Below the pieces are notes generated by a model that worked only from the letters and a program-made list of their open reading frames with translations, had not been told where the DNA came from and did no database searches. A DNA stretch of 64,000 nucleotides from Microcoleus sp. (lineage in GTDB: Bacteria; Cyanobacteriota; Cyanobacteriia; Cyanobacteriales; Microcoleaceae). The stretch lies in the NCBI GenBank assembly GCA_042408215.1, contig JAYFMW010000030.1:64001-128000 (forward strand), written 5' to 3'. This document shows positions 1 to 64,000 of the stretch, in pieces. The position numbers and the translations under genes are program-made. Each line of letters opens with the position of its first letter. The first letter of the stretch is position 1.

Positions 1-1881
1 TTTGTTTACGATGCTTTTGGCAATCGGGTTGCTAGTATTGCTGGCGGTGTCAGGACTAATTATTTGACTGCTTCGACTGGCGGTTTGCCGAATGTTTTGA
101 TGGAGTACGGGGCGAACGGTCAAGTTACTGCGGATTACACTTACGGACTTGGTTTGGTTTCTGCGACTCGTAACGGTCGGGAGGGATTCTACCATACTGA
201 TGCTATCGGTTCGACGCGATCTATTACTGATGGTGTTGGTTTGGTTACTGACCGCTATACTTACGATGCTTTTGGCGGGTTGTTGAATCAAACTGGAACT
301 TTTGGCAATTCTTTCCAGTTTGCGGGGGAACAGCGGGATGGTTCTACTGGTTTGGATTATATGCGGGCGAGGTATTACGACTCTGATTTGGGGCGGTTTA
401 TCTCGAAGGACGCTTTCAGTGGCTTTTTAAGCGACCCTTACAGCCAACACGATTACCAGTACGCCCACGCAAATCCGGTGCGGTTTACTGACCCGACTGG
501 TTACTTCACAATGGGTGATGTGATGGGGACGCTGAGTGCAGTGGGGGCGCTAGCTGCGATTGGCGGGGTTGGTTTTGGTGGTGCTTATATCGCTGGGGCT
601 GCTGCTGGTGGGGCTAGCGGTGAGGAAATTCTGGGGATGTTCGGGGATTGGGGTGCGGGGTTTGCTGGCGGGGTGTCGGGCGGTTTTCTGACTGATGTTT
701 ACGAGGGTTACAGCGGTAACAAGTTTGAACCGACTAACGGGATGCTGTGGGGTGCGGGGAACGTGACTGGAATTGGGGTGTCGTTCCTGTTGGGGATGAA
801 GTTGCCGATGGTGGCGGCTACTAAGGTGGGTCCGCTGAAGTGGGCTGCTGCTGCGGGGATGGCGGCTCAAACTGGGCTTGATGTTTACGGTGCGGCGCAG
901 GCGACTGGGAATCTTTACAACAGCTACCAGGATAACGGTGCGTGGGAGGTGCAGGATGCTTGGAATTTGCTGGCTTACGTGCCGTTTGTGGGGATGACGC
1001 TTGGGGTGACTAAGGGGCTTAGCGCTGCGAGGAAGGTCAAGGGCGGCACGCCTGGGGCTGATGATTTGTTGAAGAATGGTCCTGGAACGACTGAAACTTC
1101 GGTGATTGGCGCGTGCTTCGTTGCTGGTACGGAGATTTTGACGACAGATGGGATTAAGAGTATTGAGGATATTCAAGTTGGGGATTGGGTGATTGCTGAT
1201 GACCCTACTACTCCGGGGGGGATTGAGGCGAAAGAGGTTTTGGAGACGTTTGTCAGGGAAACTGATGCGCTGGTTGATTTGTATGTGGATGGGGAGGTAA
1301 TTTCTACTACTGGGGAGCATCCTTTCTGGGTAGCGGATAAGGGATGGGTTGAGGCGAAGGATTTAGTTGTTGGGAGTTTGTTGCAGACTGGGGATGGTAG
1401 GATTGTTGATGTCGATAAAGTTGAGAAGCGGGAAGGTAAGTTTCCGGTTTATAATTTTAAGGTTGAGGGGATTCCGACTTACTTTGTTTCGGAGTTGGGG
1501 ATTCTGGTTCATAATGCAAATTGCATTTCTTTCGATGACCTGATTCCAGAACTGTCGAATCGTCCGCTTTCTTATGAACTAAAACATCTAAAGAAACATT
1601 TGCCTGGTACGCCTCAATCTGACAAATTAATACGTAAAGACGGATCTGCTCATTTATTCAACGATTTGGAAACTTTGAGTAGAGTCGAAGCTGAAATTCT
1701 GAAACGCGGTCAATATACGGGGACTGTACGTGACGCAGAGCGCTATGGCTTAAGATTTGATGAGCCAATTGGATATAGAATTGGAAAAGATGGAAATACT
1801 ACTCCATTAAACTATGGAGAATTAAAAGTCGATCCTGATGGTCAATATCATGTGATTCCAAGAACAGGTCCCTCAAAATGA
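1..1881 (+). CDS. RHS repeat protein C-terminal part (5'-partial): RHS core, Gly-rich hydrophobic linker, pre-toxin HINT domain, C-terminal putative nuclease toxin
   Basis: Frame is open from base 1. RHS core motifs (YTYDAFG, GEQRD..TGLDYMRARYYD, NPVRFTDPTG); HINT CFVAGT...HPFW...LVHN; about 120-aa AT-rich tip ending YHVIPR. Confidence 0.93.
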   Translation, partial: FVYDAFGNRVASIAGGVRTNYLTASTGGLPNVLMEYGANGQVTADYTYGLGLVSATRNGREGFYHTDAIGSTRSITDGVGLVTDRYTYDAFGGLLNQTGTFGNSFQFAGEQRDGSTGLDYMRARYYDSDLGRFISKDAFSGFLSDPYSQHDYQYAHANPVRFTDPTGYFTMGDVMGTLSAVGALAAIGGVGFGGAYIAGAAAGGASGEEILGMFGDWGAGFAGGVSGGFLTDVYEGYSGNKFEPTNGMLWGAGNVTGIGVSFLLGMKLPMVAATKVGPLKWAAAAGMAAQTGLDVYGAAQATGNLYNSYQDNGAWEVQDAWNLLAYVPFVGMTLGVTKGLSAARKVKGGTPGADDLLKNGPGTTETSVIGACFVAGTEILTTDGIKSIEDIQVGDWVIADDPTTPGGIEAKEVLETFVRETDALVDLYVDGEVISTTGEHPFWVADKGWVEAKDLVVGSLLQTGDGRIVDVDKVEKREGKFPVYNFKVEGIPTYFVSELGILVHNANCISFDDLIPELSNRPLSYELKHLKKHLPGTPQSDKLIRKDGSAHLFNDLETLSRVEAEILKRGQYTGTVRDAERYGLRFDEPIGYRIGKDGNTTPLNYGELKVDPDGQYHVIPRTGPSK

Positions 1882-2096
1882 TTCAAGAATGGTATGAAGT
1901 ATGGGTTGATGAATCAACCAAAGTTCCTTATGTTTTGTTTCTTTGCCCCGATCAAAACAATTCAGGAGGAATATTAATTATTGACCCAAAACAAAACAAT
2001 CAAATAATCCAGAAGCTACCTGACTATAATACAGCAGTTTTGTGGTTAACTGAGGATGAGTATACTCGTGTTGAGGGCAGAATGGAGATTGAATAA
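1878..2096 (+). CDS. Putative cognate immunity protein of the RHS toxin
   Basis: 72 aa, ATGA overlap with the toxin stop, AT-rich. Confidence 0.75.
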   Translation: MIQEWYEVWVDESTKVPYVLFLCPDQNNSGGILIIDPKQNNQIIQKLPDYNTAVLWLTEDEYTRVEGRMEIE

Positions 2097-2182
2097 AATT
2101 AACGCCTAATGATAGTAAAATCTCCGTCTGATGTTGCTCAACAAAGTCTACGATTTGACTTTAACCCTAATAATATAGTAGG

Positions 2183-3002
2183 GAGATTCTGACTGTTGAT
2201 GGGATTAAGAATATTGAGGATATTCGAGTTGGGGATTGGGTGATTGCTGATGACCCGACTACTCCTGGGGGGATTGAAGCGAAGCAGGTTTTGGAGACGT
2301 TTATCAGGGAAACTGATGCGTTGTACGATCTGTATGTAGATGGGGAGGTGATTTCGGCTACTGGGGAACATCCTTTCTGGACGCCGGATTTAGGTTGGGT
2401 TGAAGCGAAGGATTTAACTGTTGGGTCATTGTTGCAAACCGCTGATGGTCGGGTTGTTGATGTCGATCGAGTTGAGAGGAGGGAAGGGAAATTTGAGGTT
2501 TATAATTTTAATGTTGAGGGATTCCATACCTACTATGTCTCGGATTTAGGGATTCTAGTTCATAATGCAGAATATCCTAGGGATGCTATAGAAATACAAA
2601 GAAACCTTCCGAGGGATATAGGTGACAAGGCTGTTGCTACAGATGGAGATATCACAACTCTCAGTGGATATGCCCCCCCATTTGAAACCACCTGGATTCG
2701 ATCATGTTCCTGCTACTGATGTTATGCAACGAGCCGAAGAGATTGGACATATTTTTCCAAATCAGGGTGGCTTCGATCGCGGAACTCCAGGTTTATCAAA
2801 AGCAAGTCATGCAGAAGTTCAACTAATAGTTGGTAAGCCAAATGCAAATAATATTCAAATTGCCCCCAAAGCTATGTGTAAGAGCTGTCATGATTTCTTT
2901 CAGAAAGAAGCAAGACATCAGGGCAGACCTATAACAGTTATAGATGCCACCGGTCGAGTAACGTTTAACGGAGATGGAACTGTCACTCCCCCCAGATATT
3001 GA
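2183..3002 (+). pseudogene. Orphan HINT + deaminase-like toxin module; no start codon, frameshift at the C7 run 2673-2679
   Basis: 2183-2565 is a diverged copy of the HINT at ~1132-1515 and lacks the N-terminal Cys. The second frame carries SHAEVQ...MCKSC, a zinc deaminase motif. Confidence 0.8.
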
Positions 3003-3014
3003 GGAATATTAACT

Positions 3015-3620
3015 ATGAATGCATTACCTGAAGCTATTCAACAGATTCTAGAAGATTGTCGCTCTAGCATTACTGAAAGAGGTGAATTGCCAGCTAAAAA
3101 TCGTGAAAATTTATACAAAAAACTTGATAAGTTTCTTCCAAATAACCCCAAATATGTTGCTCATTATTGGAGAGCTAAGCTAGAGCTAAATTGTGCGCTA
3201 AAAGTCCTACATAAATGGGAATCATGTGAATTAGCTGATAGCTCTGCTCGCCAGTTATTATCTGACGCAGAGCGATATTTAGTGGGAGAATTAGAAAGCG
3301 AGGTCTTAAGAAGTAGAAAAAGTCTTTTGTACAGTCAAACAGAAAATTTAATGGATAATGGTCTAGAATATTTTGTAGCTGCTTATGCTGGATTTGCTTG
3401 TGTTTCAGCAGTTAATGCAGCGTTATACGATCTTAAGTTTAAGACTCTGGGACTCCCAGAAATAGAAACTGAGCCTGATTTTTGGACAGCTTGCTTTCTT
3501 GCTTCTCTAGCATACTGTGGAGGCGCAACATGGGAAGAGGGAGTCGGAGATGATTTGAAGAGAAGAGAATTTTGGGAGTGGTTTCTCAATGAGGCAGTAC
3601 CTGCTTTATGGAAAATTTAA
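3015..3620 (+). CDS. Imm5-like immunity protein
   Basis: C-terminal PDFWTACFLASLAYCGGATWE...RREFWEWFL resembles Imm5; follows a deaminase toxin. Confidence 0.7.
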   Translation: MNALPEAIQQILEDCRSSITERGELPAKNRENLYKKLDKFLPNNPKYVAHYWRAKLELNCALKVLHKWESCELADSSARQLLSDAERYLVGELESEVLRSRKSLLYSQTENLMDNGLEYFVAAYAGFACVSAVNAALYDLKFKTLGLPEIETEPDFWTACFLASLAYCGGATWEEGVGDDLKRREFWEWFLNEAVPALWKI

Positions 3621-3723
3621 GACTTACTCTTCCTTAGCTAATCTTTTAACTCACAAAAACTTTACCCGTACAAGAGCCAATTCACAAGCATAAAATACAA
3701 ATAACACCCCCACACAAACAACC

Positions 3724-4350
3724 ATGACACCTAAAGTAACCATCCAAGAACTGGCGATCGCCCTAACTGCCAAAAACCACTCCCCCACGCTCCTCAACGC
3801 AGACTTCCTCAAATACAGCGGCATCGTTCCACCTGACTGGGAACTCGCCCGCCCCCCCATTTTCAGTCCCCAGATATCTCAAATCGCCTTCACCAACGGC
3901 ATCAACATCGTCGCCCAATCGAACGCCATCACCTTCATCGAATCCCTGAGTGCAAAGTCACAAGAAGACGTAAAAATTCCCGACATTATCCGCAAGTACG
4001 TTGAAGCGCTACCCCGCACCGACTATCAAGCTTTAAGCATCAATCCCAGAAGCTTCATCACCTTTGAAGCAGGAGACGATAATGCTGCCCGCGAGTTCAT
4101 CACCTCCACTTTACTCTCGAAAGGCACTTGGTCTGATGTGGGGAAAGCTCCCGTAAAAGCTGCTGTCAATTTAGTGTACTCTCTCGAACAAGGAGAACTT
4201 AACTTGAGCGTAGCCGAAGCTTTGTTGCAACTGCAAGATGCCGAGCCAACTCCCGCAGTATTGTTTTCTGGTAGTTTCCAGTACGAATTAGCCGGGGAAT
4301 TAGAAGGCGAGAAACTGCAACACTTGTACAAGCTGTATTTGACGATTTAA
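3724..4350 (+). pseudogene. Hypothetical protein, 3'-truncated paralog of 13026..13733
   Basis: Near-identical to the 13026 protein up to HLYKL (nt 4334), then diverges abruptly. Confidence 0.8.
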
Positions 4351-7300
4351 ACGGCAACGGTTTCCGCGATTCTAAATTAGTTAAAGGTAATAATCCGGCG
4401 ATCGTCTTGGCAATTGACGTTTCTGGGAGCACGGCTGCTCCGTTTGATGGCCCGGCTGGAGTAGATAACGTTCTCAAGGCTCAAGTCGCCGCCACCCTAA
4501 CTCTTATCGATACATTAATAGCTCAAGGTTTGGGCGATCGCATCAATATCGGCTTGATTCCCCATCAATACACCGCCCAAATTCAAGATATGGACCCCGC
4601 GACGCCGGGAGTTCAGACATACACCACTCCCAACGCAGATAAAAACAACAACGGCATTTCCGACATCCGGGAAATTCTAGCAACCAACACTTACACCATC
4701 CCCAACGGTCACAATGACTTTACCAAAGCCGTACAGGCGATCGACCTTCTTGTCCCTTTGATGCCGGGAGATAAGAATGTTATCTTCATGTCCGACGGCT
4801 ACGGTGCTCTAGATGCCACTGTTGCAGCTCTCGTGGGGGCCGACCTCAAAACTAAGGGCATCGGCTTGACAGCTTTTGGTATCGGCAAATATTCGACCCT
4901 GGATACCATCAAAAAACTTGACCCCGATGCGGTGATTTTGACCGATATCGACCAGTTAAGCAGCGTTTTCGGCGGTTTTGACCCCCGCTACACTCTAGAG
5001 CCTTTAATGGAAAACGTGCCGGTCTATCTGGATATTAACAACAACGGCATACTAGACCCCAACGAACCGAAGCAGTTGACCAAAAAGGACGATTCTGAGT
5101 CGAATCTGGGCAAAACCAACTATCAGTTTACTTTTGACAACTTAGTGCCCGGTACTTACAAAGTGCGAACTGTAGCGCCCAGCGGCTACACGCAGACAGC
5201 ACCTAGTACCTCGGTTTTCACGGATACCGTGACAACTGCGGGGCAAACTTTTACTCACTTGTTCGGCGTGCACAAAGGTTCCCAAGAGTTGCCCAACTCC
5301 GACCCCACTTTTTTGACTGCTGCGCCAACAACGAAGTTGAAAGCTGGGGAATCCCTAGTTTACAGGGCTTTGGCTTCTGACCCGGATGCGGACGAGGTAA
5401 CTTACGGTTTGGTTCTCAACCCGGATGGAATGAGCGTAGACCCGAAGAACGGTACTGTAGTTTGGACTCCGACGGCTACTCAGGTTGAGGAATATTATAA
5501 AGAGCTACGGGCGACGCGCGATCGTTTGATTGCTTTCGGTAGAGGAGATTCCGCACCACAGGCTGTGAAGTTCAATGTCGTGCTGCGGGCATCTGACGGC
5601 AAGGGCGGTCAGGCTTTGCAGTACGTCGAGGTGGAACTGATACCGCCCAACAATCCTCCGGTCTTTACATCTGCTGCGCCATCCAAAGAGCAACCTCAAG
5701 CGGGTAAGCGCTTCGAGTATCGCGCGGTAGCGGAGGATGCTGACGGCGATAATATTGTTTATACGATTTTACCCGGTGCACCGATTGGTGCCGCAATTAA
5801 CGCGACTACCGGACTGGTAACTTGGACGCCGACAGCGGGACAGTTGGGAACGAATTCATTCACCGTCAAAGCCACTGACAGTAAGGGCTCAGAAGCCAAG
5901 TTAGAAGTGCCGCTGCGGGTAATTGAAGCGATTCCCAACCGCCCTCCTGACATTACATCCAGCCCCCGCACAGTAGCCCGCATCGGCAACGGGTATTTCT
6001 ACAAACTCGCTGCAACCGACCCCGACGGCAACCCGATCACCTTTACTTTAGTTTCCAAGCCGGCTGGGATGACCGTTGATGCGGAGGGTTTAGTGTCTTG
6101 GATTCCCACAGCTTCGCAAACCGGCCCCATCGCAGTATCGGTGTTGGCTAGCGACGGCTTTGGGGGAAGCGATACTCAATCCTGGACTGTTAATGTCTCT
6201 AATTCGGCCGTTAACCGACCTCCAAGTATTACTTCGACACCGGATACGGTTACTAATTTGGAACGAGTTTACCGTTACCAGCTAACAGGAACCGACCCCG
6301 AAGGAGACTATTTGCTGTGGAGTTTGGATAATGCTCCCAAGGGTATGGTAATCGATGCTAAAACAGGCAGTCTTAGCTGGCAGCCAACTCCCGAACAAAT
6401 TGGGGAACAGACTATTGCAGTGCGAGTGACTGATGCTAAGGGTTCTTATGTGGGTCAGGAATTCAGTTTAAAGGTAACAGGAATTAACACGCCACCTGCA
6501 ATTGTTTCGGTTCCAGTCACAGTCGCCGGAATCAATCAAACCTACAAATATCAAGTAATCGGAACCGACCCGGAAAACGATGCCCTGCGTTATAGTTTGG
6601 GAACCAAACCTTCGGGCATGAAGATTGACCAAAAGACTGGTTTGATTGAATGGACTCCGGCTACTAATGCTGTAGGTTCTCTTGAAGTAGAGGTTTTAGC
6701 AACAGATACCCAGGGGGCGGTGGGGAATCAGAGATTTGCAGTATCTGTGGGCACTACTGCTATCAATCAGCCTCCAACTGTAGTTTCCAGCCCCGTATTT
6801 GCAGCATCTTTAGGGAGTGCGTACACCTATACAGTACAAGCGACTGACCCGGATGGTAACGCTTTAACTTATCAATTATTGAAAGCACCAATGGGGATGG
6901 CAATTAATCCGACAACTGGATTGCTAACTTGGGCTAATCCGATTGCTGGAAACCATCAAATAGTAGTCGGCGCTGTAGATGCTGGCGGCTTGGGGGCAGC
7001 CCAAGGTTTTACATTAACTGCGAGGGCAAATTCTACTCCTGTAATTCCCAATATTCCCCCGCAACAAGTCGCTAGCGGTCAACCCTATCGTTACGATTTG
7101 AAGGCGAATGATGCTGAGGGAGATTTGCTTTCTTATTCTCTGTTGCAATCTCCAACTGGCATGACTGTTGATGAATTTGGGCGGATTAGTTGGGTTCCTA
7201 AATCGAATGATGTCGGCACGACTAAGCCAGTTCAAATTGCTGTCATCGATACCTTTGGCAAGACTGTTACTGTTTCTTACAATTTAAGCGTTGTCGCTGA

Positions 7301-10300
7301 TACTGTCGCCCCGAAAGTAAATTTAATTGCAAGCAAGAATGCAGCTAATGTTGGGGAATCGGTAACGTTTACAGTCAATGCTGTAGATAATGTCAAAGTC
7401 GAGTCTTTGGGATTGACAATTAACGGCACTCCGGTTGTCATAGATGCACAAGGCAAGGCAACTGTCAAGTTAAATAATTCAACTCCAATCACAGCAGTTG
7501 CAACAGCTAAAGATGCGGCTGGGAATGTAGGGAATGCGACTCAAACTGTAGCAGCAATTGACCCCACCGATGTCAATGCGCCTGTTATAAATATCGCCCT
7601 GGAAGATGATGCAGAAATCACCGCGCCCTTCAATATTACTGGCACAATTAGCGACAGCAATTTAGCATACTATACATTGGAAGTTGCTCCGGTTGGTGGC
7701 GGGCAAATTCCGGGCGATGGCGGAGGATTTAAGGAGGTTTATCGCGGAACTGCTGCTGTCAGCAACGGAACGGTTGCGACATTCGACCCGACTATTTTGG
7801 CTAACGGCGCTTACGTTCTCAAATTCACTGCATTTGACGCTAACGGTAACGGTTCGACTACTGAAAGGACGGTGAATGTTGCTGGTGATTTGAAGTTGGG
7901 GAATTTCCGGTTATCCTTTACTGATTTATCGGTTCCAGTGGCTGGTATTCCGATTAATGTAACTCGAACTTACGATTCTTTGAATGCCAATTCTAGCGAT
8001 GATTTTGGGTACGGCTGGCGGATGGAGTTCCGAGATACTGATTTGAAGACTTCGCTAAAAGCTGACCCGACTTTTGAGGAGTTGGGGATAAATACTGTAC
8101 CGTTTGATAGCAAGACTAAGGTGTTTATTACGTTACCGGGTGGTAAGCGGGAAACGTTTACTTTTAAGCCGACTCCGCATCATCTGAATCAGTATTTAGG
8201 AGGGGCTGGGCCGGGTGCTCAGATGTTTAAACCGGCTTTTGAGTCTCAGAAAGGTTCGACGATGACTCTGACGGTGAAGGACGCGAATTTGGTACGGAAT
8301 GAGAACGGGTATTACGGGGTGAACGCACAGCCCTTCAATCCCGAAAATCCTGCTTTTGGTGGGGTGTATGTGTTGACTACTAAGGAGGGATTGGTTTACG
8401 AGATTGATGCGAAGTCTGGGGATTTGCTGACTGCTACTGATGCGAATGGGAATAAGCTGACTTTTAGCGATGCGGGGATTGCAAGTTCGACTGGTAAGTC
8501 GGTGACTTTTGAGAGGGATGTTGCTGGGAGGATTGTCGGTGTTGTTGACCCGGATGGGAAGAAGGTTAAGTACGAATACGATGCGAAAGGGGATTTGGTT
8601 GCTGTTAAGGATAGGGAGAATAATACTACGACTTTTAAGTATGAAGATGAAGACAGACCGCACTTTTTAACTGAGGTTATCGATTCGTTGGGACGCAGTG
8701 GAGTTAAGACTGAATACGACGATTCCGGCCGCCTCAAGCAGATGGTGGATGCGAATGGTTCGGCGGTGGAGTTGGTTTACGACCCGAATAATTCGATTCA
8801 GAAGGTTAAGGATGTTTTCGGTAAGGAAACTACTTACGTTTACGACAGTCGCGGGAACGTTTTAACTGAGATTGACCCGTTAGGTAAGAGGGTTGATAGG
8901 ACTTTTGATGGGGATAATAACGTTCTGACTGAGACTGTAATTACCACTGAGTTAAATGCGGCGGGGACTTCGGTTGAGGTGAGGTCGAAGACTGAGTGGA
9001 CTTACGACGCGAAAGGGAATAAGTTAAGTGAGAAAGACCCGTTAGGGAATATTACGCGGTGGACTTATAACAGTCGGGGGCAGGTTTTGACTGAGACTGA
9101 TGCGTTGGGGAATAGTGCGAGTTATACTTATTCTCCTAGCGGGAATTTGCTGTCTACTAAAGATGCGAAGGGTAATGTTACCAGATACAGCTACGACACC
9201 AGAGGCAACATTTTAACCATCACCGACGCCACCAACAACACCACCAACTTCCAATACAATGCAGCAGGCGACGTAACCAATTTACAAGACTCATCCGGCA
9301 ACAAAGCTACCTACATCTACGACAGCAACGGCAATATGCTGCGGGAGACAATGACAGTATTAACTCCCACTGGCCCGCAAGAATTCGTAACAGAATGGAC
9401 TTACAACAATGAAGGACAAATCAAGTCAGTTACTCAAGGAGGCAGCACCGTAACATACGAATACGAAGCGGGGCGCCAAAGTGCCCGCATCGAAAACAAC
9501 CTCCGTACCGAATACCGTTACAACTCCCAAGGTAAGTTAGTTGAAACTATTTATCCCGACGATACTCCTAGCAACTCTGACAATTCCCGAACCATTACTG
9601 TTTACGATAAAGGAGGTCGTCAAAGGGCTACTATTGACCGTGACGGACGAGTTACTCACTACAAATACGACGACGCGGGACGGCTGACTGAAACTATTTA
9701 TCCCAACGAAACAGCCAATCAAGTACAGCAATTGCTGAACGCTATTTCTCCGGGTCAAACTCCTCAATCTGTTGACTGGACAAATATCGTTTATCCCGAC
9801 AGTACGCCTGCTTATTTAACCAGCAATTCTCGAACCAAAACTGAATACTACAAAACTGGAGAAGTCAAAGCAGAAATCGATGTTTCGGGGAACCGTACCG
9901 AGTACGAATACGATGCAGCAGGTCGCGTCAGTCTCACTCGTTTTGATGCTACCAATTACATCACCTATACCTACGATGCAGTTGGCAATAAAATTAGCGA
10001 AACTGTTTTTGCTGGAGGAATTTCGACAACTACTACTTATGATAGTAAAGGTCAGGTAACAGCAACGACAGACCCGAATGGCAAAACTACTCAATTTGAA
10101 TACGACGCTGAAGGACAACTTAAAACTGTTGTCGATGCTTTGCTTCATCGTACTGAATACGCTTACGATAGTGCGGGCAATTTGACAAGTGTTAAGGATG
10201 CTTTGGGTCAGGTAACGGCTTATGAATACGATGACAAAGGTCGCCGCAAGGCTGTAATTCGATCGGACAATAAGCGTTCTACTTTTGTTTACGATGATGT

Positions 10301-12350
10301 GGCTAACACTGTCACGATTACGGATTTTAATAACAAGACGGTTAAGTACACTTACAACGACCAAAATCAAGTTGTTGCTAAGCAGTATCAGAATGTTAGC
10401 GGTGCAACTGTTAGCGTTACTTACGCTACAAATGGATTGGAAGAAACTATTACTGACAGTCGGGGTGCGACTGTTTACAAGTACGACGATTTGGGGCAGG
10501 TAATTTCTCGAAAAGACCCGGTTGGTCCTTATCTTGCTAGCGGGAATTCGATCGAATATAAGTATGAATCGGGGCAAGTTAGCGAGGTTAAGACTCCGAC
10601 TCGCACGACTGGCTACACCTATGATTCTGAGGGGCGTTTGAAGACGGTTAGTACGCCGGATATGGGTACGGTGACGTATGATTACGACTCTCTGGGAAAT
10701 CTCTGGAAAACTTCGTATCCGAACAATTTAGTTGAGACTCGTATCTACGATAGTTTGGGTCGTTTGGATTTGGTGAAGAATGTTAAGGTTGACCCGGTTA
10801 CGAAGCTGGAGTTGCAGGTTGTTTCTAGTTACGATTATGCGGTTGATAATGTTGGTAATCGCAGGGAGGTATTAGAAAATAACGGTCGTAAGGTTGAGTA
10901 CAAGTACGATGATTTGAATCGGTTGTTGGAGGAGAAGATTACTAATGACCCTAGTGGGAATAATCGGGTTGTTAGTTATACTTACGATGCTGTGGGGAAT
11001 CGGTTGACTAAGACTGATTCGGTGAGTGGGGTAACTACTTATACTTACAATAGTTTGAATCAACTCTCTACGTCTGTAACTAATGGTTTAACTACTACTT
11101 ATATCTACGATAGTAATGGGAATTTGATTTCGGAGGTGACTGGAAGCAATTCTACTGTTTATCGGTGGGAGAATGATGGTGAGAATCGGTTGATGGGGGT
11201 GACGGTTAATGAGGGTGGAGTTACTCGGAATGTTGGGTATCAATATAATGCTCAAGGAATTCGAGTTGGTAAGGTTGTTGATGGGGTGGAGACTCGGTAT
11301 TTGATTGATGAGTTGCAGCCTTATTCTCAGGTTGTTGAGGAGTACGATGCTGCGGGCAATCCGAAGGGTTCTTATGTCTACGGGTACGATTTGGTTGGGA
11401 AGTTGCAGGGAAGTCAGCCGTCGTTCTATCACGCTGATGGGTTGGGTTCGACTCGGTTGCTGACGAATGGTTTGGGTGGGGTTACTGATAGTTATGCTTA
11501 TGATGCTTATGGCAATTTAATTGCTTCGGCTGGTGCTTCTAATAATGCTTATTTGTTTGCTGGGGAACAGCGGGATGGGGAGACTGGTTTGGATTATTTG
11601 CGGGCGCGGTATTATGACCCGTTGGTGGGGAGGTTTGTTTCTGCTGATGCTTATGAGGGTACGCTGAATGACCCGATGAGTTTGCACGATTATCAGTACG
11701 CTCATGCTAATCCGGTTGTTAATACTGACCCTAGTGGGTATTTTACACTGTCAGAATTTGCAACAATAGGAGCAATTATAGGAGCACTTTCTGGAACATC
11801 TATCGGTGGTTATGCGGGATACGTTAATAATGGAAATAAAATTGGCTGGCCAGTATTTGCATACGCTCTTGCTGGTGGTTTAACAGGACTTGTTTTAGGA
11901 GCTCAAGTAGGAACTCTTATAGGAACACTTTCAGGAGCTACAACAGGACTAGGAAGTGGTGGTGCATTAGGAACTACTATAAAAATGACAGCCAAGTTAG
12001 TTCAACAAATGCGTAGAATAATTTCTAGTAAGTCATTAATTTATAGTGCATCTGGCAAACTAAAAAGTTACTCTGCAATAGCATTTTCTTCAGGAGTAAT
12101 TTCAGGCGGAGTTGCCGGAACATTTACTCCTGATAAGTACAATGATGAAGTTTCAGTAGCTTCCTTATCTACATATAGTGGTGGTAATGCTTTAATTATT
12201 GGTTATAGGTGGCTTCAACAATCCATACTAGGTGTTACCCCCTCTGTCCCCGGAGGAATTGAGTTAGCATCGGTATACATTACAGGCTTTAATCTAGGTT
12301 ATTTTGCTGCTGTTGGAGTACGTAATTTAGTAGAAGGTTCAAAGAATTAG
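4335..12350 (+). CDS. Giant RHS/YD protein, N-terminally truncated: SdrD-B/Cna-like domain with VWA, multiple cadherin-like/putative Ig domains, YD repeats, RHS core, hydrophobic C-terminal tip
   Basis: In-frame VFDDLNGNG from 4335; DVSGS MIDAS motif; repeated NxPPxITS...ATDPDG..L.W.P units; YD repeats; NPVVNTDPSG cleavage motif; Gly-rich hydrophobic tip. Confidence 0.9.
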   Translation, partial: VFDDLNGNGFRDSKLVKGNNPAIVLAIDVSGSTAAPFDGPAGVDNVLKAQVAATLTLIDTLIAQGLGDRINIGLIPHQYTAQIQDMDPATPGVQTYTTPNADKNNNGISDIREILATNTYTIPNGHNDFTKAVQAIDLLVPLMPGDKNVIFMSDGYGALDATVAALVGADLKTKGIGLTAFGIGKYSTLDTIKKLDPDAVILTDIDQLSSVFGGFDPRYTLEPLMENVPVYLDINNNGILDPNEPKQLTKKDDSESNLGKTNYQFTFDNLVPGTYKVRTVAPSGYTQTAPSTSVFTDTVTTAGQTFTHLFGVHKGSQELPNSDPTFLTAAPTTKLKAGESLVYRALASDPDADEVTYGLVLNPDGMSVDPKNGTVVWTPTATQVEEYYKELRATRDRLIAFGRGDSAPQAVKFNVVLRASDGKGGQALQYVEVELIPPNNPPVFTSAAPSKEQPQAGKRFEYRAVAEDADGDNIVYTILPGAPIGAAINATTGLVTWTPTAGQLGTNSFTVKATDSKGSEAKLEVPLRVIEAIPNRPPDITSSPRTVARIGNGYFYKLAATDPDGNPITFTLVSKPAGMTVDAEGLVSWIPTASQTGPIAVSVLASDGFGGSDTQSWTVNVSNSAVNRPPSITSTPDTVTNLERVYRYQLTGTDPEGDYLLWSLDNAPKGMVIDAKTGSLSWQPTPEQIGEQTIAVRVTDAKGSYVGQEFSLKVTGINTPPAIVSVPVTVAGINQTYKYQVIGTDPENDALRYSLGTKPSGMKIDQKTGLIEWTPATNAVGSLEVEVLATDTQGAVGNQRFAVSVGTTAINQPPTVVSSPVFAASLGSAYTYTVQATDPDGNALTYQLLKAPMGMAINPTTGLLTWANPIAGNHQIVVGAVDAGGLGAAQGFTLTARANSTPVIPNIPPQQVASGQPYRYDLKANDAEGDLLSYSLLQSPTGMTVDEFGRISWVPKSNDVGTTKPVQIAVIDTFGKTVTVSYNLSVVADTVAPKVNLIASKNAANVGESVTFTVNAVDNVKVESLGLTINGTPVVIDAQGKATVKLNNSTPITAVATAKDAAGNVGNATQTVAAIDPTDVNAPVINIALEDDAEITAPFNITGTISDSNLAYYTLEVAPVGGGQIPGDGGGFKEVYRGTAAVSNGTVATFDPTILANGAYVLKFTAFDANGNGSTTERTVNVAGDLKLGNFRLSFTDLSVPVAGIPINVTRTYDSLNANSSDDFGYGWRMEFRDTDLKTSLKADPTFEELGINTVPFDSKTKVFITLPGGKRETFTFKPTPHHLNQYLGGAGPGAQMFKPAFESQKGSTMTLTVKDANLVRNENGYYGVNAQPFNPENPAFGGVYVLTTKEGLVYEIDAKSGDLLTATDANGNKLTFSDAGIASSTGKSVTFERDVAGRIVGVVDPDGKKVKYEYDAKGDLVAVKDRENNTTTFKYEDEDRPHFLTEVIDSLGRSGVKTEYDDSGRLKQMVDANGSAVELVYDPNNSIQKVKDVFGKETTYVYDSRGNVLTEIDPLGKRVDRTFDGDNNVLTETVITTELNAAGTSVEVRSKTEWTYDAKGNKLSEKDPLGNITRWTYNSRGQVLTETDALGNSASYTYSPSGNLLSTKDAKGNVTRYSYDTRGNILTITDATNNTTNFQYNAAGDVTNLQDSSGNKATYIYDSNGNMLRETMTVLTPTGPQEFVTEWTYNNEGQIKSVTQGGSTVTYEYEAGRQSARIENNLRTEYRYNSQGKLVETIYPDDTPSNSDNSRTITVYDKGGRQRATIDRDGRVTHYKYDDAGRLTETIYPNETANQVQQLLNAISPGQTPQSVDWTNIVYPDSTPAYLTSNSRTKTEYYKTGEVKAEIDVSGNRTEYEYDAAGRVSLTRFDATNYITYTYDAVGNKISETVFAGGISTTTTYDSKGQVTATTDPNGKTTQFEYDAEGQLKTVVDALLHRTEYAYDSAGNLTSVKDALGQVTAYEYDDKGRRKAVIRSDNKRSTFVYDDVANTVTITDFNNKTVKYTYNDQNQVVAKQYQNVSGATVSVTYATNGLEETITDSRGATVYKYDDLGQVISRKDPVGPYLASGNSIEYKYESGQVSEVKTPTRTTGYTYDSEGRLKTVSTPDMGTVTYDYDSLGNLWKTSYPNNLVETRIYDSLGRLDLVKNVKVDPVTKLELQVVSSYDYAVDNVGNRREVLENNGRKVEYKYDDLNRLLEEKITNDPSGNNRVVSYTYDAVGNRLTKTDSVSGVTTYTYNSLNQLSTSVTNGLTTTYIYDSNGNLISEVTGSNSTVYRWENDGENRLMGVTVNEGGVTRNVGYQYNAQGIRVGKVVDGVETRYLIDELQPYSQVVEEYDAAGNPKGSYVYGYDLVGKLQGSQPSFYHADGLGSTRLLTNGLGGVTDSYAYDAYGNLIASAGASNNAYLFAGEQRDGETGLDYLRARYYDPLVGRFVSADAYEGTLNDPMSLHDYQYAHANPVVNTDPSGYFTLSEFATIGAIIGALSGTSIGGYAGYVNNGNKIGWPVFAYALAGGLTGLVLGAQVGTLIGTLSGATTGLGSGGALGTTIKMTAKLVQQMRRIISSKSLIYSASGKLKSYSAIAFSSGVISGGVAGTFTPDKYNDEVSVASLSTYSGGNALIIGYRWLQQSILGVTPSVPGGIELASVYITGFNLGYFAAVGVRNLVEGSKN

Positions 12351-12351
12351 A

Positions 12352-12819
12352 ATGTTATTTCAATTTATCAAAAATCAACATCAAAGTGTCAAGCAACTTT
12401 TAGGGTTTATGACCAATCAGCATTTTGAGGAAGATCGCAGAGTTTTCTTAGAGAGCAATCCTTCTCAGTCAGAATCAGATTTTATTATAATTTGCTTTCA
12501 GGAACCTTGCAGTAAACAACAAGAGGTAGCACTTGCTATTCGTCGTGCAATTGCCCTACTTGGAAATATTGAAAGTGAATTTATTCGAGCCGAAGTTTCT
12601 TTTGAGGATCTAGATTTACTTTCATTTTGGAATTTGTGTGGGGAGGCTGGATTTAATACGACAAAATTTATTGAAACCATTCAATCAGAACTTCATGTTC
12701 AACTTCTAGAAGAACAACTTGAACAAGCATTTGTTCGAGACCCCGACCTAAACACACACATGAAAATTTATGAATTCATAAATGAGTTTTATTCCTGGTA
12801 TAAAATGATCAGTATTTAG
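12352..12819 (+). CDS. Putative immunity protein for the second RHS
   Basis: Starts 1 nt after the RHS stop; AT-rich; 155 aa. Confidence 0.6.
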   Translation: MLFQFIKNQHQSVKQLLGFMTNQHFEEDRRVFLESNPSQSESDFIIICFQEPCSKQQEVALAIRRAIALLGNIESEFIRAEVSFEDLDLLSFWNLCGEAGFNTTKFIETIQSELHVQLLEEQLEQAFVRDPDLNTHMKIYEFINEFYSWYKMISI

Positions 12820-13025
12820 TGTCAACAAATACCTACAATTACTTTAATCATAGTATTATCTAAGATGAGAAAATTTAGAATAAAAGATGCTACAATTTTT
12901 ATTACTATGCTTCCTCCAAGTAAATAATCAGCTAGCATGGGATGCTGCTTGTTACTACTCTTTTCTCCTGTACAAAAGCCCCCCAGTTAGTATAAAATGT
13001 AAATAACTACCCCCCATAAACAACC

Positions 13026-13733
13026 ATGACACCTACAGTAACCATCCAAGAACTAGCCTTAGCCCTAACAGCCAAAAACCACTCTCCCACGCTCCTCAAC
13101 TCGGACTTCCTCAAATACAGCGACATCGTCCCCCCCGACTGGGAACTCGCCCGCCCCCCCATTTTCAGCCCCCAAATCTCTCAAATAGCCTTCACCAACG
13201 GCATCAATATCGTCGCCCAATCGAACGCCATCACTTTCATCGAATCCCTGAGTACAAAGTCACAAGAAGATGTAAAAATTCCCGACATTATCCGCAAATA
13301 CGTTGAAGCGCTACCCCGCACCGACTATCAAAATTTGAGCATCAATCCGAGAAGTTTTGTCACCTTTGAAGGGGGAGATGAAAATGCGGCCCGCGAGTTC
13401 ATCACCTCCACTTTACTCTCGAAAGGCACTTGGTCTGATGTGGGGAAAGCTCCCGTCAAAGCTGCGGTTAATTTAGTTTACTCTCTGGAACAAGGAGAAC
13501 TTAACTTGAGCTTTGCCGAAGCATTGCTGCAACTTCAAGATGCAGAACCGACTCCGGCTGTCTTGTTTTCGGGAAGCTTCCAGTACGAAATTGCAGGAGA
13601 ATTAGAAGGAGAAAAACTGCAACATTTGTACAAGCTTTTGGAAAATTGGCAGCCGGATTTAGAAGCTTACCGGGAAATTGTCAACGTGCGGTTTTTGGGG
13701 AAAGAAGTTGAACAGTTACCGTCTGCCGCGTAA
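13026..13733 (+). CDS. Conserved hypothetical protein (RHS-locus associated, intact copy)
   Basis: 235-aa ORF, duplicated at 3724. Confidence 0.8.
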   Translation: MTPTVTIQELALALTAKNHSPTLLNSDFLKYSDIVPPDWELARPPIFSPQISQIAFTNGINIVAQSNAITFIESLSTKSQEDVKIPDIIRKYVEALPRTDYQNLSINPRSFVTFEGGDENAAREFITSTLLSKGTWSDVGKAPVKAAVNLVYSLEQGELNLSFAEALLQLQDAEPTPAVLFSGSFQYEIAGELEGEKLQHLYKLLENWQPDLEAYREIVNVRFLGKEVEQLPSAA

Positions 13734-13748
13734 AGGATAAGATTGTGG

Positions 13749-13792
13749 GGGCGATCGCACGACGCAAACAAATTCTAGTTGTGCGATCGCCC
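13749..13792. terminator. HIP1-containing inverted repeat between convergent genes
   Basis: GGGCGATCGCAC...GTGCGATCGCCC arms. Confidence 0.45.
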
Positions 13793-13908
13793 GAACGAGG
13801 GGTGACTGAATAATTCGTAATTAAAGGTACAAGCTAATGGCCCAATAATTCGGAATTAAAGAAACCGATCGCTAATTACGAATTTAGTGCCAGTAAACAA
13901 GAGCCTCA

Positions 13909-14230
13909 TTATAAAGCCTGCTCGATCGCCCGCCGCGCCAATTCCACCTGTTCCACAGCATCCAGATAAGCTAGCGCTGCTGCATCCCAAACCACTTTTC
14001 TCTGCATCCTGTTCAAGACGATTTTCCCAAACTCGTACACCGTGTCGAAGCTTTGCAGCCTGAGAATTCGCTCAGCTATTGAGCAAAAACTCGGCGTTGG
14101 GTTCAATATCGCCACCACATCCGAGTGAAGGAGCGACACCACCTCTGAACCCATATCGACTTTCAAAGTCGCTCCAACCTCCACAATCCGGCCCCAAAAT
14201 CCATTCCACTTCCTTTCCGCTATTTTTTCT
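13909..14230 (-). pseudogene. Hypothetical protein fragment
   Basis: Frame extends upstream of 14184 (ERKWNGFWGRIVEVG) without a clear start. Confidence 0.35.
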
Positions 14231-14907
14231 TTAGGAATAAAAGGGATTTTGACAATAACCCCAGAAAGAGCGCTTTACGTCAAGTAGGCTAGCTGGCTTC
14301 TATTCTTTGATGGCAAACAAAATCTGGCTTAATCGCTTTCTGGACAATCGGAGGCGCTTGTTGCAACTCACTCCCCGCTTATTGCTATTTAGCTGACTCG
14401 AATTCTCGGGAAAGTTGATAATCGGCAAGGTGGCGATCGCGTCCATGAGGTCTCTGAAGGTAACAGGTTCAAGGGCTGTCATAACACCGCGCCACCAAGA
14501 AAATTATTAGTAACTCATCTAATTATACTATTGTTTGATTCTACCTGCAACCTTTTTTACTGGCTGGTTATATTCTGAAGAACAAGTCATCAATATTCTC
14601 CAATAGTTCTTCTACTTCCCGGTGTGGTTCGATTTGGAGACGTTTGTCGATCCTCGCACCTGGCTGACGAAAGCAACTACACCTTTACTATACAAGTCTG
14701 CTGCAACCGGACTTGATATCAACGCGATTGGGCGGTATCTCAAAAAACTGATAGCCTAGCCAGAGTTGGGCTTTGAGAATAGTTCGTCAAATATAGATTC
14801 CAATTGATTGATTTAAGGAAATATCGCGCTGCAATTTCTTTATCAAGAAATTGGCATAAAAACCTATCAAAACAAATCTGTTACAGTCGATGCACAGTTG
14901 AGAACTC

Positions 14908-15246
14908 ATGTCAATCTCAAAAGGAAAGCGAGATTTGATTTCGGGCCTGCCACTAAAACAGTTGAAGGATATACCACCTTCAACTGAGTTGCCTGCAAAT
15001 TTTGCCCAAATTCATCCCCCGCGCTTTGAGTGTGGCGAGATGGTGCGCTGGACTGATGTTGGTGAAGAAGGTGACTGGGGAATAGTTATCGGCAAATTTT
15101 ACAACTACGAACAGCGCCGTTGCTGTTGGATGTGGTGCTACATAATTTGGCTGGCTCCTGATTCCAAGAGTACAGCTTGGTGTCACTTTGACACGGCGTG
15201 GGAGGAAGATTTAGAGAGGTATGAGGTTGACATTCAAGCGGGCTGA
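14908..15246 (+). CDS. Hypothetical protein whose 3' end is interrupted by the IS605 element at 15226/15227
   Basis: 112-aa ORF; the last codons lie inside the IS right end. Confidence 0.7.
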   Translation: MSISKGKRDLISGLPLKQLKDIPPSTELPANFAQIHPPRFECGEMVRWTDVGEEGDWGIVIGKFYNYEQRRCCWMWCYIIWLAPDSKSTAWCHFDTAWEEDLERYEVDIQAG

Positions 15247-15286
15247 AGCCACTGAGATTCTGCTGACAGAATAGCTTTAGTTATTA

Positions 15287-16564
15287 CTAAAGTCTGATTC
15301 TCGCTACGGTGGCCAAACACCGTCTACCCAGTCGGTTAAGTTTTACACCTAGCTTACTGGCTACTTTTCTAAGAATATTAGCCGACCCATTTAGGTCTGC
15401 ATTGATTACAATCCCATTAGCAGAACGATATAATCCACGCTTGATTCGTTTTCCAGATGCTTTCCACTCAGGCGGTTTTTCACCGTATCTGGGTAGGGAG
15501 TCTCCATCAAGAAAACTACTCTTTGATGTATAGGCTTCTTCTGTTTCGGTAAACTTAATGCCGTGTAGATTGCAAAGCTGCTTTAAGCGTTCTTTCAACT
15601 TTCCTAGAGGCATTTGAACAAACTTTTGATTATTCAGTTTGCCCATGTCAACATTGGATTTAAAACCTTGATTCCATCCAATTACTAGATTGCCGATACC
15701 ATGCTTTAAACAGTGGTCAACGATTAACTTTGCAGCTTTGTTGACACCATCACGCATTTGGTGATTGCGTTGACGGGTTACACGGTCTAACCAACTATCC
15801 CAATAACCTGCGGGTTTTCCTTCCTTTCTAGTTGCTACTTTCTTGTTCCATAACTGATTCATCGCCTTCATAGCGCGAGCATCAATCAAGAAAGAATTTC
15901 CTAGCGTATCAACGCAAGCTCCTAAATTGTCAGCAGTTCCCAAATCGATTGATAAAGCTTGGCTGCGATCTAAATCGTGCTGCTGCAATTCTACTTCGTA
16001 AGACATTTCCAAGTAGAAAGCACCATTCTTAGGAAGGATTGTAAATTCTTTAACCTTTGAATAGTCAATATTTGACGGCATGGGCAGAAAGAATTCAGAA
16101 ATCCCAAACCAGCGCCTAACTGTCAAACCCAAAGAAAATCTTAACTGGTTGCCGACAAGTGCTGGCTTTAATCCTCCAGAATTTGGGTAAGCAACTTTGA
16201 ACAAGTTAGAGCCTTTTAAATACCCCGGAGGTTTAGGTCTAAAATGCAATTGACCTTCATTGTATAAAGCTTTTAGCTCTTTGAAGCTCTTAAACGCTTC
16301 CGTGACCGACATCAAAGTTTGCTGCATGGGTGTTGAAGGCAACGACTTCGCAACCATCGACTTTGCGATTGACGGTTCAAAGGATAAATCGAACTTCCCT
16401 GTGAGCAACTTTCCAGTTTTGAAAAATGTTTGTCGAGCAAAATAGACAGCGCTATTGTAGAGCTTTCCCGATTGCCGACAAAGATAGTGCAATACTGCCT
16501 CAACTTCTTTGGTGGGAGACAGTAATACTTGCTGCACTCCCATTGTTTTTTTTAATTTAGCCAC
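15287..16564 (-). CDS. tnpB: RNA-guided endonuclease TnpB
   Basis: LYNSAVY, SIDLG (RuvC-I), EEAYTSK, NADLNGSANI (RuvC-III); start probably GTG 16564 or ATG 16543. Confidence 0.92.
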   Translation of the reverse strand: MAKLKKTMGVQQVLLSPTKEVEAVLHYLCRQSGKLYNSAVYFARQTFFKTGKLLTGKFDLSFEPSIAKSMVAKSLPSTPMQQTLMSVTEAFKSFKELKALYNEGQLHFRPKPPGYLKGSNLFKVAYPNSGGLKPALVGNQLRFSLGLTVRRWFGISEFFLPMPSNIDYSKVKEFTILPKNGAFYLEMSYEVELQQHDLDRSQALSIDLGTADNLGACVDTLGNSFLIDARAMKAMNQLWNKKVATRKEGKPAGYWDSWLDRVTRQRNHQMRDGVNKAAKLIVDHCLKHGIGNLVIGWNQGFKSNVDMGKLNNQKFVQMPLGKLKERLKQLCNLHGIKFTETEEAYTSKSSFLDGDSLPRYGEKPPEWKASGKRIKRGLYRSANGIVINADLNGSANILRKVASKLGVKLNRLGRRCLATVARIRL

Positions 16565-16602
16565 CTCTTTTTCCTGAAAATTAGTGGATTTGTTTAGTTT
16601 AG

Positions 16603-16827
16603 GTGAGTATAGTGGACGAGTCAAGCCACAACAACAAAACTTTATGTTACCTCTTCCAGAATATCAAACCCATAACCACGTCAAACTTTCCAGAATTAAA
16701 AAAGTTGCCGTCTTTGTGGACGAGCGGCTATTTTGTTAGTACCGCAGGCAATATTAGTAGTGAAGCTGTTAAGAGATACACAGAAGATTCACATCGCTCT
16801 GTAAATCAAGAAAGACACGGGGATTGA
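16603..16827 (+). pseudogene. tnpA: IS200-type TnpA remnant (internal deletion, HUH motif absent)
   Basis: FPELKKLPSLWTSGYFVSTAGNISSEAVKRY matches the TnpA C-terminus. Confidence 0.8.
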
Positions 16828-16894
16828 AATCCTCGCGTCGCTTTCCACGAGCGGGCTAAAGCCGCGCTCGTTTCCCGCTTCCCGTATTGTTTTT

Positions 16895-17209
16895 ATGAAA
16901 AAGCCGCATACTTTGACAGATAGAGAACGCAATTTGATTGCAATTTACAGCCAATGCCAATTGGGAATGACGCCGAAACAGTTTTATGTCAAGTGGGGGG
17001 TAAGTTACGAGCAAATTGCCTCCATTTGTTCCCGCTCTGATTCGACGGTACAGGGTTGGTTTAAACGCGGAAAAAATCGAAGATTTCCTACTGCTGTTGA
17101 TTTGCGCCATTTGGCAGTAATGGATTTTCTGCTGGAACACTTTGAGGAGATTCCCGACGTACTGGCGAACTTGCTGTGTCCGCATTCCGAAGATAAGAAG
17201 GTGCGTTAG
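16895..17209 (+). CDS. Helix-turn-helix domain protein
   Basis: VSYEQIASICSRSDSTVQGWF HTH pattern. Confidence 0.75.
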   Translation: MKKPHTLTDRERNLIAIYSQCQLGMTPKQFYVKWGVSYEQIASICSRSDSTVQGWFKRGKNRRFPTAVDLRHLAVMDFLLEHFEEIPDVLANLLCPHSEDKKVR

Positions 17210-17352
17210 AAAAGAATTTGAGCGGTTGAAATCACAAACCTAATTAATTGTCAAGGTCAGCGTGACCTGTCTTGAAGAATATTCTCTCAACTAGCGTAAT
17301 GGCAAGCAAGGAAAAAAGAACGCAACCTATTACTGTCGCTGGTGAGGTTAAA

Positions 17353-19683
17353 ATGACTTATTTTGAGAGATTGCATCCGTGGTGCATCATTAAGCTGCTT
17401 CCTAATTGTCAGCGTATTGTTGTGGCGCGATTTCGCAGGAGGAGGGATGGTGCGATTCGTTGAAACGTGAATCACGGTGAAAGCCCGTACATAGCGTTTC
17501 CAGCCACAAGGCTGAACTCTCGGTCGGATAAGGGTGCAAGTCCTTTCTGCCAGACTCAGGTATGACTCCCTATCTGCCCACACCGACCAAGCTCGATTCT
17601 TGGAGAGTGAAGCTGGGAACAGGGCGCAATCAGACATCCAATGTGGGGTGACTCTGGCGCTAATGGGGAGTTCCGATGGTGAAACAGTGCCTAGAAAAGT
17701 AACTTACCTCCGAGCGGGACACAGACCATTAATCCCGACTCCACTGGAGCTTATTCCCGCCGAATTATTATCCTAATATCGGCAAGAGTCTAGGGGATTC
17801 AGTAGTTAAAGTGGCTCCACCTAAAGGAACTAACAATCTAACCGAGGGAACGAAGAAAAACGAACTGAGGGTCAAGGGGAAGTCGACCCCTTTCGTAGGC
17901 TAGACGAGCAGCGGAACCCCCTCGGTTCGGGTAGGACAGACCGTAACTGGTCTGAGGTGTTCAGAAAACATAAGTTAGAGCAGCGCATGATTAGACACAG
18001 CAGCAATGTTAGTGAATCCTGGAAGACGTTACCTTGGAAGAAATTCCGAAGGGACTTATTTCGCCTACAAAAACGAGTGTTTAAAGCGATTCAGGTTGGA
18101 GACAAGCCAAAAGCGAAGTCCCTTCAAAAGCTAATTCTGAAATCTTGGGCTGCAAGAATGTTAGCGATACGTCAAGTAACTCAACTAAACGCTGGCAAAA
18201 AGACTGCGGGAATCGATGGGAAAGCCTCACTGACATTTGAGGAAAGGCTTGCTCTGAGTGAAGAACTCAGAGTCAAAAGTAACAACTGGAAACACCAGAA
18301 ATTACGTTCAATACCAATCCCCAAAAAGGATGGGAGTACCCGCCTCCTCAAGATACCGACTATCGCCGATAGAGCGTGGCAATGCCTCGCAAAATACGCG
18401 CTAGAGCCAGCACATGAAGCAACTTTCCACGCCCGGAGTTATGGGTTTAGAACAGGAAGGTCGGCCCATGACGCGCAGAAAGTTCTATTCAACAATCTAC
18501 GCTCTATGAGTAATGGAATAGAGAAACGGGTTATCGAACTCGATATCGAAAAATGCTTCGATAGGATAAGCCACACCAGCATAATGGAACGACTCATCGC
18601 CCCAAGAGGCATCAAGACCGGAATATTCCGCTGTCTAAAATCAGGAGTGAATCCAGGATTTCCCGAACAAGGAACCCCGCAAGGGGGCGTGGTAAGTCCC
18701 TTACTCGCCAATATTGCTCTCAATGGAATTGAGGAAATACATCAATCAGTCCGATACGCGGATGACATGGTAATAATTCTGAAGCCTAAAGATGACGCAG
18801 TGACAATACTTGATAAAGTCAGCGAATTTCTAGCAGAACGAGGGATGAAGGTTAGTGAAAAGAAAACCAAGCTAACAGCTACGACAGATGGGTTTGACTT
18901 CCTAGGTTGGCATTTCAAAGTGCTTTCGCAACGGGAAATTTAGATGCGTTCCATCAGCGGACAATTTTAAGGCGTTCCGTCAGAAGGTAAAACACATCGT
19001 CAACAACTCGAATTATGGTGCCACGCTCAAGGCTGAGAAATTAGCCTCTGTGGTTAGAGGTTGGAGAAATTACCACCGCTACTGTAAATTGGATGGGTCG
19101 CGGTTTTCACTGTGGTTCATCCGAAATAGAGCCTTTAAGGTATTCAACAAGGAAGCAAAACAGAATCGCTATACTGTCGAGAAATTGACAGAAAAAGCGT
19201 TTCCGGCGGTTCCTTTCTCCGAAAACAAATTTGTCAACGTCAAAGGAGAGAAATCTCCCTACGACGGAGATTTAGCTTACTGGAGTGAGCGTAACAGCAA
19301 ACTCTATGATGGCAAAACCTCTAAAGCTTTAAAACGGCAAAATCATAAATGTGTGAAATGTGGCTTAAAAATGCTAGGCGACGAAAAGGTACATCTGCAT
19401 CACGTAGATGGAAACCATACTAACTCGAAAACTAATAACCTCTTAGCGGTTCACGAAAGCTGCCACGATTATCTACACATGAGCAAAGGCGCAAGCCAAG
19501 AACATCGGGAGCCGGATGCGGGGAAACCAGCACGTCCGGATCTAACTGAGAGGGGCGGGGAATAATATCCCCCCTCGACTCAACCCAGACGATCATTTTC
19601 GGGTTTTGCAACGGTTTGTCAAAGAATTCACATTTGTGATTGTTTTTGACATTCCACCAAAGCCTACTTTGCCTAAAGAATAA
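17353..19683 (+). CDS. Small hypothetical protein (~64 aa) split by the group II intron; exons 17353-17449 and ~19586-19683
   Basis: Joining gives MTYFERLHPWCIIKLLPNCQRIVVARFRRRRDADDHFRVLQRFVKEFTFVIVFDIPPKPTLPKE. Confidence 0.7.
17450..19585 (+). mobile_element. Group II intron (IIB/chloroplast-like class inferred)
   Basis: 5' GTGCG at 17450; domain V GAGCCGGATGCGGGGAAACCAGCACGTCCGGATC at 19509-19542; domain VI with bulged A19578; 3' end at 19584 or 19585. Confidence 0.92.
17987..19565 (+). pseudogene. Intron-encoded RT/maturase/HNH protein, frameshifted near 18925
   Basis: RT motifs GTPQGGVVSPLLANIAL, RYADD, GFDFLG; the other frame continues NGKFRCVPS...RGWRNY...HLHHVDGNH; one extra base at the junction. 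Confidence 0.88.
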
Positions 19684-19754
19684 CGACGCAGCTCTATGTG
19701 AAATCGAATTAATCGATATAGCTGCGGTAGATTAATATATCCGCTTTCGGGCGA

Positions 19755-19798
19755 ATTACCCCAGCTACAGCTCCTACTGATAGCTGGGGTAATTTTTT
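19755..19798 (+). terminator. Rho-independent terminator
   Basis: AATTACCCCAGCTA...TAGCTGGGGTAATT followed by a T-run. Confidence 0.65.
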
Positions 19799-20140
19799 AT
19801 CTACTGGGGGCTGTTAACTGGAGTGATAGATGCTCAAAACCGGGTTTGTTAAACTCTACTAACTAGAGCTTGTTATTAAAGTTTTAATTGACGCTCCAGA
19901 GCCATCGCATTTTGTATCGATTTCTCTAATTATATGAGTAATAATCCTAAAGTTGATAGCTGTGCGCTCCTAGGGCTGACTGATACCAGTATAGTTGGCG
20001 ATTGCAACTGAGTCTCCCCTCTAACAACAGCTAAGTCATTTCCGGCAATGCAAGAAGCAAGAACCATTGCTTGAGAAACACTCTAAGTTAAAAGCTACCC
20101 CCTAGCGGGAGAAGTTAAGAGCTCACCACTTCTTACCGTT

Positions 20141-21382
20141 ATGAATGCTAACAACTTTAATATCAACCCCCACAAAATCTTTCCTGAATCAGCAAGCCAG
20201 CACTCCCCTCAAATTAAAGAAGTGATTGCAGTAATTTTTCCTTTTCTCGCGGATGCACCTGCTGAAGAACATCCCTTCAAATTAAACGATATCGTAAAAA
20301 CAGGCAACCAATACGGTATTGTTACTTCTCTCAACAAAACTGAAAAACCTGTGACAATTACTTGGGACGCAAGTCCCGGCGAAGATTCATTTTCTTGGAC
20401 TTATAACCTCGACGAAATCCGCGCCCTCACAATCTCCATCGTGCCTCAGTTTATCCCTAAAAAGACTGCTGGAGAACTTCCAACTTGCACAACCATCGTA
20501 CTCGCTAATTCCGAACAGGTACAATTTAGTAACGCAACTCGTTTCAAAGTAGAATCACTCACTGAACAGCACATTCTCATCTCTGCTCTCGACCAATTGT
20601 ATCACTTTCCCATCAACTTGTTTCCCGGCTACCCGACAATTTGTACCATAGATATCCCGACACCCCAGCAATTAAAAGCCGCCAGCTATTTATCTGTTAC
20701 CGATATCATAATCAGAGCTAAAACGCATTTAGCTATCGAAGTACCCGACAACTTTTTAGAATTCGCTATGCCAATCTACAAACAGCAGTTAAAAGAAAAA
20801 ATAGCTCAACAATTGAGCGAAGAAAATTACCAACTTCTCGACTTTCACATAGCTTGGGAAGAAGCCTGGAAGCAGCAGTTAGAAAACCTAACAAAGAAAC
20901 AAAGCTTCTACGGATTTAGAGAGGGAGATTGCATTTTACAGCACCGAGAAGGATTTCAACGAATGGGGAGAGTCCAACACTTGAACGTTGAAGAGCCACG
21001 TCCATTTCACATCCATTGGGACAGCGGAGAACTCCTAAGTTACAGCTTGACAGAACTCAAAGGTTTGGGTATTTACCGCATCAAACCTATTGTTAAATTA
21101 TCGCCCAATGTGGCTTATCAAATTAGCGAAGACGGCTCCTACTTTACAGCTTGGATTGGGTTTCGTACTAAAGCACTAGCTAAAGCGTGGCTAATACCTG
21201 TCAAAAAGCTAGTCGGCCACCTTAGCAATTTAATTGATTGCCAAATTTCGGAACTTCAACATACAGGTTATAAATACGAGTATGCTGTAGAATGTCCCCG
21301 ACATAAAACATTAAACAAGCGTTTAGAAGCTCTCGCCAAAGTTGCTGAACTTGATTTAGAAAGGACGCCATTTAGGAGATGA
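20141..21382 (+). CDS. Hypothetical protein with two SH3/KOW-like repeats
   Basis: 413-aa ORF; FKLNDIV...ITWD...SWTY and FREGDCI...IHWD...LLSY similar segments. Confidence 0.7.
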   Translation: MNANNFNINPHKIFPESASQHSPQIKEVIAVIFPFLADAPAEEHPFKLNDIVKTGNQYGIVTSLNKTEKPVTITWDASPGEDSFSWTYNLDEIRALTISIVPQFIPKKTAGELPTCTTIVLANSEQVQFSNATRFKVESLTEQHILISALDQLYHFPINLFPGYPTICTIDIPTPQQLKAASYLSVTDIIIRAKTHLAIEVPDNFLEFAMPIYKQQLKEKIAQQLSEENYQLLDFHIAWEEAWKQQLENLTKKQSFYGFREGDCILQHREGFQRMGRVQHLNVEEPRPFHIHWDSGELLSYSLTELKGLGIYRIKPIVKLSPNVAYQISEDGSYFTAWIGFRTKALAKAWLIPVKKLVGHLSNLIDCQISELQHTGYKYEYAVECPRHKTLNKRLEALAKVAELDLERTPFRR

Positions 21383-21591
21383 GTGGGAAGTAGCAAGCAT
21401 TTCGTAGGGTGTGGACGGTTCTTTTTTGCTGGGACAAAACACAGAAAAATTTCCTATTTGTCTTAAAAGTTTTATTAACAAGACTTAGGAATCTTCCTTG
21501 CCCGGAATCTAAAAAACCTACTCTTGAAAGACTCCCCCGTCAAGCTAACGCTTAATCAGAGGTTGAGAAAATTAGTAATGGACGCTAACTA

Positions 21592-23016
21592 ATGATTCAA
21601 ACCTTACTCGAACAACCCCAAAAACTTACACAATTTCCCTTCACGCTCAAACCGCAACAGCAGCAAGCCATCGACAAATTAAGAACCTTTCTAACCACTA
21701 CCGAGTCATTCTTATTGCTGTGCGGCTATGCAGGAACTGGAAAATCCACAATCGTCTTTCAAATTATCCAAGAACTCTTGAGTCAAAGCAAGCGCATTGC
21801 CCTCACAGCACCTACTAACAAAGCAGTCGGCATCCTCAGAAAAATGGCAGCGTCTCAAGGCATTTTCGGAGTAGATTTTATGACAATACACCAACTTTTA
21901 GGATTAGGCATGGTCAGAAAAGAACAAGAAAAAGCCTTGTCACAGACAAGTTCCAGCAGCCTTCACCTCTACGATATCATCTTCCTCGACGAATGTTCGA
22001 TGGTTGGAAGCGAATTGTGGAAATGGATAGAACGCAATTTTGAACGCACATTCTTCAATCACCGCAAGCTAATTTTAATGGGCGACCCCGCTCAGCTAAA
22101 TCCTGTAGGAGAAAAAAAGTCGCCTGCTTTCAGCATTACCAATAAAGCTGTACTGACCCAAGTTGTCAGGCAAGCAGGGGAAAGCCCTGTGCTCGATTTC
22201 CTAACAGAATGCCGTTCTTTTGTCAATAGCAAAGCAGACATATTTTTGCCACACTCTAAATACAAAAAAGGAGACAAGTCAAACGGTGCATTCAGAGTCA
22301 AATCAGAAACGCTGCTACAATATGCTGTCAAAACGATCGATCTGGAATTTAGTCAAAATCCCGATCGCTTCAGAATTCTGTGCTGGACTAACAAACGAGT
22401 CAGATACTACAATCAGCTTATCAGAGAGCAAGTCTACGGTCAAGCTGCACCCAGATTTGTACCGGGAGAAAGGCTAATTACCAAAAAACCAGTCATGGCA
22501 CCTGACGGCAAAACCGTAATTTTGCCGACTTCAACGGAATTTACCGTCAAGGAAGTTGAGATTAACCAGCACTGCGGCTATCGAGTTTGGCTGCTAAAGA
22601 TTGTGACTGATGACGGTCTTTTTCGGCAAATATTTGTCCTGCACGAGTCCGAAAATAAGCGTTACCAGGCTGAACTTAAAGAAAAGCTCAAGAGTGCTAA
22701 ACGCAATGGATTTGTTTGGAGGAAATATTACTGGTTCAAAGATGACTTGTTTGCTGAAATTGACAATTGCTTTGCTTTGACAATTCACAATTCGCAAGGC
22801 AGCACTTTTGATGAAGTTGGCATTGACGGAAACGACCTTTTTAGCAGATTGTTAATTGGCAAAGATTTGAGCAGTCAACAGAAACTTAAAGAGTACCATC
22901 GACTTTATTATGTCGGTGCAAGTCGCTGCCGATATCGGATATTATTTGTTGCCCCCAATGACTCGCACTCAAACAATAAAATTCTCAAGTACAACAGACA
23001 TCTCCTACAAAGATAG
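21592..23016 (+). CDS. SF1B helicase, RecD/Dda-like
   Basis: GYAGTGKS, APTNKA, DECSM, GDPAQL, ALTIHNSQGSTF, YVGASR. Confidence 0.9.
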   Translation: MIQTLLEQPQKLTQFPFTLKPQQQQAIDKLRTFLTTTESFLLLCGYAGTGKSTIVFQIIQELLSQSKRIALTAPTNKAVGILRKMAASQGIFGVDFMTIHQLLGLGMVRKEQEKALSQTSSSSLHLYDIIFLDECSMVGSELWKWIERNFERTFFNHRKLILMGDPAQLNPVGEKKSPAFSITNKAVLTQVVRQAGESPVLDFLTECRSFVNSKADIFLPHSKYKKGDKSNGAFRVKSETLLQYAVKTIDLEFSQNPDRFRILCWTNKRVRYYNQLIREQVYGQAAPRFVPGERLITKKPVMAPDGKTVILPTSTEFTVKEVEINQHCGYRVWLLKIVTDDGLFRQIFVLHESENKRYQAELKEKLKSAKRNGFVWRKYYWFKDDLFAEIDNCFALTIHNSQGSTFDEVGIDGNDLFSRLLIGKDLSSQQKLKEYHRLYYVGASRCRYRILFVAPNDSHSNNKILKYNRHLLQR

Positions 23017-23066
23017 TCAAGAACAGGCAAGATGCATGTTCCACAGCAATTATGGAGATGTCTAAT

Positions 23067-23200
23067 GTAAACTTCTCAACATCGAGGTAAAGTTTTCAAC
23101 ATCGAGGTAAAGTTTTCAACATCGAGGTAAAGTCCTCAACATCGAGGTAAAGTCCTCAACCTCGAGGTAAAGTCCTCAACCTCGAGGTAAAGTCGTCAAC
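23067..23200 (+). repeat. 20-bp tandem direct repeat (6 full units plus a partial), iteron-like
   Basis: Units (A/C)TCGAGGTAAAGT(TT/CC/CG)TCAAC at 23081-23200. Confidence 0.9.
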
Positions 23201-23603
23201 TAGCAAACACATACCTGTGTAGAAAACAGTCAGTAACGATCGACTTTCAGAAAGCTTCTCCATCGGGACTTACGCTGCATTCCTTCTATTTTTACACTAT
23301 CTGTAGTAGTTATAACGCGCGCGATCGATACCCTACAAGTAGAGTCTGTGCGTAAGTCCTATTTATAGAATAAGGGGAAAGGGAAACAGACTGCATTCAC
23401 TTATCTTAACCTAGTTGGATTTTTTCGCGCCGACTACTTATGCAGCGATTTAGATATAAAATGTCCGTGCTTCAAGCCTATGCTTTAAACCGTGGGTTTC
23501 TCCTTCCCCTTCTCGTTTTTTTCCTTCTCACTTTCCTTTCTGGGCCACCATAATAAGTGCTGCTACCGCAGCGGGCAATCGCACCCTTGACACCAGGCTA
23601 ATT

Positions 23604-25106
23604 ATGGCAAAATCTCGACTAACAGGAACACCGCCTAAAGAGGAAAATTTGGAGAGAACAGTTAAGAAAAAACGCTCGACTGCCACAGCACATAATTCTG
23701 CCAAAACTGTGAAGAAATCAGTCAAACCAACAACTGAAACTGACTCGGTTTGCGAACCATCAACAATCTCTCCACAAGAAGTAGAAGCCTTGCAAACTTG
23801 CACGAGTTTTGCAGAACTTCCAGCCGTCGATGTTCCTTCTCTAGAAAGCTTGTCAAATGAGGCAATATTGCCTTCCCCTTCTACTCTCCCATCAGCTATT
23901 GAAGTTGCCTGCAATTCAAGAGAATTAAACGATTATGTACAGGCCCTGAAAGGCATCATTCCCAGCAATAGCAGCCATCCCATTTTGTGCAATATTTTGA
24001 TTGAAGCTGATGTTGAAACTCAACATTTGCATCTGACTGCTTACAACTTAGAATTTGGAATGCAAGTGAGTTTTGATGCCAATGTCAATCAATCTGGAAA
24101 GCTTACCCTCCCCGCACCGATACTTGCTGACATTCTGGGAAAATTTCCTAACGGTAGCCTCACCTTAAAGAGTTCTTCTGAAATTATTAAAGGAAGCGAC
24201 GTTCCATCAGTCAGTGCCACTCTGAGTGCGTCAAGGAGCAAGCACGCCATTCGCGGGCTAGCTGCGGACGAATTTCCGGCTATCCCCAGCGTTCAACAAA
24301 AACTTGTAACGCTTCCTGCTAGCGTGTTAATTGCTGTACTCAAAGCTAGCTTATTTGCTGTCAGTGCGGAGGAAAATAAACGCATTTTAACTGGAGGTAA
24401 TTTTCAACTCAGTCGCGACGCAGACAGAGGACTCGATCAACTGAGAGTTTGGACGACAGACGGGCATCGGGTAGCAATGGTTTTAGGATTGAACGAAAGC
24501 AACAATTCCTATCTTTTGAGCAGTCAAATAGTTAATTTTACTGTCCCTGCTAAGGTACTCCGGTTATTGGAGCGTTCTTTGAATTCCACTGACAAAGTTA
24601 CGATTTACTATGAAGGTTTGCCAGACCAACCTAGTAATTTTGTCGCATTCGAGTGGAAAAATTGGCGGTTGACAGCGAAGTTGCTCGAAGGGCAATATCC
24701 AGTCTGCGACCAAATTATCGCTCCCTACCGACCTGAATTTAGCCATCAAGTGGTGGTTGAGAGGCTGAGCTTTTTAAAAGCCTTAGAGAGGTTAGCTTCT
24801 CACAGCGACAAGTCTCACGTAACAGCTATTTTAGAATTCGATTTAGATGCCCAACAAGTGCGAGCATCACTCAACAATACTCTCAGTTCAGGAACTGAGA
24901 CAGTTGATGCCAAACTATGGGGCTGTGAGTTTCGTCTCAAGTGCGACATCCGCTATTTGATTGATACAGCCAAAGCGATTTCCAGTTCTGATTTGCGGGT
25001 GTTAATGGCAACTCCTACCACTCCCTTACTGATTTCACCGTTTGGAACGCCTGCATCAGGTACAGAGGCTTTAGAGTGCGAATACATTGTCGCTCCGCAA
25101 GAATAA
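23604..25106 (+). CDS. dnaN: DNA polymerase III beta sliding clamp with N-terminal low-complexity extension
   Basis: SHPILCNILIEA, AYNLEFG, ADEFPAIP, TDGHRVA, LLEGQYP. Confidence 0.9.
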   Translation: MAKSRLTGTPPKEENLERTVKKKRSTATAHNSAKTVKKSVKPTTETDSVCEPSTISPQEVEALQTCTSFAELPAVDVPSLESLSNEAILPSPSTLPSAIEVACNSRELNDYVQALKGIIPSNSSHPILCNILIEADVETQHLHLTAYNLEFGMQVSFDANVNQSGKLTLPAPILADILGKFPNGSLTLKSSSEIIKGSDVPSVSATLSASRSKHAIRGLAADEFPAIPSVQQKLVTLPASVLIAVLKASLFAVSAEENKRILTGGNFQLSRDADRGLDQLRVWTTDGHRVAMVLGLNESNNSYLLSSQIVNFTVPAKVLRLLERSLNSTDKVTIYYEGLPDQPSNFVAFEWKNWRLTAKLLEGQYPVCDQIIAPYRPEFSHQVVVERLSFLKALERLASHSDKSHVTAILEFDLDAQQVRASLNNTLSSGTETVDAKLWGCEFRLKCDIRYLIDTAKAISSSDLRVLMATPTTPLLISPFGTPASGTEALECEYIVAPQE

Positions 25107-25278
25107 TCGAAAGGTGGGAGTGGCATCTAAATTTGATGCCCTTTCCTGCCAAAATTTGGAGCCTATTACTGTATAAAACAGGATACTTTGAGTGGTTTTA
25201 TCCGGCACTAAATTGTCTAAAAAATCCTACGGCTCCCCTATCGGGGAATAGTTACCAGAAGTATTCTAACGACTCAAA

Positions 25279-26715
25279 ATGTACCAACCACTGCACCTCA
25301 AATACCGCCCCAAAAACCTACAATAATTAGTGGGTCAAGACACCATCAAAACAACCTTGACCAATGCCATCACCTCCGACAAAATTGCTCAAGCTTACCT
25401 ATTTACTGGCCCCAGAGGAACAGGCAAAACCTCAACCGCTCGCATCCTTGCTAAATCACTCAATTGTTTGAATAGCAAAAAGCCAACCGCCACTCCTTGC
25501 GGAGAATGTTCAAGCTGCAAAACCATTGACTCCTGTTCCAGCTTAGACGTAACTGAAATCGATGCTGCCTCTCACAATGGCGTGGATGATGCCACAGAAT
25601 TAATACAACACAGCAACTTTGCGCCAGCGATGAGCCCTTACCGCATCTGGATTTTAGACGAGTGTCACCAACTCAGTACCAGCGATCAAAATGCTCTCCT
25701 CAAATGCCTTGAAGAACCTCCTGCTCATGTGGTATTTATTCTCTGTACGACTGAAGCACATAAAGTCCTGCCGACAATTATCTCCCGCTGCCAAACTTTT
25801 AACTTCCGAGCCTTGTCAGTTGATGCTATTGTCGGACAATTGCACAAAATTAGCTCCGCTGAATCTATTGCGATCGCAAGTGAGGCCATGCGGGCGATCG
25901 CTCGCACCTGCGACGGGGGGTTAAGAGATGCCCTACAATTACTATCTCAGCTTTCACTGCTAAACTCAGAGATTACCCTAACTCAAGTTGCAGAAGTATC
26001 TGGCAGCATCAGCGAGCAAGAGTCGATCGCCCTTCTCAAAGCCATTCATTCTGGCGATACCTTAAGCGTACTGCAATCTTCGAGAACGCTCATTGACAGC
26101 GGCAAAACCCCCAAACTGATTCTCAGCAGCTTGCTAGCAGCAATGAGAGATTTGCTCATTGTCAAATCAACGCGCCACTGCCAGAATTTAATTGCAGGGC
26201 CAGTAGGCTACTCACAACTGCGATCGATCGCTAGCACTCTAGATTTTGAAACAATTGATGCGGCTTGTACGCAATTGCAAAAATCAGAATCTCAATTGAG
26301 AACTAGCACTAATGCGGCTACCTGGTTAGAAGTCTGCCTGCTGAACTTAATGCTGTTAAGCAAACCTGCGGTCAAGGAAATGCGATCGCCGGCAACTTCC
26401 CAATCTGATCGGCCTGACAAATTTGATAAAATCCCTCAAGAAGTAGAGGCTGATTTTCCTGACTTCGAGACAACTTGGGCGCAAGTAGTAGCAGCAGCCA
26501 AACCAGGCAATCGTAGCCTTTTAAACCGCGCTAAAATTGCCGAACTTTCTGCTGATTCATGTGTGTTAGCAGTAGAAAGAAAATACGCGAACAAGTTTCA
26601 GAGTCACCTTGAATCCGTGCAGCGTATTGTTACTAAAGCTTTAGGCCGCTCTGTTACTGTTACTTTAGCAGGGGAGTGGGGAATGGGGAGTGGGGAGTGG
26701 GGAAGTAGGGAGTAG
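25279..26715 (+). pseudogene. dnaX: DNA polymerase III gamma/tau; in-frame TAA at codon 16 (25324-25326), possible restart at GTG 25330
   Basis: MYQPLHLKYRPKNLQ*LVGQD; GPRGTGKTS, Cys zinc motif, EIDAAS, DECH, TIISRC. Confidence 0.88.
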
Positions 26716-26857
26716 GGGAAGAAGGGATGTTTTCATAAGGCCTTCAATTCATCAAGTTATGGTTTAATTGTGGGGAGTGGGGCAATAAGGGAGAAGCCGC
26801 ACTACAGCTCTAAGCGAGAAAGTTCTACTCCCTCACCACTTCCCACTCCCCACTCCC
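26671..26857. repeat. STRR-type heptamer arrays (GGGGAGT then ACTCCCC), left flank
   Basis: G-rich tandem units at 26671-26719 and 26770-26783; C-rich units at 26824-26857. Confidence 0.85.
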
Positions 26858-27231
26858 TAATTCTTGCTCTGAAGAGAACGGATGAGAGCGCGAAGCAACC
26901 GTCCAACAGAGTCGCACTGATTCAAAATAGGGCTAACTGCCTGAACTGTTGTCAATTCAACCCTAGCTGATAATAGTAGGTGAGTTTCCAACTCCTTAAG
27001 AGACCCCTGTGCTACTCGAAGAAACTGAATGTATTCGGCTCGATATTCTCGACCATATCCCTCAGCAATATTTGCTGGGATAGAGGCTGCCGATCTCCGA
27101 ATTTGTGAAATCATTCCATAAATTTCCTCTCTCGGGAAACTTTTGGTAATTTTATAAGAAGCTTCTGCTAGATTCATTCCTTCTTTCCAGACTTCTAAAT
27201 CCCGATAAGAGCGGATTGGTGAATTTGTCAT
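26857..27231 (-). CDS. Four-helix bundle protein (23S rRNA IVP-like, TIGR02436-type)
   Basis: YRDLEVWK...FPREEIYGMISQIRRSAASIPANIAEG...GSLKELETHL. Confidence 0.92.
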   Translation of the reverse strand: MTNSPIRSYRDLEVWKEGMNLAEASYKITKSFPREEIYGMISQIRRSAASIPANIAEGYGREYRAEYIQFLRVAQGSLKELETHLLLSARVELTTVQAVSPILNQCDSVGRLLRALIRSLQSKN

Positions 27232-27244
27232 CTTAATTGAGAAA

Positions 27245-27490
<246 letters not shown>

Positions 27491-27533
27491 TTTCTCTAGT
27501 AACTATTTACACAAAACAGGAGAAATTGATAGC

Positions 27534-28490
27534 ATGATTAGCATCCTAATTGGGAATGATACCTACGCAATTGAACGAGAAGTTGAAAATTTTAAGACTC
27601 AAACTCATCCTCTCTGGCGAGATTTCAACATCCACCGCTTCGATACTTCTTCCCTGGATGCAGCCCTCTCTGCTGCTGCTTCAGTTCCTTTCGGCGGAGG
27701 AAACAAACTTATTGTCGTTGAAAATTGCGATTTCAAGCAATTTGGAGAAATGGGGCTAGAATTGCTGCAAATTTTGCCCCAATTACCTGTTACAACGCAC
27801 TTAGTCTTCACTGCTGCTGTTATCGACAAACGGCTCAAGGTAGTCAAGCATTTATTGCTGTTTGGTAAACTTAAGGAGTTTACTCTCATTCCCCCTTGGC
27901 GTACTGATTTAATTGAAAGTGCGATCGCTGCTACTGCTAAACAAAAGAATCTCTCAATTGCCAGAGATGCTGTCAGTTATCTAGCGGTAGCGATTGGTAA
28001 CGATTCTGCTAGAAGAGTTAGTGAACTGGAGAAATTAGCCATTTATGCTGCGGGATCTCGCATTACCAAAGAAGCTGCTAAAATCCTCGTTCCAGCTACC
28101 ACAGCCAACTGTTTTCAACTGGCAGAAGCTCTTTTAAAAGGTCAAGCAGTGGCGGCAATTAAGGTGCTTGATGAATTGCTATCTCGGGCAGAGTTTTCTT
28201 TAGCAATTATTGCTACTCTTCAAACTCAGTTTAAAACTTGGCTGTGGGTAAAAGCTACTCTGGATTCCGGCGGCAAACTTTCTGATAGTGAAATTGCTAG
28301 TATGTGCGGAATTAGTAACCCCAAACGGCTGTATTTCCTTAAGCAGGAGGTTAAGGAAGTATCTGCGAACTTCTTAAGTCGATCGCTCTCCATTTTGTTT
28401 GATTTAGAAATTGCTCTCAAAACAGGAGATAAGCCTGACTCGATGTTGCCTGCTTTGCTCAGCATCACTCAACTCACTCACCTTAACTAA
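27534..28490 (+). CDS. holA: DNA polymerase III delta subunit
   Basis: SVPFGGGNKLIVV, IDKRLK, IPPWR, AIGND...ELEKL, NPKRLYFLKQEV. Confidence 0.88.
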   Translation: MISILIGNDTYAIEREVENFKTQTHPLWRDFNIHRFDTSSLDAALSAAASVPFGGGNKLIVVENCDFKQFGEMGLELLQILPQLPVTTHLVFTAAVIDKRLKVVKHLLLFGKLKEFTLIPPWRTDLIESAIAATAKQKNLSIARDAVSYLAVAIGNDSARRVSELEKLAIYAAGSRITKEAAKILVPATTANCFQLAEALLKGQAVAAIKVLDELLSRAEFSLAIIATLQTQFKTWLWVKATLDSGGKLSDSEIASMCGISNPKRLYFLKQEVKEVSANFLSRSLSILFDLEIALKTGDKPDSMLPALLSITQLTHLN

Positions 28491-28493
28491 CAG

Positions 28494-28527
28494 GAAAGCG
28501 CTGCCGAATTAACTTCGGCAGCCTTTC
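28494..28527. terminator. Bidirectional terminator-like hairpin
   Basis: GCTGCCGAA-TTAAC-TTCGGCAGC between convergent genes. Confidence 0.65.
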
Positions 28528-28559
28528 ATTAACCGCTTGGATCGGTATTTTAGCGAGAA

Positions 28560-28793
28560 TTAATCACGGGCTAACCACCAAATGAATGCTCCAACAGCGA
28601 CTACAGGTACTGCAACTGCAATAACGGGTGCGATCGCGACTGATGTTACTGTTCCTGCCGCTGTGGTCACAGTAGCAATACCAACGCCACCAGTAGTAGA
28701 AGCAATTCCAGTAGCAGTTACACCAGTAGCGGTGGCTAATTTGGCGGCAATTAAAGCACCGCCGGCAGTAGTGGCTAAACCATTATTGTTCAT
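28560..28793 (-). CDS. Small Ala/Gly/Thr-rich membrane protein (77 aa)
   Basis: AAGGAG RBS; hydrophobic; C-terminal VPVVAVGAFIWW paralogous to 29239. Confidence 0.75.
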   Translation of the reverse strand: MNNNGLATTAGGALIAAKLATATGVTATGIASTTGGVGIATVTTAAGTVTSVAIAPVIAVAVPVVAVGAFIWWLARD

Positions 28794-28872
28794 AATTGAA
28801 GGACTCCTTTGAAGTTGAAGGTAATAAGGCGATCGAAAAAGAAAATTATCCCTTGATAATTCTGCCTTTCTG

Positions 28873-29106
28873 CTAATTGACTTTGCTAACTTTTGCGATA
28901 TCCGACTTTTTCCCATTTCTCGGATTATCTATTGTGCGCCAGGAATCGTCATTGAAATCGATTAGGACTTCTTGACCTACATCTACCCCAAGACTGTCGG
29001 GATACCAGACAATATAGCGATCGCCACTCTTGGCTTGAGCAAGTATTTTATAATTGGGATACTCAAGTCCGAAAGACTGTAAAACTTTAAACGATTCTGT
29101 TCTCAT
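28873..29106 (-). CDS. Small soluble beta-rich hypothetical protein (77 aa)
   Basis: AGGAG RBS; clean ORF in the microprotein cluster. Confidence 0.7.
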   Translation of the reverse strand: MRTESFKVLQSFGLEYPNYKILAQAKSGDRYIVWYPDSLGVDVGQEVLIDFNDDSWRTIDNPRNGKKSDIAKVSKVN

Positions 29107-29238
29107 TCTATGCTCCTGTTGTCAGATATATCTTTGTTAATTAGTAAGTAGTTGCCGAAGTCGAAGCAAATAATTTGAAAATATTCGGCAGCTACTTGAG
29201 TTTTAGCACCCATAAAATTAGCCGACACACCCTATATG

Positions 29239-29496
29239 TCAATCTTCTTGAGAAGCAGCCCACCAAATTAGTCCGCCGATCGCCACCAGTGGAATAGCCA
29301 CTACTGCAATAGTTGCGAGGGTAGAACCCATCGTGGCAATGGGAGCAAATTTGGAAGCCAAGAGTGTACCACTAGCCAGCCCGTTGCCTAAGTTAGAAAA
29401 ATCATGCTTATGTGGCGCGTGGTAGTGGTAGTGAGGAACGTGGTGATGGGGAAGGTGATGTGATAGTTTTAGGCTTTCTGATTTTTCGTGTGTCAT
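29239..29496 (-). CDS. His-rich membrane microprotein (85 aa)
   Basis: AGGAGG RBS; HHLPHHHVPHYHYH then GNGLASGTLLASK...IPLVAIGGLIWW. Confidence 0.78.
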   Translation of the reverse strand: MTHEKSESLKLSHHLPHHHVPHYHYHAPHKHDFSNLGNGLASGTLLASKFAPIATMGSTLATIAVVAIPLVAIGGLIWWAASQED

Positions 29497-29654
29497 ATTT
29501 CCTCCTGATTTAGTTCAGTTAGTTGTTCCCCTTCAAGAAACCGGGTTTCTGTTGTTAGACAAGCGGATATTTAGTTGCTCCCTTTAAGAAACCCGGTTTC
29601 TGAAATCAATGGCAAAGTATGGCGAAATTAGCCATCTCTAATGAGGGAAATATA

Positions 29655-29882
29655 CTATGATTTCCCATTAGTTAATGAGCTTATTACTGCCGTTGAAATC
29701 GCACCCATTGGATCCACACCAGTCACAGCTAAAATCAGTCCTACAGTTAAGATGCTGAGATTAATAATCCCGTTGGCATTTTTAACAGGGGAGTGCGGTA
29801 AACCGTGAGGATGAGGAATATGTAAGTGATGATGACCCGAACAGTGGTTTCCATGCACAGCGCAATAGTGGTTGTTTAACAT
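29655..29882 (-). CDS. His/Cys-rich membrane microprotein (75 aa)
   Basis: GAGG RBS; His-rich N-terminus plus hydrophobic helix. Confidence 0.72.
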   Translation of the reverse strand: MLNNHYCAVHGNHCSGHHHLHIPHPHGLPHSPVKNANGIINLSILTVGLILAVTGVDPMGAISTAVISSLTNGKS

Positions 29883-29972
29883 GAGTTTCCTCTTGATGTT
29901 GTTGAGTATTTTTGAGCTGTTTGAGGGTTGATAATGGCTATCAACAGGTGTTGATAGCCAATCAACTATTGG

Positions 29973-30131
29973 CTAAGAAAACCAGTTTAAAAAGAAAACT
30001 GCTCCTTCAACCAGCCAGTCGATCAAAAACGTATCCTGGTCCCCTATCGAATTCATATCTGTGTGATGAATTTGATGGGCGTGAGGCTCGTGAAAGTGAA
30101 AATTGTGTTCGCGGTCGAATTGTCCGTGCAT
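29973..30131 (-). CDS. His-rich microprotein (52 aa, not in the ORF track)
   Basis: Hand translation MHGQFDREHNFHFHEPHAHQIHHTDMNSIGDQDTFLIDWLVEGAVFFLNWFS; GGAG RBS. Confidence 0.7.
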   Translation of the reverse strand: MHGQFDREHNFHFHEPHAHQIHHTDMNSIGDQDTFLIDWLVEGAVFFLNWFS

Positions 30132-30277
30132 TTATTTATCTCCGTTTTGGATTAACTGAACTTTGATAGCTCAAGCCTAGAGCATTAACAATTTTTCTGT
30201 CAACCGTTGAAGATCAATTAATATCCAATTTCTTGAAAGTCTTAATTGATAAGACTTTCCAGGTTTTGCCTGATATT

Positions 30278-30420
30278 CAAATTGAATTCAGTTGTATTCA
30301 ACTTGAATGCAACTGAATTCAATTTGTATTCAATTGAATCTTCTAAATTAGTTCAAACTTTTGATCCACGAATTGATAATAGTTCTAAGCTTTTTTCCAA
30401 AATTCAACTTGAATTCAATT
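30278..30420. promoter_or_regulatory. 49-bp near-perfect palindrome plus additional TTCAAnTTGAA sites in a divergent intergenic region; candidate operator
   Basis: 24-bp arms 30278-30301 and 30303-30326 with 1 mismatch; motif recurs at 30401-30420. Confidence 0.6.
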
Positions 30421-30526
30421 AATATCGTTCTGCAAATTTACTAAATTAGAAGGAGAGTGCAAGAAGCTCACTCATCTTTGAGTTTCCCTCTTATTTCTAA
30501 TCGGCTTAAATAGCTAGGAGAAAAAT

Positions 30527-30709
30527 ATGTCTCATACAGATCCACACACCCAAGTTTACCAACAAGCTTTTTCTGTACCCACGAATATGGGTGCTATGAT
30601 TGGAACCGCTATAGGTGGCCCTATTGGTGGTACGGTTGGGGGCTTACTGGGAGCCGTAGTAGGCTTGTCTATTGCTTGGCATATCGGCTCTCACAATTCA
30701 CATCATTAA
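30527..30709 (+). CDS. Glycine-zipper microprotein with His-containing ends (60 aa)
   Basis: AGGAG RBS; GAMIGTAIGGPIGGTVGGLLGAVVG. Confidence 0.78.
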   Translation: MSHTDPHTQVYQQAFSVPTNMGAMIGTAIGGPIGGTVGGLLGAVVGLSIAWHIGSHNSHH

Positions 30710-30854
30710 TCTGATGAGTTGAGATTGTCGGACTTGATTGCTCGTAAGGGTGTGTTATCCTCATCTTAGATGATAGAAGGTAGCGCACTCTTATATAATC
30801 AAGTAAAGTGTTTTACCTGTCGCAAACACAAAAACTGAAAGGAATTTTATTGCT

Positions 30855-31838
30855 ATGTCTACTCCGACTGAAGGTAAGTGGTCTGAATTCGCTAAAGCTT
30901 TCAAAGATTTTTACAGTCGTAAAAAATTCAATTCAGCTTTTGAACTGGCTAAATCTAGTGGTCTTGAAAACTCTTATCTTAGTAAAATGAAGAACAATCC
31001 CATCTTGAACCCAACTGAAGCAACTATAGAAAAATTAGCTGAAGCTTTCGTTAAAAAAAATCAGTCTAATATAGAAAATGAAAAAAGAGAGATTAGAGAG
31101 TTTTTTCAAAAATGGAGAGAAAAACAATTATATAGGGAAAACCCTTCTTCTGAAATTAAATCCTGGGACTTAACGTTTATTGAAGTTGACACAAATAATT
31201 TATCAGATTTTCAAGAAAATCTCTTACCTGAGATCATGGCTAAACTTGAAAACGTGGGCAAAGGTATGATTATTGTTAAATACGTTAAAAAGGGTAGTAT
31301 TATTTTAGGCTTGGAAAGTTCTGATGAATCCTATCAATACATTTTAAACTGTTATCAACGAGGAGAATTAAGTGAGTTGTTGGGTTTTACAGTTTCAGAT
31401 TTACAACCTCAAGTAAGTCTCAATCAATGGTTTGACAATGCTTTTACCGCAGGTTGGCAAACTGCAACAGAATTATTAAATCCCCAACAGTTGCAAGCTA
31501 CCGCACGGACGCAAAAACTTGAACGGGGAAAATTAATTGATTTGCGCGCAGATTTGTTGAGTCATTCTGTCGTCTTACTGGTTAATTTAACCCGCGATAA
31601 TGATGATTCCTCTACTGTAGAAATAACTTTGCGGGTTTATCCAACTGGCGATGATGTCTATTTACCTCCTAGTTTAAAGCTGCTGGTTTTAAGTGAAGAC
31701 AATGAAGTGTTTGAAGAAGTGACAGCTAGAAGTGCTGATGTTTTCATGCGATGTCAATTTGAAGGGGAAGTAGGAGAAGAATTTTCAGTACAATTAGTTT
31801 TAGGGGATGTGGTAGTAACAGAAGATTTTGTCATTTAA
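30855..31838 (+). CDS. XRE-like HTH + middle domain + DUF1822 protein
   Basis: ELAKSSGLENSYLSKM...PTEATIEKLA; VSLNQWF...GWQ...VYLPPSLKLLVL...TEDFVI typical of DUF1822. Confidence 0.8.
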   Translation: MSTPTEGKWSEFAKAFKDFYSRKKFNSAFELAKSSGLENSYLSKMKNNPILNPTEATIEKLAEAFVKKNQSNIENEKREIREFFQKWREKQLYRENPSSEIKSWDLTFIEVDTNNLSDFQENLLPEIMAKLENVGKGMIIVKYVKKGSIILGLESSDESYQYILNCYQRGELSELLGFTVSDLQPQVSLNQWFDNAFTAGWQTATELLNPQQLQATARTQKLERGKLIDLRADLLSHSVVLLVNLTRDNDDSSTVEITLRVYPTGDDVYLPPSLKLLVLSEDNEVFEEVTARSADVFMRCQFEGEVGEEFSVQLVLGDVVVTEDFVI

Positions 31839-32114
31839 TCCAGATAGCTGTTGGGCATTTTTTACAATTTGTAAAGCTAGATACCCCTTGTATTATGAAT
31901 GTGGTATAATTTTCCTTGAAAAATATGATACAGGGCTTACGCACACCGAAGGCAGAAACCGAGGGCAGAAACCGGGTTTCTTCGTAGATATCTAGTTGGG
32001 AAACGAAGGATTTTCAGAGAAACCCGGTTTCTTTGCATAACTCCTAATGATAAATTTCAAACAAATTCAATATTGCTCCAGTTGGTAACAGAATTCATAA
32101 AATTAGGAGGGTTT

Positions 32115-35100
32115 ATGGAAAAGTTAGTTACTCTCAATATTAGTGGGGAATTTGACAAGGGTTTTGTCGTACAAGCAGAAGTGCGGGAAGATGGAGGAAC
32201 CACAAATTTTCAAGTCAATTTGGCGATCGCCGCTGCACCAGGGAAGTTACCCCCGCATCCTGAACTATTAGAACAGTACCGTCATTGGCAAAGCTTATAC
32301 AATAATTTAGAGGAATTTTTTCCGAATCGGTTAAAGAAGATAAATAATTCTACGAATGCTTCCGAGGATGAAGCTTTTAGCGCTTGTCGAAAAGCGGCTA
32401 AGTTATTAACAAAAACCCTGAATGATTGGTTGCTGCGATCGCCCGAGTTTAAACCCATAGAAAATTTACTGCGCGATCGTTTACAAGACTCTACTCACAC
32501 CAGAATTTTATTAGCTACAGAAAATCATTGGTTGCGGCGTTTACCTTGGTGTGAATGGAATTTATTGGAGCATATTCCTAATGCAGAAGTCGTTTTAGCT
32601 TCTCCTAAATTTAAACAAGTTAAAAGTTCAGGAAATTCAGAGAAAAAAGAGAAAGTCAAAATTTTAGTCATTTTGGGAGATAATGCGGGAACTGATGCGG
32701 ATGAAACTGTGATTCAGCAATTAATTCCAGATGCTGAAATTTGTTGGTTAAAAGAACCTCAACGGCGCGATCTAGATGAACCTTTATGGAAAAAAAGATG
32801 GGATATTTTATTTTTTGCAGGTCATGGAAAGACAGAGAATGATGGAAGTATTGGCAAGATTCAAATTAATTCTCAAGATACATTGACTATTGATGAAATT
32901 AAAAATCATCTCAAAAAAGCTATAAATAATGGTTTAAAGTTAGCGATTTTTAATGCTTGTGATGGGCTAGGGATTGCCTATCAATTAGCAGAAGGGGAAG
33001 ATTTACATTTGCCGCAAGTGATTGTGATGCGGGAGATTTTACCTGTAGCTTTAGCACCTAAGTTTCTCCAATATTTCCTGGAAGCTTATACTCACGGTTT
33101 ATCCCTATCTACCGCAATCCGTGACTGTCGAAAACAGTTACAAATCTTAGAAAGAGATGTTCCCTGCGTCAGTTGGTTGCCTGTTTTATGCCAAAATCCT
33201 GCCGAAATTCCGCTGCGTTGGCACGATTTAGTAATTCCCCCTAATCCTTATCAGGGTTTATCGGCTTTTCAGGAGAAAGATGCAGCCTTATTTTTTGGGC
33301 GAGAAACTTTTACCAATCAGCTTGTCAAAGTTGTAGAAACTAAAAAACTGGTAGCTGTTATTGGTGCTTCTGGAAGTGGGAAATCTTCCGTAGTATTGGC
33401 AGGTTTAATTCCTAGTTTGCGTCAGCAAGAAAACTGGTTAATTGCTAGTTTGCGCCCAGAATCTACTCCTTTTGATAATTTGGCGAAAGCGCTACTGTCA
33501 CCTGTGGTGCAATTAGAAACGGGTAAAAGTGAGGGAGTTACGGAGGTTAATGCCGATGAAATTAACCAACTGGCGACAGATTTGCAAGAAGGGAATCGCA
33601 CTTTATCTGATGTGGTAAAAAGCCTCGGTAGCAGTCGGCGTTTTCTGTTAGTAATTGACCAATTTGAGGAAATTTACACTTACCCGAATCAGAAAAATCG
33701 GCAATTTTTAGATTGTTTGTTGGATGCGGTGCAAAAGTTTTCTGCCTTCAGGTTGGTGATTACTCTGCGGGCTGATTTTTTGGGGCAGGCAATAGAATAT
33801 AATCCTTTTCGGGAACAGTTAGACAAATGGAAACCGGAATTTATTGGCGGGATGGCGAGAACCGAATTGCAAGCAGCAATTGAGGAACCTGCTAAGAAAC
33901 GAAATGTCTATCTGGAAGCGGGATTGACAGAACATATTCTCAATGATGTGGGTGATGAACAGGGTAATTTACCATTGTTGGAATTTGCGCTTACCCAACT
34001 TTGGAAAGTGCAGGAAAATGGTTTGCTGAATCGTCTGAAATATGATGAAATTGGTGGTGTAGAAAAGGCTCTTTGCCGACACGCAGAAGGGGTATATGAT
34101 GCGCTGAAAGAGGGGGATAAGGAACGGACAAAGCAGATTTTTATGAAGTTGGTGTCGCCGGGAGAAGGGACGGAATACACGCGCCAACTGGCGACTCGCG
34201 CTGAGGTGGGGGAAGAAAATTGGGATTTGATAACGCATTTGGCGACGGCGCGTTTGGTGGTGAGTAATCGCAATGAAATGACTGAGATAGAAACAGTGGA
34301 AATTGTGCATGAGGCTTTGATTAAAGCATGGCCTGATTTGAGGAAATGGATTGAGGAAAATGATGCTTTTTTGAGGTGGAAAAAGCGGTTAAAGGTGGCG
34401 TTTCTGGAATGGGAAAGGAATGAGAATAAGGAGGGTTATTTGTTGCAAGGCGCACCCTTGGGAGAGGCGGAGGGGTATTTGTTGCAACGGTTGGAGGATG
34501 TAAGTAAGGCGGAACGGGTATTTATTCAGTTGGGGTTGGGGTTGCGCGATCGCAATCGTCGCCGTACTATTTTAGGACTTACGAGTGGTTTATTAGCTGT
34601 TTCTATTTTTGCTGTGGGGGCGGTGTGGCAATGGCAACGGGCTGAATTTCAAACAGTACAAGTAGACAAACAACGACAAGAAGCTGACAAGCAGCGTATA
34701 AATGCGGAGTTAATAGCATCTAGTCTTCTGTCAGGTAATCTTTTTGACTCTAATAAACCACTTGAAGCACTGATAGAAGCGATTAAAGCGGGAAGACAAC
34801 TACAACAGACGGTTGTTGATGTAAAACCGGATATACGAAATCGAATTGTTCTCGCTTTACAGCAGACGGTCTATGGAGTGCGAGAGCGTAACCGTTTAGA
34901 AGGCAATAACAATGGTAACATCTTTTTGTTAAATTCTATTAAGACTGCGGCTTTCAGTCCTGACGGTAAAATAATAGTCACGATTGGAGATCAGATCAAC
35001 ATTTGGAACCGTGCAGGTACTTGGCTCAAGACATTTGATCGGGATGCTTCTTCTAATAATATTTCCTTTCATAAAGCTAGTTTTAGTCCTGACGGTAAGA

Positions 35101-38100
35101 TGATTGCTGTGGGTGTAACTATCAATCCTAACAAAACTGATCCTTTAAACTTTGCTGGTATCATCAATGCAGTACAAATCTGGAGTATTGATGGCAAATT
35201 ACTGAAAACCATCAAAGCGCACAGCAATTTTGTAAATGCCGTAAAGTTTAGTCCCGACGGCAAGATAATTGCCTCATCTAGTTCTGATAAAACTGTCAAA
35301 CTTTGGAGTCTCGACGGTCGTCTATTAAGAACGCTTCAACATAGCGGTATTGTTAAGGATATGAGTTTTAGTCCCGATGGTCAGACTATCATAGCTGCTG
35401 ATTATGAAACTGTCAAACTTTGGGGTATAGATGGTAGAGAAATCAAAAATCTTCAACAACATAGCAGTTGGATCGGTAGCGTAAGTTTTAGCCCTGACGG
35501 TCAGATGATTGCTTCGATGAGTCCTCCTGATGGTGTAGTTAAACTTTGGAGTATCAACGGCACAGAAATCAAAACTCTTAAAGCACATGACTCCAGTTTT
35601 TTCGGTAGTCTGAGCTTCAGTCCAGATGGTAAGACGATAGCTTCTACTGGTGATACAATTGTCAAGTTATGGAGCCGTGAAGGTACTTTACTCGACACTC
35701 TGGAAGGACATAATTTTTCAATAGGAGATGTAAGCTTCAGTCCAGACGGTAAGACGATCGCTTCAGGTAGTCTTGATGGGACTGCCAAACTATGGAACCG
35801 TGAAACTATCAAACCTCCAACTATTTCCTCTAGTGCTAATAGCTTTAGTTTTAGCCCAGATAGCAAAACAATTGCTTTGGCAAAAGGTAAAGATGTGAAA
35901 CTATACAGCCACGATGGTACTTTACTGAAAACTATAGAAGCCCATACCAATACTAAGGATGTCATCTTTAGTCCAGATGGGAAAACTATCGTTTCAATTG
36001 GTGGTTTTAATGCTGACAGAGAAACTCTTAGGTCTTTGGTTTCCTCAAAGCCTGGGACATTGAATAATAAAGAGGGGATTTTGGATTTTGGTATGCAGCA
36101 GTTTGAAAATCAGAAGTCCCGCGAAAGGACTATCAAGCTATGGAGCCTTGATGGTCGCTTGCTAAAAACCATTGATGCGACAAATCAGTATATTCAGCAC
36201 CAAGGACATAAATCAGCATTAACGAGCGTAATTTTCGGTCAAGACGGTAAGACAATTGCTTCAAGCAGTTGGGATAATAGTGCAAAGGTTTGGAGCCTTG
36301 AGGGTAGTTACGGTACTTTTGTTGGAAGTTTGGAATATAACGATTTAGTTTGGAGTATTAGTGAGAGCCGTGACGGTAAATCTATCATTGTTGCTCACGG
36401 AAATGAGATAACACTGCTCAGGAATGATATCAAAAAAACTTCAGTATTAAAGGGGCATAGTAATACTATATTTCGTGTCATTTTCAGTCCTGATGGACAG
36501 ACAATTGCTTCAGCTAGTTTAGATGGAACAGTTAAACTATGGAATTTAGATGGCAAAGAACTCAAAACCTTGAAGCATGATAATGGAGTCACCGATGTCA
36601 GTTTTAGCCCCGATGGTAAAACGATTTTAACCGCAGGTATGGATGGCTTAAGACTCTGGAATTTGTCAGGACAGCGCCTATCTCAATTTGGAGGAAGAGC
36701 CCAAAAGTCCGAAGAATTTAGTGGTGTAGGTTTCAATATTGAATTCAATGAAAATACAAAAATTTTAACTGTTGTAAAGGTACTTGAAAATTCACCCGCC
36801 AAAAAAGCAGGTATAAAAGTAGGCGACCAAATTTTAGCAATTGATGGAAATCCCACTACAGACATGAGTCTTGACGAAAACATAAATCTTCTTCGAGGTG
36901 AGGCAGGCACAAAGGTTGTTTTGAAGATTATTCGGCAAGGAAATGATGCTTTTGATATAACCATTACCAGAGATATAATTAAAACCACTGAGAGTGGAGA
37001 TATTCGTTATACAACTGCAAAATTCAGTCCTGATGGTCAGATAATTGCTGCGGGTAGTGGGTTTGAGAAAGGGACAATTAAACTCTGGAGTCGTGATGGT
37101 CGCCTACTTAAAACTCTCACAGGACACAATGATCTGGTTTGGGACGTAAGTTTTAGTCCTAACGGTAAAATACTTGCCTCTGCCAGTCAAGACAAAACAG
37201 TAAAACTCTGGAGTCTTGACGATGGTAAAGAACTCAAAACCTTAAATGGGCATAGCGATCATGTTTTTGCTGTTAGTTTCAGCCCTGATGGACAAATGTT
37301 GGCATCAGCAGGTAAAGATGGTATTGTCAGAGTCTGGAGAATTGATGGCACTTTAGTTAAACCGCTATTGGGTAATCATCGTACTTTCATTATGGGCAAC
37401 CCCAATAGCATCAGTTTTAGTCCTGATGGTAAGACATTAGCTTTAGCCAATGAAGAGGAAGTTCAACTATGGAACCCTCAAGGTACTTTACTCAAAATTT
37501 CCAGATCCGGTATTAGGGCGTGGTTTGCTCCCGATGGAAATGTACTTACTTCAGGTGGTGATAGTGATGGACATGGTTGGAATGTTAACAAGGTGAGTTT
37601 TAGTCCTGATGGTAAGATACTTGCTTCAGCCAGTTCTAACAACGAGATAAAACTCTGGAACCCTGATGGTTCTTTACTCAAAACCCTTGAAGGACATACT
37701 AACGGAGTTGAGGACGTGAGTTTTAGTCCCGATGGCAAGATTTTAGCCTCAGCCAGCAAGGATCAGACCGTGAGACTCTGGAACCTTAAGGATAAATCGC
37801 ATAAAATCCTGCGCGGACACAACAGTTTTGTCAATAGCGTGAGTTTCAGCAGTAGTGGTTTGTTGGCTTCTGGCAGTATGGATAAAACGCTTAAACTTTG
37901 GCTTAGTGATGGTACTTTACTCAAAACTTTCAATATGGATTCGTTCACTATGGCAAAGTTCAGTCCTGACGGAAAAACTCTAGCTGTTGGTTCTGACAAA
38001 GTGACTTTGTGGAATTTCGATCTTGATGATCTGATGGTACGGGGTTGCGATTGGGCGCGTGACTATCTGAAAACTAACCCCAATGTGAAGGAGAGCGATC

Positions 38101-38135
38101 GCGCTCTTTGTGACGGAATTAATCAAAGCAAATAA
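32115..38135 (+). CDS. CHAT protease + STAND NTPase (nSTAND1-like) + TM + WD40 repeats with an inserted PDZ domain
   Basis: AGGAGG RBS; FFAGHG and IFNACDGL catalytic dyad; NPYQGL..F...FFGRE, GASGSGKSS, IDQFEE, LPLLEFAL, VHEAL; many SFSPDG WD repeats; PDZ at ~36710-36980. Confidence 0.92.
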   Translation: MEKLVTLNISGEFDKGFVVQAEVREDGGTTNFQVNLAIAAAPGKLPPHPELLEQYRHWQSLYNNLEEFFPNRLKKINNSTNASEDEAFSACRKAAKLLTKTLNDWLLRSPEFKPIENLLRDRLQDSTHTRILLATENHWLRRLPWCEWNLLEHIPNAEVVLASPKFKQVKSSGNSEKKEKVKILVILGDNAGTDADETVIQQLIPDAEICWLKEPQRRDLDEPLWKKRWDILFFAGHGKTENDGSIGKIQINSQDTLTIDEIKNHLKKAINNGLKLAIFNACDGLGIAYQLAEGEDLHLPQVIVMREILPVALAPKFLQYFLEAYTHGLSLSTAIRDCRKQLQILERDVPCVSWLPVLCQNPAEIPLRWHDLVIPPNPYQGLSAFQEKDAALFFGRETFTNQLVKVVETKKLVAVIGASGSGKSSVVLAGLIPSLRQQENWLIASLRPESTPFDNLAKALLSPVVQLETGKSEGVTEVNADEINQLATDLQEGNRTLSDVVKSLGSSRRFLLVIDQFEEIYTYPNQKNRQFLDCLLDAVQKFSAFRLVITLRADFLGQAIEYNPFREQLDKWKPEFIGGMARTELQAAIEEPAKKRNVYLEAGLTEHILNDVGDEQGNLPLLEFALTQLWKVQENGLLNRLKYDEIGGVEKALCRHAEGVYDALKEGDKERTKQIFMKLVSPGEGTEYTRQLATRAEVGEENWDLITHLATARLVVSNRNEMTEIETVEIVHEALIKAWPDLRKWIEENDAFLRWKKRLKVAFLEWERNENKEGYLLQGAPLGEAEGYLLQRLEDVSKAERVFIQLGLGLRDRNRRRTILGLTSGLLAVSIFAVGAVWQWQRAEFQTVQVDKQRQEADKQRINAELIASSLLSGNLFDSNKPLEALIEAIKAGRQLQQTVVDVKPDIRNRIVLALQQTVYGVRERNRLEGNNNGNIFLLNSIKTAAFSPDGKIIVTIGDQINIWNRAGTWLKTFDRDASSNNISFHKASFSPDGKMIAVGVTINPNKTDPLNFAGIINAVQIWSIDGKLLKTIKAHSNFVNAVKFSPDGKIIASSSSDKTVKLWSLDGRLLRTLQHSGIVKDMSFSPDGQTIIAADYETVKLWGIDGREIKNLQQHSSWIGSVSFSPDGQMIASMSPPDGVVKLWSINGTEIKTLKAHDSSFFGSLSFSPDGKTIASTGDTIVKLWSREGTLLDTLEGHNFSIGDVSFSPDGKTIASGSLDGTAKLWNRETIKPPTISSSANSFSFSPDSKTIALAKGKDVKLYSHDGTLLKTIEAHTNTKDVIFSPDGKTIVSIGGFNADRETLRSLVSSKPGTLNNKEGILDFGMQQFENQKSRERTIKLWSLDGRLLKTIDATNQYIQHQGHKSALTSVIFGQDGKTIASSSWDNSAKVWSLEGSYGTFVGSLEYNDLVWSISESRDGKSIIVAHGNEITLLRNDIKKTSVLKGHSNTIFRVIFSPDGQTIASASLDGTVKLWNLDGKELKTLKHDNGVTDVSFSPDGKTILTAGMDGLRLWNLSGQRLSQFGGRAQKSEEFSGVGFNIEFNENTKILTVVKVLENSPAKKAGIKVGDQILAIDGNPTTDMSLDENINLLRGEAGTKVVLKIIRQGNDAFDITITRDIIKTTESGDIRYTTAKFSPDGQIIAAGSGFEKGTIKLWSRDGRLLKTLTGHNDLVWDVSFSPNGKILASASQDKTVKLWSLDDGKELKTLNGHSDHVFAVSFSPDGQMLASAGKDGIVRVWRIDGTLVKPLLGNHRTFIMGNPNSISFSPDGKTLALANEEEVQLWNPQGTLLKISRSGIRAWFAPDGNVLTSGGDSDGHGWNVNKVSFSPDGKILASASSNNEIKLWNPDGSLLKTLEGHTNGVEDVSFSPDGKILASASKDQTVRLWNLKDKSHKILRGHNSFVNSVSFSSSGLLASGSMDKTLKLWLSDGTLLKTFNMDSFTMAKFSPDGKTLAVGSDKVTLWNFDLDDLMVRGCDWARDYLKTNPNVKESDRALCDGINQSK

Positions 38136-38305
38136 AATAGCAAATAAAAATGAATTATTAGCGACAGGGTGCGATCGGTTAAAAGATTATTTCGTTACTC
38201 GTCCAGAGGAAAAACAAAAATTAAAGGTGTGTCAAGATCATCCCAAGTCTAAATAAATTAAGACTTACGCAGGGCCAAAGAAACCGGGTTTCTCACATTA
38301 ATTTA

Positions 38306-39807
38306 CTGGAGTTTAGACTAAAAAAGAGAGAACGGTGGCAAAAGAAGAACTAGAGCCACCGTTAAGGAGAGAATGAGGGTGAAAAATAAAACCCATCCAC
38401 TCCCTAAATGAACAGTGAACGATTAAAGGACTTTCGTCAAGCAGCATACGAGTTATTGGTGCGAGCGAAGGATGCAACATTCGAGCTGATAGATGCAGTG
38501 ATGACCACGCCCGAATGCGTCATGTTTAGCGGAATTTTCGCGAGCGTCCGTTATTCAGTCGTCAATGGTCAAGCATATACGAAGCCTTACAAGACAGTAG
38601 GCCAGACCGGAGAAAACTAATGGAGTTGTATATTAAGCAATTAGAGCAGGAAGCACCTGCAATGGAACATATGTTAGTAGCAATCGACCATACCGCATGG
38701 GGGAGACCAGATGCTAAAACATTAAAAGACAGAACCCATGAATATCAGGGGGGCGTAATTATTGGACAAGGATACAGCACAATTGCGTGGATACCCGAAG
38801 CAGAAGGAAGTTGGGCACTACCGTTGCTGCACGAACGGATTAGCAGTGCACAATCCCCAATACAAAAAGCGGCAACACAACTGAAGCTGGTCTGCCAACA
38901 GAGCGTCAATCCAGTATTAGCAGTTTTAGACGCCCGAATATGGCAATGCCAGTTGGGTACTAGCGATAGCAGATATTGAAGCTGATTGTTTAATGAGAGT
39001 CCGAAGCAATGCCTGCTTGTGGTCAGCACCACCAGCCTATAGTGGTCGCGGCAGACCACGGAAACACGGGTCCAAAATCAAGCTCAACGACCCAACCACA
39101 TGGCTCGAAGCGGATACTGTGATTGAAATTGACGAACATCCGCAGTTGGGACAAGTCCGAGTTAGGCAATGGCTTGACTTACATTTTTATCGTGCTGCAG
39201 GACATTCGTGTCAATTTAATCCTTGTGGAAAGAATGAATCTCATGTCAAGCGGTCAGCCGTTTCCACCCTTGTGGTTGGCTTGGGTCGGAGAGCGCACTC
39301 TACCCAAGCGAAACTGTGCCGGTTTAAGTATTTACGACGTTTTGGAGTGGATCATTGGTATAGATTTGCTAAGCAACGATTACATTGGACATTACCTAAC
39401 TTAAGAACTCCCGAACAATCAGAGCGGTGGAGCGATTTAATGCCGTTGATGAGTTGGCAACTCTGGCTGGCTAAGGACTTAGTGGTCGAGAATCGACTGC
39501 CTTGGCAATCTGAAGCGTATCAATTTAACTCCTGGACGTGTTGCCCAATCAATGTTGTCGATTTTAGTTGACATTGGTACTCCGGCTCAACTGCCTAAAC
39601 ATAGGGGAAAATCCCCTGGTTGGGAAAAAGGAAAGGCACGTACTAAAGCACCGTACTATCCCACTGTTAAAAAACGGGTTTCTCGACGCAAAAAATCTTC
39701 AAAATTAGCTGTTTAATCTTCTACCTCTTGAGTTGTTGAGTAACAGCTTGCCTTCTAGTAAAAGGCAGCTACTTTTAGCTGCGGCCATTGTTTAGTCTAA
39801 ACTCCAG
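38306..39807 (+). mobile_element. IS with DDE transposase (IS701/IS4-like, NF041680-type), multiply frameshifted
   Basis: TIR CTGGAGTTTAGACTAAA; 7-bp TSD TAATTTA (38299-38305, 39808-39814); fragments 38408-39714 homologous to 57714-59021. Confidence 0.88.
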
Positions 39808-39811
39808 TAAT

Positions 39812-40411
39812 TTATTTAATCACCCGAAAAGTTAGATTAATTCTGGGCTGAGTTGATTTAGCCGTTTTCGGGACATGATGCTGCCAAAACTTCTGAGTAC
39901 CACTCCCCATCACCAAAAAATCACCATCACTTAAATTCAGTTCAATTTTGTTTTGATGATCGTCCCTACGTCTAAAAATAAACCGCCTGGTTTCTCCCAA
40001 ACTCAGAGAACCAATTACCGTACCTTTGGCTAAGTCCTTTTCATCATCACTATGCCAGCCGATATAATCTTGACCATTGCGATATAAATTCAGCAGAACT
40101 CCATTAAACTGAGTATTAACTAAAGGCTCGATTTTTTCTTTGATTTGTAATAGCGGTTCATTCCAGGGTAAGGGCTGCATGGTCACACCGGAATAGGTAT
40201 AAGCCTGAGTTCCATAATAAGCGGTTAACCGAGGCTGAAGCACCGATTTGCCAAAGATTTTTATCGGTTCTTCTTTCCAGGCTATTTGATTCAATAATTC
40301 GGTAAAGAGTTGGTGACTTTCTGGAGGTTGAAATAGGCCGGGATAGAAAATTACTTCGGCATTATTCAGTTCTAGGTTTTGCTCCTGGGGATTTGAATTG
40401 ATATTAGGCAT
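39812..40411 (-). CDS. alkB: AlkB-family 2OG-Fe(II) dioxygenase (ALKBH2/3-like)
   Basis: LLNLYRNGQDYIGWHSDDE, HHVPK, RINLTFR. Confidence 0.9.
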   Translation of the reverse strand: MPNINSNPQEQNLELNNAEVIFYPGLFQPPESHQLFTELLNQIAWKEEPIKIFGKSVLQPRLTAYYGTQAYTYSGVTMQPLPWNEPLLQIKEKIEPLVNTQFNGVLLNLYRNGQDYIGWHSDDEKDLAKGTVIGSLSLGETRRFIFRRRDDHQNKIELNLSDGDFLVMGSGTQKFWQHHVPKTAKSTQPRINLTFRVIK

Positions 40412-40673
40412 GGGATTATCCTTAGAAACCGGGTTTCTTGAAGAAACCCGGTTTTCTGTAAATCATCAATCAGCTATATCTATATTATAGTATTAATTGG
40501 CTAAAATGACAATGATTTCATCACTTCCACTATCGGGCTAATCAGCTTCCAAGTGGCTACCCCAAAATCAGGGAATGAAAGTCAATCTAAAATCTAAAAT
40601 TGCGAAGCATTGCGAGCGCAGCGCGGCAACCTCTAAAATCGATTGACTGGCTAATAAATGACCTTTTGGCAGA

Positions 40674-40937
40674 ATGAATAAAATAACCTTTCAGTGGGAT
40701 GAGCAAAAAAACAAAATTAATCAACAAATGGAACCGGAATACGATCTTTCAAAAATGAAAAAAAGATTTAATCCTTTTGCCAAACAGTTAAAAAAACAGA
40801 TCGCTATTTCTCTGGGAATTGATGTGATTGAATATTTTGAAACGATGGCTCAGGAAAAAGGTATATCTTCTCAGGAACTAATTAATCTTTATTTGCAAGA
40901 TTGTGTTGTTTCTAAGCGTAAATTATCTCTGAATTAG
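40674..40937 (+). CDS. BrnA/CopG-like antitoxin fused to the first ~17 codons of a BrnT-like toxin
   Basis: ITFQWDEQKNKIN (BrnT-like start) joined to MEPEYDLSKM..NPFAKQLKKQI...LINLYLQDC. Confidence 0.65.
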   Translation: MNKITFQWDEQKNKINQQMEPEYDLSKMKKRFNPFAKQLKKQIAISLGIDVIEYFETMAQEKGISSQELINLYLQDCVVSKRKLSLN

Positions 40938-41012
40938 CCGAAAATATAGGCGATCGCGGATGCTAAGGTGGGTTTGCACGTCGTCTGGATAACCGACGAA
41001 CTCCTCTAAGGG

Positions 41013-41177
41013 AAGAAACCGGGTTTCTGCTCAGGGACTTTTGGGGAAAACCAGATATCTCCAGAAACCCGGTTTCTCAAGGAAACGCGATCGCGCTTTT
41101 TTCCCAAGACAAGAAACCGGGTTTCTAGTTAGGGACTGTTGGGGAAAACTAAATATCTTTAAGAAACCCGGTTTCTG
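41013..41177. repeat. Tandem AGAAACCGGGTTTCT...GAAACCCGGTTTCT palindromic elements; others at ~29535, ~31966, ~38279, ~40424, ~57294
   Basis: Directly visible dispersed REP-like repeats. Confidence 0.8.
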
Positions 41178-41202
41178 ACTCAATGGAAGTGCGATCGCTT
41201 TT

Positions 41203-41589
41203 TTATGGACTCAATCCCAAACTTAACCTCACTTCTTGCCGGACTTCTTTGCAAAACTTTAATGCTTGACGTGCTGTATCCTTATCAGCCGAAGCCCCTG
41301 GATAACGATAAGCAACCGCAAAAGCAGTTAACGCTAAAAGTTTCTGGCGAAAAATATCATAATTAGGTTCAACAGGTAAAAGTAAATCCAATAAAAATGT
41401 CAAATTATGAGTTTTACTAAAAGTAATTTCCGCTTCTTGTAAACGCCCTTTCAGATATTTCTAAACACATTGTTGAGCGTGAAAACACGCTGCATCATAG
41501 TTGGGAGATTTCCTCGCTCGTAATTCCCGCAAAGCCGTAGTAAAATCCCCTTCAGCTTGATCGACCCATTCAACTGTTAGCGGATTCAT
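41203..41589 (-). pseudogene. HEPN-domain protein with internal TAG (41461-41463)
   Basis: MNPLTVEWVDQAEGDF...ACFHAQQCV*KYLKG...KTHNL...YRYPG. Confidence 0.85.
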
Positions 41590-41890
41590 AAATCACCTTT
41601 CCTTTCTCTATAATTTCTCGCAAAAAACAATCATTCCAGGCTAGGAGTTGCTCAATCTCTACAGGAGTTCGCACTAACAAATATATGGCAAACTTTGGTT
41701 AAAATTTATTTAAAATCTCCCAAGTTTTGAGAAAATTGTTCCCCTTCTATGGCAAAATCACTAGCAAATCTACATCCGAGTCATCTTGAGGATTTCCATA
41801 AGCATAGGAGCCAAATAAAATAATTTTGTTGGGCTGAAATTCATTAGCAATAGCCTGACTTAATTGCACGATTTTCTCCCTTTTTATCAT
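41570..41890 (-). pseudogene. Minimal nucleotidyltransferase (MNT) with two internal stops
   Basis: IILFGSYAYGNPQDDSDVDLLVILP*...KF*PK...IIEKGKVIYE. Confidence 0.85.
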
Positions 41891-42145
41891 ACTCAATCAA
41901 TGCTCTTTTATCGTTTCTTTTGTAATTAAAGCCAGTCTAAAATAGGAATAACTTGCATTTTATTTAATCAATTAAATTGATTCTATCATAATTGTAAATT
42001 CTGTCAATATTGTCCCAAGTTTAAAAGGTTGTAATTCCTACCAAAAGCAGTCCGACCCCAGTTGGTTTTTTTATTAATTTCCTCTCTCGTTCTTTTTCCT
42101 ACCTATCGGTAGTAAGAGAGAAAAGATTCATTCTTAGAGTGACCA

Positions 42146-44782
42146 ATGCCTCCCAATTATATCAACCTTCTTTCCCAGCTAATAGCCAGACATGATTTTC
42201 ACCAAAATAACTTTCCAGAAGCAAGCCACTTGCAGCCAACTGCAACAGCCGATTTGTGTGAGTTTTTAGGCGAAGAGGTTATTTATCAGACAATCGCGCC
42301 TGCTATAACTCCTAAGCTCTACAAAATTCCTCAAGACTTGCCGCCTTCAATAATTTCTGCTTTGCACCGCCAAGGCATTCAACAGCTTTATTCGCACCAA
42401 ATTAAAACACTCAAAGCCGTGCGCCAGGGCAAAGATGTCATCCTCAGCACAGCAACAGCTTCTGGCAAATCTTTAAGTGCGTACTTGCCTATTTTAGAGG
42501 GCATTCTCCAACATCAATTTACTGCACTCTCTATTTATGGCTTGAAAGCTTTAACAGCCGACCAAAGTCAAAAACTTGCCGATTTGCTCCAACTGATTCC
42601 TGACCCTGCGCGCCCACGCCTTGCCCTTCTAACTGGGGATACTCCTCCCCAAACCAGAGAACAATTATTGGCTACCAACCCTAGCATAATCAGCGCAACA
42701 CCAGAGTTGATTCACTATGCGCTAAAAGGCGTTCACTGGAGTCAGCCTTGGCAGCATTTTTTAAGTCGCCTCCGCTATATTGTCCTAGATGAAGCTCACA
42801 CTTTTAACGGAGTTTACGGAACTCGACACATGGCTAGCTTAATTCGCAGCTTAAAATTGGCAGTAGACGAGCGCGGAGGTTGTTCTCAAAAACTGCAATT
42901 CCTGATGTTGAGTGCTACCGTTGGCAATCCCGTTAAATTAGCGAAGTTACTATCTGGGAGAAGTCGAAAGCGAAATATTAATAAACCCGAGCGGTTAGTT
43001 TGGATTAACTCTAGCGGAGCTGCTGTCCCAGAACGGCAATTAATTGTTACTAAACCGACTCATGATGCTAATTCAGATGTTGCTCGCATCATTATGTTTT
43101 TGTTACAGCAAGGGCAAAGCGGAATTTGCTTCGGTAACGGCAGACAAGCAATTAAGAACTTGTGGGCAACTTTTAAGCAAGAAGCTGTAACTCAAACTAA
43201 CTCGGGAATTGAGTCGCAAGTAGCAATTTTCTACGGCAGTTTAACAAGCGAGCGCCGTATGGAAATTATTAACTCTTTGCAGTCAGGAACAGTTAAGTGT
43301 ATCCTCAGCACTAGCGCTCTCGAAGCAGGAATTGATTTGCCTCAACTTGACTTTGCTATTATTAGGGGATGGCCGGGAAGCTTGCAAGCTTTTAGGCAGA
43401 GGGCTGGCAGGGCTGGTCGCGCAAACTCCGGTTTAATTGTCTTCATTCCTATTGCACAATCACCTTTGGATAACTATTTTGCCGATCGCCCTGAATTATT
43501 GCTGTCAGCCGAATCAGAATTGGTGAGCTTTAATGCCAATTATCCCATAGATATTGCCAAACATTTAATGTGCGCGGCTGTCGAAACAGGCATTCCTGCC
43601 AATAAGCTCAAGCACTACTTTGGCAAGAGCGATCCTCAAATTGCAACGGCTTTAATTGAGCAAGGTGTTCTTCACAGAAGCCGGGATAAATTATGGGCTA
43701 AGGGCTTTCCCCATAAAGATGTAAACTTTCGAGGGGGAACGGGTTCTAGCACGATACAACTGGTGGATGCGGAGACTCAAGAAGAGATTGAACTCCTCAG
43801 TGCGGAGATTGCTTATCGAGAGGTATTTCCTGGTGCTATTTACCGCACGCAAAACTCAGACGGCTGTTTGGTGACTTATACTTCGCGCTCGCTCTTGAAT
43901 GGCAAAGCTATTTTGCAAAACAGCCCTGAAACTCGACTGTTTACTGTAGCGATTAGCCACACTGATACCAGCCTCAAGCAGAATTTGAGTTTGCCTCAAC
44001 AAATCCCGTTGGTCATTCCAGAAGTTGAAGGAAATGTTCAAACCAATTCAACGGATAGTAATGCAATTCCAGCTCAAGCTATTCTGGAACTGGCTTGGGG
44101 AGAAATTAGCCAACTCGTCACTGGTTATCAATTATTGATTCGCAATTACGAGTTAACTTGTCTCAATAGAAAGTGCGTCAATTACAGAGAGCCTTTACCC
44201 AAATGTACTGCCTGTCCTGTTTGTGGCAAGAGAACTCGATCTGCTGAGCTAACATCGGTTCTTAATGAGGTAAACTTTGAGCAACCTTACGAAATCAAAT
44301 TTGCGACTCCTGTACTGCAAATTAGTTTGAATTCCCCGGTTGAATGTTACCTGCAACAGGTAGTAACAGCTACTCGCCAGGAATTGCTTCAATCTCAACA
44401 GGAGATGGAGCCAGGATATCAGCAGTTGTGGGAGTACCCCGCGAATTTGTTGGCTATTCACAGTTTCGGCCATCAAATTTTAGCAGCTTTACCTCTGACT
44501 ATTTTGGCTTCACCTAATGATGTGAATTTTCTGGTAGAGAAGAGAGGTGCAAATGACTATGCAGGACTCTTTTACGATTTAGCAGAAGGAGGTTCGGGAA
44601 CCTCGGAAGCTATTTTTCCTTCTCTCCCTCAATTAGCTCATGCGGCTGCTGAGTTAGCCCGCAGTTGTTCTTGCAGTTCTGGCTGTCCTAAATGTTTGAT
44701 TCAGTCGGGATGCCCTGATGGTAACAAAGCTTTACTCAAGCAGGTGGGGCTGCTGCTGTGCGAAGCGTTTTCTACTCCTTAA
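42146..44782 (+). CDS. DEAH-box helicase with C-terminal DUF1998 (MrfA/Hrq1-like)
   Basis: LYSHQ, TATASGKS, DEAH, SAT, LEAGID, QRAGRAGR, C-terminal CSCSSGCPKC. Confidence 0.9.
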   Translation: MPPNYINLLSQLIARHDFHQNNFPEASHLQPTATADLCEFLGEEVIYQTIAPAITPKLYKIPQDLPPSIISALHRQGIQQLYSHQIKTLKAVRQGKDVILSTATASGKSLSAYLPILEGILQHQFTALSIYGLKALTADQSQKLADLLQLIPDPARPRLALLTGDTPPQTREQLLATNPSIISATPELIHYALKGVHWSQPWQHFLSRLRYIVLDEAHTFNGVYGTRHMASLIRSLKLAVDERGGCSQKLQFLMLSATVGNPVKLAKLLSGRSRKRNINKPERLVWINSSGAAVPERQLIVTKPTHDANSDVARIIMFLLQQGQSGICFGNGRQAIKNLWATFKQEAVTQTNSGIESQVAIFYGSLTSERRMEIINSLQSGTVKCILSTSALEAGIDLPQLDFAIIRGWPGSLQAFRQRAGRAGRANSGLIVFIPIAQSPLDNYFADRPELLLSAESELVSFNANYPIDIAKHLMCAAVETGIPANKLKHYFGKSDPQIATALIEQGVLHRSRDKLWAKGFPHKDVNFRGGTGSSTIQLVDAETQEEIELLSAEIAYREVFPGAIYRTQNSDGCLVTYTSRSLLNGKAILQNSPETRLFTVAISHTDTSLKQNLSLPQQIPLVIPEVEGNVQTNSTDSNAIPAQAILELAWGEISQLVTGYQLLIRNYELTCLNRKCVNYREPLPKCTACPVCGKRTRSAELTSVLNEVNFEQPYEIKFATPVLQISLNSPVECYLQQVVTATRQELLQSQQEMEPGYQQLWEYPANLLAIHSFGHQILAALPLTILASPNDVNFLVEKRGANDYAGLFYDLAEGGSGTSEAIFPSLPQLAHAAAELARSCSCSSGCPKCLIQSGCPDGNKALLKQVGLLLCEAFSTP

Positions 44783-44856
44783 ATATTAAAAGATTGGTGG
44801 AATAGGCGGCTGAAAAAGGGGAATGGAGAGAGAGAAATTGGGAAAATGGAAGTGGG

Positions 44857-44912
44857 GAATAGAGCGTAGCTTTTTTAAAACAAAAAAGCTACGCTCTATT
44901 CCCAAATTTTTT
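44857..44912 (+). terminator. Terminator-like hairpin
   Basis: GAATAGAGCGTAGCTTTTT...AAAAAGCTACGCTCTATTC. Confidence 0.6.
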
Positions 44913-45012
44913 TACTGTTTTTATTAATTAAACAAGACGCTGCTTGCATCAACATAGAATTGTGCGAACCGCTACTGCGGTTTTTAGGGGTGCATTTTTC
45001 AGACTTGTACTC

Positions 45013-46110
45013 ATGAAAAACAAGCTTGTCTTGCCAATTATTGACTCCAAAACTAGAGAGTCAACGCTGTTACATTTCAGAAAGCAACCCTATAAACCAA
45101 AGAAAAAGCAAGCTTTAATCCCCAACCTAAAACGAGATTTAAAGCCGGGCTGGCTTTTAACAATTCTCGCACAAATAGACCGATGTTTATGGGGAAGGTG
45201 GGATTATTGGGCTTTGTGTCAAGCTGTCCCCGCTCATGCCTGGATGCGGTGGAAGATGGAGCCAATGCTAGCCATTCTGGAAAACAGAAAACCCGAAAGC
45301 TTACCCAAATTTGTAATTGAGGAAACTTTGCCAGCAGAACCGATTCCCCAAATTGAATGGCAGCATTCTCCTGCCGCAGAAGCCATGCTAGATAACACTC
45401 TCAATTGCATTCCTCAACATGGAGAATGGAAAACTTGGTCAGCTTGGGACTATTTGGAGTTTTTCTTGGACTGGGTTTTGTTCGCATTCGGACATCCAGC
45501 TTACAAGATTTTACCCAAAGAACCCGCCGGCTGTGAAGGTGCATCCATGCGTCTTTATCAGATGTTTGACCTGTCAATTGTCATGCTGTATCCTGAAGAT
45601 TATATGGGCAGACTGCTACCCCAAATTTGCGGAAAGACTGCTCAAAAAAGTTCAGGGTTTTATCCGACACCCTTAGCTTTGTGTCAGTTCATATCTAAGT
45701 TAGTCAGCGGTGATAAGACAGAGCGAATTTCCAGCTTCAATGAACCTGCGTGCGGTACGGGTGATTTAATGTTAACACAGTCGAATTACTGTCTGAGCGG
45801 TATCGGTCAAGATATAGACCCTACTCTGTTAAAATGCGCTTTGTTCCAATTTTATATGTTTTCACCTTGGCTGGCTGTTCCGATTTGGTGGTTGGGTCAA
45901 ACTGATTTGCTCCTTGGCAATACTTTAAGTAGCGATCGACCTCAATCAATAAACGCTGCTTACTGGTATAATGAGTGGTTTGAGCCAGTCGAGTCCCCGG
46001 CTAAAAATCATACTGATTGTCCAGTCGAACATGAAATAAATTCAGGAGAAAGCTCAGAAGTTATTGACTTGAATGAGAAGACATCAATTCACTCAAATCC
46101 AGTTCAATAA
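45013..46110 (+). CDS. N6-adenine methyltransferase-like protein (partial MTase fold)
   Basis: GFYPTP, EPACGTG, GQDID motifs; no NPPY/F motif seen. Confidence 0.6.
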   Translation: MKNKLVLPIIDSKTRESTLLHFRKQPYKPKKKQALIPNLKRDLKPGWLLTILAQIDRCLWGRWDYWALCQAVPAHAWMRWKMEPMLAILENRKPESLPKFVIEETLPAEPIPQIEWQHSPAAEAMLDNTLNCIPQHGEWKTWSAWDYLEFFLDWVLFAFGHPAYKILPKEPAGCEGASMRLYQMFDLSIVMLYPEDYMGRLLPQICGKTAQKSSGFYPTPLALCQFISKLVSGDKTERISSFNEPACGTGDLMLTQSNYCLSGIGQDIDPTLLKCALFQFYMFSPWLAVPIWWLGQTDLLLGNTLSSDRPQSINAAYWYNEWFEPVESPAKNHTDCPVEHEINSGESSEVIDLNEKTSIHSNPVQ

Positions 46111-46399
46111 GTTGTTAATGGCAAACGCCGATCCAGAAAAACGACAACATCTCCTCACCAATTTACGCTGTTTAATTTGGACGATTTATAGCCCAATACC
46201 TACCTATCGAACGATTGTTACGGTGCAGGTGAATAGGTGAGTTCAAATCACCTTTAACGTTAGTCTCATTGTTAAGAACCAAGCTACCGATATCGTTGGT
46301 AAACTATCACGCATGAGTTCGGAATTTGGAAAGCAACAAGCCGAATATAGCGCAGTCAGACACTCAGTTGCTATTGACCAAACAGTGGACAAGACTAGA

Positions 46400-46600
46400 C
46401 AGCTAGTTCATAAACTGGACAAATAGCCAGCCTAAGTATCTTGAATACTACGTTTTGAGGGTGATGACACCTACGGGTGCTTTCCAGCTTGTAGCTCTGT
46501 CGTTAGAGATTAAACAGATGTATTTGGTTAAGTCAGTGTCTCTAACCCAACAAGCCATCAAAACATTGGCGAGGAAAACATAACCTGAGCAATCAGAGGA
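46400..46600 (+). ncRNA. IscB omegaRNA (HEARO-like) scaffold
   Basis: CCAGCCTAAG...CTACGTT...GACACC..GGGTGC..TCCAGC...CTCTGT...AACATTGGCGAGG directly upstream of iscB; 5' boundary uncertain. Confidence 0.75.
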
Positions 46601-46604
46601 CAAA

Positions 46605-47898
46605 ATGTCTAACTTTGTATTCGTTTTAGACACCAACAAACAACCACTTGAGCCAGTAGCACTCCCGACAAGCAAGACGATTGTTAAAACTAGCCCAAGC
46701 TGCTGTGTATCTCCGTTACCCGTTCACAATTATTCTGAAATATGCGGTTTCTCATCCAAAAAAGCAACCCACTCAATTAAAAATTGACCCTGGTTCTAAA
46801 ACTACTGGGCTGGCGATCAATCGTGGCGATCAAGTTATCTGGGGTGCTGAGTTGACCCATCGCGGACAACAAATAAAAAATGACTTAGAATCACGTCGCG
46901 CCCTTCGTCGCAATCGTCGTAACCGAAAAACTCGTTACCGCAAAGCGCGTTTTCTTAACCGCACAAGAGCGCCTGGATGGTTGCCACCCAGCTTAGAATC
47001 CAGAGTGAAAAACATCGTGACTTGGGTCAACCGCATCTGTCGATATGTCCCAATTACAGGCAGATCCCAAGAGTTAGTTAAGTTTGACCTACTTGCAATG
47101 CAGAACCCTGAAATATCCGGCAAGGAGTATCAGCAAGGTGAACTTGCGGGCTATGAAGTCAGAGAATACTTGCTTGAGAAGTGGGGGAGAAAGTGCGCCT
47201 ATTGCGGTATTGAAAACTTACCTTTTGAGGTAGAACATATCCACCCAAAATCAAAAGGGGGAAGCGATCGCGTTTCCAATCTTACCCTAGCCTGCCGTGG
47301 GTGCAACCAAGCCAAAGGCAATCAAGATATTCGGGATTTCTTGTCCAAAAAACCTGACATCCTATCCCGTATTTTGAAACAGGCCTCACAACCTTTGAAA
47401 GATGCAACTGCTGTGAATTCAACCCGCTGGGCATTGTTCCAACAACTTAAACAAACAGGATTGCCAATAGAAGTTTCAACAGGAGGTAGAACAAAGTACA
47501 ACCGCACTCGTTTAGAACTACCTAAAACTCATTGGCTGGATGCGGCTTGTGTGGGGAACGTAGAAGTGCTGCAAGTTTTCACGGATCAACCGTTGTTAAT
47601 TGCAGCTAAAGGATGGGGCAGCCGTCAAATGTGTACAACCAATAAATACGGATTTCCTGTCAAGCACAGAACGCGGTGCAAAACGTTTTTTGGGTTTGGG
47701 ACTGGCGACATGGTAAGTGCAATTCTTCCCTTTGGGAAGTTTGCCGGCACTCACGTCGGCAGGCTGACCGTTAGAGAAAGCGGAGTTTTTGAAATGAGAA
47801 CGCCACTTGGCAAGGTTAGCCCAGTGCGTCATAAATACTGTAAATCAATCCACCGCAACGATGGGTATATGTATGTGTTTTCTACTTTTGTCCAATGA
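46605..47898 (+). pseudogene. iscB: IscB (RRXRR/PLMP, RuvC, HNH) with a frameshift near 46656-46660
   Basis: MSNFVFVLDTNKQPLEP continues in another frame as QARRLL..YPFTIILK; IDPGSK, RRNRRNRKTRYR, ELVKFD, EHIHPKSKGG..NL..AC..CN, HWLDAAC. Confidence 0.88.
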
Positions 47899-47939
47899 AT
47901 CAGCGATTAGAGGCGTAGCGATCGCGACTACACAACCAA

Positions 47940-48252
47940 TTTAGGGTGCATAAACGTCAGAACCATTAATCTATCAATCGCTATGCACCCTAAACGCCGA
48001 TAATTTAGGGTGCATAAACGCCAGAATTACTAATCTATCAATCGCTATGCACCCTAAACGGCTCGTAAATTTAGGGTGCATAAACGTCAGAACCACTAAT
48101 CTATCAATCGCTATGCACCCTAAACGCCGATAATTTAGGGTGCATAAACGCCAGAATTACTAATCTATCAATCGCTATGCACCCTAAACGCCGATAATTT
48201 AGGGTGCATAAACGCCAGAATTACTAATCTATCAATCGCTATGCACCCTAAA
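47940..48252. repeat. Five tandem palindromic units (period 64-66 bp) with 13-bp arms TTTAGGGTGCATA / TATGCACCCTAAA
   Basis: Units start at 47940, 48004, 48070, 48134, 48198; 29-bp loops nearly identical. Confidence 0.92.
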
Positions 48253-48255
48253 AAC

Positions 48256-48582
48256 TTAAGGCTTGAGCTTACCCAGATAGAACGAATGATGCCTGCCGCC
48301 CTTACGAAATCTCAAGTAGGCATAAGGGCCACATCCTTTGATTGTCTTAGATTCGATGTACCCCGTACTACCGCGCGCACCAGTAGCAGCCATTTTTTCT
48401 TCCCGTTTTTCTTCCCAGTCTGAATCGGCTGCCAACTCCGACAACCTTTTCTCTTCAGCGTCAATTAGCACGTCAATTGCATCCTTCAGGTACTTCAGGT
48501 CTTCCAGCTTAAGTTGATAGCAATCCTGCAACACGCCGTGCAGCGTTGCAATTTTCACGGAACAACTGCGCTTTTTGGGCAT
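48256..48582 (-). CDS. Small basic protein with GPY..LR...S.YLGK motif (DUF6788-like, putative DNA-binding)
   Basis: 108-aa ORF ending 3 nt from the array. Confidence 0.65.
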   Translation of the reverse strand: MPKKRSCSVKIATLHGVLQDCYQLKLEDLKYLKDAIDVLIDAEEKRLSELAADSDWEEKREEKMAATGARGSTGYIESKTIKGCGPYAYLRFRKGGRHHSFYLGKLKP

Positions 48583-48758
48583 AACCAGTCAAATTTATGG
48601 GGCAAAAGCGATAGCATACTCTGCAAATCTTGAGTCATTGCACCCTAAACTGATAGAGCACAAGCGGGCTAAAGTTTCCACTCAAACCTCGTGTCTTGTA
48701 CAATTTTTAGTATTGGCATACCGCTTGTTAAAACTGTAGCACAGATATAAGGTCGAGC

Positions 48759-49061
48759 ATGGGACGGAAACAGAGATCGCCTTCAGGCATTGTTTTTCGA
48801 GCGCGAGTTGCGCGACAGACACCAGAAAAACTTGAAAAGCTTGCAGCTTCAATGGGTCACTTGTACGGAGGTAAGGGAAAACCCGGTGCCCTACTAGATA
48901 TGCTGGCATCGGGAGATTTGGTTCTCGTACCCAAAACCGCAACAGATGTCATAAAATCTGTGGCACAGTTTTTGGAAGAAACCTCGCCACCGGCCGTCAA
49001 ATTGGATCGTAAGCGGGCGGACGGTACTCAAACAATTCCTGCGGGGTCACAGCAAATTTAG
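48759..49061 (+). CDS. Small hypothetical protein, possibly RHH-like
   Basis: IVFRARVARQTPEKLEKLAASMG pattern. Confidence 0.5.
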   Translation: MGRKQRSPSGIVFRARVARQTPEKLEKLAASMGHLYGGKGKPGALLDMLASGDLVLVPKTATDVIKSVAQFLEETSPPAVKLDRKRADGTQTIPAGSQQI

Positions 49062-49661
49062 ACCGGTCTGTTCCTGATGTTGGTAAAGCAAACGATGCTT
49101 GATTGCGAATTGCTTGAATGTCCTCAGAACTCCGTTCAGAAGACAGCACAAACTGAGTCCTTTGATAGCGCAAGTCAGCAATTGTTACCTCCCCGGGCTT
49201 CCCTTTACAGATGGTGAGTGCTTGGGAAACAGCTAATCGTCTCTAATCTCACACAAGATGGGATTAAAACTGTGCGTTTTTTTCCACCTGCTTGTAAGCG
49301 CGTATTACTTATTTAGTTGAAATAACTTGCTTGAAGAACACTTTAGTTGGTGGTCAAGTTTTCTCTTTATAAGCAAATAAAAACTCTAAATTTTCTCTGG
49401 CTTTCGAGTAGAAAATTGGTAAGTTTTTCTCCATGTTTCTACAAGAAAAGGGGAGGCCGTGTCAGGCGATCGCCTGACAGGAGTATTTTTGCTAAAAGAC
49501 TATCGAATTGAACGCGAGGTATGAATATTCTCAACATTGCTTCATGCTCTGTGACAGTTGAGGGTGCAGGATGTGGGCTATAAATTTTTAATCCTATTCC
49601 GCACTCCCGGACTTTTTCTGTGGCGATCGCCGCTATTGCTCAGTCTTTTATGCTCTGAGCA

Positions 49662-50357
49662 ATGTACCTCCTTACTCTATCAGACCTCAATCAAACTATT
49701 CATACTAGCCCACTACAAGAGCCACCTCTTGTTCCTTCCTATCTGCAAGAACGCTTGCAACTGCTTGTCAAGCAAATTTTAATGGGATTACCTGTCGATC
49801 CAATTCTCAACAGTCACCCCCAGTTCCAGCAGTGGGTTTTCCAGCTCCAAGAACTATCGCCATCACTGTTTTTACCGCAGCGAAAACTGTTTGTTGACAT
49901 TCCAATTCAGGCAAAACTAGACAGAACAAAAAGGGGAGTGACAGAAGAAAACTCTTCCCCTTCTCCTCCATTCAAAGTGATACAAGTCCGTACAAATGTG
50001 GGTTTAGTCAAACGAACACCCAGACTATTTGAGTGGGCAATTCGCCATCCTGTACTGACTTGGCAAGACCGAGTTAAGTTATGGGTAGCTACCGAATTTT
50101 TCGATATCGAGCCTCACAAGCTGCAACTGATTGTTTTGGCACTGCACCCGACTCAACCAGCAAAAAAAGTTCAGTTTGCCTGGGACAACAAGCAACACCG
50201 ACAAACTCAAAATTGGCTTTTGACTACCATTGAACGAGAGACAGAACAAACAGTTATCAGGCTCAATGGTTATCTAACACCTCAACCGAAGGAAGTAGCA
50301 ACAGCTATCAATTTGGATGAAATCAATTTGGATGAAATCAACGAAGTGTCGATCTAA
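49662..50357 (+). CDS. Hypothetical protein
   Basis: 231-aa ORF. Confidence 0.6.
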   Translation: MYLLTLSDLNQTIHTSPLQEPPLVPSYLQERLQLLVKQILMGLPVDPILNSHPQFQQWVFQLQELSPSLFLPQRKLFVDIPIQAKLDRTKRGVTEENSSPSPPFKVIQVRTNVGLVKRTPRLFEWAIRHPVLTWQDRVKLWVATEFFDIEPHKLQLIVLALHPTQPAKKVQFAWDNKQHRQTQNWLLTTIERETEQTVIRLNGYLTPQPKEVATAINLDEINLDEINEVSI

Positions 50358-50625
50358 TCTGTTCAGACTGTATAGCTCTTCTGGATTTGTGGTAGAAACG
50401 GTAGTGTGAGCCGTTCACGCCGGCTTTTCGGGCCACATCACTAGAATTACGATCGCCTAAAACTCAGAAAAACGGACTTTATTCGCATCCTCCTATCGAG
50501 AGACATCTACCTTCCGACAAAAATGCCCCACAATTAATACTTTTCTTCTCTCGATAGGAGGATGACAGTCTTTAATGTCAGGAAAAATAATATAGAATGG
50601 ATAAAATGTAGTAGGAATCTTAGCC

Positions 50626-51303
50626 GTGACTGCAACTACCGCCACCCAACCAAAAACAAACCAACTAAAAACCATCCTAATAGTTGAAGATGACCCAATG
50701 ATGCAGCTCGGTCTAAAGCATATCCTCAATCAGCAACCCCATTTAACAGTTGTCGCCCAAGCTGTTAACGGTAACGAAGCCGTCAGTGCTGCACTGCAAC
50801 ACCAACCAGACATCGCCCTGATGGACATTGACTTACCCGGAATCGACGGTATTGCAGCCGCGCAGCAAATCAGAGCCGCACTGCCGCATACTCGCATCCT
50901 GATGCTCACCCACCACAGCAATCCAACTCAGGTAATGGCGGCTTTGTCAAGCGGCGCTCACGGCTACTGCGTTAAAGGCACTAACGCAGAACAACTTCTA
51001 GCAGCGATTACGACTGTGCAAGAAGGTGGCAGTTACCTAGACCCTAAGATTGCCGACTGCGTGCTGCAAAATCTCAAAACGCCACTGCCCGAAAGCTATG
51101 CGAATGACGACATCAAGCTGACTGAACGGGAAATGCAGGTTTTGCAGCAGCTAGTTGAGGGTAAAAGCAATAAACAAATCGCTGCTCAACTAGGAATGAG
51201 CGTCCACACCGCCAAAGGTCATGTAGAGATGATTATAGCTAAATTTGAAGCGAGCGATCGCACCCACGCAGCCGTTAAAGCACTGCGTTTGGGGGTGGTT
51301 TAG
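50626..51303 (+). CDS. NarL/LuxR-family response regulator
   Basis: IVEDD, MDIDLPGIDG, LTEREMQVL..GKSNKQIA. Confidence 0.93.
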   Translation: MTATTATQPKTNQLKTILIVEDDPMMQLGLKHILNQQPHLTVVAQAVNGNEAVSAALQHQPDIALMDIDLPGIDGIAAAQQIRAALPHTRILMLTHHSNPTQVMAALSSGAHGYCVKGTNAEQLLAAITTVQEGGSYLDPKIADCVLQNLKTPLPESYANDDIKLTEREMQVLQQLVEGKSNKQIAAQLGMSVHTAKGHVEMIIAKFEASDRTHAAVKALRLGVV

Positions 51304-51383
51304 CCGTTGGAATGCAGCTTCTAATTGTTCTAAAAAAGTGGTTTTTGAGGCGTAGCTATCGCGTAGTAAATTATGACAGCTTG

Positions 51384-52544
51384 TCAATCTTCAAACTTTG
51401 GCAAGGTCAACCAAAACCTCGCTCCTTTTCCCAATTCGCTATCAACGCCAATCTCTCCGCCGTGAGCCTCAACAATTTGCCTGCAAATGTAAAGTCCCAA
51501 TCCCAATCCTTGCCTTAAACTAACTCCTACTCCCCTCGTATAAGGCTCGAACAATCTTGCACATTGCTGAGGCGAAATTCCGGCCCCATTGTCTGCAACC
51601 GTACAGCGAACCATCTCACCTTCCTTTTTAGCTTCTACCGTCAAAATAAACCCAGACTGATTGTATTTAACAGCATTGTCAATCAGATTGCCAAACACCC
51701 GCCAGAGCTGCTGAGCATCAGCATTGACTAAAGGCAAATCTGCTGGAAAAAGCTGCTTTACCTTGACTCGATGCTGGTTGAGAATTGGTAATCTTTCAAT
51801 AAGAATATTTTGGACTAAAGCGGGCAGCGACAGCGGCTTCATTGCTAAAGAAGCACTTTTTACGTCAAACTGCTGTGTTGCTGTTCGTGACTCAATCAAC
51901 TGGAGTTGGCGCGAACAACTTTGCACCATAACCTCCACAGTCCGCCTATCAATAACAATGTTGCTGCCAGCATCAGCTAGGCGATTTTGCAGCAGCAGCG
52001 ACATTCCCGATAAAGGCGATCGCAAATCGTGAGAAACAGCGTGCAACAGCATTTTTAAATTGGCTTCTGCTTGCTGTCTTTCTTGAATTTCCTGACTTAA
52101 TTGAACATTTTGTGCAGCCAATTGCACGTTAGCGGCGCGAAGTTGCTGCTGCAAGCGCTGCATTTTAAGTTGGGCAGATACCCGCGCCAATACTTCAACA
52201 GGCTCAAAAGGTTTTATAATGTAGTCAGCACCGCCCGCCTCAAACCCTTTTACTTTGTCAAATACGTCATCTAAAGCGCTGATGAAAATTACAGGAATAG
52301 CACAAGTAGCTTCAGATGCTTTAAGTTTACGGCAGACTTCATAGCCATCCATACCGGGCATTTTTATATCTAGCAAAATCAAGTCTGGCGCTTGCAACTC
52401 TACTGCTTTTAAAGCTCGCTCTCCACTAATCAGCTTCCTGACTTTGTAACCGTTTTCAATTAGCACTTGAGACAGTAGTTGAATGTTAGCTGGAATATCG
52501 TCAACAATCAAAATGTCAGCCAAAAATTGTTCAGTTTGCTCCAT
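51384..52544 (-). CDS. Hybrid REC-histidine kinase
   Basis: IVDD, LDIKMPGMDG, SHDLRSPL, NLIDNAVKY, DNGAG, GLGLGL. Confidence 0.93.
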   Translation of the reverse strand: MEQTEQFLADILIVDDIPANIQLLSQVLIENGYKVRKLISGERALKAVELQAPDLILLDIKMPGMDGYEVCRKLKASEATCAIPVIFISALDDVFDKVKGFEAGGADYIIKPFEPVEVLARVSAQLKMQRLQQQLRAANVQLAAQNVQLSQEIQERQQAEANLKMLLHAVSHDLRSPLSGMSLLLQNRLADAGSNIVIDRRTVEVMVQSCSRQLQLIESRTATQQFDVKSASLAMKPLSLPALVQNILIERLPILNQHRVKVKQLFPADLPLVNADAQQLWRVFGNLIDNAVKYNQSGFILTVEAKKEGEMVRCTVADNGAGISPQQCARLFEPYTRGVGVSLRQGLGLGLYICRQIVEAHGGEIGVDSELGKGARFWLTLPKFED

Positions 52545-54175
52545 TATCGATCGCCAAATGACAGATTTTTAAGTTTTTTCCGAATATTGTCAACCGCTAT
52601 TTTTTCAGCCGCGCTGTTCGCACCAGCAGCATTAACTGGCAATTTAACATCAGCCACAGTCACGGGTTCTTCTGAGTCGTTCGGATGTGGCAGCAATTGG
52701 TAAGCGAATTGAATCCGCTTGTCGAGCTCTTCATCTATATTGAGCAGTTTACCCGTCTGCTGCTCTACTGACAAAGCTTTCGCCCGCCTTTCAAGCTGCG
52801 GTCTGATGCTGCTGTCCCACAGTTGTTCAGACTCTTTAGCTCGCTTTATGTCGCCGGGCCGCACCGGAATCTTGAGAGGGTAGGGAAATAAAGCTTCCGT
52901 CCCCGTTGCGTAGGCCGGTGAAGTGATGACGCACTTGCCTTGAGGAAACCTCAGAATTTCGTCAGGACTAATCAGCGGTTTCTTTTGCAACTGTTCGCTC
53001 CAGTTGACAGAACGGCTCGTTTGCTGCCCCGTCGAGCTGCCGGTCGATCGATTTTTTACCAGCACTTCCACTTCTCCGTACCGCTTAGAATATTTCTCGG
53101 CTGTCTCAAAATCGCCGGGGTTGAAGAGGACATGAGTTGACAGAGCACTGGCGATCGCAGCCCCTTTTTTATCCCCATAGAGATTATAGAGTTGATTGAG
53201 TGATTGAATGCCAACAATCGGCACGCCGCCAGCAGAACGATATTCGTTAGCCCACTGATCCATTCTGTCGAACTTGAGAGACGGAAACTCGTCTAAGCAG
53301 TACAAAAATGGGTCAGAACGTACCCGACTCAAATTAGACACCACACATAAGTGAATAGCAGCAGCTAACAGCGGCCCCACTACAGTGCGCCACTTGTTAT
53401 CTAATTTGAAAATAATGCACTTTTTGCCTTCTAAAGCAATCGGAATGGTGCTGCGACCAATAAATGCCCGCAACAAATCTTTTTGAATGAAACTGGAGTA
53501 GGTAGCCTCTGCGGTAGCCTTGATGCCCGCCACTGTTTTTTCAGCATCTTTTGAACTTAATAACTGCGAAAAACTAGAGGCAATCCACCTGTCCATTTTG
53601 AGGGGATGACCGTCGGGTCGGTGAACGGCGTGGTCGATGCGCTTGACCAAATCAGGCAGTTGAATAATTGCGTACACAAAAGCTAAATCCGGGTAAGGAC
53701 TGCTTTTTGCCAACTGCACTAAACCCTTCGCCATCAACTCGCCTGCTTTCTCAAAAAACTCATTGCCTTTACTCTCCCCCGGACTAGCATTAGCAATAAC
53801 TTGTCCAATTTCTGCTGCCATTACTGCATCTTGTGCATCTCTCATAAAATCCAGAGGATTGATAGTGCCGCTGTAAGCTTCCCCTGGCGCAAACACTTGC
53901 ACATCGTAGCCATAGCGCACTGCAAGCGGTGCAAGCAGTTTCATCTGGTCTCCTTTTTTGTCGTAAATAATGACAGGAAACCCTTGCTGAAATGCACTTT
54001 CAACCATCCGGTCAATGACGCTGAATGTTTTGCCAGAACCCGGAGCGCCAATGACTAAAGTGCCGCGTTCTGCGTGGGGAAACCAAACTGTAGGAGATGC
54101 ACCTAATAGCGTTTGCAATCTAGCGCTCAATCCCTGACAACCTTTAAACCAATAAGTCGGCGTACCGATCCACAA
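52544..54175 (-). CDS. VirD4/TraG-like type IV coupling protein, probably N-truncated
   Basis: GAPGSGKT, LDEFPSL, GIQSLNQL..YG; no N-terminal TM segment and no clear RBS/start. Confidence 0.82.
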   Translation of the reverse strand: MWIGTPTYWFKGCQGLSARLQTLLGASPTVWFPHAERGTLVIGAPGSGKTFSVIDRMVESAFQQGFPVIIYDKKGDQMKLLAPLAVRYGYDVQVFAPGEAYSGTINPLDFMRDAQDAVMAAEIGQVIANASPGESKGNEFFEKAGELMAKGLVQLAKSSPYPDLAFVYAIIQLPDLVKRIDHAVHRPDGHPLKMDRWIASSFSQLLSSKDAEKTVAGIKATAEATYSSFIQKDLLRAFIGRSTIPIALEGKKCIIFKLDNKWRTVVGPLLAAAIHLCVVSNLSRVRSDPFLYCLDEFPSLKFDRMDQWANEYRSAGGVPIVGIQSLNQLYNLYGDKKGAAIASALSTHVLFNPGDFETAEKYSKRYGEVEVLVKNRSTGSSTGQQTSRSVNWSEQLQKKPLISPDEILRFPQGKCVITSPAYATGTEALFPYPLKIPVRPGDIKRAKESEQLWDSSIRPQLERRAKALSVEQQTGKLLNIDEELDKRIQFAYQLLPHPNDSEEPVTVADVKLPVNAAGANSAAEKIAVDNIRKKLKNLSFGDR

Positions 54176-54209
54176 AGTAAATAGTAATACAATTCTGGAG
54201 CGGGCTATT

Positions 54210-55886
54210 CTAGAACTGGCTTGGGGAAAAATTAGCCAACTTTTTTTGAACTGCCAATTTTAGAGTTTTACGTCTTTCAGTAATAAAGCCATCAAAATTA
54301 TCCTCCTTTAGGGCATCATAAGCGTCTTTTGAAATGAAGTGACTGCTTAATGTGTCCAGCAATTTGGATTCATCATTACCATGTTTTACTAAACACTCTT
54401 GGAAAAACTGTGAGGGCTGCTTATTTCCTTTTGTTTTATTAGTTGGTTCCCATATCAGTGTCCGATTCAATATTTGATTGACCTTTTCGCCGTGGGATTT
54501 CTTATATACAGATTTAGGGAAAATGTGGTCATCTTGACACTCATTTAATTTAGCAGACTGACCAGTTAAAAAGTCCTTTGCCCCCTCACAAACTACCAAA
54601 CCCATAATTCCTCGATATAGAGCAGTCCGGCGGTCATCGATCGTATCTAGATTTAAATCTTGAATACCAAACTGCTCCAGCCATTGGGGTGCATTAGTTG
54701 TTCGCTCGATCCAATACTCTAAATCTCGAATGTCTTGAAATGTTTTGGTTGGGAGTGAACTCTCATAGCGCCCACTAAGAACACACCCCCAGTACCAACG
54801 ATCCACCTTTTGATAGTCCTCTACTCCTGCTGATTTTGCCTTAAGTTTATACAACAAAACAGCTAGCGTTACCACCGATGTTGTATAAGGAATCCATTGT
54901 TCGGCAAAAGCACCGTATTCTTCTGTCATTCGTTTATGCGCTTGTACTATCCACTCAACCGCCTGATTCCAACGATTGTTGAAAACAGTTTCTTCAAGGT
55001 CGATAGCATTTAGTAAATCGGGTCGGGTGATCCCCTTTCCTTCTAAAAGAGCAATCACCCGAAGTAAGAAGACAGGCTCAACCACAGAAGTGACTACCTT
55101 GTGCTTCTTGCTAAATGTATCCCATAAAGATCGCAGTTTTATTTTGTTCAGGTAAAGCTGCGCTACAGCCAGATCGAAAAGTGAAAGACTGACTCCAGTT
55201 CTGTTAATGCGCTCGAAGATATTGACGATATCCTCCTTGCTAGTTTCTGCAGGAAGAGCAACAACCGGAACCATAAACCGATTAAGGCGTTCATAGATTT
55301 CTTGAATTTTGTTGAGCTTTTCACCCTTCCATGCTGATTGTTCTTGATATAGCCACTGATAAAAACGGCTAGCGTCTCGCAACAGAGAGAAACCGATAGC
55401 TTTGTGTTCACCGCAAAGTTCCTCAAAGTACATTTTACGCTTTCCATCCTGCATGGATATACCAACTACTGCTTCGTCTATGTTTCCGCTTAAAGCCCGA
55501 TCGAGGTCTAAATAAAATCGGTACGGGTTTTTTACTTTTTTTAGAGGTATATTTGGCTCATAAAAAGCATAGAATAATGAAGTTATTCGCTGTTGACCAT
55601 CCAAAACTAGCTGCACAGTCGTATGATCCTTGGAGCGCACATTAGAGTTAACTTTTTCAACACCTTCGACATTACGAAACGGGAACATAGGTGTTTTAGT
55701 GGGAGTATCCAACATAAGAAATGTACCTATAAAATACCCCTGAAGGAGCGAAGTTAGAAACTCTTCAACGTCATCTCGCTCCCATACGAATGAACGCTGA
55801 AATTCAGGTACAACTACTTTAGCGTTGTAAACATCACCGATCAGCGACAGAAGATTCTTTGGATTTGCATCAGGTGCTTTAGCCAC
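54210..55886 (-). CDS. GmrSD-family (DUF262 + HNH-like C-terminus) modification-dependent restriction nuclease
   Basis: PEFQRSFVW, LDGQQRIT, FERIN, DDHIFP..N..LN. Confidence 0.88.
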   Translation of the reverse strand: MAKAPDANPKNLLSLIGDVYNAKVVVPEFQRSFVWERDDVEEFLTSLLQGYFIGTFLMLDTPTKTPMFPFRNVEGVEKVNSNVRSKDHTTVQLVLDGQQRITSLFYAFYEPNIPLKKVKNPYRFYLDLDRALSGNIDEAVVGISMQDGKRKMYFEELCGEHKAIGFSLLRDASRFYQWLYQEQSAWKGEKLNKIQEIYERLNRFMVPVVALPAETSKEDIVNIFERINRTGVSLSLFDLAVAQLYLNKIKLRSLWDTFSKKHKVVTSVVEPVFLLRVIALLEGKGITRPDLLNAIDLEETVFNNRWNQAVEWIVQAHKRMTEEYGAFAEQWIPYTTSVVTLAVLLYKLKAKSAGVEDYQKVDRWYWGCVLSGRYESSLPTKTFQDIRDLEYWIERTTNAPQWLEQFGIQDLNLDTIDDRRTALYRGIMGLVVCEGAKDFLTGQSAKLNECQDDHIFPKSVYKKSHGEKVNQILNRTLIWEPTNKTKGNKQPSQFFQECLVKHGNDESKLLDTLSSHFISKDAYDALKEDNFDGFITERRKTLKLAVQKKLANFSPSQF

Positions 55887-55944
55887 AGACTACTCCCCTT
55901 TGATAATTAATGATAAAATTATAGTATGTGTAGCGATCGTCGAT

Positions 55945-57105
55945 CTAGCAGCGATCGCTATCTGCACAGGTAGCAGTACCGATCGCTTCGCAGTCACCAC
56001 TACCTGCACTTTCCAAATTGGCGCTCGCCTTGCCTAGAGCCGTATCAACAGTATCGGCAGTTTCTGACGGTTCCATCACCACTACTTTAAACACTTCCCC
56101 AAAAGGATGCCGGCCCGTCGGTTCCCAACCGGCCAAACAGCCAGAACCGCCTCGCACTTCCTGATATTTGCCACTAATCCACTGCTTCCCTTCTAGCGGC
56201 CCTGTGGCGCGACGACCGACATTTTCCATGTCGTCAAGTTCGATATAAGCGCAATCTTTCTCGCAGGCTACCGCAAATCCTTCTACATCTGAACCGGAAA
56301 TTGTATTAGACCGTTTGCTTTCGTACCGACTGTAGATCGTGTCAATTCGCATGATTGTGCTGCCAATGGACGCAATAGGAACCGGAAAATTAGAAAGCGG
56401 GACTTGACTCAGCAGCGGAATATTGCTGATGAGTTCCTCTGACCAGCCAGAGAACTGTTCTAAATTTACGCTATTAAGATTGGGAATTTGGGCGATCGCA
56501 AACTCAGATAGATCAATTTGGTTAAGTTTTGCCTGTGCTAGTTGCGGTACTTGTTTTACAGCTTGAGCAATTGGCAATTGGCTGATGTTAGAGTTCACTC
56601 CGGCTATTTGAGAAGATAAAGAAGCAATTGGAGGAACATCGCTCAATTGAAATTGGCTAAGATTCGGAACAATTTCAGCCAAGTGACCGACAGTTTGCTT
56701 ACCAGCTAAGGGAAATGCTGACAAGCTGATATTCTCTAAATTGATATCCCCTAGTGCCAATTGTTCAATTGCTTGCAAAGAAAGAATTTCAGGTTTTACA
56801 TCGTTAATGTCCCCCAGCTTCAAGATGTTGTCAACAGAAGTGCCAGCTTGCCAGCTTCGACCGCCAGAACTTCCAGAACTAGCAACGGCTGGCAGGGAAC
56901 TAAAGGTAATCTGGCTCCAATCTGGCAGCAAAACTCTAGATTGTTCTTTTTCCCAAATTTTAGTAGGTAAGGGACTGGCGCTAGCAATTAATGGAAAGCT
57001 TAAGAAAGTAATGCAGATGAAAGCAAAAATTAGGCAGAGTGTACTGGCCGCTATTAAAGCCGAGCCTACCTGGCTTAATTTTTTTAACTGCTTTGAAATG
57101 TTCAT
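55945..57105 (-). CDS. Exported hypothetical protein of cyanobacterial conjugation loci, C-terminus probably truncated
   Basis: Signal/TM N-terminus; LPDWSQITF, ISGSD..GF.V.C, WISGKYQ.V.GG.G, EPTGRHPFG. Confidence 0.6.
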   Translation of the reverse strand: MNISKQLKKLSQVGSALIAASTLCLIFAFICITFLSFPLIASASPLPTKIWEKEQSRVLLPDWSQITFSSLPAVASSGSSGGRSWQAGTSVDNILKLGDINDVKPEILSLQAIEQLALGDINLENISLSAFPLAGKQTVGHLAEIVPNLSQFQLSDVPPIASLSSQIAGVNSNISQLPIAQAVKQVPQLAQAKLNQIDLSEFAIAQIPNLNSVNLEQFSGWSEELISNIPLLSQVPLSNFPVPIASIGSTIMRIDTIYSRYESKRSNTISGSDVEGFAVACEKDCAYIELDDMENVGRRATGPLEGKQWISGKYQEVRGGSGCLAGWEPTGRHPFGEVFKVVVMEPSETADTVDTALGKASANLESAGSGDCEAIGTATCADSDRC

Positions 57106-57389
57106 TATAATTCTATTTTTGTTAACTACTATTCGCTAGAAAAAGCTGCTATACTTCGGATTTAAAAAACATTTTTACTGTCTTTAAAAGATTACCAAAA
57201 ATAGAGCATCATTGCAGAAATAACCAATCAGCTAAACCTCCCTATCCCTCTCTCCCTTTCCTGCTCTCCCCTCTCCATTTTAGGACTTACCCAAAAACCC
57301 GGTTTTTGAGGGTAAGTTAGTCATTTTAGGTTGAGAATGATAACAACAAACCGGGTTTTTTAGGTTGATGCGTCCAGGACTACATTTCT

Positions 57390-57611
57390 TTAATCAAGCT
57401 CCAGCTCCAACTGTGGATTCGGGCGGACTGCTGAATCTGTCCAAGGAGTATCTGCTAAGTTTGACAAGTCATAGACATTTTCTTGGTAAGCGTCGTCAAA
57501 ATTACCTTGACGAACTTCTGTGGATGATGAGTAACCAACTGTCAAATCAGGTTCGGACTCGTAACCCGATTTGCTATAGCCAGAATTAGGTTCAGTCCAT
57601 GAATTGTGCAT
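57390..57611 (-). CDS. Small acidic hypothetical protein
   Basis: 73-aa ORF next to the IS end. Confidence 0.4.
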   Translation of the reverse strand: MHNSWTEPNSGYSKSGYESEPDLTVGYSSSTEVRQGNFDDAYQENVYDLSNLADTPWTDSAVRPNPQLELELD

Positions 57612-57635
57612 GGTTTTTGTTATTTTATGTGGTAA

Positions 57636-59258
57636 TTGGAGTTTAGACTAAGCAAAAATTCACTCAGCAGAAGTTGAGTGTAAATTTTGTGAGTTTAGAC
57701 AGAGGTAGAGAGGTTAACTAATCGATTTTGACGAGTGTTGAAACCGACCTTTACCCTTTTTGACCACAGGATACCGACATCTTGGAGTGCGAGGTTTTCC
57801 TGTTTGCCATCCGTCTGAATTTCCTCGCCGTTTCGGAGCAACAGCCGGACTTCCAATCCTGATTAAAAGTGGAAGCATTGATTGTACAACCCTGACCGGG
57901 GTCAATTCAGAGAGAGACTTTTGCCAGGGTAGACGAGTTTCTTTGACTAAATCTTTAGCTAACCATAATTGCCAGGTCACTAATGGCATCAAATCACTCC
58001 ATCGTTCGCACTGTTCTGGTGTGCTTAGCTTCGGCACAGTCCAATGTAAGGTTTGTTTAGCTAACCGATACCAATGTTCGAGGGCAAAGCGACGTAGATA
58101 TAGTTGCCAAATTTCATTAAGAGATGGCATTTGGATACCAACCCATACTAACCACAAAGGTTGACTATTTAACCGACCCGTTACAGTTTCTAAACGTTCG
58201 ACTAAAATCAAGGTCATTGGATGTTTGGGACGGCCTCGAAAATGCAAGTCATCCCATTTTCTTAACCGAATTTTTCCGAGTTTGGGTTCAACAGATTCCA
58301 GAGTTTGTTCGGGTTCCCACCAGCTTTGAGAGTCGTTCAGCCTAAACTGTTGACCGTGAATTTTGGGCCGTCCTCTACCACTATAGGCTGGGGGTGTTGA
58401 CCATAAGCAACGATTAGAACGAATACGCATTAGTTTATCAGCAGCGATCGCAGCGGTGGCTTTAACCAAAGGGGCGCACCCATACTCACTATCAAATAAG
58501 GCGATCGGTCTATGCTGAAGATATTCACATACTTGTGCTAATTGTTGAGCGCCTTTACCGATTGGGTTATCCCAACTGGTAATACGTTCGTGTCTCAAGG
58601 GCAGCGCCCAACTCCCGCTCATCGAAGGTATCAGTGCGATCGTACTATATCCCTGACCGATGCCGACAGGTATACCGTCGGGTAAGGCTGTGGGTTGATG
58701 TTCATAAGTACGTTCTTTGAGGGTACGTGCATGGGGTCTCAACCATGCCGTATGATCGATCGCTAATACTGGACGTTCTACTTCTGAAATCTGTTGGATG
58801 TATAGTTGCATCAATTGGTCTCGGTCTGGTCTACAGTCTTGTAGTGCTTCGTAGACGCTTGACCACTCACGCCGAAATAAGGGATTGAGGGCTAAATCTC
58901 CTAAACATGAGACGTGGCGAGTCGTCATTATCGCGTCTGCTAGTTCAAAGGTGGCGTCTTTGGCATTGCCGAGACATTCATAAGCTTGTTGACGAAATTC
59001 CCGTAATTGTTCAAACTTCATGGCAGGTAGATGTGAGATTTTTAGCTGAATTTTCAATCTTCTACCCTTACGCTGTCTGTTGAAACTATCGCAGACAGTT
59101 TTTTTTCTGTTGCAAGTCTCCGAGAACGTCAACGGTCGCTGGCATCTATCTTATGGTTGAGCCTGATAGTTTGTCGCCAGCGACCATTGCCGTTCTTGAG
59201 AACTGTTGGCTAGTCTCACAGCGATCACACTTTTTGACCTGCTTAGTCTAAACTCCAA
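57636..59258 (-). mobile_element. IS (same family as 38306) with apparently intact transposase
   Basis: TIR TTGGAGTTTAGACTAAG; 7-bp TSD GTGGTAA (57629-57635, 59259-59265). Confidence 0.9.
57714..59021 (-). CDS. DDE transposase (NF041680/IS701-like)
   Basis: LAIDHT, FDSEYG, YLRRFALEHWYR. Confidence 0.88.
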   Translation of the reverse strand: MKFEQLREFRQQAYECLGNAKDATFELADAIMTTRHVSCLGDLALNPLFRREWSSVYEALQDCRPDRDQLMQLYIQQISEVERPVLAIDHTAWLRPHARTLKERTYEHQPTALPDGIPVGIGQGYSTIALIPSMSGSWALPLRHERITSWDNPIGKGAQQLAQVCEYLQHRPIALFDSEYGCAPLVKATAAIAADKLMRIRSNRCLWSTPPAYSGRGRPKIHGQQFRLNDSQSWWEPEQTLESVEPKLGKIRLRKWDDLHFRGRPKHPMTLILVERLETVTGRLNSQPLWLVWVGIQMPSLNEIWQLYLRRFALEHWYRLAKQTLHWTVPKLSTPEQCERWSDLMPLVTWQLWLAKDLVKETRLPWQKSLSELTPVRVVQSMLPLLIRIGSPAVAPKRRGNSDGWQTGKPRTPRCRYPVVKKGKGRFQHSSKSIS

Positions 59259-59447
59259 GTGGTAAACAATTCCAATTTAAATCGCATCTAGTTCCTGCAA
59301 CTTCATTCCTGTGAGCGATTTTGTTCAGTAAAAATTACCCCCTCCACATGGAGGGGGCCGCTCTATGAAAGTTACCTAACGGCTCTCAGCACTGGGCAAT
59401 TCTACGAAGTTGGTAAAAATGTCTTTTAAGAAAAACGATCGTGGCCA

Positions 59448-59702
59448 TTACTGCGGTTTCCTCCGCCGACGCTGCCGCGCTTTTGCCTTGATTGCTGGCA
59501 TATCCAAGGGAGTTGCTTCACCGCTGTCTAGCCCTAGCTGAATTTCCTGCCGCAATTCCTGCAAGCGAGTTTGCTGGAATTGTTCCCGTTCTTTCAACAG
59601 GCGCAACCCTTCACGGATTACCTCGCTAGCAGAATAATACAGTCCGCTTGAGACTTTCTCCTGGACATACTGCTCTAACTCTGGTGTCAAAGACACGTTC
59701 AT
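59448..59702 (-). CDS. parD: ParD-family antitoxin (CC2985-like RHH); downstream toxin reduced to a few codons
   Basis: MNVSLTPELEQYV...SGLYYSASEVIREGLRLL; TAATG overlap with MATIV stub. Confidence 0.85.
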   Translation of the reverse strand: MNVSLTPELEQYVQEKVSSGLYYSASEVIREGLRLLKEREQFQQTRLQELRQEIQLGLDSGEATPLDMPAIKAKARQRRRRKPQ

Positions 59703-60038
59703 GCCTGAGTCCTCCTGTAATTTGGGCTATTCCATTTTCGCCTTAATAACAGGGAATAGCAATCGTTGTTATTATTGTACTAAAAAACTCGCTCTTGTAT
59801 ACAAGCGAGTTGAGCAATTGCTAAAGTAAATCTCGCGATCGATCGAAATGAACCAATCATGCCCCAAGTGGATTTCCAACTAAGCCGATAAAAATCAAAA
59901 CAGTCAATTACAAGCCTGTAAAAATGTCTTTTAAGAGGGAGTAGGAACTAAAAGCTAAAGAATCCCCATGCTTAAGAAAGGGGATATGACGCAGGTTGGG
60001 ATGCGTTCAAAGCTACCAAATTCGTTCCGCATTTTTTA

Positions 60039-60710
60039 TTAATTGTTTATTAAGTCCAAGCAAATCACTTGGTTTGGTGCAAGAAAACCTCCGACTTTTA
60101 TTACTTGCAGCTCTCCGGTTTCGTCGGGATATTGTGCTTTAACTTGGGCAATTGCTGCATCTAAACTAGATGCCTGAGCAATATACACCTTCTCAAGAAC
60201 ACTTAGTACCCAAATAGGTTTGGGCCACTTATGTCGAGGTTGAAGAATTAAATAGTGAATCACTTGACCAGTATACTGAACAATTTGCTGGATCGCAGTT
60301 TCCGAACAAAACTCCCCGAATTCTGACTCAATACATTGTTTGAGTTCTTTCGCAGGAATGTGCTCAACAACTGATTCTAAGAGCATTAATGCTGGTCTTG
60401 TCTGCTCTAATTGAGTGTGTTCCTGCACGACTAATGACTCTACGAAATGACTCACCTGGTTGATGATTGAGTCAAAATCTAGCTCCATCAATAAATGACC
60501 TAAATACTCCCTCAACAAATTTCTTAGCTTTTCATCAGAGATATTGATACCGCAGGTTTTCAGATAAACTGAAGGTTTATTACCCAAATTCCGACCGCAG
60601 CCAACTTCTCCATTAGCTGCATCTTCTGCTTCTATCAGTTCCATCAAGCGCGGATAACTGGTTGTATCATCTATTGTCGATTGGGGCTGGGAGGGAATTG
60701 AGTTACTCAT
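60039..60710 (-). CDS. Hypothetical protein coupled to the GNAT gene (putative antitoxin/partner)
   Basis: ATGA overlap with the GNAT stop; 223 aa. Confidence 0.6.
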   Translation of the reverse strand: MSNSIPSQPQSTIDDTTSYPRLMELIEAEDAANGEVGCGRNLGNKPSVYLKTCGINISDEKLRNLLREYLGHLLMELDFDSIINQVSHFVESLVVQEHTQLEQTRPALMLLESVVEHIPAKELKQCIESEFGEFCSETAIQQIVQYTGQVIHYLILQPRHKWPKPIWVLSVLEKVYIAQASSLDAAIAQVKAQYPDETGELQVIKVGGFLAPNQVICLDLINN

Positions 60711-61270
60711 TTATCTTTCCTTAATGTTTCAAAGTAATTAAGATTGTCTGGTTCTTCAGGATCTGGACCGCAGTCTAGCAGTCCCACTTTCAACTTTCTA
60801 TAAAATACTAGCGCACCAGGCAATGCGTGGAAGCCTATCCTTTCTTGGTATCCTAGTTCCTCACTACGAGCGAGCGCAAAATCTATTAGAGTTCCCCCTA
60901 CTCCTTTATAAGTGGGAGGAATACTAATAGCTGGTCGATTCCAGGGAGCAGTTGCTAGGGCTCTGACGTACACCAATCTTCGTCTCAATTGAGACTCAAT
61001 ATAGCAGCGTTTTTTTTAAATATCGATAGTCATTAAACCCTGAGTTATGCCATCACACTCAATGGCATATAGTTCATCTCCTGGTAAAAACTGAGTTCTA
61101 TAGCTTTTACTAACCCAATTCCAGTATTCATCTTCTTCTCCACTCCCTCGTCGAAGCGTTGGTTGCCACAGGGTTGTCGCATCTTCTAAATGCTTCTCAG
61201 TAACGGATGTTAGGATAGCATTAACTACCTGTCGATCTCGAACTCGAAGAAGCTGGATAGGGCGATTCAA
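60707..61270 (-). pseudogene. GNAT acetyltransferase with in-frame TAA (61016-61018)
   Basis: The two ORFs are in the same frame; LVYVRALATAPWNR...YKGVGGTL...GFHALPGALVFYRK. Confidence 0.8.
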
Positions 61271-61483
61271 TTGCCAAACCTAATTATTGTGACAACTACA
61301 TTATCTATCATAATTCTTAAATTTAAATTCAAGCACTATTTTCCCATCCACCTCCCTTTAATTATTTTTTAAAAATCAATTTGTTCGGAATTAAAGTCGC
61401 ACTTAACAGTGCTGCAATAGTAATATTTCGTGCATTATTGACACCTCGATATTCTTTCACTATTTTTATAAACGGAAGTAATC

Positions 61484-61902
61484 ATGAAACCTAATCCGCT
61501 AAACAAGCAGAAAATATCAACCGCTATCCCAACTTTTTTGACCGCTGACAAACTTAAAACAGCTCAGTTGCAAGCTACACTTAAAACTCCCTACCAACCG
61601 ATCGATACTGCTTTCAATCTTGAAACAGCCCTTCAACCATTCCAACAAGCAAAAATCATCGGTATAGACTGCGAAACAACAGGGCTTGACCCCTACCAAG
61701 CCAAAATTAGATTGTTACAACTTGCCATTCCTGACCATCCAGTAATCATTGTAGATTTATGGGCAATTGAACCGAGTTCCCTCGAACCATTACGCTTGCT
61801 TCTAGCCAGTCCTGCACTCAAGGTAAGTCACAACCTCAAATTTGAATGGCAAATGCTCACTTTTGCCGGACTGGAACCATCCAAACCCTTTTTCGATACC
61901 TA
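61484..61902 (+). pseudogene. PolA-like 3'-5' exonuclease domain truncated by IS630
   Basis: IGIDCETTGLDP..IRLLQL, HNLKFE, FDT, then the IS TIR. Confidence 0.8.
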
Positions 61903-62875
61903 TAGCAACCGCCTTGGCGGTTATGGTGTAAAGTGGAAGTAGTCTCTTATCCATTATGCTGTTTACCCGAGGGCACGACTCATGCGAAAACCGTACAGTT
62001 ATGACCTACGTCAGAAAGTCATTCAAGCTATCAAACTAGATGGCTTAAAGATTAGTGAAGCGAGTATACTATTCAGTATCAGTTGCAACACAATCAGCTT
62101 ATGGTTGAAGCGACAAACGGAAACAGGAGACTTTTTAGCATTACCGAATCAGCCTCGCGGTAACGGTCATAAAATTACTGATTGGGAGAAGTTTCGTGAG
62201 TTTGTCAAGACTCATGGGGATAAAACTCAAGTTGAAATGGCCTCACTTTGGGATGGAGAAATTAGCGATCGCACAATCTCGCGGGCTTTGAAAAAAATTG
62301 GTTTTACTCGAAAAAAAAGACCTAGGGCTACCGGGCGCGGGCTGAAGTCAAAAGGCAGGCTTTTGTAACCGAATTGTCCACCATTCCCTCGGCTCAGATT
62401 GTCTATGTTGATGAATCTGGCATGGATAATAGAGACCAGTATGATTATGGTTGGAACCCCGTCATGCCAACGGTTTCATGCACTCAAATCAGGGCGACGT
62501 GAGGATAGGGTAAATATGATTGCTGCTCTATGTAACCAAAAAATCCTCGCCCCTTTTACCGTTGTTGGAGCGTGTAATCGAACAGTTTTTGAAATTTGGC
62601 TAGAAACTTGTTTACTGCCAACACTTGTGACAGGACAGGTGGTAGTGATGGATAATGCCACGTTTCATAAAGGTGGCAGAATTGAGGAATTAATTCAAAG
62701 TGTAGGGTGTAAATTGTTGTATTTACCGCCGTACTCCCCAGATTTGAACAGAATTGAAAAATGCTGGTCGTGGCTCAAAAGTCGCATCCGCAAACAATTA
62801 GATCGGTTTGATTGTTTACGTGATGCGATCGAAGATCTTCTAGAGCTTGCATCCTAACCGCCAAGGCGGTTGCTA
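61903..62875 (+). mobile_element. IS630-family element; split transposase 61982-62857 with an A8 slippage site and further frameshifts
   Basis: TIR TAGCAACCGCCTTGGCGGTTA flanked by TA; YSYDLRQKV, VYVDESG, MDNATFHK, LPPYSPDLNRIE. Confidence 0.92.
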
Positions 62876-64000
62876 TAGCTAGAGTCCTCTGGCTTATTGC
62901 CAGCCACTTTGTCTCCAACTCTGAATGCTTTGAGCGGGTCGGAGCAAGGGACGCCCGTGAGTAGTTCTGTCAATTTTTGCTTGTCAGAGAGGGTGAGTTT
63001 TGCGATCGAATTGCACAGTTGCAAAATAGTTGGGTTTTCATCCGCAGAGTCCGCAGTCGCCCTCTGTGCAAGGATTGTTGTCGCAGAGGCATCCGCAGAG
63101 GCATCCGCAGAAAAAGTTGTTTTCTGCGGATGTTCTGCGGATGTTTTAACGACAGAACAAGGTTCTGCGGACTCTGCGGATGATTTCTCACTATGTTGTT
63201 TGCGGATACCCAAATAATAGGCATTACCCATTTCTCGTCCATTTAGTTGAGCTTCAGTGTGCCGATGTTTCTCCAGCTTAGGGAAAATCTCACAAAGTCG
63301 AGCGTACAACTGGTTGATAGCCTTCACTGGCTTATCCCACTGGTTAGGTAAATCATTCCAAACCAGCTTATCCTTGCCCTTCTCATTCCACTCAATCTCA
63401 AGTATCCCCGCCTCTTGATACCACTCTTGTAACTCGTTCCATAAGTCCTTGGCGTAAACGCGATCGCCCTTGCCAGATTCATACCCCAAGTCCCTCACAA
63501 ACTGCCACAAGTGCCGGCTTTCCTCCTGAGCTTCCCGCATAGCCTCACGGGTTGCCTTGTAGTCAATCCCCTCTTTCAGTAGCAGTGGCAACCGCTCCAA
63601 CATCTTGTTGAGCATTGCCGGCGCAATCCGCTCAAGGATAAAGTGCTCATCATCCTTAAAGCGCGGGTCAGCCTCTAATTCACCCTGAGACGGGTCAGCA
63701 TTATGCTTGTAAGTTTTCTTGAAACTCAGGATGCCGTAGCGGTCATCAATTGCAGCCGTCCCCCCGGTGATGGACGGTAGTTTGTTGCAGTTGGCGAAAA
63801 AGACGGCCGCAGGCTTGTACTCATAACCATCCTTGCCCTTGCGTTCAATATCAAGAATGTCCCCTGTAATTAACTGCTTAAGACTCTGGATGGTGTCTAG
63901 GTCTATTTTTGCAGTATTCTCGGAGGCCCAATTACAAATACTCCCTTCAATTCCTGCTAGAGAGAACTTGCGGCCATTGTCATAGGACTTGAAGTCTGAC
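62876..64000 (-). CDS. Plasmid/phage primase-associated SF3 helicase (D5/P4-like), 5'-partial, C-terminus cut by IS630
   Basis: Frame is open from 63999: NWASEN...LKQLITGD..IERKGKD...FFANCNKLP...DDRYGIL. Confidence 0.8.

Follow-up and report, generated by a model that had tools for sequence, protein, structure and literature searches.

Six small genes in a Microcoleus sp. genome, previously without annotation, lie around an array of short DNA repeats next to the genes for a DNA-binding regulator and a CHAT-STAND protein, and on balance we favour, by a modest degree, the reading that this is a non-lethal envelope or danger response in which a membrane receptor-protease cuts the regulator and so switches the cassette. 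The WD40/PDZ part of a one-pass membrane receptor would sense a signal outside the cytoplasm and sensing would activate the STAND-linked CHAT protease within it. The protease would then cut the neighbouring HTH-TRADD-N-DUF1822 regulator after R218 and, with the HTH on the 10-bp array, this cut would act as the switch for the six small genes, a swappable cassette encoding proteins that would serve the response. Coordinates are positions in the window, the whole 64,000-nt stretch of contig JAYFMW010000030.1 that was analysed.

The six open reading frames of 52–85 aa listed in the initial annotation were all found, each with an AGGA or GGAG ribosome-binding site; s1–s5 run leftward and s6 rightward, and all six are under purifying selection (dN/dS 0.03–0.44). 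The leftward operon is led by s5 (29973..30131, − strand), a 52-aa acidic and His-rich protein with a weakly hydrophobic C-terminus (dN/dS 0.27 against L021). It is followed by s4 (29655..29882, −; 75 aa), which has a His/Cys-rich N-terminus and a hydrophobic helix, with five homologs at 83–91% identity and dN/dS of 0.15 over 37 codons, and by s3 (29239..29496, −; 85 aa), with a His-rich N-terminus, a C-terminal hydrophobic helix, 11 homologs at 78–95% and dN/dS of 0.36–0.44. The last gene, s1 (28560..28793, −), encodes a 77-aa Gly/Ala/Thr-rich protein with a hydrophobic C-terminal helix (dN/dS 0.18–0.40, 6 pairs); its homologs form eight clusters of 63–105 aa with no fused form and its ESM Atlas matches are to unnamed clusters only. 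The proposed paralogy of s1 and s3 holds for the C-terminal 45 residues (38%, E = 3e-4) and only there. On the other side of the array, s6 (30527..30709, +; 60 aa, dN/dS 0.35–0.42) is glycine-zipper-like with a His tip, its glycine-zipper Pfam hits being below threshold. As a class II bacteriocin it scored 13.6 bits for Bacteriocin_IIc against a cut-off of 27.1, s1 gave no such hit, and there are no exporter genes among the ORFs of 24–44 kb. Four of the proteins are His-rich or His-tipped, as claimed: s3, s4, s5 and s6 contain 11, 10, 8 and 6 His, respectively, kept among their homologs, and s1 and s2 contain none. Of five proteins said to have hydrophobic or glycine-zipper helices, four are clearly hydrophobic from their best 19-residue hydropathy (s1 2.56, s3 2.39, s4 2.14, s6 1.67) and the fifth, s5, is marginal at 1.22, whilst the value for s2 (0.67) marks it as globular.

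The idea that all the products are membrane peptides thus fails for s2 (28873..29106, −), a 77-aa small β-barrel and the most conserved member of the cassette (dN/dS 0.03–0.14, 6 pairs, one of them saturated). Its structure model (pLDDT 94.8) most closely matches PmrD, with 70 of 77 residues aligned at an rmsd of 2.4 and 14% identity, the Z of 8.3 being near the level that a common fold arrangement can yield; it also resembles IraM (Z 6.7; ESM Atlas lead 0.86). PmrD and IraM are connector proteins. The likeness is one of fold, since s2 gave no match to the PmrD profile PF11183 at E up to 1, no Pfam hit, and nothing in Foldseek at E 0.001.

The association of these genes with the regulator was assessed in 75 loci, comprising 18 regulators of the same fused type and 57 other DUF1822 loci, and this gene-neighbourhood comparison bore out the co-occurrence of the small genes. 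Divergent genes face all 18 fused regulators; homologs of s1, s2, s3, s5 or s6 are found at 11 of these 18 loci and at none of the other 57. Seen from the small genes, s1 is beside, or in an operon facing, an NB-ARC/NACHT/nSTAND1, CHAT or DUF1822 gene at 14 of its 15 loci and s2 at 11 of its 12; by comparison, positions within 3 kb of any such match make up 5.4% of this genome. The gene order is identical in L052, a genome of another family. A CHAT gene is present within the fetched 7 kb for 12 of the 18 fused regulators and no whole CHAT was found in the fetched DNA of the other six (four short contigs, one fragment and one with none); at the Okeania/Dapis loci the CHAT gene lies 1–3 kb further on, behind XisH/XisI-like genes. 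The membership of the cassette is variable: s1 is found, too, at loci from which the regulator has been deleted (L022, L023) and co-directionally behind DUF1822 genes (L034, L053), a 3.9-kb contig (L051) carries s4-s3-s2 with no core genes in view, and the C6 paralog faces a different divergent operon. One fixed six-gene system was accordingly rejected, as cassette members are shuffled between loci.

The 49-bp palindrome reported between the divergent genes is present (30278–30326; 46 of 49 positions match its own reverse complement) and a more fitting description is an array built from a 10-bp unit, a likely operator with five units at a spacing of 10–11 bp (30278..30333) and a sixth, perfect copy upstream of s6 (30409..30418). 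Copies with at most one mismatch start at 30282, 30292, 30303, 30313, 30324 and 30409. Shuffled sequence gave a mean of 0.15 copies and none of 300 shuffles reached six, and in the 7.36-Mb genome the array is the sole cluster of at least four copies within 150 bp. Of two other genomic clusters of a looser motif, one is a tandem repeat unrelated to the unit and the other is AT-rich sequence. The unit, as derived from this window's own locus, is in the intergenic region of all 8 loci of this HTH clade and none of 18 loci without this head, these counts including kin (L074/L075, L085/L092, L076–L084). A different HTH head comes with a repeat of its own (3 of 3 loci with that head, 0 of 25 without), and L064 has s2, s3 and the DUF1822 part in common with our locus, as well as a CHAT of 88% identity, but differs in both HTH and repeat. 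Because the HTH adjoins the intergenic region, co-inheritance accounts for part of this covariation. We consider it highly probable from these patterns that the HTH binds the array. The five-copy array is 125–175 bp from the apparent leftward start, which is far for a simple switch. This HTH clade was found in 2 of 78 other genomes of the genus and in none of 400 of the class.

The two downstream genes have the domains originally assigned to them, to which TRADD-N, a PDZ insert and a membrane helix, all absent from that assignment, must be added. The regulator (30855..31838, +; 327 aa) consists of an XRE-like HTH, for which the Pfam match is weak (E = 0.006, below cut-off), a TRADD-N domain (PF20694, 32.4 bits against a cut-off of 23.7, E = 8e-8) that sits between the two other domains and has the conserved GS turn (S148), and the C-terminal half only of DUF1822. 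The model of the DUF1822 part shows short helices, a loop and an Ig-like β-sandwich. Fold searches with TRADD-N and the DUF1822 part gave generic ferredoxin-like and Ig-like matches only (best Ig-like Z 7.4), and Csx30 was not among the matches listed. The CHAT-STAND protein (32115..38135, +; 2006 aa) has an EACC2-like/CHAT region (CHAT 42.1 bits against a cut-off of 24), nSTAND1, a membrane helix at 819–837, and WD40 propellers with the PDZ insert at about 1530–1625. Its key CHAT residues are D196, A235, H237 and C282, and the His-Gly/Cys dyad of H237 and C282, intact here, is invariant in 46 of 46 CHATs. N-terminal to CHAT there is a conserved region of 150 residues in the 46 aligned homologs, and the gene order is as in the EACC2 rows of Kaur 2021 (PMC8195603), as far as these were available. 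Sequence search found no solved structure related to the CHAT profile, and the NCBIfam HetF model NF045509 scored 22.9 bits against its cut-off of 1200. By the positive-inside rule, applied to hydropathy and charge around helix 819–837, the protein is likely a one-pass membrane protein with its WD40/PDZ sensor outside the cytoplasm; a basic-then-hydrophobic helix follows the STAND in 11 of 13 members of the clade. The domains of the NLR-like sensor first envisaged are present, with a likely extracytoplasmic placement unlike that of the cytoplasmic Avs-type NLRs.

We think it probable, from covariation between sequences, that the CHAT protease cuts the regulator, the predicted P1 residue being R218 (codon 31506..31508, +). 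A hydrophobic-Arg-small motif in the DUF1822 loop, resembling the site at which HetF cuts PatU3, is found, by pattern, in 59 of 68 proteins; the Arg position is Trp in three and Phe in three. In 47 Arg-type CHATs 93 columns are at least 90% conserved and only seven of these differ in the Trp and the Phe group alike, D196 (after β-1) and A235 (His-2) being two of them, so that the Trp and Phe loop variants are adjacent to a protease without the likely S1 Asp; the aromatic shift of site and pocket is confined to two clades and may be one event, the fork being open in a quick tree. In the available part of a clan CD study, S1 residues are named at positions matching D196 and A235 (PMC4357240), and in that of a study of HetF its CHAT cleaves PatU3 at Tyr-Arg/Ser (PMC9457339). 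In the same quick tree, the CHATs adjoining fused regulators group as a single clade (SH-aLRT 100). Motif–HTH covariation, co-occurrence and site–pocket covariation thus give comparative support to the wiring from protease through regulator and repeat to cassette that the initial annotation had proposed. It is fairly probable that cleavage would induce the cassette, by release-and-activate or by derepression, rather than shut it off.

The same wiring might instead serve an abortive output, in which pore-forming or depolarising peptides kill the triggered cell and protect the filament from phage or invaders. Four of the small peptides are hydrophobic or glycine-zipper-like, related protease-STAND modules release pore formers (EACC1, Pepco; PMC12642450, in part), TRADD-N systems have been proposed to act against invaders (PMC8195603, in part), and the locus is patchy in the genus, as defence loci are (s1 in 7, s2 in 12, s3 in 2 and s6 in 1 of 79 genomes; s6, as a single query, had no match in the 78 others, and s3 none in 300 genomes of the order). 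We regard this as unlikely nevertheless. PADLOC matches none of the six small proteins nor the regulator and finds in the first 828 aa of the CHAT-STAND protein nothing beyond a weak P-loop hit (mad3, E = 2e-4); contigs spanning the cassette occur in RNA libraries of four studies, a pattern one would expect less from toxins under tight silencing; s2, the most conserved protein, is a soluble PmrD/IraM-like barrel; and the sensor part is likely extracytoplasmic. Suicide fits less well than a non-lethal envelope or danger response. For the products themselves, a non-lethal membrane or envelope role is put forward tentatively, the sole basis for assigning a function being hydropathy values, a single fold match and the occurrence of RNA.

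It is more doubtful still that the regulator and repeat run the cassette alone, or autoregulate, with the CHAT-STAND protein acting elsewhere or on itself and the association arising from module shuffling at insertion hotspots. Cassette genes do occur opposite HTH-NB-ARC and LuxR-type genes at loci where there is no CHAT (L025, L026, L027, L038, L057), the loci reuse two insertion sites (after holA and after the icd-GST cluster), and autoproteolysis has been proposed (Kaur 2021, PMC8195603, in part). Against this, an Arg loop that changes in concert with D196 and A235 needs a link between substrate and enzyme, and the single CHAT clade and the frequent proximity of CHAT to fused regulators described above point the same way. 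Least probable is a metal-handling unit of membrane-tethered His-rich chelators under the same regulator; the 6–11 conserved His of s3–s6 would suit it, but s1 and s2, the most widespread members, have none, many sister cassettes are without a His-rich gene, and the locus has no metal transporter or metal-sensor family.

Csx29-Csx30-sigma, CapH/CapP, DegS-RseA and MalT/AfsR offer as a group precedents for protease-gated transcription, for PDZ sensing outside the membrane and for STAND-driven regulators on arrayed sites, although, unlike Csx29-Csx30-sigma and CapH/CapP, our locus has no CRISPR or CBASS link. To call it a new system was an overstatement. As far as Kaur 2021 (PMC8195603) was available, it describes an HTH+TRADD-N+DUF1822 gene that immediately precedes a gene for an EACC2-caspase with a variable C-terminus (STAND/PDZ/propeller), the gene order and, with an EACC2-like region, the domains found here, and its source data list this architecture (for example OJJ27191.1, 327 aa); it proposes a transcriptional end step and autopeptidase activation, and labels TPR the DUF1822 part that we model as an Ig-like β-sandwich. 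Those parts mention neither an operator nor a divergent cassette nor a cut site. Most of the 57 other loci, also in Kaur 2021, pair an ECF-like sigma and full-length DUF1822 with EACC2-CHAT; they share with ours the DUF1822 C-terminal domain, the Arg loop motif and a homologous CHAT, an HTH-TRADD-N head here taking the place of the sigma and the DUF1822 N-terminal half. HetF/PatU3 of Anabaena (PMC9457339, in part) is alike in having a membrane-linked cyanobacterial CHAT and a regulator cut at aromatic-Arg/Ser (here a predicted cut), whereas HetF has no STAND or propeller and its substrate and process differ. The Avs/bacterial NLR modules EACC1 and Pepco (PMC12642450, in part) likewise fuse STAND to a caspase-like protease beside a substrate gene, but those substrates are toxins themselves and the predicted substrate here is a transcription factor, with the repeat domain predicted to lie beyond the membrane helix, unlike in those modules. 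We have not found in print the link of fused regulators to a divergent cassette, the repeat array that tracks the HTH head, or the DUF1822 Arg loop motif with its pocket covariation, nor any tested substrate, target or output for EACC2-CHAT/DUF1822 loci.

Such loci are common in filamentous cyanobacteria, and this one gives exact predictions for the signalling family, with R218 as the residue after which the regulator would be cut, the 10-bp unit as operator and the six genes as regulon. Variation of the site between Arg, Trp and Phe provides a built-in specificity-swap test and perhaps a source of orthogonal protease-switch parts, the likely outward sensor suggests that some NLR-like proteins monitor the envelope or neighbours and respond by transcription, and six unannotated microprotein families gain a genomic context. 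More speculatively, and with low confidence, surface-sensing STAND-CHAT one-pass receptors might form a modular pathway in these organisms. Dedicated transcription factors would be cut at coded Arg/Trp/Phe sites matched to the protease pocket, insulating paralogous pathways, each swappable HTH head would have its own operator, and a shared microprotein pool would provide danger effectors or signals along the filament, in parallel with receptor-caspase-transcription factor-peptide signalling. This genome has seven DUF1822 and 33 CHAT matches.

RNA contigs from relatives cross s5 to s1 in one piece, s6 being covered by a separate contig, and end just upstream of s5 at 30155–30156; contig depths were left out of any ranking of genes. 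There is little or no RNA cover of the operator region in several runs, a gap that proves nothing, and a sigma-70 promoter scan was at chance level (10 against 10.2). A palindromic repeat pair at 29535..29601, with further copies at 31966–32032 and 38278, is a common dispersed repeat of the genome with no specificity for this system. In the holA/s1 gap there is a bidirectional terminator-like hairpin (28500..28522), and a relative's RNA contig stops matching at 28517. A further RNA hairpin 3′ of s6 (30746..30792, +; −22 kcal/mol) coincides with RNA contig ends at 30749 and 30754, and L052 and L071 have hairpins of different sequence at the equivalent position.

The 327 aa regulator (30855–31838, +) carries an HTH and TRADD-N ahead of the C-terminal half of DUF1822 (DUF1822C). 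The product of the gene after it (2006 aa, 32115–38135, +) begins with a conserved region, followed by CHAT, nSTAND1, a membrane helix and WD40 repeats into which a PDZ domain is inserted. This two-gene core is already known from Kaur et al. 2021 (PMC8195603), where TRADD-N genes stand before EACC2-caspase genes; in the source-data rows covered (30 of 52 places), the matches listed include HTH + TRADD-N + 'TPRs' before EACC2 + CASPASE + STAND. Their 'TPR' label for the DUF1822 part differs from the Ig-like sandwich of our structure model. In the parts of that paper covered, protease activation is proposed to lead to transcription as the end point, with no targets given. The literature searched, with subscription papers and bioRxiv supplements outside its scope, yielded no publication that describes this cassette, the operator-like array or the predicted cut site, and the locus turns a described kind of system into a directly testable case.

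The cassette comprises six genes of 52–85 aa, at 28560–28793 (s1), 28873–29106 (s2), 29239–29496 (s3), 29655–29882 (s4) and 29973–30131 (s5), all on the reverse strand, and 30527–30709 (s6, +). Ribosome-binding motifs are present at all six, as first described, and the genes are real: s1 has 7 homologous proteins, s3 has 11 homologs and s4 has 5, s2 is detected in 12 of 79 genus genomes, s5 has a homolog in L021 and s6 in L052 and L071, and dN/dS against the window copies is 0.03–0.44 (Nei–Gojobori) in all 19 computable pairs of 21, two being saturated. Above cut-off, Pfam and NCBIfam give no match for any of the six proteins, and PADLOC gives none at all. One of them, s2, is no membrane peptide; it is modelled as a small barrel (pLDDT 94.8) whose nearest folds are PmrD (Z 8.3) and IraM (Z 6.7). 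In metatranscriptome assemblies of close relatives, contig X5 covers s5 to s1 in one piece (28517–30156), RNA contigs end at 30155–30156 in two studies, and s6 contigs stop at 30749 and 30754, next to a hairpin; the region between s5 and s6 is bridged in two runs of unrecorded type. Because these contigs show neither strand nor level, the RNA contig X2 begins within the spacer (30433) and the strains are not that of the window, they give a weak hint only of a five-gene leftward operon s5–s1 with a separate s6 message.

Scanning genome contigs with the regulator alignment gave 75 loci, 18 of them with fused HTH-TRADD-N-DUF1822C regulators, a class assigned from ORF maps with Pfam confirmation for 2 of the 18 and a C6 paralog. 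Divergent genes lie opposite all 18, and clear homologs of s1, s2, s3, s5 or s6 are found at 11 of the 18 and at none of the remaining 57 (mostly sigma plus full DUF1822), counts that overstate independence because many loci are kin. Judged by gene neighbourhood, the cassette belongs to the fused regulator. Fourteen of 15 s1 loci lie less than ~3 kb from an NB-ARC, NACHT, nSTAND1, CHAT or DUF1822 gene (the exception lies close to an AAA_35 gene), and 11 of 12 s2 loci have a context of this kind (the exception is opposite a LuxR-type HTH); 5.4% of the window's genome, G000, is within 3 kb of a match of this type. The same order recurs in L052, from another family, where s6 and s1 are present together with an s5-like gene. 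Members are drawn in shuffled sets from a larger pool that also holds secreted s2-like proteins and EcsC-like, AAA and GTPase genes. As exceptions, s1 is co-directional behind DUF1822 genes in L034 and L053, the regulator is deleted in L022 and L023 (genomes G014 and G008) with s1 directly opposite the CHAT gene, and the short contig L051 carries s4-s3-s2 without the core. A deletion derivative, L024 (G060), has an s4-s2 fusion adjoining a CHAT fragment. At L051:1702–3724, a gene that joins an XRE HTH to a GHMP-kinase domain converges on s4-s3-s2; it is accompanied by a divergent gene of 57 aa and has a repeated motif of its own upstream.

The 49-bp palindrome (30278–30326) consists of five copies of a self-complementary 10-bp unit at one-turn spacing, with a sixth before s6 (30409–30418), and reads as an operator-like array. 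The unit (at most 1 mismatch) occurs in all 8 intergenic regions preceding the window's HTH clade and in 0 of the 18 regions where the head is a different one or missing, although taken singly L072 (P 0.13) and L066 (P 0.07) are not significant. A second HTH head has its own repeat in 3/3 loci, this repeat having been defined after the fact. L064 retains s2, s3, DUF1822C and an 88% identical CHAT, with head and repeat swapped together, and both forms are present in one run (joint 29519 to 31198). Linkage alone could carry a spacer along with its head, but it would not account for the Planktothrix, Crocosphaera and Prochloron loci among the 8, which keep the unit in spacers otherwise unalignable to that of the window.

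The variable loop that precedes the Ig domain matches hydrophobic-Arg-small in 59 of the 68 DUF1822 proteins aligned (of 77 at hand); the other loops are one Arg-type by eye, three Trp, three Phe and two with nothing. HetF, a cyanobacterial CHAT, cleaves PatU3 between R117 and S118, after Tyr (PMC9457339). Among 53 paired CHATs, 47 are Arg-type, with 93 columns at least 90% conserved, and only seven of these are changed in both aromatic groups (L65, R72, A157, G192, D196, E214, A235), two clades that may reflect one event or two. D196 comes after strand 1, and A235 stands two residues ahead of the catalytic His (dyad H237/C282); by position they would correspond to the alpha-1 Asp and the L3 residue described for S1 in metacaspase and gingipain (PMC4357240), a mapping drawn by analogy rather than from structures. 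The window pair is Arg-type, and a cut is therefore predicted after R218 of the regulator, which would remove the Ig domain and leave HTH-TRADD-N.

Eleven of the 13 clade members have a hydrophobic helix preceded by a basic stretch, located after STAND and ahead of the propellers, and the positive-inside rule would place CHAT and STAND in the cytoplasm and WD40/PDZ outside. The PDZ insert is closest to C-terminal processing peptidases. From this predicted topology and likeness, an envelope or surface cue is a more likely trigger than a cytoplasmic phage protein. A signal sensed outside the cytoplasm would then lead STAND to drive CHAT activation; CHAT would cut the regulator after R218, changing HTH binding or activity on the array, and transcription of s5–s1 and s6 would be altered. 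Induction is the outcome we favour, on analogy to sigma-type loci and to STAND-HTH activators, a known class whose genes also face cassette genes; the XRE-like head would fit derepression just as well. As to the products, the weakest step, a non-lethal envelope or danger response is favoured over suicide because of the connector-like fold of s2, the secreted sister-cassette members and the presence in RNA libraries.

The window is G000:C30:64001–128000, in a genome of 7.36 Mb. The locus is inserted immediately past a holA-like gene, and those small-protein homologs that carry names are Microcoleus. In relatives, this site is occupied by related cassettes in L065 and L066 and by different accessory genes in L028. 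A four-helix-bundle gene (26857–27318; 23S_rRNA_IVP, weakly bAvd-like), flanked on either side by inverted 7-bp repeat arrays, is inserted between the dnaX-like and holA-like genes and is missing from the same site in L028, L065 and L066. Immediately past the STAND gene lies a transposase-like gene in several frames (38408–39716).

Of 29 STAND-like genes spread over many contigs of G000, 20 have a divergent gene as their closest upstream neighbour, as do all 11 that share one N-terminal head, read as HTH-like; the operons opposite these 11 are diverse and mostly unannotated, and the 11 may be STAND regulators of the one-component type, every one paired with an operon of its own. At a tuf-rpsJ-adjacent hotspot (G000:C28:269027–272995, L068; also L029, L031, L032, L038) an HTH-NB-ARC-WD40 gene is opposite a variable cassette of s1 paralog, EcsC-like, DO-GTPase1 and s2 remnant, ending in a lipase-RTX gene. 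A sister cassette (G000:C6:140997–144331, L067; L021, L027), opposite regulators with other HTH heads, encodes small membrane proteins together with one protein of 190 aa and an AAA ATPase with an IetA-like PADLOC match (E 3.5e-16). At L030:7713–8606 and L054:4726–5539, s1 remnants are opposite a 126–130 aa gene with an Asn/Gln-rich tail, then nSTAND1-WD40, presumably akin to Bell-domain amyloid-signalling pairs. Upstream of G000:C30:190849, an HTH-NB-ARC gene is opposite genes for a 69 aa peptide, a radical-SAM-like protein and a 614 aa product, a set that we take to resemble a RiPP cluster.
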